DNA of 54,200 nucleotides, filler included, from Bipalium vagum (taxonomy: Eukaryota): NCBI GenBank assembly GCA_037834085.1. It is 3 parts of 3 records of this genome, joined end to end, with 100 filler letters (N's around TTAATTAATTAA, not from the genome) between each part and the next. Parts side by side here need not be neighbours in the genome. Positions count along the whole stretch, not along the records: positions 1 to 15,914 come from JBBMKC010138931.1; 2 more parts are not named here. The stretch is one strand, 5' to 3'. How positions within the stretch are numbered: position 1 is the stretch's first letter; each line of letters opens with the position of its first letter. Under the pieces are notes generated by a model. The model was not told the origin of the DNA. It saw only the letters and a program-made list of their open reading frames with translations, and searched no databases. Both the position numbers and the translations under genes were made by a program. Positions 1-54,200 of the stretch are shown piece after piece.

Positions 1-329
1 AATCGTATGCTTGTATCTGACGCCATATCTACAAAATTCAAATAAATGGATTAATTATGATTATAGATTATGAAAGATCATAGATTAATTTATAAGAAAA
101 TATTATTATTAAACTGATAAATTACATCGTTTGATTTATTTTGAATTATTGTGCATTGCTTATTGACCGAACCTTGTACATATTTTAATGAAAAATGTCA
201 GTATTGGTAACTTGATTAAGTCTCTAATGAGACATGTAATGTTACTATTCTTCAGAAAAATGAAAAATAATATTTAGAATAAAGGAATTAAAGGACACGA
301 GACAGTTAGAATATTCATTACGTTATGTA

Positions 330-700
330 ATTTCGTTTTTCATTGAAAACTTTAAAAATGACAAAGAACGTGTCTATTAATTAAATACTAAGTACCATTG
401 TTTTCTACCATATCAATAAATTTACAAACAAATTTCATGAAGTCATTTTTATAATAAAGTATTTTCAACCTTCATTCTCTCCTACTGAATGCAAAATACA
501 TTTTCTATTATTCTGTCACCAGGTTGCAGCAATTCAAAATACATTTAGCGACCATCAAGTTCTTAATGATGTGGTAATTGTGAATTTTTGGCAATCTGAA
601 ACCCATTGGTTTTGGAGTTGTTGTACATAGTCCATTGCTCTATCACATTTTGTTATGCCATAAATGTCAACGTCTCGCATCTGTCTTGTCTAAGAAATAA
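330..700 (-). mobile_element. Decayed mariner transposase fragment (approximate bounds)
   Basis: Minus strand gives remnants of the CDEKW-type segment and YFELLQPGDRII; frameshifted. Confidence 0.55.
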
Positions 701-805
701 ACCAGTATTTATACAAATACGGATTTCTTTATTGTTGACTTGGATTTTGATGGTCAGGTGGTCGGTACGTGACTGTTTTTGTTATTTTTAAATGATTTAA
801 TGATC

Positions 806-879
806 TAATAGTCTAATAGCCGGTTCTTTTTTTCTTAAGGAACACACTTACCAAAAAAGAACCGACCATTAGACTATTA
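806..879. repeat. ~27-bp inverted repeat (foldback hairpin)
   Basis: TAATAGTCTAATAGCCGGTTCTTTTTT ... AAAAAAGAACCGACCATTAGACTATTA, 2 mismatches, ~20-nt spacer. Confidence 0.85.
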
Positions 880-1499
880 TAATTAATTATAATTATAAAA
901 AATCCAAACCCAAAAATAGACTAACCATAACCAAAAAGAACCTAATGGTCTAATTTTAAATTTTTACCTTTTATATTAAATTTTTTCCATTTGAGTCACA
1001 CTTAAAATCAAAATTGTTAGTTTTTTTTGAGTCTCCACAAAATTAATAGCATCTGGTTAGATTTGGTTTATTCATTTTGCAGTCCGTATTGTTGTTTTAG
1101 CATGACAATAACAGTAACTCGTATATTTTCTTATTTAATCTTCATTTGAGATTTTATTTGTCGTTTCTACAAATTTAATGGGTATTCATCAAATGATTAA
1201 AAATATTTAAGCACTAAACTTACTCCATAAATCATAAAAAACAAAATGTTTTGATATATTTGAACATTTTATTAATTGGTTGGACGACATTACTCTTTTT
1301 TTCAACCTCATAAATAAAGATTATATTTGGCCGACGAAATAATTTCCATGTTTAGAATTTATAGAGATCCTCATATCAACAATGATGGTGTGGATCTTTC
1401 GATGTGCACGATACAAAAGAGAAAATTAGCGAAGAGAATTTCTTTTCCGGTAGAAAAGAAAATTATCAATTAGAAGAGTTATCGAATTAATGTTTTATT

Positions 1500-1800
1500 G
1501 ACTGACCAATTTTTCAGGGATAAGAGCTGTCGAACTATCAAGTAAAAACTGGAAAATTGTCAATGTTCCGAATCAGCGGTGTGGTCATAACCCCATCGTT
1601 GAAATAGACAAAACTCTGATTTTCAATCAGATAATTCACATAAGTCGTATGTTGAACCAATATTTTGTGTTTGGAAATCCAGACAAGAAAGAGTTCCTTG
1701 TAACATCGATATTGAGCATCGTGATAGAGAAACATTGCCTCCCATATTACAGAAATGGATTTTACTCGAATTGATAATCCATGGGACAAATGACAAGATT
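1500..1800 (-). mobile_element. Decayed Tc1-like transposase catalytic fragment
   Basis: Minus strand resembles VMVWGAISYH...FQQDNARPHTA (SVIWEAMFLYHD; FQRWGYDHTA), degenerate. Confidence 0.5.
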
Positions 1801-2525
1801 AATTTTATTAATTATTTTTAAATTGTACAATTAGGCACACTTTGATATGTTCACAAAACCTATCAAAGACCTCTAATAATTCTGGTCAATTATCAATCGT
1901 GACCTGAGAAGAAAAGACACAAACGGTTATTCCTTGGTCTCATTTTGACTAAGTCAACCACCTGGTCAAACTTTGAATTATTCTTGGAACATATTCATGA
2001 CAAAGATCCTATTTATTGGACGTTTCTATAAATAAAAATAGTTACCAATTAATTTTACTTAGTATTTCTGAGAATTATGGGGTTTCCTGTACTCGTATTC
2101 TGTCAATTTGTTTGAATATTTCAATTTCTCTCAAACACAAACCTAGAGAATTCAAATCTTTTGATTTTAAAAGTAATTATTTTTTAAATTTTGCTTTGTA
2201 TAAAATTTTTTTTAAATTTTCTATGAAAAAATCAAATTAAAATCACTGTTCAAAAAATTTCATCTTGTAATTAGAGAAAAATCATTCTTTTATCCTTTGT
2301 TGTGGGATTAGCATTTATAAAAGTTCATTGTTATACTCTGTGGATCTTTAGACGTTTGTGTACTATGCCAACATTCTGACAGATAAACGGATTTTCAACG
2401 AACAATGCAGAGATGATTATGTATCTCATTTTCTATTGGTTCACCAACGTATCTTTTAATTGGCTGCTGACAAAGACCTTTGACATGATTAACTTAAAAT
2501 TTCTTTACCACTCTAATCTATTGAA

Positions 2526-2607
2526 ATGGGTCAGCGTGTTACAAGGATGGATTTCGAATGGTCCTATACAGAGGAGCCTCATGCAACAAGGAGAAAACAA
2601 ATTATTG
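2526..2607 (+). CDS. DEGS1: Sphingolipid delta-4 desaturase (DEGS/DES), exon 1 of 5
   Basis: ATG at 2526 reads [27 protein letters not shown], matching the DEGS N-terminal Lipid_DES motif (DFEWxYTxEPHxxRRK). Ends at a phase-1 donor G|GTAATT. Missed by the ORF track. Confidence 0.93.
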
Positions 2608-2899
2608 GTAATTATTGATAATAATTTTTTGATGTTACAGGCTTTTTTTCATTTTTTTTTAATTGAAAATTTATTAATTATAATTTTAATTTTATAATTA
2701 AAAAATTTACACATTTAATGTAATGGTATCATTCAAATTATTATTTACCACAACAATTTTATGGTTATTTTTCAAAGTATGAGCACATTTTTATGTTTAT
2801 TAAAATTGTTTTATTGGATGAGGAAAAGGTGTACGTACTTTATGAAAACAATGAAATTTCATATTATATTTAATTAAATGTTCATGTTTTATGGTAGGG

Positions 2900-3668
2900 T
2901 GTAGAAAAAGGCTTTCTCATATTGTGAAGTACGAATACAATTAAAACAAATGAATGAAAAAACCGGATCAATTTTCAAAAACGGGAAGTCCAGGATAAAA
3001 ATGTCAGACCACAAACTTAATTAAAATCCCGGTAAAAATCGAACTAGTTTGGCTTGGAATTAATAATGTATTTACCGCGCAGTCCTGATCTGCCAGTATT
3101 AGATTATCATTTATTTAGATATCTGCTGAACTCTCAGTGGGCTAAAATTGATTTCTATGCATTAATGAGGGGAATAATTTGTGCAGTTTTTTATTCTTCT
3201 TATTCTCCGAATCCTTCACCAATAGATTATTATCTGTTCAACCATGTTAGTTGAAAATTAATCGGAGATATCGGGATACGAACGAACAAAATTGTATTTT
3301 TTACAACAGATTTATACATACATGAACATAAGTCATCAGCTCATGGCCTTTCAGATACGAATGGGATGCTCTGACCACTAGACGACATCTCCCGATTAAT
3401 TTTCAATTTATCTTTAAAACCAAATTGATGCCTTTCTTATCAATACAATTTTTTCCATGACCAAGATGCCATTCAAAAAGACACGTCAATTTTTTGAATC
3501 AAGAAATCCGGAGTTTTTTCAAATTGAAATCGATAAATCATTAACTTATTTTCAACTGTGCTCTAACAGTAACGGAAAATATTTTAATTAATAAATTTTA
3601 TTTACCAGTTCTTTTATTACTGATATCACTTACAACTAAAACACGACATATCATACTGAACAACTTGG
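2900..3668 (+). mobile_element. Two tandem mariner C-terminal relics; the second is interrupted by a tRNA-derived insertion
   Basis: PRSPDLPVLDYHLFRYL, then YSPNPSPIDYYLFNH...IDAFL...FFESRNPEFF...NSNGKYFN, with a TIR-like end at ~3640-3668. Confidence 0.75.
3246..3407 (-). mobile_element. tRNA-Ala-derived element, copy 1 (inverted flanks, putative TSD, ~57-nt internal insert)
   Basis: Aligns with 34011-34082 (cggagatatcgggatacgaac / ggcctttcagatacgaatgggatgctctgaccactagacgacatctccc). TTGAAAATTAATCGG(G)AGAT inverted repeat. Direct repeats at 3230-3245 and 3408-3423. Confidence 0.75.
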
Positions 3669-5534
3669 TACATGACACAATTTTGGTTGTTTATAATAAT
3701 AATAATGATAATAGACAATTTCAAGTACTGATTCATTGTTATATTATGTTATACTATTTTGTGAAATATATAAAATAAAATAGTCTTACTGACATCCTAC
3801 TCAGTTTTACTATAGATTTTCAGAAATCAATACGGATAAGATTATATTGTGCAAATATTTATTTTTAAAAATCCGTTAATAATGTCAAATCGAAAAACTG
3901 AGGTCTGTGACAAGTTTACCATTTATAATTAAATACTTACCATAATATTTTCCGCAAGTTTTGAGAGTTAATTTAAAATCGATTTTTCTCTTTAATCCAT
4001 AAAAAATACATGACAACTGACATATCAAGATGCATTAATAAGGAAGCCAATAACGACAAATAAAGTTTTTATTGTAATTTTTTCACAATGTGTGTTTATA
4101 AATTCAAAATTGATTAATTAAATTTCCTTAGTTTTATTTCATTAATTGGGGCTTTAGGGAAATTTCCATTCCAATAATAACATCGAACTAAATCAACTTT
4201 TAAATATCGATTCATATCCAAATTTAAAATATATTTCATCAGTTGTAACTTTTTTAAACAAAACCTATTTTTATGTCATTTCTAATAGTATCCAAAGATT
4301 TAAATAAAATATATTTTCATTGACAAAAATTGACAGACAATTTATTTATTTATTCGGTTTCGATACAACCGATATTTAGAAATTATTAAGAAAAATTTTA
4401 ATAAGTAAAATGTCTAAAGAAGAAGTCTTAAAATGAAATGATGCATTGCACTAATTATTTATAGGATAATATTTTTAATCTAATCAAAGATATTCTTGAA
4501 AGCGAAATGAAAGAACTTTTTCCTCCTCTACACAAAGAATTATTTTTCCAATTAATTATAATTTTAATTTAGAAATTATTTTTCACCTTTTCTTAATTGA
4601 TCTCCAAATTGACCAATTAAACAAACAAGTTAAATTTTAATTAATTCCTACAAAACTATAACTATTAACTGAACGTTCTTCATATAATTTATTTATTAAC
4701 ATCTTTCATATGACCCGATTTGGTTCACATAAAATGTTCATATAAATTTCACAGAAATGCCAAAACGTTTTCCGTCAAAAGAAACGAGTTGCATTTTCAG
4801 TGAAGAAGGACGGTGTAAACTAAGTCTTGAGTAACCAACCTATTTATCGAATGCCGCTGAATTTAGAGAATAGTTTGGCAACATGAGGTTTGGATCCTGA
4901 AATGTGAGAACATAATAATTTTTTTTAATTAATTAATTAATTTCTGATTAAAACTATCCTCAACTTTTTATTAACTTTTAAGTAACATTCCATGTTCCTA
5001 CATTAATCTATAGTAGAAATTTATGAAGTGAAGAGGCCATAGTATTGGGAATACTGAAAAACAATCATACTTGATAGGTAATAACTTCTTTCAATAGATA
5101 AAAATATACAGTGGAGAAACATAATATTTGATATATTCCCGGTCCTGATGAGCATTTATTATTAATTGATTTATAAATTAAGAAAAATCAATTAACATTA
5201 ACAATGGAAATATTCAATAAATTCAATCACCATTATGTTGTTATTTTTCTAAAAACTATTTGAGATTCACAACATTTTAATATATTTTTAATTAAAATTG
5301 TTTTACTAATAGATAATTGGTTAAAATGATCTTCAATTAATCAGAGGATACACTAAAATTCATTGATTTTCACATTCTCTATGTAAAGATTTTTTTCCTT
5401 TAATTTAATATAAATATTATCAACTTAATGGGAAAATGTTTTTGAAAAAATATTTTTAATTTATTTATTTATTCAATTTATTTTTGATAAAAATTTTATG
5501 CAATTAAAAATTTTAATTATTTTCATAATTGCAG

Positions 5535-5801
5535 CAAAGTATCCTGCAGTTAAAAGTCTGATGGGTTATGACCCGAATCTTAAATGGATCATGATGTTTT
5601 GGTTTATTTTACAACTAATAACAAGTATATTATTCCAGAACTTTTCTTGGAAAATTCTTTTGTTTTTGGCATATGCTGTTGGTGGTGTCATCAATCATAT
5701 CCTGACTCTGGGTATCCATGAAATATCTCACAATCTTGCATTTGGTCACTCTAGACCGCTGGCAAACAGATTTTTAGGAATATTTTTTAACTTGCCTCTA
5801 G
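5535..5801 (+). CDS. DEGS1: DEGS exon 2 of 5
   Basis: Acceptor ttgcag|, reads (A)KYPAVKSLMGYDP...HEISHNLAFG...NLPL(G) with His box 1 (HEISH). Donor G|GTAGG. Confidence 0.95.
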
Positions 5802-5874
5802 GTAGGAGATTTTTATTTATTTTAAAAATTAATTTTGTCTCTCTCAATGTTGAATATCTGACAAAGTCCTTTAA

Positions 5875-6075
5875 TCCCTACAGACCCCATTTGTAGAATT
5901 ATATCCATAATGTTTTATGTCTTATTCCACTGTTACTTGAAATAATTTATTCTATCACCATCTGTGTACAGATCAAAATTTAATCAATATGTTTATTTTC
6001 TTATAATGTCATTCTTACCAATAATTAGTAAAATAATATTTTTTATCAGTTATCAATAATTCAGGTCTGAAGGGG
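5875..6075. mobile_element. piggyBac-type MITE (201 bp) in DEGS intron 2
   Basis: TTAA on both sides (5871-5874, 6076-6079). Termini TCCCTACAGACC ... GGTCTGAAGGGG are inverted (10/12). Confidence 0.7.
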
Positions 6076-6555
6076 TTAAATATTATTATTAATTAAATAT
6101 CAAATTGATAATTGATTATTTCCGTTGAAGAGTTCTATTTTTTCACAATAGCACATCTCTGTGAAAAAAACTGTCAAAGTTTCTTAAGTCCGCCTGATAA
6201 GAAGTTTACAGATAAGCCCAGACGTTTAAAGTCTTCAACTTGAAATTAAACTTTAAGCAAGGTCATTATGATCATCATACCGTGACTGTAATAATTAGAG
6301 TTTGGAAAACGTGAAACTTAGAAACTAGCTTGAAATGGATTTTGCTGGAGATTATTTATTTTATTTCTTATCATTTTCTGGTGGCTAATTGGCTATTAAG
6401 CGTGATGAACGTCAATACAGAAGTCTAATTGTGAAAACATTTAATAATTAAGTATTAATTATGACGAAAATCCTTATGTGCTATGTTATAATTGCATTAA
6501 TTTTTAAAGTCAAAAACTTTGAAATTGTTATTTTTTAGATAATTATAATTTTATC

Positions 6556-6557
<2 letters not shown>

Positions 6558-6618
<61 letters not shown>
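6558..6618. repeat. (TTA)n microsatellite
   Basis: About 20 perfect trinucleotide units. Confidence 0.95.
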
Positions 6619-6623
6619 CATTA

Positions 6624-7747
6624 TTGGATTGGCAAGAAATTATAGCCGATTTTACGTAAATACATTTAACTTTATTTTAAATAAAATAATCATTGTTTAA
6701 ATAATATCTAAAGATAATCGATGGATTCAAATTTCAATCAGTAAGTTAATTTCATAAATTTGTTTTTTCGTTTTTCAGCTTTAAATGGAAGATAGGTACA
6801 CGCATTTGATATATATTTTACTTCTCTATCATCAAAAAGAAAAAATACACTACAGGCTTGCAAAAAAGATGTGAGGTTTATGATGATGTATTAAAAGAAC
6901 GACAATATCGGGATCGGTTAGAGATATTAATAAGGGTAATTTTAAATTAAAGATAAGTAACGATCTGATCGTCTACTCAATGACGAGGAAATCAAAAACT
7001 TAATCAGTAAGGATCACCAAAAAATAACCTGTGGCATTGCATTGATCAGAGATATCAAAACAGATATTAAGTATATAGACAGCATGAAAAAAAAAGGGAA
7101 AGTCACATTAAACAACATTTTGAAATCTGAGATTTTTTATGAAACGCAACAAATATCCCCTTCTTTCAACAATTGGTAAAGGAAGATGAAAAATGGATTT
7201 TCTACAATATTGCTAATCGGAAAATATGATGCAAGAAAACATCATGTCTGAGAAAAGCAGACATTATCCAAAGCTGATAATCATAAAAATAATTTTTCTA
7301 GGCTTTTGGTTGCTTTTTCAAGTAATTACTTACTTTGGAATTTTGTCAAGCAGGCAAAGGATTACTTCTGATATTTAAATTAATCAGTTGACAAAACTGA
7401 ACATGAAAATCAAAGTGAAACTGCAAATTGCCAACTCGTAAGGACATTGTTTTTGATGTTTTTCACCATCCATCATAAAAAACCCAGACCTCGATCTTTG
7501 TGATCATTTGTTGTACTGTGCGCAAGATCTCTGGAATGGTAAGAATTTTACTAATGATAATTTCAAATCCGATTTGCTGCAGTTTTTTGTAGATAAACTC
7601 AAGAGGTTTTATGTACAAGAAATTGTTACGCCTCCTGGAAGATGGCAAAGTTCCTGGATAACGATGAAAAATTAATAATTTCACAAATATATATATCATT
7701 TCTTGTGTTTCTTCAAAAACTCCTTCATTGCTTTCTTTTCAACTCAA
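6624..7747 (+). mobile_element. Decayed near-full-length mariner (mellifera-like)
   Basis: TA-flanked degenerate TIRs (TTGGATTGGCAAGAAAT / TTTCTTTTCAACTCAA). Remnants of the HTH, EDEKWIFYNI and the C-terminal LLRLLEDGKV/PGRWQ region; many stops. Confidence 0.75.
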
Positions 7748-7881
7748 TATTATCATGGTGTGAATGGATCGATTTAAAAATGTTTATAATCGAAATTGAC
7801 TATTTAATTGAATAAACAAATTAATAAATCTATAAAATGATAATAATAATAATAAAAGTATTATTATACCTTCGTTTTCAG

Positions 7882-8090
7882 GTATACCTTATTCAGTATC
7901 ATTTAAAAAATATCACATGCTTCATCATCGATATCAAGGAGATGTGGATCTAGACATGGATCTTCCATCTAAATTGGAAGGGAAATTGTTTGCTAACAAA
8001 TACACCAAAATGATATGGCTCATTTTACAGCCATTTTTTTACGTTTTCCGACCACTAATTCTCAAACCATTGCCATTGACATTTCTCGAG
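7882..8090 (+). CDS. DEGS1: DEGS exon 3 of 5
   Basis: Acceptor ttttcag|, reads (G)IPYSVSFKKYHMLHHRYQG...LTFLE with His box 2 (HMLHH). Donor GAG|GTTAAT. Confidence 0.95.
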
Positions 8091-8639
8091 GTTAATTATC
8101 ATTGTGATGTTATTATTCTTTTATTATATATTTTTAGATCTATACGTTAAGGTACCTATTTCGTAATATAAATCAAAAATATAAAAAAATAATAATATTA
8201 TATACAAATAATATAAACTATTAAAATATTAATTTTTGTCATTTTAAATATTAATTTATATTTTTTTAAAAAAAATATACAATTTCACCGATTAAGAGAG
8301 ACTGAAAAATTGTTGAACCATTATTACGGAATCCCAGTAGGGTTCACTTTTACATAAAGTAACTGAACTTATAATTTGATTTATTATTATTATTTTAAAT
8401 GTAATCTCCAAATCTTTCGATCGGCGAGTGCACTTACGTCATTGTGCATATAAAAATAGATTGCTGCACATAATTATTGAATCTGAACTTTATTTGATAA
8501 TTAATAAAAAAATTACGGACAAATAATAAGTTCAAATATTGGAAGGAAATTAATTATAATTAATAATAATTAATTAGAAGTCCAATTAATAATTCTTTTT
8601 ACCCTAGATTAAATTTTCTGTAACAACGTTGAGATGCTT

Positions 8640-9165
8640 TGATATGTCGTGGTGTACTTTGAGGTATTATTTGAGATACGAAGGTTTGTTATTAAAGAAA
8701 GAATTTTTATATCGAAACGAAGCAAAAATCAATTCAATAAAAACTTGTTTGTGACAACAAAAAAAAAGGTCATTCCATGGCAACAACAAAGCGATATTTT
8801 ATAGGTTTCCAGGTGGTAAATATCTTTACTAGACGTTGAGCATCTGCAAGTTCATTGTAAATCAATGAAAACAATGTAGAAATGATCTTTGATTAATTAA
8901 AATCTGTATTCTCATGTTGCGCTTTAATGTCTGCAATGGTTGGAAAAATAAATATTGGAATTATACCATGGCCTTCATATTCTCTCAATGTCAGTCTTAT
9001 AAAAAAATTATTGGGAGTATTAGTTCGTCGGGTTTTTCAAACAGGGAAACAATTCCAATCGTGTTGAAAGAGGCAGTTATTCGCATCATATAAAGCCTCA
9101 TAAGTTCAATGGCAGCTCGAACTTACGCACTTCGTTATAATCGTGGAGTGACTATTAAAACCTAG
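8640..9165 (+). mobile_element. Decayed Tc1/Tc3-like transposase C-terminus
   Basis: IIPWPSYSLNVSLIKKLLGVLVRRVFQTGKQFQS...LISSMAAR matches WPxxSPDLNPIENLWGILVRRVY. Confidence 0.7.
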
Positions 9166-9283
9166 CAAAAATCTATTAGGTGTAGAAAACCTCGATGTAT
9201 TGCCACTGGAAAATCAGTTACTTTATGGGCGGAAATCGAGGTGGTATTATTTCGAATACGATGTAACGAATAGCAACATTGCT

Positions 9284-9335
9284 ACCTTTCACATGCACAT
9301 GGACTGCTCTGACAGCTGAGATGGCTACATCTCCC
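9284..9335 (-). pseudogene. tRNA-Ala-derived element, copy 2 (5' portion only; T arm missing)
   Basis: acctttcacatgcacatggactgctct...gctgag...gctacatctccc is nearly identical to 34037-34083 over the anticodon and D region. Confidence 0.8.
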
Positions 9336-10350
9336 GACTAATAGCAACGTATTCACATTGCATCGGATTAACATTTGTTTGTTTTTGTTAAGAAAAAACA
9401 ATACTTTCTAAAGTACGGGACAATTTTTTTGATACATATTTTTCACCTTTTCCATCTTTTTAAAGTGAATTGTTTACTATTTCTTGGAAAATAGGGTTTA
9501 ATCAACATGAAATTGGTGTTCTATTTTCTTTCAAATGTTACAATTCATTTCAGAGAATATATTGAATTATTTCTGGGGGCAGGAATAAATTTTGGACAGA
9601 ATTTTTATTTTACTAAATATTGCTGAAAACAACCTAAAAGCTATTCCAGAAAACTGTTCCGTTTTTTGTAAATAGTCTTAGAAATTGCAAATTGTCAATT
9701 GCAGAAGTTTCAGGAACATTTAGAAACTAAAGAGAATTTTGGAAATCTGCTTTTTTGTAAGAATCATCACAGGAAACTTACATTGTCCTTTTATAACCCA
9801 GAATTGGTAGGTCGTAAGAATACGAGATAAAAAGAAAATAGACTCCTATGATAAACTGTGATTTCAAACCTAAGGTTGTAAAAAGGTTACAAACATGTAT
9901 TGGAGCCACCGCTGTCATCTTGTGTGATATCTGGACCCTAAAAGCTTTGATCAATGACCATTGTATTAACTGATTTCAGACTTCTGGTGATTGATATTTT
10001 AATTTATTTCAGACTTTTGATTGATAGTTCCGTTTAGAAAAAACCGTAACAATTTTTTTCGTGTACGTAAATTGATAAAAATCAATTAAGCCATTTTACA
10101 TCGCTGTGTACAATATTAATTGCATTTTTCAATCTTGTATTGTTCGTTTGGTCAGAACATATTTATATGAGCTTGGTTGAAGAGCACTTGTACGACCTAA
10201 AGGACTTTTTATACTGCAGAAAATATTCTGATCAATTGATTGTTGTTGTCTGATAGATTTATTTTTATTACACAATCCATGATAAATAATTTTTATTTAT
10301 TTATATTTTTAGTTTATTTTTTATTTCGGTAATTTAATATTATTTTTCAG

Positions 10351-10617
10351 TTCATAAATATCATTGTTCAATTGGTTTTCGATTTACTTGTCTGGAAATT
10401 TTTGGGCATCAGAACCTTACTCTATCTAACTTTCAGTACGTTTCTGTCGCTCGGTTTACATCCTATTGCTGGACACTTTATATCTGAACATTACATGTTC
10501 AAAAAAGGCTTTGAAACATATTCCTATTATGGAATTTTGAACAAAATTACATTTAATGTTGGCTATCACAATGAGCACCATGACTTCCCGTCAATTCCAG
10601 GTTCTCGGTTACCTCAG
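10351..10617 (+). CDS. DEGS1: DEGS exon 4 of 5
   Basis: Acceptor tttttcag|, reads [11 protein letters not shown]...[14 protein letters not shown]...[21 protein letters not shown] with His box 3 (HNEHH). Donor CAG|GTAAGC. Confidence 0.95.
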
Positions 10618-12286
10618 GTAAGCGTTGCTCAATTCAGAATACGATTATTAAAATGCTGCAATAATAATAATTATTATTATTGTTATTGTTATTCCTGTTC
10701 TTGTTAAATGCTCGATCAGGTAATCGAAAATGAACACTATAATCTAAGTTTCAATCTGACTCTTTCTACTAGTTGGTGTAATGAAAGAAATAATCAGTTC
10801 AAACAATAAAACTTTATTAATATCGAAATTCCCCTTCACAATTAAATAAAAGGTCAAATATCTGCAATCTTAATGGAAACAGAGCAAATGAGAATAAATC
10901 TAATTCTCAATAAAGTTAACAAAATTTATTTAATTAAACAAACTTTATTGATTCAAAATTATTTAAGGTTATCAAAGAGTGTTAATCACAAAAAAATAAA
11001 TAAACAATACTTTTACCAACTAATGAGATTCAACCAACCTCTGGGTCGTCACTAAGACACTTTTCGGTAACCAAAATACTATCAAATTCCACGTGTCGCT
11101 TGATTGTTCTCAAAACTCTTCTAAATAGTCTTCGCAAAAAATATTCATAAACAATAATCAATGTCTTCAAAAATGGTTAACATTTCTACGAACAATCAAT
11201 TTCGAAGGTCATTTTCTCATGTTTTAAGTCTTTTTATATTATTTTCTTCTCTGAGCGGAAGTCTACTACACAATATAATAGCTGTTACTCAGGAAATCTG
11301 AGCAGACAAAAAGATTTATCACATTCTGAAGAGTTTAATTATTCTAATTATTAATATTATTATTTCTTTATTAATAATATTATTATTATCTACTAAGTGA
11401 CCCTCTTGCGGAGATGTCTTTGGCGTACCCAACATTATTACAAGATATATTCACGCAATTATTTCGAATAACTTATATTTCTACCTCGTAAAATTATATA
11501 TTTATTATTTATTTTATATATTATACACCGAATATAGATTAACAAAATTTCAACACTATTTTTAACAGAAAATAAAAATTGTCTCAGAAATGATAAGACT
11601 AAAAAGTTTATAAAAAAGATTCTATTCAAACATCTAAATATATGTATTGGACGACGAGATGTAAAGGATTATCAAGAGAAATGAAGATTTCAATCTTTCT
11701 GCTCAGACATTTTTGTCATATAATTAAAACAAAATGTTAATTTAGATTATACTCACTCTTCGGTCTTTTATCAGCCTTGTTGCAGATAAATAAATGCTTG
11801 ATAAGTAACTCTTGCACATCGTCAAAATCAATTAAATAATTCTGTAGAAGATTTGTTAAAGTAACTAATGACATTTTAAACAAAATATATTAGGCTAAAC
11901 TTTTTATAATAAAAATAAACAAAATAAGGTTTCGCTGTCAAATTAATTGTTGCTTGGATCAACTTGCATGGTGGAATTTAGATTTTATCTTGTTAGGTCC
12001 ATAAAGCGATAACAGTGAAAAAACTCACCCTGGTACAACACTGATGGCTACTGCATAACATTTATCGACATTCGATGGATGTGTGTGATAATTCTTTTTT
12101 TTAATTTTTCAATTTATTTTCACTATTATATCACCTGAAACCCAGAATTAATGGGCATTTTCAATAAACTAATGCAAGTATTGTTAGATAGTTGCATTAA
12201 TTTTTACTGTTTGTCTTAATTAACTAATTTATTAAAAAATTCAGAGATAATTTAAATAAATTGGTAAGATCTGATAAGTATTAATA

Positions 12287-12606
12287 TTAGGTGTAGGCAT
12301 AAGTTTTAGCCCATTTTTTAAAAAAATTAAATCTTGTTAAAAAGGTAATATTGATTTAAATGCATGGGATGCATTTTTGCCTTGATCAAATTTAAATCTT
12401 ATTTAACACCGAACGTACAATTTTTCATCACTCATTTTGAAGACTGATATTTTTGTTTTTATAAAATAACTTAAGTAGAAAATTAATATATTTATAAAAT
12501 TTAATATATTGATTACCAATGTAAAATATCGCGGCAGTTATTTGATAATATTTGGATTAGTAAAACAACAATGAAAGAATGGTTTAAAACTTATGCCTAC
12601 ATCTAA
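12287..12606. mobile_element. Mariner-derived MITE (320 bp)
   Basis: TA TSDs; ~29-bp TIRs TTAGGTGTAGGCATAAGTTTTAGCCCATT / AATGGTTTAAAACTTATGCCTACATCTAA; no transposase ORF. Confidence 0.9.
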
Positions 12607-12699
12607 TATATAAATGGTAAATTATTGTATATTATTTAATTAAGTTGAGAACCGATTTAGTTAATATATTTATTTAATACTTGTATGACTTATTTAAAT

Positions 12700-12960
12700 A
12701 AAAAAACCACATTTTCGGAGGCTTTGTTTTTTGGTTTTCATTTCAAAAGAAATTCAGCAGAAAGTCAGTATGAAGCTATTTCAGATTATCTTCAACAATT
12801 CAAAATGGTTAAATAACGGTCAATCAAAGCACTTTTCAAATGAAGATTTGCAAATAATGTTGATCGAAGGTTGATCCCCAACAATTGAAACAATGTCAGA
12901 AGTCATTAATGTAAATAAATCTACCATTAGCAGACGATTAAAAGCCATTGGATAAATGTT
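12700..12960 (+). mobile_element. Mos1-like mariner N-terminal fragment
   Basis: HFREALFFGFHFKRNSAES ... VINVNKSTISRRLKAIG. Confidence 0.65.
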
Positions 12961-14778
12961 AATTTCCATAATGAGGATGTAAAATAATTTTGAGTCCTTT
13001 ACAATCAGAAGATAAAAAGAAAAGAGACTCGCGTTAAAATAAATAATATTTACCCCTTATACAAGGAACAAGTATAAAAAAGTCCAATATATCCAAAAAG
13101 AGGAAAAGAATAATATTGATGCTGATAATAACAAAAGATAATTGTCTCATATTGATTGCCTGTGCTAGACAGATGTTTTCTTAAATCTATTAATAAATAA
13201 TAAGTCACTCTCATATCTATAATTAGGTACCGCCCTTGTATTTAATTTAATTAAATTCTATTCAAATCTCAATCACAAATAAAAAATAATTATTGATTGT
13301 GTAAATATAAGAGAAAGAGATCAATATTTACTTGAAAAACCCTTTCGTTATGCTCCCTTGTTTATTCCACAGGTCTCTTGCTTGAATCTTTGTAAAGATA
13401 ACTTCACGTTTTATTCTCAAAAACTGTCCTTCGCCGGAAACAACACTTAGACCATGTTCATTTCTCATACCTGTTTCATACCCATTCAATTTTCTGCTAA
13501 ATATATATCCAAAATATCGATTTTGTGAAAGTAGAACTCATTTATCTAAGATTCCAATTATTGTCGATCCGAAAACCTTCACAAAAATATAATTCTCATC
13601 AGAAAACACAAATAATTCTCAATTGGTAAAGATAGGCACAGCAAATGGGAATAATATTTGGTTTTACTTACCGCCTTTGGCGACATATACAGGGTGCTTC
13701 ATAATCAGCAGGCATTTTCTTTGCAATAATGCTTTTTTTAATCATGATAAACCTTGTCTCTCCATTACCCTTTAATACCAATCTTCTGTTCCTGTAAAGT
13801 TCTGATTTTTTCCTATCATTATCATTTTGGTAGAAACGCTTCTCCATGAATTTCCCTCAATTACCATCAACGTTTTTATGAAAACCTTAAATTCTGGCAA
13901 GTATGGGTCTGGAAAAAGAAAACTATGTGAAGCTATTCTTGTGCCTTTCGGTTAGTTTTCTTACTGCCGCGAGACATGTATCATATTTCCGTGGGTATTG
14001 GTTCGAAACCCCTTGATGTTGCTCCACTATCATTGTCTGTCTACCAGGTTTTAGTTTGTAGGAGATTGCATTGATCGATATTTTTCTTCGGGCTGCCATA
14101 AAGTTTTTAAAGGTCTCAAAAAGTAACAGCAAATCGATTGGAGAAAAATAAAAATTGAAAATTAGAATTTATTTGATTACGACATTCACAGAAATATGAA
14201 GAGTTGTTTAATGCTTTAGAGTCTCCACAAAACACACAATAACCGATAAGCAAGTCTTTTATCCTCACAAACTCTGTGAAGAGTGAGTGTTACCAAGAAG
14301 AAGAAGGATATGGAAGGTCTAATGATGAGATATAAAATCCCCAAACTTTTTCTTCATAACCAGAATTGATTTATGAGACCTGGTCACACCAATGGTGTAC
14401 TACATTAAAATAATACTGTATATTCACTGTTTGAACTGATCGGCGACAATGGAATTCGCTGTTAATCATTGTTACGATTTTAATATCCCAATGCATTGGT
14501 CCTTTAAAGTCCCTCCGAACAGACAATGGGGCTTTGTTTTGATAACAGTTTGATTTTCTAGACGGTAAAGCTTATCAAACTTTCCGGAATACATAATATT
14601 ATATATTGTTCATATTTATATCGATCTGGTGTATACCCATTGATTTTGATCTACCTGGTTCATTCTAATCGTTGTTTTATATTCATTTCTAAAGTCCTCT
14701 TCATTAAACCTGGACCTTTATCTTAGATTTAATCGTCTCATTTAAAACTAATGTGATATATAATAATTTTACTTTTAG

Positions 14779-14952
14779 CTGAAGAAACTCGCTCCAGACT
14801 TTTACAATGATCTACCGCATCACACATCATGGTTTCGAGTTCTTTATGATTTTGTGATGGATCCAGAAATTGGACCTTACGCAAGAATAAAAAGAATAAA
14901 GAAGTCTTGTGAGAAAGATGAAAATGAGACCCAGGATGTTAAATCAGATTAG
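14779..14952 (+). CDS. DEGS1: DEGS exon 5 of 5 (last coding exon)
   Basis: Acceptor cttttag|, reads LKKLAPDFYNDLPHHTSWFRVLYDFVMDPEIGPYARIKR...KSD*. Exons sum to 82+267+209+267+174=999 nt (332 aa) with consistent phases. Confidence 0.93.
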   Translation: MKKLAPDFYNDLPHHTSWFRVLYDFVMDPEIGPYARIKRIKKSCEKDENETQDVKSD

Positions 14953-15106
14953 AGAAGAGAGAGAAATATTGTGGACCTTATAATCATTTTAAAAGTTAAC
15001 TGAACACTATTTTCATAATTAAAGCTTCGTTTCGTTATTTAAAAACCTCTGCGATTTTCTGAACAGCCTTGAAATGTTTTTTTTATTTTTTTATTTTACT
15101 TTTTAT

Positions 15107-15112
15107 AATAAA
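15107..15112 (+). promoter_or_regulatory. Candidate polyadenylation signal of the DEGS gene
   Basis: AATAAA about 155 nt after the stop, preceded by a U-rich tract. Confidence 0.4.
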
Positions 15113-15139
15113 TAATGTTTTGTCATACATACTCTTTAG

Positions 15140-15295
15140 CCATACTTAAAGGAAGAAGGTTTCAAGATATTGAGGATATTCAAAGGATCGTTACAGGCAA
15201 ACTAAAGGGTATTCCAAAAGAGAACTTTTTAAAAAGTTTTTGCGCTCTAAATAAAAAATGGCTGTTCCACAGTTCATAAGGATTTATTCGAATAT
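15140..15295 (+). mobile_element. Mariner C-terminal fragment
   Basis: LKGRRFQDIEDIQRIVTGKLKGIPKENFLKSF...KKW. Confidence 0.65.
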
Positions 15296-15744
15296 CTTTA
15301 TATTTTTTCTCACTAGTCATTGAATTGTGAACTTAGAGAGCGAACTTCAGTGGCTATTTGACGAATTGTTCGAACAGATTTTTTAAAGATATCTTCTTGA
15401 CACAATTTTGAAACTGAATTGACATTGGAGACTGGTGTTACCTCAGTTTAACTTTGCATAACACCGAACGATGTTTATATACCTTTAACATCTGAAAGAA
15501 GACGAGCGGTTTCCGACACATTATTTTACAAATATTGTCATAAAATTATACTACCTCATTGTGTACTTAAAATAGATTATTAAAAGAAATTGATATAAAG
15601 ACTTTTCTCACTATTATGATTAAAGGATTAAGTGAATGTATTTGGTTGTGGAATAATTTCTGCATTATTATTAAATAATAAAGTTTAAACAAAATTTTCT
15701 CAAATAATTATTAATACAAAGTTGTTTAAATATTATTATTATAT

Positions 15745-15914
15745 AGTTGGAGGTATTTGAAATTTATTGCAAAAAAATTATTGATTAATCATAATTTTTT
15801 AAGATCGAGGAAGCCATTAAAACTGCTGATATGAAGAAGCATTACCGACATGTTTTGTTTTTTTTATTTAATAAAGGGGTAAATGCGGCAGAAGCGCGAC
15901 GTGAAATATGCAGC
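15745..15914 (+). mobile_element. Mariner 5' end cut by a spacer
   Basis: MKKHYRHVLFF...NKGVNAAEARREICS, a mariner N-terminal HTH. Confidence 0.7.
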
Positions 15915-16014
15915 NNNNNNNNNNNNNNNNNNNNNNNNNNNNNNNNNNNNNNNNNNNNTTAATTAATTAANNNNNNNNNNNNNNNNNNNNNNNNNNNNNN
16001 NNNNNNNNNNNNNN
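15915..16014. other. Artificial 100-bp assembly spacer
   Basis: N44 + TTAATTAATTAA (stop codons in all six frames) + N44. Confidence 0.95.
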
Positions 16015-16089
16015 CTATTGGCTTTTCACACGACTTTTCAGTAATTTTTATAATTTATATGGGTGCGAACAAACTTTTGAAACGCACTG
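16015..16089. mobile_element. Tc1-like terminal inverted repeat end
   Basis: Reverse complement TA|CAGTGCGTTTCAAAAGTTTGTTCGCACCC is a typical Tc1 terminus. Confidence 0.6.
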
Positions 16090-16139
16090 TAATACTCAAT
16101 CTTCAATATGTGCTGAAGGACTATTTTTAGACCTATTTT

Positions 16140-16400
16140 CCAATTTTTATGGTCATCATAAACCTGTCTTTAACAGCTAGGAAATGAAGATTGTTGATGC
16201 TTCCATATTTCCCACTACGACGATGCTACAAGCCTTCATCACATTATGTATTTCATTCCCTTTAAACAATGGAATAATTTCTTCCAAAACGCCTGCCGAT
16301 TTTTCTAAAACCTTTTTCACCTTCATGAAGTCCCACCTACCTATTTCAAAGTCGGATAGCTGTATAAAACTATTCCAAGTCTTATTTCAGTCATACTATT
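16140..16400 (-). mobile_element. Tc1-like transposase N-terminal relic
   Basis: QLSDFEIGR..GLHEGEKGFRKIGRRFGRNYSIV ... LAVKDRF. Shares tctttaacagctag and ttcatgaagtcc with 45400-45720. Confidence 0.65.
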
Positions 16401-19400
16401 ATATGTAATTCTTATCATTCGGGAATTATTAACTTACATATTTAAATGATACGCATACAAAAATGTTGATATCTGATTAAATTAGATTGATTAAACAATC
16501 TGATGCATAATTCCAATTGAATTCATTAAAATAATACGTGGTGCGTTTTTATTGAAAATTAATGTGATAATCAATAAAAATTTTAAGTAAATAAAGAATT
16601 GACAATCTCGTGGTTTCATGTCTTGATTGAATATTCGCATTTACTGTAGAAAAACTAAATGATGAAATGTATGAGCCTTGACCGTTTTGGTGTTAATATT
16701 GGTAAATATTGTTTTTGTAAAAAAATATGTTCTCTAAGAAATTATGAAATAAGCCCTGGTTAATCTCTTAAGTTTTCCCTATTATTATAATTTTCATTAT
16801 TTCATTACAACTTGTACAATGCCATGGCGGTACAGAATCCAATTGAACATTTGGTTGACTGTCATCTCCTCTTCATTTCTCTGTCATCATTGCTATTTTT
16901 CTCTGATAAATATGAAAGCCCAATTTCTAAAACATTAATCCGAAATTGATTCAACCCCAGTCTGAAAACATGGAACATAAAAGGAAAGCAGTAATGAATC
17001 TATCAGAATGTCAAATTTCAGACTTTTTCATTTATTCTCAATTTTTATAATTAAGATATAATTTTAAATAATATTTTTTTAAAAAATTAAATAAACCCAT
17101 TATTGGTAAAAAAAAAAAGAAACCTGTGTGGTGAAAATAAAATAATTTGACGTGAATATGTTAAGATAGACGATTTTTTTCGTTTACTTACAAAACTTAA
17201 AATATCGGCACAGTAAAAGATCTAATGCGTTCCTTTTCTTCACTAGTCTTCCAGAATGCCAGTCAATTTTCCAAAAAAAAATCATAACAGTTTTGTAAAC
17301 TCACTTCTCTGAAATAAAATTGAAAAGGGTAGAATTAACACCTTAATTTGAATCAATAGTTTTCGTAATATATGTTACATTGAGCGGAACAGATGATAGT
17401 CTTCAGGTTCAAATTTCTGACTATATGGAGATTGAGACAAACATTTCCAATGAAATTTTTTGATTTTCTTCTCTTCAATGTGTTGTCGTGTGTTTTCATG
17501 ATGAAAAATGGTTTCTTCCTATTTTACAAAACTAATGACTTGTTTCTTAATTTTCTTTTTTGGTCTACCTAGTTCAGTACAACAGAATTCTTAAATTATG
17601 GCTTCAGTAGTTTGAAATAAGTTGACCTTCACATTTAGCAGTATCACTTTTCTATACCTGGTAGTACATTCTGGTAGTTTTTTCTGAGTTCTTGGCCCAA
17701 CTTAATTGATGTTTATACCCGATGTGATGACAATGTTAGTAACTGCAGTATTTTCGGGTATTTCAATTCTTTTCAAATTAACTACTTGATTTTCTCATAC
17801 TTAAACAAGCTTCGTTTTTTCCGAAAAATATTAAGTATTAAATGCTTGTTTTTATAACATTATTAATTATTTATACTTTAAACTTTATTTATTATTTAAA
17901 GTTTACTTATTTATTATTATTATTTAAACTTTATACTTTATTTTAAAAAATCCTTTTAATATACTTGAAAATTAAATATAAATTAGGATTTTTAATCAAT
18001 GCATTAATTTCAAATTACATTTAAACTTTAAAATTTATTTTTATAAATATCCTTACAACCAGGAACTTTTTATATTTCATCTTGGTTCAAAGTACAGACA
18101 AAGTTTTTAATCTAACCATACTAACAATAATACTTAATTCTTTTTTGTGGGTGAATTTATCACCAGGCCAGGATCAACTCATATTCTTTTACAGTTATGA
18201 TTGCAAAAATAGGCTCACTTTTTGTTTCCATTGAATAAAAAATGTTCGAAAGATTTTTCTTTTATAATTAAAATACAATGAAAAAGTTCGCATCAGTATT
18301 TCTTTCTGCCAATTCATAACGCATCTATTTCTCTCTTTTCGTCTTTTCTTTGTCATGTAAACGGTTTTGAAATTGCTTTTTCAGCTTCCTTCAGTGAAGC
18401 CACTAAATATTTTAAGTTTGCACATCGTCTATGTTCAGTAACGATTGCAGTTCATTGTTTTCAAATATTTTAATTGTTTTCCATGCTCCTTGTCAGTGTT
18501 TAAAATTCCTTTTTTCCAAGTTTGTCAATAAATATTGTAAGTTTAACTTAACTCAGTTTTTTTTCCAAAATTAAATTCTTATTTATAATATTTTTGATTT
18601 GTAACCATTACTGTTGTCGGTGTTATGTTTACTGTAATTTTATCATATAATAATCATAATAACAATAATTAATATTAATATAGTATAATCAATAGTAATG
18701 ATAATTATGAATAATTTAATCAGACCATGCAAATTTTTAATTTTAAAATCGTAATATAAATAATTTAAATAACATTAATTTAAAATGATATCATAAATAA
18801 TTAAATAATAACACAGAATGTAATCGATAATTAAATAATTTTATTTTTAAGAAGATAATTAAATTAATAAATTTGAAAATAAATGAGAAAGGTTAAAATA
18901 ATATTCTGATTTTTGATAGCAAGAAAATAATAGAGAAACGCTGAACTCTAAATCAATTGATGTTCATAATAATAATAATAATATTTCGAATCAATATTGG
19001 AAAAATATTGATTCTAAATTGCATTTCGAGAATGTTACAAAAATATTTTCGATCACAATTCAAAATCGTCTTTTAAGAATTTGATAAATGATGTAACTTT
19101 GATACTTAAGCAAAGATTTTTTGACACAAAATCCCACTTTAATCATTAATACATTTTAAATTTTCAGTCGCCATTTTATATTTTTTATTCTTTTCGAAAA
19201 AGCTTTTTAAAGTGAAAACGTGTTTGTTCTCATTTTGTAATTGAAATGTTTAAATCAATTCTTTAAAAAAGTTCGAAAAATAATTTTTTAATTTTTACAT
19301 ATTTTTTATTTATTAAAATTTAATTGAAAAAAAATAAAAATGAAAAGGTCAACATTTTTATTAATTCATATTTTCAATTATATTTTTAAATATTTATATT

Positions 19401-21339
19401 TATATTAAATATGCTATAAATTTTTTAGTGTTCTACTTTAAAATCAATATTTTATTAACATTAAATTTTTACGAATATTTCATTGAATATTCAAAATCGA
19501 TTTACTCAATTTTCAATGTTTTTTACATTTACATTTTTATATTTTTACTTTAAAACTATTTGCTAAAAAATACTGAAGTATATAAATATATAATTTTTAT
19601 TGATAGTTTAAAATTCTGTGAAAAAACAATAGAATTTATTTTTCAATTAATATTCACAACAATTATTAGTAATATTAATAATGTAAGCAATATTATAAAA
19701 TATAAATTAATAAAAGAAAAATAATTTTTAAAATCAAATTTTATTTAGTTATAATAATTATTATTGTTAGCAGCTATTTCAATGAAGTCACTCATAGTTT
19801 GAAAAATTTTATTCATCCAATAAAAAATAAAATACTTAAACAAATTTCCGTAAATTAATCAATTTAAATAAAGTGTCTCTTTTATTAATTAATAAAAAAG
19901 ATATTCTAAAATTAAATTAATATTTTAAAATTAACCAATACTTTAAATTAATGAATATTCGAATATCGAATTTTAAAAAGGACACTTTATAAAAATTCAA
20001 AAATATGTTCAAATACTCACAATTATTATTATTATTAATTTTGTTGTTTAGTTCTTTATAATTATTAAATCAAAAAAATTCTTATACGATTTTGATAATA
20101 TATTAATTTAATTAATTAAATAAATAAATGGTATTTAACTCATTAATTTAATTCATAAACTTAATCTGAATTTTATTTGGATAAAATATACCAATAACAA
20201 TATGCAATATTTGGGCGCCTCTCTTCTTATCAGACAATAAACATCGGTTTTTATATAATCTTATTTTCTCGGTGCAGTAATTATTAATTTATTGACAATA
20301 ATGACCAATGACACCGCGTACTTCGGCCCAACTATCGTTTTTATGGCATATATTATCTCTACTTCAATGTCCTCTTTACTAAAAATAATCACTTAATTAA
20401 TAAATCATTCGCGTTGTCTATTTCCCCAATTTCCTAAATTAAAACCATCTTTTTATAACCTGGGAAACAAGGAAGGTTTTGAGATCATTTGTCGAACACC
20501 TTTCTGAATTTTGTTGATTTTTTTAAAATCTCATCGGGCTTGTTTAATTTTTTCATTTTTCTTAAAGAAAGTCTTTGGTTTTCCAATCCAAAAGTCATTT
20601 ATAATGGACCGGGAAGAAATATTAATTGATTTTAACAAATGAAAAATTAAACAAATTATTTATATTTAAATGGTTTTTAGTGAAAACTTTATTTCATAGT
20701 TTCTTTTTTTTGCAGGATGAAGATGAGTCCGTTATAATTAAATTATTTGAAAGAACAATTAATTATTTTCCTTATCAGAGCAATTTTTTTCTTTCAATAC
20801 AGATAATATTTTATGCCGTGGTTCCACATTGATTTTTAAATTACATCTGTCAGAAAGGGATTATTTTATTTCTATCACTAGTACCATATCCAAATGGCCA
20901 AGTCCATCGCACTGAGGCTTTTAATTAAAATTTATCAATAATTCGATTAAGTCAACAAAAAATATATTTGCAAAATATACAAATGATAAAAAGTCACATA
21001 ATTGTTTAGTTTTCCTGTGTCATTTTTATTGTTGGTCTAAGATAAGTCATAATTGCAGTTATAAAAAGACTGGAAACCCCGAAACTGGATAAGGCTATAA
21101 TGAGTGTAATCAGGTGTCTGAAGGCATTATTATAATTTGATTAATAAAATTTTTCAGTTGTCACTATAAGGAATGTGATTAGACCATATGAATTTTTAAT
21201 TTTTAATTATTTAAATTAAGTATAATGAACATTTATAATTCTGCTAAAATTAATAAATGATTAACTTTAAATAAATCAATAATTAAATAATCATATTTTA
21301 AAATTAAATAATTCATTTCATATCAAATTAAGTTAAGAT

Positions 21340-21975
21340 TTTAATCATTTCATTGAGGCAAACCAAGTGTAACCAATGATTTTGAAAAGTTCAGCCGGAA
21401 AGATTTTGCTTGGAAATTAAAAGCTGTAGTCATCTATAAGTTTTGCTAAATGACCTTCTGGGATTTGCTAAATATGTGAAGCATTGAACTCAAAACCCAT
21501 TATTACAAATTTCTGTTTAAGTTTTTTGTTAACAAGAATGATTATTGTCCCAAAAATTACGTATCTGTCCGTAAAATGTTCGAGAAACTACATAATTTGA
21601 GTCGAGGTTCGGTTAAGAAGAAATGATGTAATCAAAAATCCGACAAAGAATGTTTGAGAAATTCAACGTGTCAGGCTTCATTCAACATATTCTCCATACA
21701 TCGCACCAAGACAGTCTTCCAGTTTATCGATTATTTGGAAAATGCCGTCCAGAAAATGTGCTTTGACTATTAGATTGTCGTTAAAACTCTTCGATTTGTG
21801 TGGTCTATTTATACGAATTTCTACACCGCTGAAATAAATAAACTTTTTCAGGTTGATAAAAACCTATCGTATGGAAAATTTGTTACTTTGATTAAAAAAA
21901 TAGTGTCTGAAATGAATTCTAATATGTTAAACTTGAAGTTGAAAAACCTACATTATTTTTGCACCCATCTCGTAA
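21340..21975 (+). mobile_element. Highly decayed mariner relic
   Basis: TYSPYIAP (YSPDIAPSD-like), a WD..ELL-like segment, and a TIR-like end ttatttttgcacccatctcgta. Confidence 0.5.
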
Positions 21976-24479
21976 TTATTTAAAACTGAACTGATTTGAA
22001 AGTCTCAATGTGAGTTCCTCTCTTTCCCAGAAAAGTCCTTCGTTTCTCGAACCGAAGATATATTTAGTTTTTCGGAAATTAGAAACTTCTTATTCTTTGG
22101 TAAAAAAAAAGTGTTGACACTAATGGATCTTGTTTCAATTAATACACTTTTTTGAAGTTAAGACTGAAAAAATCAATTTATTTATTTAATTTTTAATGTT
22201 CCAAAAAGTTTTGTATAGCTATATCAAACTTTATTATTTAAAATCTTGTGTAACAAAGAAATCGATATTTCCAGCTATTCTAAGGTGGTAAGTAGAGTTT
22301 TATGGTTAATAACATTTATCAGTCACAAAATTCGATTACCAATTATACATGTACAATAGTCCAATAGAAAGATATTCGAAATATGATGATGAAAACTTTC
22401 TTTTTTGTGATGTCCATATTTTGTTTTTCAATATCCTGCTTTCTGACGTTCTGTTATTCTATCTTTCATGTGCAACTAAAAACATTCTTAATTTCTGAAC
22501 CGCATTAAAACTATGAGAACTATTGTCAAAGCATGAGATATTTTGATTTTAAAACTATAAGTCAACTAATAAAAAAAACTAAAAATATAATTTAAATGTA
22601 AAGATGTAAAGTTTATTATTATAGAATTGTAATAATAAATTAATGATGCGAAATTTAATCAATATTTTAATTTTATCGACAAATTTTAAAAAATAAAGAA
22701 TTGAAAATCTCATGGAATGATAATTTAGTTCATTTTAAGAATGATATTTTCATTCTAAACTTTCTTTACTTTTCATTCTGGGAAATTTGCAGAGGCCTTG
22801 TGTATAGTTGTAGTTTTGGTTTTCCAAATAAAATTATGAAATTAATTTAAATTACGAAAAACCATACCTTGTTTTATTTTAGCGCTTATACGGACTGTAA
22901 TATTTTAAAATTAAAATAAAGTAAACTTGTAAAAGTTATCATTTTTATTATTTAAAGTTGCTGAATATTTTTTTATAATTACCTTTGCAGACAGATTTGT
23001 TTTAGATTAATTAATGTGTAATTTATACTCAATTTTAAAACTTTAGAAAAAGTTCAATGAAAAGATTTAATAAAAAGAGTGTATTCCTCTGAATGTTCTA
23101 AGATCCATTGATGTTAATATTAATATACTTTTATAAATTAAAACAATTGAGAAATTTGAATGATACCATGAAAAGGTACCTTTGGATTAAGTAACCACGT
23201 GTAAAAATTTTGAAATAGATTTAGTCAGAAGAACTAATAAACATTTCCGAATTGCTAACTCGAAAACGAAAACTTGATAACTTAACTTTTATCCAATATC
23301 CAAAATGAATATTAAAAACTCAGAGATCTTTGATGATAAAAACTTTATAGAATCCAGGTTTTAATTAGTATGAACAAAGTGAAATCTATTTTCAACCACA
23401 ACCCATAGTTACAGAACTATTTTATTAATAGGTTTTATTTTTAAAATGTGACATTGACAGCTCAAAAGAAATCAGTCATACAAACTAACTTGGAAGAATA
23501 AGCGTATGATTTGTAAATAAGTTAATTGAATCAAGGAAAAATTATAGATCAATTAAGCTTGAATAGTCTTATCAAGTAATAGAATGATTTTCCGATTCCA
23601 AATTGGGTTCTGGAATGATTAACGTTTGCTATTATTGTAGAATGCACGTTAAGATTTTCAGTAACTATGTTTTTCTGCAGTCTTAAAAGTGTAATGAAAT
23701 GATGACTGATACAATTCATTGTTTTATTAATAAAATCAATAAATCTTTAATTTTTAAATCTAAACTAAGATTTTATTAAAATAATCAATGTTATTCTGAT
23801 AAGTCATTATTTCTTTTCTATTTTGCTATATTTTTTAAAAACAGATTATTAATGAAAGGATGTTATTAAATTTTATTATTTTTATTTAATTTATTTAAAG
23901 TTTTTAAGGGAACAAATTTATCTAAATTATTAATTAAAGTTGTTAAGAAATCGAAAATTTTTGTTTAAATATTACTTTCTTCAGCAGGGAAGGCTTTCAA
24001 TGCATTTTCAATGATTTCAATTGAAAACTTACACGCTCACAAATTACCAGTCACTAACATGGCGGCCACGCCATAATTTTATGAATAATTTTTATATTGT
24101 ACAACTTTCCGTCATCTATTTAACAATCAGAAAATTAATTAACTTAGTAATATATTGATTAAAATATTACGGAACATTATTCTGAAACCAATGTTAATTA
24201 AAATTATAATGTAATGATTTGAGTATAAATACTTAAAAGTTTTATCTAACAAAAAAAATGTCTCTTTTCATTACGATTTAAATGAAACATGTTTTGTTTA
24301 TTAATGTTTTAAAATTCGCTTAATCTCTTTTAAAAATCTTTTTGGGGCCAAACATGGCCGTAAAATGTGAGATTTTAGTAATTTTACGCGACATTATTGT
24401 CAAATAATTTTTTCGTCTCGAAACAGTCAGTCTTATTACATAATTTGAATATCCAGAAGAGATAAACAAGAAGAAACCC

Positions 24480-25030
24480 ATACAGGTGACTTTAACCACC
24501 AATGTTAATCCCACTACGGAAAGGTATCCGTGTTTGATGAAAATCTTTTGATAGAATCTGTTGAATCCAATCCTTCTCATTCAATTTGTGAATTACGCGG
24601 TGATATCATCCAACGACATCTTCATTTGGAGTGATGGAGTTCTCTTCTTTGAACTTTAGTCTGTGAAGTTATTTAAAATCTGATTCATAACAATTTAGGA
24701 GATTGCATGAAGTTATGACAACAAAATATTCTTTTTTAATCAATCGAAGATTTTATTTGAATCGAATAGTGCAAGATCTAAAAGTAATGGCAACTATCAA
24801 TCACTTTGATGGAATTGAACTATTACCAAATCCGATATATTCGAAGATGTCGCAGCTTCTAACTTTCAATTTTAGAAGAATGTATCCGAATGCTATGAAA
24901 GGCAGGAAGTTAGTCATAACTAACTGAAAAAATTTTGTGACTCCAGCCTTGCAAAATGACTCTTGTCCGTCAAAACAATGGATTTTATTTTTGTTCATGA
25001 ATAACAATTATCGGTTTTAACTTTTTAGCC
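24480..25030 (+). mobile_element. Highly decayed mariner relic
   Basis: VSVFDENLLIESVESNPSHSICEL (HTH2) and GIELLPNPIYS (WEVLPHPPYSPD-like). Confidence 0.55.
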
Positions 25031-25673
25031 TAATTTAGAAAACATAATAATTATAGTTGTTATGAAAACGCTTAATGCGGGCCACATCCGTTAAGCGGAG
25101 TTAAATATCAATGATAAACTAATCTTGACTATCAATTTATTTATATTAAGTTTCTACATCAAGTAATAAATAAAATAAAACAATAAAAGGAATAAATTCA
25201 ATAATAATACTAATAAATTCAAATAATGTTGATGCAAGACCGGTAAATTTAAGCAATATTTAAACAAATTTACCTTAATTAATAAATTAATATAATTTGC
25301 TTGAGTTATTTTAAAATTAACAATTTTAAAACACAAAAAGATAAAATAAGAAAAAAATTTAAAAATTAAGACTTTTATTTAACATTAACAACTTCGTTTA
25401 TTTTGCCACATTAACTGGTGAATTTCAATTATGCAATGCTATCAATCCGTTCCGTTTTTGACTATTTTTGCTATATTATGTAGGTTTCACTGTTTTATTT
25501 CAAATGCTGTATTATAATATAAAACTGTAATAATAAAAAGTTCCAATGGTTTGATAATCAAAATGTTTTTGAATATTCTCGTTTCTTTTAGCATATAATT
25601 GTACTAATTTTAATCAAAATATTCCCTCATCATAACAACCCAGTGGAAAGTTTAACAGATACCTTTTTCGTAG

Positions 25674-26837
25674 ATCGCCCAAAATTATCAAATAGGATCT
25701 CAAATTAAATACGAACAGGAATTGACAAATAATCAGCCGCAAGCTCAACAACAACAAACAATGAACAATACACAGGTTCTGGACATATCAGACAATTCCA
25801 ATATCGAGGATAAAACCAAACGAAAGCCAAGGAGACGCATTCCTAACAAAGCTCCAGCAATTTCCAACTCAATATCGAATGATGGAGAGAATAATCCAGT
25901 CCAAAATCAGTCGAACAACCAAGAAGAACGTTTACTTGATCACAAAGGCCGACCATTTATTTACAATTGTCCAAACTGTCCCAAGAAGTTTACTCTCAAT
26001 TCCCGATTAACAGCACATCTTCGATGTCACACAGGAATCCGACCTTATACTTGCGTTCAATGTGGGTTTTCTTTTACACAGAAAAGTTATCTGATCAGGC
26101 ACGCTGCTGTTCATACGGAAGAACGACCTTTTACTTGCGAACGATGCTTGAAGACCTACAAACATTATGGATCTCTGGCCAATCACAGAAAATTGCATCG
26201 CAAGGAAGACAAAAGTGGTACTTCTGATATATCAGAATCGAATTGCCAGTCGGACCAAAAAGCGGTTTGCGACAACAACAATGTCGTGACAACCACCACA
26301 ATGGTTGATCAAACAAACCTTGACAATATTCTTCAACTGCATTCGGACTGGTCGACAGTTGCATCATCGATCAGTGACAACAGCACTTACCTCATCGCTA
26401 ATACGAAATCGGAAACGACTAATATCGCTTATTATTCCCAGTCTTCAACGGTCAATGTGTCACAAGTTTTATCCGGCAGCGGGCCCGTTGCCTTTCCCGA
26501 TCAACAACTGAACCACGGTCTGGAAAACGTAGTCTCTTCCAATCAACAAGCTTTAATGGAATGTGTCCAGAGTCAGACTTTCTGTGCCACAAACCAGTCG
26601 GAAATCAACAAATGCCATATCAAAAACAATCAGTCCATGTTCCTGGATCTGCAGCTGTTACCTTCATCGTCCACCCAAACTCATAACAACACGGATGCCA
26701 TCATCTACACTCACATTGAGGTAAATCGCGATCAACAGCAACAACAACAACAGCAACATCAGCAGCAACAACAACAACAACAGCAACAACAGCAGCAGCA
26801 GCAGACACACAAGTACAGCTCGACGTCCAACGTTTAG
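25674..26837 (+). CDS. C2H2 zinc-finger transcription factor (3 fingers, C-terminal polyQ); 5' end uncertain
   Basis: Three Cx2C-x12-Hx3H fingers with TGIRPY and TEERPF linkers, a basic NLS-like KRKPRRR, and a polyQ tail. Frame is open from acceptor ctttttcgtag| at 25674; first ATG at 25761; stop at 26835-26837. Confidence 0.9.
   Translation: MAQNYQIGSQIKYEQELTNNQPQAQQQQTMNNTQVLDISDNSNIEDKTKRKPRRRIPNKAPAISNSISNDGENNPVQNQSNNQEERLLDHKGRPFIYNCPNCPKKFTLNSRLTAHLRCHTGIRPYTCVQCGFSFTQKSYLIRHAAVHTEERPFTCERCLKTYKHYGSLANHRKLHRKEDKSGTSDISESNCQSDQKAVCDNNNVVTTTTMVDQTNLDNILQLHSDWSTVASSISDNSTYLIANTKSETTNIAYYSQSSTVNVSQVLSGSGPVAFPDQQLNHGLENVVSSNQQALMECVQSQTFCATNQSEINKCHIKNNQSMFLDLQLLPSSSTQTHNNTDAIIYTHIEVNRDQQQQQQQQHQQQQQQQQQQQQQQQTHKYSSTSNV
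26732..26804 (+). repeat. CAA/CAG polyglutamine repeat
   Basis: Q8-H-Q15 encoded by mixed CAA/CAG codons. Confidence 0.9.
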
Positions 26838-27094
26838 AAAATATTTTATCCTCTCTATCTCAAAGCCATTCTAACTCAACAGATTAATTATCAATTTTTT
26901 TCCAATTACGTTTTCGAACCCACCCAACGAAACGATACCTACCGCCGCCCGTCGCTCGTCTCCTTCTCTCTTGTTTCCATTCGATGGTCGGGCATGGATA
27001 ATCGGATTGATTTTTCTGGCATATTTTCGAAAAAAACAGCTTTCTTCACTGTTTCAATCGCAGCAAAAGAAATAATAATAGCAACAACAAACCC

Positions 27095-27160
<66 letters not shown>
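27095..27160. repeat. (TAT)n microsatellite
   Basis: About 22 units; causes the spurious poly-Ile ORFs. Confidence 0.95.
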
Positions 27161-27161
<1 letters not shown>

Positions 27162-28029
27162 TTATTTAAATACATCAATTAGAATTATGAAGAAATTTCC
27201 TTCCATGTATTTTCTCTGGGAATAATTTCTTCCTTTGAAATGCATCTCAATAATGCTTTATTCTTTAAATGAACTGCGTCAACAATCAAAAATTCTTTAA
27301 ATATAAGAGGAAAATTTTTACAATTTATTTTGATTCCCTCAATTTCAATGGACAGTTTTTTTAGTATTTTTGGAATTTTATATGAAGCCAAAAAATGTAA
27401 ATTATACATGGAGAAGGAATGAAAAGAGAAAATAAAAATTATGTATCACAGGAAAAGATTTATGGAAAGATATAAAAAAGATATTACAAATTAAAAAATT
27501 AATTCCTAAAAGATTTTTTATCCTTTCAAAATTCATGAAGCCAAAAAACTCTTATTAAAATTAGAAATGTAATAAAGTTTCTTTACGTTTTACTCGACAT
27601 TCTTCATTTTGAGACTCAGAAATTTGCATATATTAATACATTAAGAAAAATAATATTTTCGCTGGTTCTTTTTAATTATTTTATCAAAAAAATTTTTTTG
27701 TTGATATCAGAAAAAATAAGCAAAAGAAATTGGAGGAGACTTTATAAAATTTGTTATTATCCACCTGGAATGGATAAAATATAAATTAAAGGAGATTTGC
27801 CCTTATTCTCTTCTATCATAGAAATTAATAGAATTTTTCATTTGAGAAATATTTTGTTTCAAATCTTCTCATAATAAAAGCCGTTTCATTTTCTGTTTTG
27901 AATATGAACTTTTATTTTAATTTCATTTGTTTTAAATTTTCGTTTTTACATGTATTAATGTTCACTATTTTATGTATGCATCCATTTATAAACGATTGTA
28001 AATAATTCAAATTTATTACCTAAGTACCC

Positions 28030-28470
28030 GTTTAATTGTGGAAACTTTACGCGTATTAAAACCGATTTTCCGACTAGAAAAACAGTGGAACCTCCGGTGC
28101 AAAAGTTTAAGTCAACATATTTGCTTATGAATGTTACGACTCCAATAAGACAAAGAAAGTGCGGTGTGCAAAAAATATTCCAGCTGTTATAATGTCTATT
28201 AAAACAAATCCAAATGAATTATTGACGGTACTTGCCACACATCTGGTTAAATAGTCCAATTATTGAAATCAAAGTTTGGTAAGTGTGTTATTTGGCCGTC
28301 TTGTTCGTATTTATTTTGACACCGCTTACTTTTTTCTTTTGGGATATGTTAAATCATTGATCTAAAGCAAGTCAGACAGTTTGGAACTTCTCAAAACCAA
28401 TATCGGACATCCTATTGGTAGAATTTCATCTGATTTGTATAAAAGAATAATGGAAAATTAGATTCAACGA
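28030..28470 (+). mobile_element. Decayed rosa/maT-type ITm transposase relic
   Basis: IWPSCS..LTPLTFFFWDML/GYVKSLI resembles WPPRSPDLTPLDFFLWGYVKS. Confidence 0.55.
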
Positions 28471-28766
28471 TTCAATTCTGCAAACTTGTTCTCGGAGGAC
28501 ATATAAGTCATCACTTATGTTGAGTTCCATAATGGTAATTTGTGTACTTTAGTTTGAAATAAAAGTTAAATAAGTGTTTTTTTCGCTAAAAATGTGATGT
28601 CCTTAATGGAACACTATAATAAACAAGGATGTGGCAAAGGTGAATAAGAAATTTTGATAAGCATTAAAAGTAGACTGTTCAGTGATATTGAGGTCAAGAA
28701 AATTTAGGACAATATTGGATGGAATTCCAAACAAAAATTAAACTATTCCACATAACCAAAAAATAC

Positions 28767-29081
28767 CTTGATAAACTTCTCCAAAATTCCCTGATCCCAA
28801 ACTTTTCAAAAGTTCAATTGAATTTCTATTGATTTCCCATCGATCTCGCGTATTTCTTGATAGATCTGAAGTAACAGGAGGTGGTCTTGGACATGCTCTA
28901 GTCAATTTACAACAAAGACCATTTGCATCTTTAGAATAAAAATCAACTAATTCTGTTAAAGTAGCAAAAATTTTTCTGGAAGTAATACAAAAGCCTTCTT
29001 CCATAGATTCATTAAATCGCCTTTTTCGGACTCGATAATGGTTAACAGTACCACTGAAATTGACCGATAAAGATAACTGGT
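28767..29081 (-). CDS. Src-family kinase exon 4 (SH2 C-terminal half, linker, kinase P-loop); Src42A/Frk-like
   Basis: ttttcag|, reads (D)QLSLSV...HYRV...LVDFYSKDANGLCCKL...RDRWEINRNSIELLKSLGSGNFGEVYQ(G), then G|GTATTT. Downstream kinase exons not found. Confidence 0.92.
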
Positions 29082-32000
29082 CTGAAAACATGATTATGGC
29101 AATTAAGTAAATGTAGTAGTATTAGTATTATTATTAGTATTATTATCCATTTCAAAGTTAATATTATTGATTAACACATTTTTAAAGAATTTAATAAAAA
29201 AATCATAAAACGGCATATACATAAGTCAAGAGAGGAATCTCAAAATAATAATTATTCTAATTAATGCTGACAATTGATACTTTTTGATCTTTCCAATTTT
29301 ATTTCGAAATTTTCCATTATTTATAATGGTTGATTAAATATAGAAATTTCAATTTCCTTAATATAAAAAATACCTACCATAATAGAAAAAGATAATTAAA
29401 CTAAAAGAAATTAATTTAAAATAAAACTGATAAATAATTATGGTTTTCCTATTTTGACAAAAATACCAGAACCTTTACTATCTGTTAAAAACAGACCGTA
29501 ACAAATTGGTAATAAAAATTAATAATATTTATAAAAATAGATAAAATCTTTTTATTCTCTTGACTGACAACATGTCAATATGTTGGAAGGATAAATATAA
29601 ATAAAAATATGATAAAACATCATATTTAATTAAATTAAATATTAATAACTATTTCGTGTAATTTTAATAAACCGACAATTTTCAAGAATTTTACAAAACC
29701 TATTAATTATTAATGTTAAGTTGAATATTAAATTAATTATTGTTCACTTTACTTTCGGACCCATGGGAGAAATAAAATAAAAAGTATTCTAATTTATATT
29801 TTATTATGATATTTTATCTACGCTATTTATAAACAAAAAAGATATTTAAAATTTTTTTCGAATTTTTTTGGTTTGGTTTTTTAAGATAAACAAATATTAT
29901 TGTAAAATTATTAAAAAAATAAAACAATGCAAAGATAAAAGTCATATATACTATAAAGAAACTTAAAGGAAAAGAAATTATTAAAAATCACAAAATTTAT
30001 ACATTTTTTATTCATAAAAATTTCAAATTTTATTGCAAAATCCCTTTTACATACTTAGAATATCAAGTACAAGAATATCAATAAGTATATTCATTGATAT
30101 TAAAATTAGTTAATAATTATTATTTATTACTTATAAAAATTTATTAATTTTATTAATTTATTAATTATATTGATTTATTAATCTTAATAAATTATTTAAT
30201 TAATATTAGTTATTAATAAAAACTTGAAAATTTGTTAATTATTAATTTTTTTATTAACGTTATAAACGAATGAATATATATCCATTAAAAAGACAATAAA
30301 TCTCGCTTAACGACAGCTAAAGCAAAATTTTATAGGTGTTGTATGAAATTTCACATTTGAAGATTTCAATAATTAATATAGAAAACAAAATCTGGGTTTC
30401 CTCTTTTTACAAAAATGATAGTGGCTTCAGCCCATAAAATATGGGATTTCTGATAAACTGATTCATTTTTTATCCGCTCATTAGAAAATAATGTATCCAA
30501 TTGATAAATCCCAATCTTAGAAAAATGGTATTACTTAAAGCATTAATGGATTAGCATCCCATTAACTACACATATCTATACATTGGAGTGATATAACTAA
30601 TACGTCCACGTTGGCTTCAAGTATTCAAGATGAAAATATATATCTTTAATATGATTTCGTTGAGAAATGGAGTGAAAAGAAATTGAGGAAACATGACCCG
30701 TCAATATTCATAGGATAGTTTCCTCAATTCTATTTTTGTTCATCTAAGCTTTCAATTCAACGGTGAGATATTTATTTAAGATTAAGACGTAATTAAAATC
30801 ATTTCCATTATACCTTATTTTCAGTAATCCCAATGAAGTATCATCATTAGGATTCCAAAACTACAATCTACAGCCCATTTTAATTAATATATATTATCAA
30901 TTGTGGTATTAAAGTTGCAAGAAATTATAAAACTAATCATAAAATCAATTGAATTTCCAAGTTATAAATAAAATAATATTTTTATAATCATTATTTTTTC
31001 ATTGCTAAACTTTATTGCACTCCAGCAGTAAACTGGTGCCTTTTTCTTCGAAGACTCATTGCAGTAAAAAATAGACGAAATGATTAAGCAGCCCAGCATG
31101 CTTGATATGAAAGAAAAGGATTACATTTATCTTTTCTATATTCCAAATGGATTTATTTATTTTTTATCCCGTATTTTTCATTGCCATCGAAAATAACTAT
31201 CTTGGACATAATTCATTTTAATTATTTCTTAGAATAAAAATAAATAAATATAAACTTCTCCTAATATTACTTCCTTAATTTGTACAATTTGTCTATACTT
31301 TCTCATAAAAAAAAGTCTTGTAAAAATCGATATTTAATCATTAGAGATATATTTTGCGAGCCAAAAACCAGTTTGGTTAAGAAAAATAAAAAAAGGTAAT
31401 AGACTAACAGATATAATCTCGATATATTGTCAATCTATAAATTTTTTATGAAATTGTTTTTTAAAAATATATACTAAAAAAATAATAATTAAGAAAATAG
31501 AAAATATACCTATATCGTATATAGTATAACATTATAATAATAATGTAATATACATAGAAAAATAATTAAAAATATATTTAAGCTAAATTATTTTAATAAA
31601 TGAATATCGTTAATATATATTGTTAAAATATTCTGTTATTTCTAATCTTATAAATAAATTAATTATTAATAAAAAATATGTTGATGGAACTATTTATATC
31701 TTTTTTAAAATCCAACAATGTTTTTAATTATATGAAAAAAACTTGAATTTTTTTTAATTAAAATTTTCTACAATTTTTGTTTTATTATTACTTTATCTTG
31801 AAATTTCTAATTTAAAAAAATTATTATTTATTCGTTTTAATATTAAAAAAATAATGCTATTGATAAACGCCCAAGGAAAATTTTTTAGAAATTTAATTTC
31901 CAATAAAATGATTATTTTACATCAATAGAAAAAATTGAACTTTTACAAAGAAACCAAATTAAAATTTAGGCGGTCTTTTCAATCAGGTCAACAAATTTCG

Positions 32001-33001
32001 GATATTTATGTTTTGATATTATTTTATTATATTTAAGAGTCAATATTAATAAATTTGATTTAATAAATTTAATAATAAATAATCCAATTAGTTTTCTTAT
32101 ATTTATAATAATAATTTTTGTAAATTAAATTAACAATAGACACAAATCATAACAAAAATAGTTAATGAATTTTAATATTTTGAATTACACAGTTAATTTT
32201 TAAAAAAATCAATAAAATCCTTATTTTCAAAAATATTATATTAATTAACTAGCAGATAAATATTTTTTTTAAAAACGAAAATTACACATGAAATATAGAT
32301 ATAAAATATTAATAAATCGGAATATAAATTATTAAAAATAATATTATGAAAAATAGACAAATAATAATTACATATAATTTTTTATAATTACATATAATAA
32401 AATTAAATTCTTATATTTTGAAAAAAATTTATTTATCTCCATTAAATTATTGCTAAATAAAATACTTTATATAATCTTGAACCAGAAATGTTATTAAGTA
32501 ATATAATAAATGTTAAATAGAAAACCTATATATCAATATTATTTTATCAATTAAAGAAATTCATTATATATTGTAAAATAATTAATTAGTCAGGATACAA
32601 ATTATAGTTGAAAAATGTAAAATTAAATATCATTATATGAAATAAAAATTTAATCTTTTATCTAAAAGTAATTCGATTCAATTGTTCTTATAAATCTTAG
32701 GGTAACAAAGCCTAATAACATTCGGACCTACTTCTCATTATCGAAACAATAATAAAATTAGTTGAGCTTTTTCTATGAAAATTTCATATAAAATAAAAAA
32801 AGTCAATATCGATAAATGTCTTTAAAAGTAGCTATTACAAATGCAAAGAAATAATTGTCCAAAAATAATGACATGGTTGTAAGGTGTGCACATGAACAAT
32901 TAAAAAAAACGACACATAGAGGTCCTTGTGCCTAATAATTTATGATTCACTTTATTTCAAAAAAATTCGGAAAGAAAAAACTATATTATGTTAAGAAATC
33001 A

Positions 33002-33148
<147 letters not shown>

Positions 33149-33166
33149 TTAAGATATTAAAACTAC

Positions 33167-33265
33167 TCTTCAGCTTCAACTGATCCTCTTAAGGCGATAT
33201 AGGATTTAGGAATGTATCCTTTAACTCCATGTCCAATATGTTCTACAAACCACCAATCTAAATCT
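33167..33265 (-). CDS. Src-family kinase exon 2 (SH3 C-terminal half)
   Basis: tatag|, reads (S)DLDWWFVEHIGHGVKGYIPKSYIALRGSVEAE, then GA|GTAGTT. Not in the ORF track. Confidence 0.9.
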
Positions 33266-34010
33266 CTATAATAAAAATTGAAGTTAATTTAATAAAAAGA
33301 TTATTAAATATTATCTTTCAGAATATATTATGTTAATAATATTAACAATTATGTTAATAATAGTAATAATAGTAAAAAATTGATTTAGAATAATATATTT
33401 AATTTAAAAATAGAAAATTTCGAAAAAATGTTATTACTCATAAATGAAAATTTAACTTGTACTTAATTTAATAAATAAACATATTATTTAAGATAAACAT
33501 CGACATTTGTCATTTTCTTCACGAACATTTTGTCAATTATGAAAGAATCAATAAATTTTAAGAATTCCCAATTTATATTTATTGATAAAAATAGTACGAA
33601 TAGTGTTAGGAAAAGTATTAATAATATAAAATAATATTGAGAAAATGATAGGAAGTACTTTAAATACAATAAAGCAATCATAAAATATTTCTTTAGATAA
33701 AAATTCTTTCAATGAATTCCAATTATGGCTCAGTATTTCTCATTCATGTACTATTCAGCTGATATTTCTGACAATGCCTTTTTGAAAATGTTAAGATATT
33801 ATAATTTATTGATGTTGGATTGTAATTAGAATTTTAATGTTATTAAAACTAAATATTATTATATTAAATATTAATGTAATTTTTTAAAACAAATTGATTT
33901 ATGCAAAGTATATTTTTCTCTTTTATAAATGATCCAAAATTCATGGTTGTTTATATATATTTCAAATTTATCACTAAATAATTCAAATGACTTGTTAGGT
34001 TCAAATAAAT

Positions 34011-34082
34011 TGGAGACACCGGGATTCGAACCCGGGACCTTTCACATGCGCATGGACTGCTCTACCGCTGAGCTACGTCCCC
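34011..34082 (-). tRNA. tRNA-Ala-like gene (nominal anticodon CGC) with an aberrant anticodon arm; copy 3 of the tRNA-derived family
   Basis: GGGGACG-TA-GCTC-AGCGGTA-GAGC-A-GTCCA-TGCGCAT-GTGAA-AGGTC-CCGGG-TTCGAAT-CCCGG-TGTCTCC-A. Acceptor (G3:U70, A73), D and T arms and A/B boxes are intact; the anticodon stem pairs only 2/5 and position 33 is G. Confidence 0.8.
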
Positions 34083-35498
34083 CGTTCATTTGTCATCTAA
34101 ACTCCTTACATGACTAATTTCAATATTACACAAGCACTAAATAGTATTTATTTTTATTAAAAAAATTAAATATTAGAAATAATATTTTTCATTTTATAAA
34201 AATGACATTAATTTTTTTTTATTTTTACTTTTACATATTTCGAACTAATGACAAAAATGATAACATGAACCATTAATTTCAATATTAGTCAAACACAAAT
34301 TAATATTTTGTATTTTTTATTAGGAAAATAGTATCAATTCAAGATTCCAATTTAATGGAAAAGATTTTATTGACGAACTTGGAAACGGTGTTCTTAAACT
34401 ACGATGAAAGTGAGACACAAAATGTCAAGAAAATATTCTCTCACCAGCCAATGAAATACAGACAGCCACTGACCAATGGAAATTGCTGCCAAAATAATAG
34501 AAACAATCATGGCATTAGATTATTTGTCATAAAGAACCATTTTAGCATCATCTGTGCAGTGCTGTTTTATTATCAACATAATCATCATGATCACCATCAC
34601 CATCATCATCATCTTTACCATTATTACAACTATTAACAAGTGGCCAATAATTCAATGGATAAAATCAATACTACTATGGTGGTATGAAAAAATATCATTT
34701 CACTAAAGATATACATGAAAAATAATTATATTAGTAAACTGACGAAAATCTGATAATAATTCCACCAGTTATTCCATCGATGATACCGTTTATTGTGACA
34801 GTATATGTTCTGTCACTGATGATTGGTAAAATAAAATCAAATAACAACAGAAAAATCACAGAACTTAACCCAAAAATAAAATTGTGTAAATAATCAATTA
34901 ATTTTTTTAATAAATAATTGTTATAAAACGGGTATTGCGTCTCATTGTGATTTCAAATTAAAACATCAACTGAGAATTGGTCAATTGTTTATCATTTTAT
35001 TTTCATATAGTGAATTGTAATTGAAAGACCTTCATCTGTTGACAGAAAAACAAAATCATGTATAAAAAAGGAATGGAAAACTTTGTACTATTCAACTAAA
35101 AAACCAAACTTTATTCATTGATCTTTAATCAGTTAGCTGACAGAAATGCTGAGAGTGCAAATTGCTATCCCTGGAAACACATGTTAGAATGGCATCAACT
35201 TCCAACCAATAGTTGGATGTCTGGAATCAGTTACTTCGTCGGCTCATTTGTTACAATAAAGAACATTATGTCATTTTTATTGTTTTTTTTTACATTTTCC
35301 ATGAATAAAATAGAGAAAAATCATAATTTTTACTTAGGTAAAATTAATGGGTTTGCTAAAGAAAAAAATGTTTACTGCAAAAATATATTAGTATTTGTAA
35401 TATGAAATAGTTTAAAACTTTTAAATAAAAAATATAAAATAACATTATTATATTTTATCAATAATAGTTTTTTAAGAAAAACGAAAATGAATTCTTAC

Positions 35499-36100
35499 GA
35501 ATCATCAATAACTTTCAAATAGTCTGCTTTTCTAATAGAAATCTCTTCTTCATCTCTGGCATTGTAATCGAATAGAGCTATGAAAACTTCATTCTCAATA
35601 TTATACATTGGTTGTGTGGCTTCTGGTCCCATTACTGATGTGAGATACGCTGAAGTGGGCTGACTGACGGATTCAGGAGACTGGTGAAGTTTTTTCAGAT
35701 ATTGATCAACTGAAGATTCAATGAAGGAATGTCGTGTTGCTTGCAAAGTGGGTTTTGAATTGATAGTTAATGGAGAAGAGCAATTACTAAAGGACAGCAC
35801 AACTTCATTTTGTGAAGATATAATTGAATTTGGATGAGCAATTAAATTATTAGAAGAAGATTTCGGGGTATTAGGATAGGAATGGTTTTTTGGCTTTTGA
35901 AACGGAGGATTCATGCGCATACGAGCAATCTGATCTATACTGGCAGCCGAATCTTCATCTACAGTTGGCTGGCTTAATTTACAATCCGAAAGCCCAGGAC
36001 TACTATAAGAAGATGAAATTTTCTGTACAACTCCATTTTCCTTTTTAACTGGATTCTGAATTGAAACTGAGCTTTCAGATTTTCCAAGACAATTTCCCAT
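35499..36100 (-). CDS. Src-family tyrosine kinase, coding exon 1 (SH4, long unique region, start of SH3)
   Basis: MGNCLGK (Gly2 myristoylation, Cys4 candidate palmitoylation); FIALFDYNARDEEEISIRKADYLKVIDD. Phase-2 donor TC|GTAAG. Confidence 0.92.
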
Positions 36101-36776
36101 CGTTAATCATACTCAATTTCAATTAAATTTAAAGAAAGAATTTAAAACGAATAGTTTAATCAACAAAATTTTAGAACACCATGCGCTTCATTACTAGTAC
36201 CATGTTTTATATTTTTGCCAATATAGTGAGTAAAATTTATTCAGTAAAACAAATCAAATTCTAAAATTTGGCTTTGAAGTTAATTAAATTTTACCCAAAA
36301 TAATATGTATTTATCTCTAAAAAGAATTATTATTTTTAAGCAGTTATTTTGATAAAATTATTTTAAGAACTTTCAAGCATTTGAATAATGTCCTGAGATA
36401 ATAATGAAATTAAAATCCAGTTATAATATAATATGATAAAAAGATATTAAATTTATAATTACAATGTTGTACATTTTATATTATTATTTCTTATATATTT
36501 TTTATACGTATAATGTGCTCTTAAAGGAAATATATAATTTTTAATATTGATGCTATAAATTGATGTTACATTATAATATTTTAAGAGCAAAAAAACTGAA
36601 TGAAAATGTTTAAGTAATAAAAATATATATATATATATATATATTCAATATTTATTCATTTACTTACATATTAAATAAAAGTTTTAATAATCAATTTTGA
36701 AAATAAAAAAAAATTTATTATAATGATATTTGAATATTTTTCGATAGTTTTCGTTCAGATCAATATCAGTCACATA

Positions 36777-36956
36777 CAGTTGAGTCTCGATATAACGAAT
36801 TTCAAGGGATCGATCAAATTACTTCGTTATATCAAAGTTTCGATAAATCGAAGTATGCATATTATGTAATATATATATATATATGACGTCATACAGATAT
36901 AATGTATTTAGCGTATCAAATTCCATTTACTACAAATAATAAAACAAAATCTTTTA
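36777..36956. mobile_element. pogo/Tigger-like element terminus cut by a spacer
   Basis: TA|CAGTTGAGTCTCGATATAACGAA...TTCGTTATATC, with the internal inverted motif typical of pogo ends. Confidence 0.65.
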
Positions 36957-37056
36957 NNNNNNNNNNNNNNNNNNNNNNNNNNNNNNNNNNNNNNNNNNNN
37001 TTAATTAATTAANNNNNNNNNNNNNNNNNNNNNNNNNNNNNNNNNNNNNNNNNNNN
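36957..37056. other. Artificial 100-bp assembly spacer
   Basis: N44 + TTAATTAATTAA + N44, identical to 15915-16014. Confidence 0.95.
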
Positions 37057-37480
37057 TTATGCAGTTTTAAAGTAGTACGTAATTTGTCGGAGAAAAAATT
37101 GAAAATTAATTTTTGACAGACTGGATTTCGGTTCATTACTCTCTTGAATTTAGAAATTTTTGAACAGCGCATTTTACAGAAGATGGATTTGGAGACTATG
37201 TCCACTCAACTGAGCTCCAAGAGCACCAAATCTTTTGTATGGGGATATCTTTCTTTGCGGGTATCTATAGACTAAGTATCTAAAGGGATTATACAAGAAA
37301 GTCAATGAAGATAAAAGATTTCACTATATTGATATTAAAATAAAAATGAATAAAAACCGATTGATATTAACAGATGTAATAGAATAAATTATAGGAAAAG
37401 TGTAAAACTTTTATGACTTCTTATCATCGTTTGTTACACATTTTATTAGTGGTAATGGATGTCATGTTGAAACATTAATT
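37057..37480 (+). mobile_element. rosa-type transposase C-terminal relic
   Basis: N*APRAPNLLYGDIFLCGYL ... NGCHVE. Confidence 0.55.
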
Positions 37481-37680
37481 TTTAATAAATGTATTTCGTT
37501 CTGTCAATATATTTTGAAAAATTAGTTTTTCAGTTATCATCTGAAAAAATATTTTGATAAAAACCTAATAAATATATTTTTACATAACATAGGTACAAAG
37601 AAAATCAATCACCAAAATAAAATTCGTTTTATTGTCACAATTTCAAAGTGAGTATCAAATTTTGCTATGAGTTATGTATA

Positions 37681-38826
37681 CGTGGTGTCCCCATGGAAAG
37701 TAAACTTAACTGTTTTGCATTAAATTCAATCGATTGAAAGTTTTATTTATATAATATTAAAGTATATAACTTTAAGTTTTGTTTTAATATTTTAAAATCA
37801 GATTTACCAAATGCCGCTTGATTTGAAGTTAAGAATCAAAATTGTACTTTTAATGGCTAAATTCAACTCAATTTGTGTTGTTAAACGGAAATTAAATGCC
37901 GAATTTGGGAAAACCTCATCAAGTAAAAGTGCTATAAGAGAGACTTTCCATCGTTTTTGTGAGATTGGCTAGGTGGAAGATCGTGGACGTTCTGGAAGAC
38001 TTAGACTGATCATTGAAGATGAACTTCAGAAAATGAATGAAGTTATTGAAAGTGACCCACAATGTAGTGTTCGATCTGTCGCAACCATCTGCTCCATTTC
38101 GAAAACAACAACCAATCTAATTATGTGAGAACAGTTATCATTGAAACCTCTTAAGATCCATTTCACGCAGGAATTACATGAATATGGTTTGCAAGACAGA
38201 GTTGAGATGTACAAAACCCTGGTTCCAATGTTAGAAAATGTGTATATTCAGAAAAAATATTTTCTTTTCAGATGAAGCAACGTTTTACCTAAAAGGATTA
38301 GTAAATAAACATAACATCAGATAGTAATCCATATGTTACTTCTGAAGCTGATAGAATATTTCAAGAAGGTGAATGTTTGGTGTGCTTTGTCAAAAAATAA
38401 AATTATCGGTCCGTATTCCTTTGAAGATGAGACTGTTAATGGCCAAAATTATCTATCAATGCTTCAAGACTATTTTATATTTGAAGTGAGGAAAATGTAC
38501 AAAGTACGGTCTGTGGTATTTCAGCAAGATGGAGCTCCTGTGCATTTTTCAAAAAATGTACCAAGGTATCTTGATGCTCATTTTCCGAACAGTTGGACTG
38601 GAAGAGGTGATTCAATTCGATAGGCTCCAACTTCACCAGATTTAACTCCTGATTTATGTATAATTATCAGTTAATGGTCGTCATTTCGAACAACTGTTGT
38701 AAATGTTTTTATATGAAATAAAAATTAAAAGATTTGTCTTTAATTTTATAAAGCAAGCGATTTAATATCTCAATCTGCTTAAGAAATATTTAACTTTAAT
38801 TTCCGCGAGGACTTATGGGACAGCCT
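37681..38826 (+). mobile_element. Decayed, internally deleted rosa/DD41D-type ITm transposon
   Basis: MPLDLKLRIKIVLLMAKF (ATG 37811)...EDRGRSGR...FSDEATF...VNVWCALSKNKIIGPY...FQQDGAPVH...WTGRGDSIR*APTSPDLTP...NGRHFEQLL*. Spacing from the QD aspartate to SPDLTP fits DD41D. Degenerate termini GGTGTCCC / GGGACAGCC. Confidence 0.8.
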
Positions 38827-38879
38827 ATATCATGTATCAGAACAATAAAATGTCAAGATCTAGAGTCTTTAAATTTTAT

Positions 38880-39060
38880 TCTCGCTTTTATGAAGATCCT
38901 TTCGATAATGACAGAAATGGTCGTCAATCTATCTTCAGAAATTCTGAAAACATGGACAAAATTATATTAGAAATTGTTCAACCCGATAGACGCATTGATT
39001 AAAAATGCTCGAATATGAAACTGGAATCAATAGAGAATCGATACAGAAAGAGTTGATTAA
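38880..39060 (+). mobile_element. Mariner HTH2 fragment
   Basis: DNDRNGRQSIFRNSENMDKI...DRRI...YETGINRESIQK. Confidence 0.5.
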
Positions 39061-42000
39061 GGATTAATGTAGGACAATATATATGTATAAAGGATGTTCT
39101 AAGTACATTCAAGTCAGTGGTGACTACTTGAGTAATGAAATATGATTTATTGTTGTCTTATGTTACTTTTTTTATTTTTGTACAGCTAGAGTCCTGGTTG
39201 GTTCATGTATATACAATGAAACATTGAAAACTTCAATGTGAATACTAAAAATGTTCAAAGTAACGAGTCTTAAATTATCAGAAGTGTTCATTGTACACAG
39301 GTTTAAATTACAGTGAATTTTCATTGTCAAAGGTTTATTTATAAACAATTCATGTTTTTGGACAATATTTATCCAAGGTTGTCTCTTTTTCTATTCGATT
39401 TCTAATAGACTCGATTTCTAATTTAACAATATCTTTCGGGACATTCATTGTTATGAAAGAAATAATTTTAAACTACTTCCAATGTTTGTATAATTTCCGA
39501 GAGGCATAGAAAAATAGATAACTTGGCAACATCATCTTCATCATGTTTGCTGTCATCTTCAATTGGACTTATTACATAACCTTCCCAGTCTTTATTAAAC
39601 AAATCAATAATTCTTCACAGATTCCTCTTTCAAGAGTTAGCTTACAGTATTCTTGTCCATCATTACTGGATATGTCAAAGCCTTGTAAGTCCTCTTGAAT
39701 GCCAAAATGATTGGCCACCCCATCAGCAGATATTTGCATTATATGCATGAAATAAATACTTGGTGTTTTTGTAACTTTGTTTTAATATATAATTTATTAC
39801 GTTAAAAAATTGGTTCAAGGTTTGTAGAGTATATTTGAAAATGGCGGGACTGTTAATTTTTCTGACGACACTGCAGTAATGCAAACTTTAACATCTTATG
39901 ATGGGATAATAAATTTTTTTATTTTGACTTTGAATTTTAATAATAATTCATTTTTTTTATTAATTTTATGAAATTTCGAAGAAAATTGGTAAATGAACAA
40001 ATCGCGAACTTCGTCTCGATTGAATGGGTTGTTTTGTAGAAATGTACTCAAGCAGGACACCCACTAATTTCTGAACTACAAGAACCAAGGTGGTCATGCT
40101 TCACTGAATTTTCTTAAATTTCCAGTTCTGTTTTAGGAAAAGATCCCGGCTTGAAGATAATCAATCAAATGAAGAGACAAAAATAATCGTTAATGTTTTT
40201 CTAATCAAATTTCTCGGAACATTGCTGATCTGAAGATTATAATTTTATTCTAATTTATTTTAAAATGTATTGGCACTTTCAATTAATACTGGAAAGATTG
40301 TACAATAATTCTGTGATGATTTTAATATAATAAAAGGGACTTTTAACATAATTAAAATTAACCAAAATTTCACCTTAATGGTAAAAATATACGTTTTCTT
40401 GTCAAATACTTTGCAAATGTGCAAAATCCTGAGATTTTTAAAAGAAAATGATTTATAATAATAATTATTATTATTCTTATTATTTTTTAATATTATTATT
40501 TTAAGCCAATCCGATTTCCGCTAACATAATTTATTTTTTTTGTAATTAATTATCGCGTAGAAAAACCTCATTACTTTACAACAGAAATAAATTGGTGCTT
40601 ATATTTTTCATACTAGAGGCAAAAATGAGTTTCAATAAAAATATTTCAATATTATAATATTTTGTTTTAATAGTCCAAATATTCTATGGAAAAGTTTCCC
40701 GTTAATAAAATCAATGATTTGAAACGAAAATAAAAATAATATTCTCCTTATATCCATTCATTTTATAAGCAATCCGTTGGATTTGTGAAATAAATAATGA
40801 GATTATTTTCGTTTCCATATTTTCCAATTAATTCCAACATTCCATGTTTAGAGATAATTTTCTAATCTTTTTCTTATGAAATATTCCTTCACCCAAATCC
40901 AAATTATTTAATTATAATTGCGAAAGCTTTGGGAAAATAGTACATCGGTTTTGAAGTCATCTAACCATGTTAATAATAGGAGAGTTTCTTTGAAATTTTC
41001 CGAGGAAAAGATTCTCAAGAAAATCATTTCTCTCTTCTCGAAAAAAGATTTGTATATTTATTTTATTTTATTTTCCATTTCTAATCAGATTTTTGTTTAT
41101 TTTCCAATGGAATTTCTGATTAATTGAGAGAAATATAGATTTTTTAAACCGCAATTAATTATTCCTGCATTACATCAACATTAATAAGTATTAATTATCA
41201 TTTATTTTTATTTATTTCATCTTACTTTCCTCCAGAATAATTGGCCAATGTTTATGGACATTATTCCAGTAATGAAATGTATGAAAAGTCTTCATTAAAA
41301 CGAATACTGAATTTCTAATGATACATTCCATTTGGATGGTTCTGGGAGTACCTGTTTCAATCATATAATTGATTTATTAAAAATAAATCTTATAACTATT
41401 ATTATTTATTATTTATGGATTTTTATTATTATTTAATTTCATTCATTTTCGATACCAAAAAACAAAAGAAATATATATTCAAAAAATTATTTTTTTTATT
41501 TTAAAAATAATTAATTAATTTTAATTTTTTATTTAAAAATTAATATGAAATTCAAAATCTTTTTAAAACTTGAATATATAATTAATTAATTTATAAATAT
41601 TAATTAATAATTAAAAATAAGAAAACTTATAGATCTATATTTTTTTGAATTACATTTTTATTTATTAAAAACAATTTAATGAAAATCGAATTAATATTAT
41701 TCTATTAAAACAAAAATTATATATGATATAATTTTATTATATTCGGAGGTAACATTTAAACAAAACCAGTCATTCTTTGTTTTATTGAGGACTTCTTTTC
41801 TTAGGTTGATATATTTGTAATTTCTTTTAAGAGATTAGATTTCAAGAACAATTTTAAAAGATATTCACCTTGACTTAGATTTTATTAGCATGACAAAAGA
41901 ATGCAATTTTTATTTAAAATTTTCATTTTTGTTAAATTTAAATTTATATATTTTAAGTCAATAATTTTACGGTCTCACAATTTTAAAAAAATTAAAATCA

Positions 42001-43289
42001 ATTTTTAAAAAAATAAGATAATATTAACTTTTTCCTATTCTTTATAAATGTTATTTTCAAACAAAATAGTGTTAGATGAACAAAGTTTTGTGTGGAATTG
42101 AACATAGTTCACCGATTTTCATCAACAATTCCTTTTACCCCGAATCCATATGTCAAAGGCCAAGAGATAAATAGGCAACGGTAGGGATAATTTAATTTTT
42201 TACAAAAAATAAAAGAAAAAAAATTATTCATATATGGGAGTAATTTTTTTCAATATTATTAAAGGAAAATGTTTTAAAATTTATAATATTCAATTCTTTC
42301 TGCTATCCCATGGATCAGGTTAAAAAATTGAATTGTAATTTACAACGATTTATGACTATTATCACATTATAACACAACATAAAAATATTTCATTCTTTAT
42401 TTTGATTGGTTTTTGATATTTTCATCTGCTGTTGATTGATTTCTGTTTTTATGGAAACATAATAAAAATTTCTTTTTATTCTTTTCCACTGATGATCGGA
42501 TATTTTGTGTCAATTTAAAAAAACGATAGACATAAAATTTTATCTAAACTCTTTAAAGATGATAGAGAATATCAAAAGAATAAAACTTGAGAATAACTCA
42601 AGGGATGGAGAAAAAAAATATTATTATATTATGCAGACTCATTTTTTATATTTTAAAGAACTTTATGACACATCAAACTATTAAAAATATTTTATTCAAT
42701 GAAGATATATTTGATTAAACAATTTATTTTCATTAAAAAAAGGAATATATGATAATCAATAAAAAAATGATTTCTCTTCTCGTCTGTATTTCCATCTGAA
42801 AACATTTTGAATTAAACTGTTGATATCATTATACCATGCCTAGAGGTTCAATTAATCTTAAGACTTTTTCATTTATTGTCCCATTTTGCCACAGCACTTT
42901 TAAAATAATCAATTTATAATAAAAATGTAAAATATAATTTCTGTAGGATTATTAGAAATATTGACTGAAATTATTTCTATCTAATGAAAACATGTTAAGC
43001 TGAAAAAAAATTAGAATTTAACAAAACCAGTTATTTTTTTATTATTTAAAAATAATTAAATATACAATTTTTGTTGTATATTTATTATTATTATTTATTA
43101 TTATTGTATATATATTATTGATAAAATAAAAATAAAAGGAAAGAACTTGAAGTAAATTAATTAAAATAAATAATTATGTTAATTTATGTTATACGTTATG
43201 ATTTTCTTGTTCTTTAACATAAAAGAAAATAAATAAATCCATAAAATAATGAGAATATTGATTGTAAACATTGCGACAATAGTTTTGAG

Positions 43290-44890
43290 AAGGCATGAGA
43301 TGTCTTAGAGATTTTAGGAGAGAAAATAAAATGAAAAAGCGCGCAAGTAAAATATTTTTGCATCGTATCCTAACTGGGAACAAAAGAAATAGATAGATTT
43401 CGATAATTCAAAGCGTAGAAATTGCTGGAGCGTCCCAGTTTAACCGTCATCATCGATTGTAAAACTCACTATTCGTGAGAAGGCATTGTTGGATCAGGCA
43501 TGGCAGGATCAGAAGAGTGTGCTTTACTAAGAGCCCTTACAACCTAGTCAAACAATTATTGGTGACTGTTATCAACAAAAACTGTTTAGTTTATGTTGTG
43601 CATTGAAGGAAACACGATCATTGTGAGCTGAAAGACATGAGAAATTAATTTTTTGTGCATGATAGCTCTCGGTGCCTGGTTTCAAAACCGGTAAAGGAAA
43701 CATTGAATATACTTGGTTCACTCACTCATCGTATTAGGTCGACACATAAGTAATGTCTTTTTTTTTGGAAAACTTTAAATAACAAAAGAAGTCGCAGATT
43801 AGATATATTAACTAAATACATAAGCACCATTGTCTTCTCCGATGTCATTCCATTTAAAAACTAATTTCATAAGGCCATCTTTATAAAAATTCTGTAGTTT
43901 GGAATCGAAGAAGTCTTGGATGGCTATATATTTCTAGCTTCATGGAAATCGTTTTTTTATCAAAAAATGTTACATTGCACGGAAAATATGGTAGTCAGAA
44001 GGCGCGATGTCAGGACTATAAGGAGGATGAGATAACAGTTCCCAGACGAAGTTCTTAATTTTCTGGAGCCTTTTCATGTTGAAGAATTACTCTATTTCTG
44101 TTGGTCAAAGCTGGCTGCTTCTTTTCAAGTTTTTTCTTCAATCTGTCTAACTAGGCACAATACACAACCGCTGTTATCGTTTTAACTGGTTGCAACTGCT
44201 CATAATGAAAAACACCTCTAGTGGACAACGAAACATTTAATAATACCTTTTCCCCATGAATATTTGGTTTTGCGGTGACTGCAGGTTTTTTTCCACATTA
44301 GAGCCATTGACTTTTACGACTAGAGTTGTCGTACATAACCCATTTCTGAAAAACCATCTCTGGCAATTTCTGATAGTAACCTCTGCTGTCGTTTTATCAT
44401 ATCGAAATTCATATAGCATACAATGGTGTATATGATTTTCAATTGGTATTTTCTCTGCAATTTCTACAGATTTAATGCATATCATCAAATTATTCAGAAA
44501 AATATTAAAACATTAAACTTCGTAAATTCACCCCCAAAAATATTAATTTGATATATTTAAACAAGTTACTTATTGATTGAATATTAATTATTAAAAAACG
44601 ACAATACTTATTTGTCGACCTAATATTCACCAGACATTGTTCAATCTGATTATTACTTGCTTGGATCGACGATGCATATTATCTTTGGACATTGCTTCCA
44701 CATCTTCAAGCATGTCAAGAAATTGATTGATCAGTAGATCTTATTGAAACAAGAAAACCTTTTGAAGCCATTTACAAACTACAACATAAATAGGCAACAG
44801 TTGTAAAATGTAATGGAAATTAATTTGAATAATAAATTTTGTTGAAATAAACATTTTGCACTCTGAAAAAGTCATTTGCAACTTGTACAC
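43290..44890 (+). mobile_element. Mos1-like mariner relic, split by a nested insertion
   Basis: FLHRILTG...DNSKRR...HDSSRCLVSKPVKETL...THR-Y | YSPDIVQSDYYLL...VVKCNGN*FE. Confidence 0.75.
43734..44623 (-). mobile_element. Internally deleted mariner (890 bp) with intact TIRs
   Basis: TA TSDs; TTAGGTCGACACATAAGTAATGTC / GACAATACTTATTTGTCGACCTAA. Minus strand HIHHCMLYEFR and HPPYSPDIAPSDYH. Confidence 0.9.
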
Positions 44891-45399
44891 CTATCATCAA
44901 ACTTTAAAATAGACACAGCTTTCATTTTAATCAACCGTTTTAAAGAAAACCGTGAATACTCTCTGAGATTGTTTTCTCATTAAAACGTAGTCAGAAAAGA
45001 AAACATCTGTGCCGCCTTAGAAGTATTATTTTTAATTTGTTTCAATGTACTGCAGAGTATTTATTTTCCTAATCAAAACAAAATTCAATCAATTAAATTT
45101 TATTATTCTCTTTGTCGTTGTTTTAATTTTTTGACTGAACTGATTATTTACAAAACTTTTTTATTACATTATTGGGTTTATAACATTTCCGATTTTCCTT
45201 TTTACGGCCATCACTAAGAGTACTGTTTAATGACAATTTTATATCTAATAATTCTAGATCTAATTTCCTTGTGACTTAGTAACATCAAGCTAATATTTGG
45301 AAGTTTACCAAGATAATTCCTCACCATGCCTTCAGTAATATGATGACAGACTAATAAGACTAAACCTTCGATTTGTAGTGCTGAGGAATACCTTCTTCT

Positions 45400-45720
45400 G
45401 AGATTCATTTTCCAATTTATATCAATTTTGTGGTCTACATAAATCTATCTTTAACAGCTAGAAGACGAAATTATATATTTTGTTAGTGCTTCTATGTTGT
45501 TCACATCCATGGCGACGATTCTGCAAGTTTTCTCACATAACACATTCCATGCCCTAAAACAGTAAAATGATTTCTTCTCAAATATTTGGCGATTTCCCTG
45601 AAACTTATTACACTTTCATGAAGTCCTTTTATTTTACTTTTATTCCGATAATTGAATGAAATGTTTATATCTAGAGTTTGTCTATGAAGTTGTAGTTTTC
45701 TTAAGTTCGGCATTTCTATG
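45400..45720 (-). mobile_element. Tc1-like transposase N-terminal relic
   Basis: KIKGLHESVISFREIAKYLRRNHFTV (paired-like HTH); same family as 16140-16400. Confidence 0.65.
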
Positions 45721-46274
45721 GCAAATTACAAAATAAAGTGTTCAGATACCCGAGTATTTATGGTTTTATTTTATGAACATATAGTTATCCTTTTAATATT
45801 AACTTACATTTAAAATATATTTTTGTTTATCTGAAATTAATCAATTATTTGCTGAAAATGGAAATTACAATTTTCGATGCATTTCTGAATGGATCTCGCC
45901 GTGGAATAAACAGCAAGAGACATAAGCGAAACGTTTGCTGGGAAAATGACCAACAAACAGTTAGCTTAATATTGGTTTAGTTGCTTTTGTTTGTGAAAAT
46001 TTTACCTTGGTAATGACATATGATAATCGAAAACGTACAACAGTGTTTGCTCTTCCTTCTCAAGAAATTTATTTTCACTTCGGAACTTCTGGTTCTATCG
46101 GTGTACTGTGCGATTAGCTGCAGTACCATCTTCCCAAGCGCTGTTAACATTCAACCAGTTTCAAACTTGTTGATACTGAAATTGGTGAAAAATCTGTTTT
46201 ATTTTCGTTAGGTTTCTGAGAAACTTCATTCAAATATTTATCATTTTGATTATTTTCTTAAGATTCCCTTTGAA

Positions 46275-46306
46275 TTCCCGAAAAGTTCCCGAAAAGTTCC
46301 CGAAAA
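46275..46306. repeat. 11-bp tandem repeat x3 (TTCCCGAAAAG)
   Basis: Directly visible in the sequence. Confidence 0.85.
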
Positions 46307-48273
46307 TCTTTATTTAGTCGTGTGATGTATCGTTGGCATATTCTAAAGCAAGTTGTTTTTTAATAGAATTAATTCTTTAGATTTTACACAGACTTGATAA
46401 TAACAGATTGATCTTGCTAAAAAATCAATGAAAAATGATTTTCTCTAGGATTTTTCTTTCCTGGTCGTGTGTAACATTGATTTTTGTTGGCTAATAATGG
46501 AATATTTAGAGATATTTTTCAATCATTGTGAGAGTCATTTTTGAATTTTAGATGAGGCATCTTATCAGTTGTGAGCTCGCTAATGTTATTATTTTGTAGG
46601 GATGACATTTTTTCCCTGGCTATATATTGTAGAAATTTGTATACTAAAATGATATTTCTATCATTGTGTTCTTAGGTATCTACAGTTTTATTAAAGTCGT
46701 TAATCAAATTCGTTCTGATATGCTATTGCAGTGATTCTGAATAGTGCTTTAAAAATGTTGAGATTTTGAAAAATTTTCTGATAATTTTCAATGAAATTGT
46801 TTGGATTACCAATATTATATTTTTCTTGTTTTATCTACATTGAATCTTATATTTACGCCAAATAATTTATCCTAATGGAATATGTTTTTAAGATCGTTAA
46901 TGTTCAGGATCTCAGTAACATTTGTTTTCGACTTTATTATCTGATTAACATATAGCATTTGTTTAAAGCATTAGTTTACGAGTCAAAACTTTGGAACTGA
47001 AGTGATGATTTTTAATTTCGTGACTTTATTAACTGTTTATTATTCAAGTCATTACCTGTAGATATCATTGAACGTTTGGATTATTAAAAATGTGTCATTA
47101 ATTTCCAAATGATCTAATGATATAGAATTTCAATTAAATCAATAATTAAATAATTATATTTTGTAATAAAATTAAATCTATAATTAGATAAAATAATAAA
47201 AATTATGGACCACAAATGTTATTAATTATTTAATAAAAAAATCGTCGACTATCCGTGAGATGAGATATTATTTAATTTTACCAATTTTATTTTATATTGA
47301 TGTTTTATAAATGTATTATCATATGATCCCTGGATTTAATATATATCCATCATCAATAATAATATTAAAAAATGTGTGAATATATAAAATTAATAAATTA
47401 GAGGAGTCTCTGGTTTCTCTTAATGATTGATTATGGGAAACTGTTCTTTTTATTTAATTATCTCTGAGAATTTATCACAAAAATCATTTTTGATTTATTT
47501 AAAAGAAATTAAAAATTTAAGAATTGTTAAACTCTTCGTGGGTTAATATAATATTTGGGTTTTCTTGACTTTTCCTGATAAGATTAATTCAATTAACAAA
47601 TAAGATTTTGTCTCCTATGACTGTTTTTTAATTAAAACCCGAAATAAGATTTTAATTATTATTCTTATTACTAATTAAGTCAATTATTAAATAAAACTTC
47701 ATTATAGAGTATTGTTAGATTTGTAGATTTGAATATGTAGAAACTGACTTACCCTATTCATAGGGAAGGGCACCGAAAGAGGACTTACTTTCTCAAAAAG
47801 TCATGTGAAGCAATAAAAAATCAGTTAAGGTTTAATATAAGACGCTTTTTAAAATATAAGACAATAATTTATATTTTCTTTATCAATATCCCGTTTCAGT
47901 GAGTTGAAAAGCACACCGATTTATCCGATATCAGAGTCTTTATATTTTCCCATCCAAATTTTATCTATTTCTATAAGAATTAGATCTTAGTAAATGTTTT
48001 AAGCTCATCCACACATATGTATGCGAACCTGTTTGACGATCTAGAAAGTTTTCTGAATGATAAATAAATTGATGTGTAATATCTTAATCGGAAAAAAATA
48101 TTCTGGTATGCTCCCCATCAGTCGTAAATAAAGTATCATTTTGATGATAATGGATAAGTGCATGTCACATACTGATTCTATCTCGTTTTGAAAAATTTAA
48201 TTACCGCATCTTTTGATATAGTATCTATCATTCATACAACCAATTTCTCTGGATTCATCGGTTCTCTATTGTA

Positions 48274-49578
48274 TTAGGTTGGTACATAAGTTCCCGTGTT
48301 TTGTATTGAAAATTTTTTTGTGAAAACCAACTATTATTTTATTAATATTACAAATTATAAATCAATCAGTAATATAGTCTCCGTTATTGTTCACGACCTG
48401 CTCCCAGCTCTAGACCAATATGTTGATATCATTTCTCCAGAAATCGCCAGTTCGGGTCTCGAAGAATCTGTTGAGTCATTTTTGAGATCGTTCTTGAATG
48501 TCACACCCCTCATTTGATTGGATAATGAGCGGTAGAGGTGAAAGTCAGTTGGCGCATGGTCAGGAGAGTACGGCGGATGTTGAAGAATCTCCCATTTGAG
48601 CTCTGGGAGGGCTATTTTGACTATATTCGCTGTGTGTGCCGTGCGTTTTCATGAAGCAAAATGACATGACTGCGACAATCGGAACTTTTCAACTGGATAG
48701 CTTCGTTCATTCTTTGCAACTGTGGTTCTTTGTTAATAGTCTTATTTTTTCAAGTATTTCCCTGTGCACTAAGCCCTCCCAGTTCAACGATAAACATATC
48801 ATTGTTTTCTTGGGATGAAGTTCTTTTTTTACACTTGGATTAGGCGTGACTCCTTTAGTTATCCACTCTTTCCTCTGTCTCATATTGATGTAGAGACACC
48901 ATTTCTTGTCTCCCGTGACGATTCTCTGCAGAAATCGTTCCGTGTGGCCGCATGTCACTCAGTGCCGAGCAAGATGTTGTGCTGCAATTTGGAGACGATT
49001 TTCTTTGTCTTGGTCGCTGAGCTTATGAGGTATCCAAGCTCCAAATTTTTGTTCAAAGCCGATCGAATGAAAACATCTGAGGATTGTCGGATGAGTGCAG
49101 CCAATTTTTCAGCAAGTTCTCTGGATGTTTGGCGACCATTCTCCTTTAAAATCTCCTGAAGACGTTTTTCGTCGAATTCTGATGGTCGACCAGAACAAAA
49201 TTTATCTTCGAGATCAAACTTACCCTTTTTGAATTTGTTGTACCATTCTTGAACGGTCCTTGTACCAATTGCATTAGTGTCATAGACAGCAAAAATGTCT
49301 CGTGCTACTTCTGTAGCTTTCTGACCACGGCAAAAGACAAAATATAATAAATGCCGAAAATTATTTTTTCGCTGCTTGGAATATCCATTTGTAGATCTAG
49401 AAAAATGTATAATTAAGTATAATGTAAATGTATTATGCATAATTGAATGAATAATGATTACATGCTTGTAGCTTAAAAAAGCGCTTGCAAAATAATTACT
49501 TTTGCTCAGCAAAACAAAGCTGAAAATAGCAAGAATGACAAATTAAAAAAAAACGTGGGAACTTATGTATCAAGATAA
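48274..49578 (-). mobile_element. Full-length (1305 bp) mariner with a frameshifted transposase
   Basis: TA TSDs; TIRs TTAGGTTGGTACATAAGTTCCCGTG / CGTGGGAACTTATGTATCAAGATAA. HTH FRHLLYF..GQKATEVAR, SGRPSEFDE, IVTGDKKW, HPKKTM, HENARHT, HPPYSPDHAPTDFH. Confidence 0.95.
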
Positions 49579-50393
49579 TATTTTCGTTTATTTATCAACT
49601 TTTAGTAAGCCTGGACAATATGACAAATCTACTTAAATTGATATTTTCTTCATAGATATGCTTCATAATGTAAGTTCATAATAGTAAATTAAACTTGAAA
49701 ATATTGTGAAATAAACTTTCTCGGTCTCATGTTTGGTATATGAAAGAATTTATTTTCTTCTCAGTAAATTAACAATAAATATTATAGAAAACCTTTGTGA
49801 AATAAATATGGGTTTACATTGATGAACTATTTTCCTTGAAAGATAATACTTCAGGTAAAACAGACCAAACCCCTGAACCTTACAATCAAAGTTGAAGGTT
49901 GGAATTTTTTTTATCCGACTTGATTTTTAACTCATAAAACTTATTAACAGGATCAAGGAGTTTTACATTATATAACGAGTTAGAGGGTTTTATCGATCCC
50001 CAGGGTTTAATTAATGTAAAAATCCACCGTACTCAACAGCAATTGAAAAGGCACAAGCAACGTTTAGTAATAAAACTAGTCTAAAGCTGGTAGGAATTAT
50101 TTAATCAATATTTTTATTTTGGGATTTATTTGCACTAGTTTAGAATTAAATTAAAGTTCTAAAATATTAATAAGGAATAAAATCAATTTCCACCTATCAA
50201 TTTAGTGGTTATAGAATTTCACTAAACTATTTTAATAAAATCCGTTAAATTAAAATTATTTCATTACTTTTAATCTTGTTTTCATTTTAATTTTAATTTC
50301 AAGTAATTATTATTATTTTATTATTATTATTATTTATTATTTATTTTTTTATTTTTTTTTTAATTATTTTTTTTTATTACTTTTTTTATTATT

Positions 50394-50602
50394 NNNNNNN
50401 NNNNNNNNNNNNNNNNNNNNNNNNNNNNNNNNNNNNNNNNNNNNNNNNNNNNNNNNNNNNNNNNNNNNNNNNNNNNNNNNNNNNNNNNNNNNNNNNNNNN
50501 NNNNNNNNNNNNNNNNNNNNNNNNNNNNNNNNNNNNNNNNNNNNNNNNNNNNNNNNNNNNNNNNNNNNNNNNNNNNNNNNNNNNNNNNNNNNNNNNNNNN
50601 NN
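50394..50602. other. Assembly gap (209 N)
   Basis: N run without the linker, following a low-complexity T/ATT tract. Confidence 0.95.
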
Positions 50603-50909
50603 TTCCTTCAATTTATGAATTATTTCTTTGATTTCAATTTTGCTTTCCAGTGTACCCCAAAAGCACAAGACTGACAAAGGGAAAGGGTTTCATTTTGGAT
50701 ATTCATAAGAATGTCATTGTTGTTTCTGCCATTCCAATGATTGATGAAGGAAGCTTCTCGGAATTCCGAAAAATATGCTCAACCTATGCCCTGCCGAAAG
50801 TGGCTGCTGCAGCTCTCATTGGCCTTCGTGGTCATTGGCCAATTGATCAGTGACCTTAGATATTTCTGTAAAACTGCTTTGTTGAAAAGCAAGTATCATT
50901 TTAGAAATA

Positions 50910-52052
50910 ATGAATTGTTCATTGTCTATTTATGATGACAATAATGGTATACGAATTTTTTCCATTTTCTTTTATTCAATGCTCATCGTTGTTGGGACAT
51001 TCGGAAATATTGTCGCCGTTTTGGTGATACGAATTACCAAGAGCAAAGGAAATTCTCGAAACGTTTTCACAGCACTGGCAGCTGCCGACACGTTAACATT
51101 GTGGATCAACCCTATAAGGTATTGGATACTTCACGTTTTCAATTATGAAATTCGAACGTATACCAATGGAATGTGCAAATTTCACACCTTTGTCAGCTAT
51201 TCCTCAAGAGATATAGCCTCATGGATTTTGTGTCTGTTGACCTTTGAACGGTTTATTGCAGCTTTCGATCCGTATGAATCGAAAATCATATGGAGAGGAT
51301 ATAAAAAATATTTAACGTGGTTCATTATCATTGTGATATTGTTGGCAAAGAACTGTTCAGTCATATGGCATTTGGAGATAATATCTTCATATACACAATT
51401 GTGTTTGTGTGATACCCCTGACATATCATTCAGACATCGATTTTTTTATTTCGACATCATTGTATATAGCATTTTTCCATCGGTTCTCTTATTAATTTTC
51501 AATTTGGGCATTTTAAGAGCTTTGAAAAAAGCAAAGGTTCTTCGACTTGAAGCCTGTCAAGTCAATCAAAAGTCCCACTTATTTAAACAGGATTCCATTT
51601 GGAGGTATCGTTCAACGATCGAAGGTTACAAAGTACGGAAATGTCCCAACAAAAAAATGTCAAACCTTGCCAACCGTCTGTTAATTCCAGTGACCATTTT
51701 CCATTTGGTCACATCATTGCCGTTGTGTATATTTTCCATTTTAGAGGCCAATTTGGAATGGAAAAATAATAAAGATCGCATTTTCGTCCTTTCCATTCTC
51801 AACACGGGATCGCTTTTCGTCATGTTGACTTCGTGCAATAACGGAGTCAATTTCATTCTTTACTTTCTCAGTTCCGTGACATTTCGAAGGCATTCTAAGT
51901 TGGTCCTATTTAAATGGCTGAAATGTTGCGGCATTGTTACTTCTTCAGACAGAAATAGTAATGAATTCTTCAATAGTACACTGGTGTATCAAAGGTCACG
52001 GAACATCACCTGTAAGCATTCGACAAATGATGAACTGGAAACGAAATGTTAA
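50910..52052 (+). CDS. Intronless class A (rhodopsin-like) GPCR, FMRFamide/peptide-receptor-like orphan
   Basis: Seven hydrophobic segments; GN in TM1, LAAAD in TM2, CK at the top of TM3, ERF (DRY variant), P in TM5 and TM6, NNGVNFILY (NPxxY variant), FR helix 8 followed by CC; N-glycosylation site NCS. AATAAA at 52148. Confidence 0.93.
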   Translation: MNCSLSIYDDNNGIRIFSIFFYSMLIVVGTFGNIVAVLVIRITKSKGNSRNVFTALAAADTLTLWINPIRYWILHVFNYEIRTYTNGMCKFHTFVSYSSRDIASWILCLLTFERFIAAFDPYESKIIWRGYKKYLTWFIIIVILLAKNCSVIWHLEIISSYTQLCLCDTPDISFRHRFFYFDIIVYSIFPSVLLLIFNLGILRALKKAKVLRLEACQVNQKSHLFKQDSIWRYRSTIEGYKVRKCPNKKMSNLANRLLIPVTIFHLVTSLPLCIFSILEANLEWKNNKDRIFVLSILNTGSLFVMLTSCNNGVNFILYFLSSVTFRRHSKLVLFKWLKCCGIVTSSDRNSNEFFNSTLVYQRSRNITCKHSTNDELETKC

Positions 52053-52569
52053 ACGGTGTACTGTGGTGATATCCATTGATTCTAACGGTCATGTTCATTG
52101 TACATATTGAGGACCATGACAAGTGTTGAAACATGTTTTCATTTATAAATAAATGTTTTTTTTTCTTAAAATATGATCATAATAATAAAAAATAATAAAT
52201 CACCGTAAGATTATTATTATTATTAAATTATTACCTGTTCCATTACATTATCCTTAGCTCAATTTAACTTTAATACTCTTGTGAATTATTCTTTTTACAT
52301 ATTCTACACAGCTTTTCCAGGGTTCTTTACATAAAAACAACATTTTATTTTTATTGGAATATTTCTGAAACAGAAAAATCTATAATATGCAATGTATTTG
52401 GTGTAGCAGTTAATTCTACGGATTCCTTTGTTTTATATTTAAATCAACCCTCAGATTTTTTTGTAGAGTTAATTTATTTTATTTTTAAAACTTCGATATT
52501 TGCACTTTTCAAATTAACAAAAACACATAAATCAATAAACTGACCATTTTATATTTTCAGCATTTTATC

Positions 52570-53480
52570 ATGGCAATATCAGAGACATCCAAAGAAAATT
52601 CCACGTTGAACTATTCAATTTAAAGAGAACTCATTAAAAGACTCATTAAAGTCATTGTTTAATTTTGGAGACATGTGGTGACCTTTTTCCTTGTCAAGAC
52701 ACACTTGAACGATACGTCTATCAATTTAGAAAAGGCGATTTTGACAAGAGATAAGGAACGCAAGGTCAACAGAAAAAAATTGGAATACTAAGAATTGGAA
52801 GCCATCTTGGCAGAGGATAATACTCAAACACATAAGTAACTAGCTCAACAGTTAAATTTTTCTCAATGTGTCATTTTCGATCATTCACATAAAATGGAAA
52901 AGATTCAGGTTGAAGGAAAATGGATTTTATTTTAATTGAATGAAAGAATGATAGAGAAACGAAAAAAATTTGAAGAAAACAAAGTCATTTTTGGGTTACA
53001 TAATCAGACACGACAAAAATGAATTTACTTTAATAACCGTAAACGTAAAAGGGTTTATCAGGGACAGCCAGCAACTTCCATTCCAAAGCCCAATATTTAT
53101 GAACAGGAATCTATGCTCTGCATTTGATGAGAGTATACAGAATTGGTTTTCTACAAGATATTAAAACCTTGTGTAAAATGTGGACAATAATCGTTATGAA
53201 CAGCAATTACTGAAGCAAAAACAATCAGAATGGATTGGTGGACACGATAAAGTAGTTTTGTTGCATGACTATGCTTGATCTAATGTGGCTTAATCTGTCA
53301 ATTAATTGTTAGACGTAGTTGAATAGAATTTCTAACTTCATACATCATATTCTTCAGATTTCACTCAATCTGATTACTTCTTTTGTAGATATATGGCACA
53401 TGGTCCATGATAAACCTTTCCATAACTATAAAGAAATCAAAAATGTCCAAAGAAATAGATTTCGTCTAAAAAAGAAATAT
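52570..53480 (+). mobile_element. Decayed Mos1-like mariner
   Basis: QFRKGDFD...ELEAILAEDNTQT...KIQVEGKW...KVVLLHDYA...SYSSDFTQSDYFF; many stops. Confidence 0.75.
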
Positions 53481-53599
53481 TGTTAATTAAAATTTTATTC
53501 TGTTTTCAAAAATAAATGTGTTTAAGTTCTTAAAAATTACATGATAAAGGCATATTATGCTGATTGGTCGATAGGTATTGCGAACTATCAAAACTACAA

Positions 53600-53990
53600 T
53601 ACTAGTAGGTCGGGGTGACCTAACTATTTCAAGATAAAAATTGATTTTGTGTACGCACATTAATAAATTTGATCACTGAAAATAAATATTTCAAGCTCCA
53701 AGTTTCTATCTCAGTATAAAAATGAAAGTAACTCGGGATAATTTCAGTACTATGATATTTTGTGATTTTCGATAAAGATTATCTCAAGAACAATGTATCA
53801 ATCAGCTTTGTTCAAGTTTTAATAATGAAGCTCATTAAAAAGTAATTATATATCGCTCATTTAAAAAATTTTGTACTGTTAGTAGCTTACTTTAAGGAAG
53901 GCCATTCAAAATCAGTTGTGACTCCTGCAAACATCGATACCATCTAATAAATCTGTGGAGACTCAAAAGAAATTGAACTATTTAACATTT
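53600..53990 (+). mobile_element. Mariner (irritans-like) 5' fragment
   Basis: MKVTRDNFSTMIFCDFR*RLSQEQCINQL...EGHSKSVVTPANID. Confidence 0.7.
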
Positions 53991-54200
53991 AAAAAACAAT
54001 TCTGACAATTTTTGATCTTGGAACTTTTCATTTTTTTATTTGATTTTATCTTTGATTTTTATCTTTGTTCACTTGTATAAATGAGAGTTCCTAAAAAATA
54101 AATAAAATTTAGACCTAACAATTATTATTATTATTACTATTATTAATTAATTATTAAACAAAGAAAATATATAAAAAACAAACAATTGTACATAAAACTA

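Follow-up and report, generated by a model that had tools for sequence, protein, structure and literature searches.

A tRNA-like unit that interrupts a mariner relic of Bipalium vagum (assembly GCA_037834085.1) is probably the solo LTR of a Helenus/TRIMp3-like TRIM, with a Pol III promoter derived from a tRNA-Ala(CGC), which would have moved by LTR retrotransposition with a borrowed integrase before its two LTRs recombined. The shortness of the unit, its TG...CA ends, its 4-5-bp duplication and its tRNA-type promoter together give it the appearance of a solo LTR of a tRNA-bearing TRIM. All coordinates refer to a window of 54,200 nucleotides composed of three parts of three records joined end to end. 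The two joins (15915-16014 and 36957-37056) are filler made of 44 N, 12 letters and 44 N, with the same central AT palindrome in both, and are not genome sequence. The window is AT-rich animal DNA that contains many mariner relics as well as coding pieces for a desaturase, a zinc-finger protein, a Src-family kinase and a GPCR. The sole match of the kinase exon, out of 117 candidates, was a Dendrocoelum lacteum protein (78%).

The unit interrupts a single mariner copy

The initial annotation described a mariner reading frame interrupted by a tRNA-like insert, and proposed that removal of the insert plus one copy of its flanking direct repeat restores the mariner. Both descriptions were borne out. 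The matches of the two flanks to mariner transposase are weak but consistent on the left and on the right (Table 1), and the last codon of the left flank and the Q encoded at 3421 land on one residue, H171 of SETMAR, which corresponds to profile position 292. Once 178 bp are taken out, 55 residues remain after the H-equivalent, a number equal to that of SETMAR. Since both flanks lead to the same transposase residue and the length is restored, we infer that the unit broke up a single copy of mariner. This sequence evidence supports the earlier proposal that the unit is a mobile insertion younger than the mariner copy that it entered.

A by-eye comparison with SETMAR favours the reading register adopted at the junction in the initial annotation. 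When eight fetched mariners of another type were used instead, the L*NQI stretch locally read as mariner (scores of 6-15 vs 1-3); counting it as transposase leaves 59 residues downstream versus 56 in these eight mariners, an excess of 3-4 residues. One search for mariners more closely related to the relic returned none, while another returned three long proteins with matches over short stretches.

A separate C-terminal relic (relic A) lies in frame with the interrupted one (relic B), which places two YSPD-like motifs 123 bp apart. The possibility that relic A belongs with the right flank was rejected, the two having 16/42 identical nucleotides at overlapping positions.

Table 1. Positions of the solo-LTR-like unit, its parts, its sister copies and the adjoining mariner relics in the window.
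Feature	Position	Strand	Remarks
Mariner C-terminal relic A, separate, directly upstream of relic B	2985..3160	+	32/60 nt identical to relic B, in codon register
Mariner relic B, left of the insertion (YSP..P.DY motif)	3162..3244	+	Profile positions 276-292, E 1.9e-4 among 12 frames
Mariner relic B, right of the insertion to the stop codon	3423..3591	+	Profile positions 313-345, E 1.4e-4; SETMAR 191-226, E 0.21
TSD of c3, left copy, AACCA	3240..3244	+	Exact match to 3418-3422; ACCA, 3241-3244, if 4 bp
Solo-LTR-like unit c3, 174 bp with a 4-bp TSD	3245..3418	-	Homology to c34 ends; 3245-3417 if the TSD is 5 bp
c3 trailer, 18 nt, T-rich, T4 run, ACA end	3245..3262	-	14/18 identical to the c34 trailer
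c3 tRNA-like 3' part (B box, T-stem 3' strand, acceptor 3' strand, discriminator)	3263..3283	-	17/21 identical to c34
c3 non-tRNA stretch, 63 nt (57-nt secondary insert plus decayed T-stem 5' strand)	3284..3346	-	Absent from c34
c3 tRNA-Ala-like body, nt 1-46	3347..3392	-	Acceptor 5' strand, decayed A box, D arm, broken anticodon arm
c3 leader, 26 nt	3393..3418	-	Aligned to the 28-nt leader of c34, p 0.001
TSD of c3, right copy, AACCA	3418..3422	+	Exact match to 3240-3244; ACCA, 3419-3422, if 4 bp
Copy c9, 101 bp, TG...ACA; 28-nt leader, tRNA nt 1-47 only	9262..9362	-	Flanks 3/5; boundaries less certain
TSD of c34, TGACT	33988..33992 (left), 34111-34115 (right)	+	5/5; 4-bp and 6-bp options give 0 matches
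Copy c34, 118 bp, TGT...ACA; 28-nt leader, intact tRNA-Ala(CGC)-like body (34011-34082), 18-nt trailer	33993..34110	-	

Sister copies set the ends of the unit

The tRNA-like family has three copies in the window, c3 within the mariner relic, c34 and c9, all on the minus strand. The best preserved is c34, the ends of which show an inverted match at 6/7 positions and in which both the A and B boxes are intact. An ACA end followed by an exact 5-mer within 15 offsets has a chance of about 0.001, and a scan of the whole window for such units of 80-400 bp gave two matches, c34 itself and 26656-26791, which ends in a glutamine-codon repeat. ARAGORN and Rfam both call c34, which forms an intact cloverleaf, a tRNA (48 bits in Rfam); it keeps the G3:U70 pair and is identical by eye to S. 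mediterranea tRNA-Ala-CGC_5, as given in the available part of PMC7962491, at 60/72 positions. The anticodon stem is broken alike in 3/3 copies, and ARAGORN was unable to assign it; we conclude that the three copies represent a repeat family and not a set of tRNA genes. A covariation test on two copies was uninformative in that 253/500 shuffles scored as high.

In c9, the distance from the initial TG to the tRNA body is exactly 28 nt, and the copy ends with TTACA. An alternative reading places it as an insertion into a palindrome with an 11/12 direct repeat (p 0.014). The leader and 3' part of c9 (9255-9370) are inverted relative to each other over ~30 bp, unlike the arms of c3 and c34, and this inversion runs a few bases into the flanks. 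In both c3 and c9 the tRNA sequence breaks off within the variable loop, at nt 46-47 (3346 and 9285), which may reflect a fragile point or chance.

Because c34 displays TGT...ACA ends beside an exact 5-bp TSD, we set the ends of c3 at 3245 and 3418, where the flanks are exactly AACCA or ACCA. With boundaries picked after viewing the sequence and n=3 copies, a short TSD is exact at 2/3 copies (5 bp at c34, 4 or 5 bp at c3) and matches at 3/5 positions at c9. Scans with the family pattern gave 0 matches in metagenome, viral contig and bacterial and archaeal genome collections, which hold little flatworm DNA and are uninformative on the family.

The direct and inverted repeats of c3 reinterpreted

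A new count of the direct repeat reported at c3 (3230-3245 and 3408-3423) again gave 12/16 matches at an offset of 178. Its best form, 12/15 (3230-3244 and 3408-3422), has a chance of 0.003 when anchored at the element end and of 0.014-0.09 under freer searches. All three mismatches of the 15-bp form lie outside its last 5 bp, and T3245 is a base of the element and not of the duplication. The repeat had been taken for a long TSD left by target-primed retrotransposition (TPRT), a reading that was not upheld: the ends of c34, carried over to c3, leave a perfect 4-5-bp TSD, and the remainder of the repeat is element sequence. That the mismatches fall in element sequence explains how perfect arms can lie beside a supposed TSD that has diverged by 20-25%.

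A ~20-bp inverted repeat had also been reported. Its pairing is present, as a perfect 13-bp match (3251-3263 and 3394-3406), one bulged G and then the 7-bp acceptor stem of the tRNA, which contributes 7 of the 20 inverted base pairs, but its arms do not stand at the ends of the element. They had been likened to the ends of a MITE, whereas homology to c34 puts the true ends at TGT...ACA, outside the inverted arms. The combination that had seemed unusual, a TPRT-like TSD with MITE-like ends, would then come down to a solo LTR built around a tRNA-like core; the unit does not constitute a new hybrid between retroposition and MITE transposition. The fold of c3 reaches -49.4 kcal/mol (z -6.1), a value equalled by none of 200 shuffles.

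In c3, the ACA at the 3' end is intact and the TGT at the 5' end is decayed. The leader of c3 holds the outer inverted arm (3394-3406) together with the stretch that had been assigned to the TSD, and the outer 8 nt match those of c34 at 6/8 positions (chance 0.005). In the body, A3:U70 replaces G3:U70 and the B box is kept. The similarity between the two trailers was equalled in 0 of about 20,000 random draws, and the other inverted arm (3251-3263) consists of the inner 12 nt of the c3 trailer together with the discriminator. An Rfam search did not detect c3, even at E up to 10.

The further insert of ~57 nt in the T arm of c3 is as had been described, and extends to 63 nt if one includes the T-stem 5' strand, which is decayed. 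The window holds no second copy of it. Two readings of it were rejected, namely that it copies the D arm in inverted orientation (p 0.27-0.91) and that it forms a significant hairpin (47% of shuffles were as good).

A probable solo LTR and its rivals

By analogy with the known class, a full-length element would consist of two such LTRs around a short spacer with a PBS and a PPT. Pol III would transcribe it from the 5' LTR, a host tRNA would prime reverse transcription by the enzymes of an autonomous LTR retrotransposon, and the integrase of that partner would insert the copy, with a short TSD as the outcome. Recombination between the two LTRs would then leave a single one; c3 later received the ~57-nt insertion. 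The 13-bp arms are a pairing between leader and trailer that extends the acceptor stem; as a guess, this long stem and the broken anticodon arm could protect the element RNA from cleavage or charging as a pre-tRNA. Such a mechanism would work like that of Helenus. The unit is a candidate member of Helenus, since no two-LTR copy with a PBS and a PPT was found in the window. Beside the three window copies there is no partner LTR, internal PBS or purine tract (8/15 purines upstream of each copy), and the TGG after c3 belongs to the TSD inside mariner sequence and not to a PBS.

Several observations run against the solo-LTR reading. The 5' end of c3 needs one substitution or deletion in its terminal dinucleotide, the flanks of c9 match at only 3/5 positions, and the TSD of c34 is 5 bp long as opposed to 4 bp in animal Helenus. 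Outside its 5-bp core, moreover, the c3 repeat still matches at 7/10 positions (chance 0.024). This residual similarity, the low chance of the anchored 12/15 repeat and the 11/12 repeat at c9 would be expected from a tRNA-derived SINE or a retrocopy of an unprocessed pre-tRNA, moved by a LINE through TPRT with TSDs of 15 bp at c3, 8-14 bp at c34 and 12-18 bp at a 3'-truncated c9. The stop of c9 in the variable loop also recalls tailless retropseudogenes, which, according to the available part of PMC5322556, may keep tRNA precursor sequence and have TSDs of 8-30 nt; further TPRT precedents appear in the accessible text of PMC6007223. A Dugesia preprint (10.64898/2025.12.11.693146) reports, in its available part, that RTE LINEs are expanded in this planarian and that >90% of its LTR elements are Gypsy. 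We nevertheless regard TPRT as unlikely, given that it accounts neither for the TGT...ACA termini and exact 5-bp duplication of c34 nor for the likeness of the supposed TSD of c3 to the c34 leader. A long TSD at c34 reaches only 8/14 matches (chance 0.34) despite a nearly intact core, c3 and c34 end not in an A-rich or simple-repeat tail but in a common 18-nt trailer closing with ACA, and the window has no convincing reverse-transcriptase motif.

Transposition by a DDE transposase, in the form of a MITE that captured a tRNA gene, also appears improbable, whether its shell is of the Ginger type (TGT ends, 4-5-bp TSD) or made of mariner terminal repeats. In its favour, the copies are hairpins, a scan of the window for internal parts of an LTR element gave none, and the arms are similar to terminal repeats in two window mariners (best p 0.0006 in 20 post hoc comparisons), a likeness that we take as chance similarity of short ends or as an old borrowing. 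A mariner MITE needs a TA duplication at both ends, yet TA occurs at 0/4 flanks of c3 and c34, and a TA-type Tc1/mariner MITE was rejected on this ground. The ends of the unit do fit TGTNR, a motif that the consulted part of PMC2836005 gives as common to Ginger and Gypsy; however, the true terminal inverted match of c34 covers 6/7 nt, compared with 40-270 bp in Ginger1 and about 50-180 bp in Ginger2, and the targets TGACT and AACCA fit neither CCGG/CCGT nor RTATAY (PMC2836005). The kept A and B boxes point instead to an RNA step. A Mutator/Phantom MITE was likewise rejected, since the 7/8 repeat at c34 that would suggest it includes the element's own ACA and the true TSD is 5 bp; MULE TSDs measure 8-11 bp in the portion of PMC6446971 at hand. 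Finally, c34 could be a divergent host tRNA-Ala gene, in line with its Rfam score and its G3:U70 pair, with c3 and c9 as old pseudogenes moved by duplication or repair and the common ends as a coincidence. We give this very little credence: the three copies share an identically broken anticodon stem that ARAGORN was unable to assign, c3 sits within a coding relic beside an exact short duplication, and the arm motif is not in the consulted supplementary tables that hold 457 S. mediterranea tRNAs (PMC7962491).

Relationship to Helenus and other known elements

The solo-LTR reading finds its closest counterpart in Helenus, a kind of tRNA-bearing TRIM described in 2024 (PMC10886601), of which the following account reflects the accessible part of that report. 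An LTR integrase leaves TG...CA ends and a 4-5-bp duplication as its footprint. By eye, Helenus LTRs, such as a 120-bp one from Selaginella and a 128-bp one from oyster, are laid out as TGT, a short leader, a tRNA-like body, a T-rich trailer and ACA. Those of animals measure 104-323 bp, solo LTRs with TSDs are described, and the anticodon stem is broken while the promoter boxes are kept; Pol III transcription was not validated for Helenus itself. The window unit is similarly short and bounded by TGT...ACA, has a sense tRNA-like body behind a short leader and before a T-rich trailer, keeps A and B boxes in a non-functional tRNA fold, has a short TSD and falls within the 104-323-bp range.

There are also differences from Helenus. 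In animals, its TSD is 4 bp in all animal rows of Table S1 that give a value, whereas c34 matches at 5/5 positions for 5 bp and at 0/4 for 4 bp; c3 fits either length. TSDs of 5 bp are found in fungal and plant Helenus and in the nemertean Ajax (PMC10886601). The host here is a triclad flatworm, and Platyhelminthes are not in Table 1 of the 2024 report, a search of its consulted supplement giving 0 matches. Unlike Helenus, c3 has a perfect 13-bp extension of the acceptor stem, and the window family is known from single-LTR-like copies only. The closeness of the body to a flatworm tRNA-Ala(CGC) suggests a separate origin.

With Cassandra and Ajax, which are TRIMs bearing 5S rRNA (PMC10886601, in part), the unit shares a Pol III promoter of a small-RNA gene inside the LTR, and with Ajax a 5-bp TSD in an animal; its promoter is of the tRNA type, with A and B boxes, and not of the 5S type. 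TGTNR ends and a 4-5-bp TSD are common to the unit and to Ginger1 and Ginger2/Tdd, but Ginger elements have terminal inverted repeats of 40-270 bp and specific targets, neither of which is seen in the unit, and the available text of PMC2836005 describes no tRNA core for them. SINEs and tailless retropseudogenes (PMC5322556; Sm-alpha of schistosomes, PMC2770079; HaSE2, PMC3272025) resemble the unit in being dispersed repeats of tRNA origin that carry a Pol III promoter internally; they differ from it in the accounts consulted by their TPRT, their variable TSDs of 8-30 bp and their lack of fixed TG...CA ends.

The novelty therefore appears to lie in the host group and not in the mechanism. Relative to the consulted part of the 2024 paper, what is new is a flatworm host outside its host list and a 5-bp TSD in an animal; later flatworm reports may exist. 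If confirmed, tRNA-bearing TRIMs would reach a seventh animal phylum relative to that list, and the 5-bp TSD would show that not every animal family depends on a single kind of Gypsy partner. Solo LTRs of this kind also get called as tRNA genes, as c34 does by passing both ARAGORN and Rfam. Predictions in S. mediterranea are inflated, with about 4,100 predicted loci versus 1,372 kept according to the part of PMC7962491 available. A more elaborate scenario is conceivable, although we hold it as tentative and somewhat doubtful: the family would be a flatworm lineage of Pol III-driven TRIMs that arose independently from a host tRNA-Ala(CGC), with a partner that makes 5-bp duplications and a leader-trailer stem in the LTR RNA that shields it from RNase P and RNase Z, and, at three copies in 54 kb, it would be abundant enough to inflate the tRNA gene counts of this planarian.

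Other features of the window

Three further units with TA flanks were observed. A near full-length mariner occupies 48274-49578; part of its C-terminal piece shows up to 89% identity to public transposases, and Necator americanus proteins match at 71-80%. An internally deleted mariner of 890 bp (43734-44623) has terminal repeats that are identical at 27/30 positions, and the 320-bp unit at 12287-12606, with near-perfect terminal inverted repeats, is probably a mariner-type MITE. The motif scan of the window gave a single weak integrase-like match at 14519 on the plus strand, possibly a relic of an LTR element or of a DDE element. A long hairpin at 800-884 has weak matches to microRNA precursors, far below the gathering scores, and an intronless reading frame of 388 residues for a rhodopsin-family GPCR spans 50886-52052.
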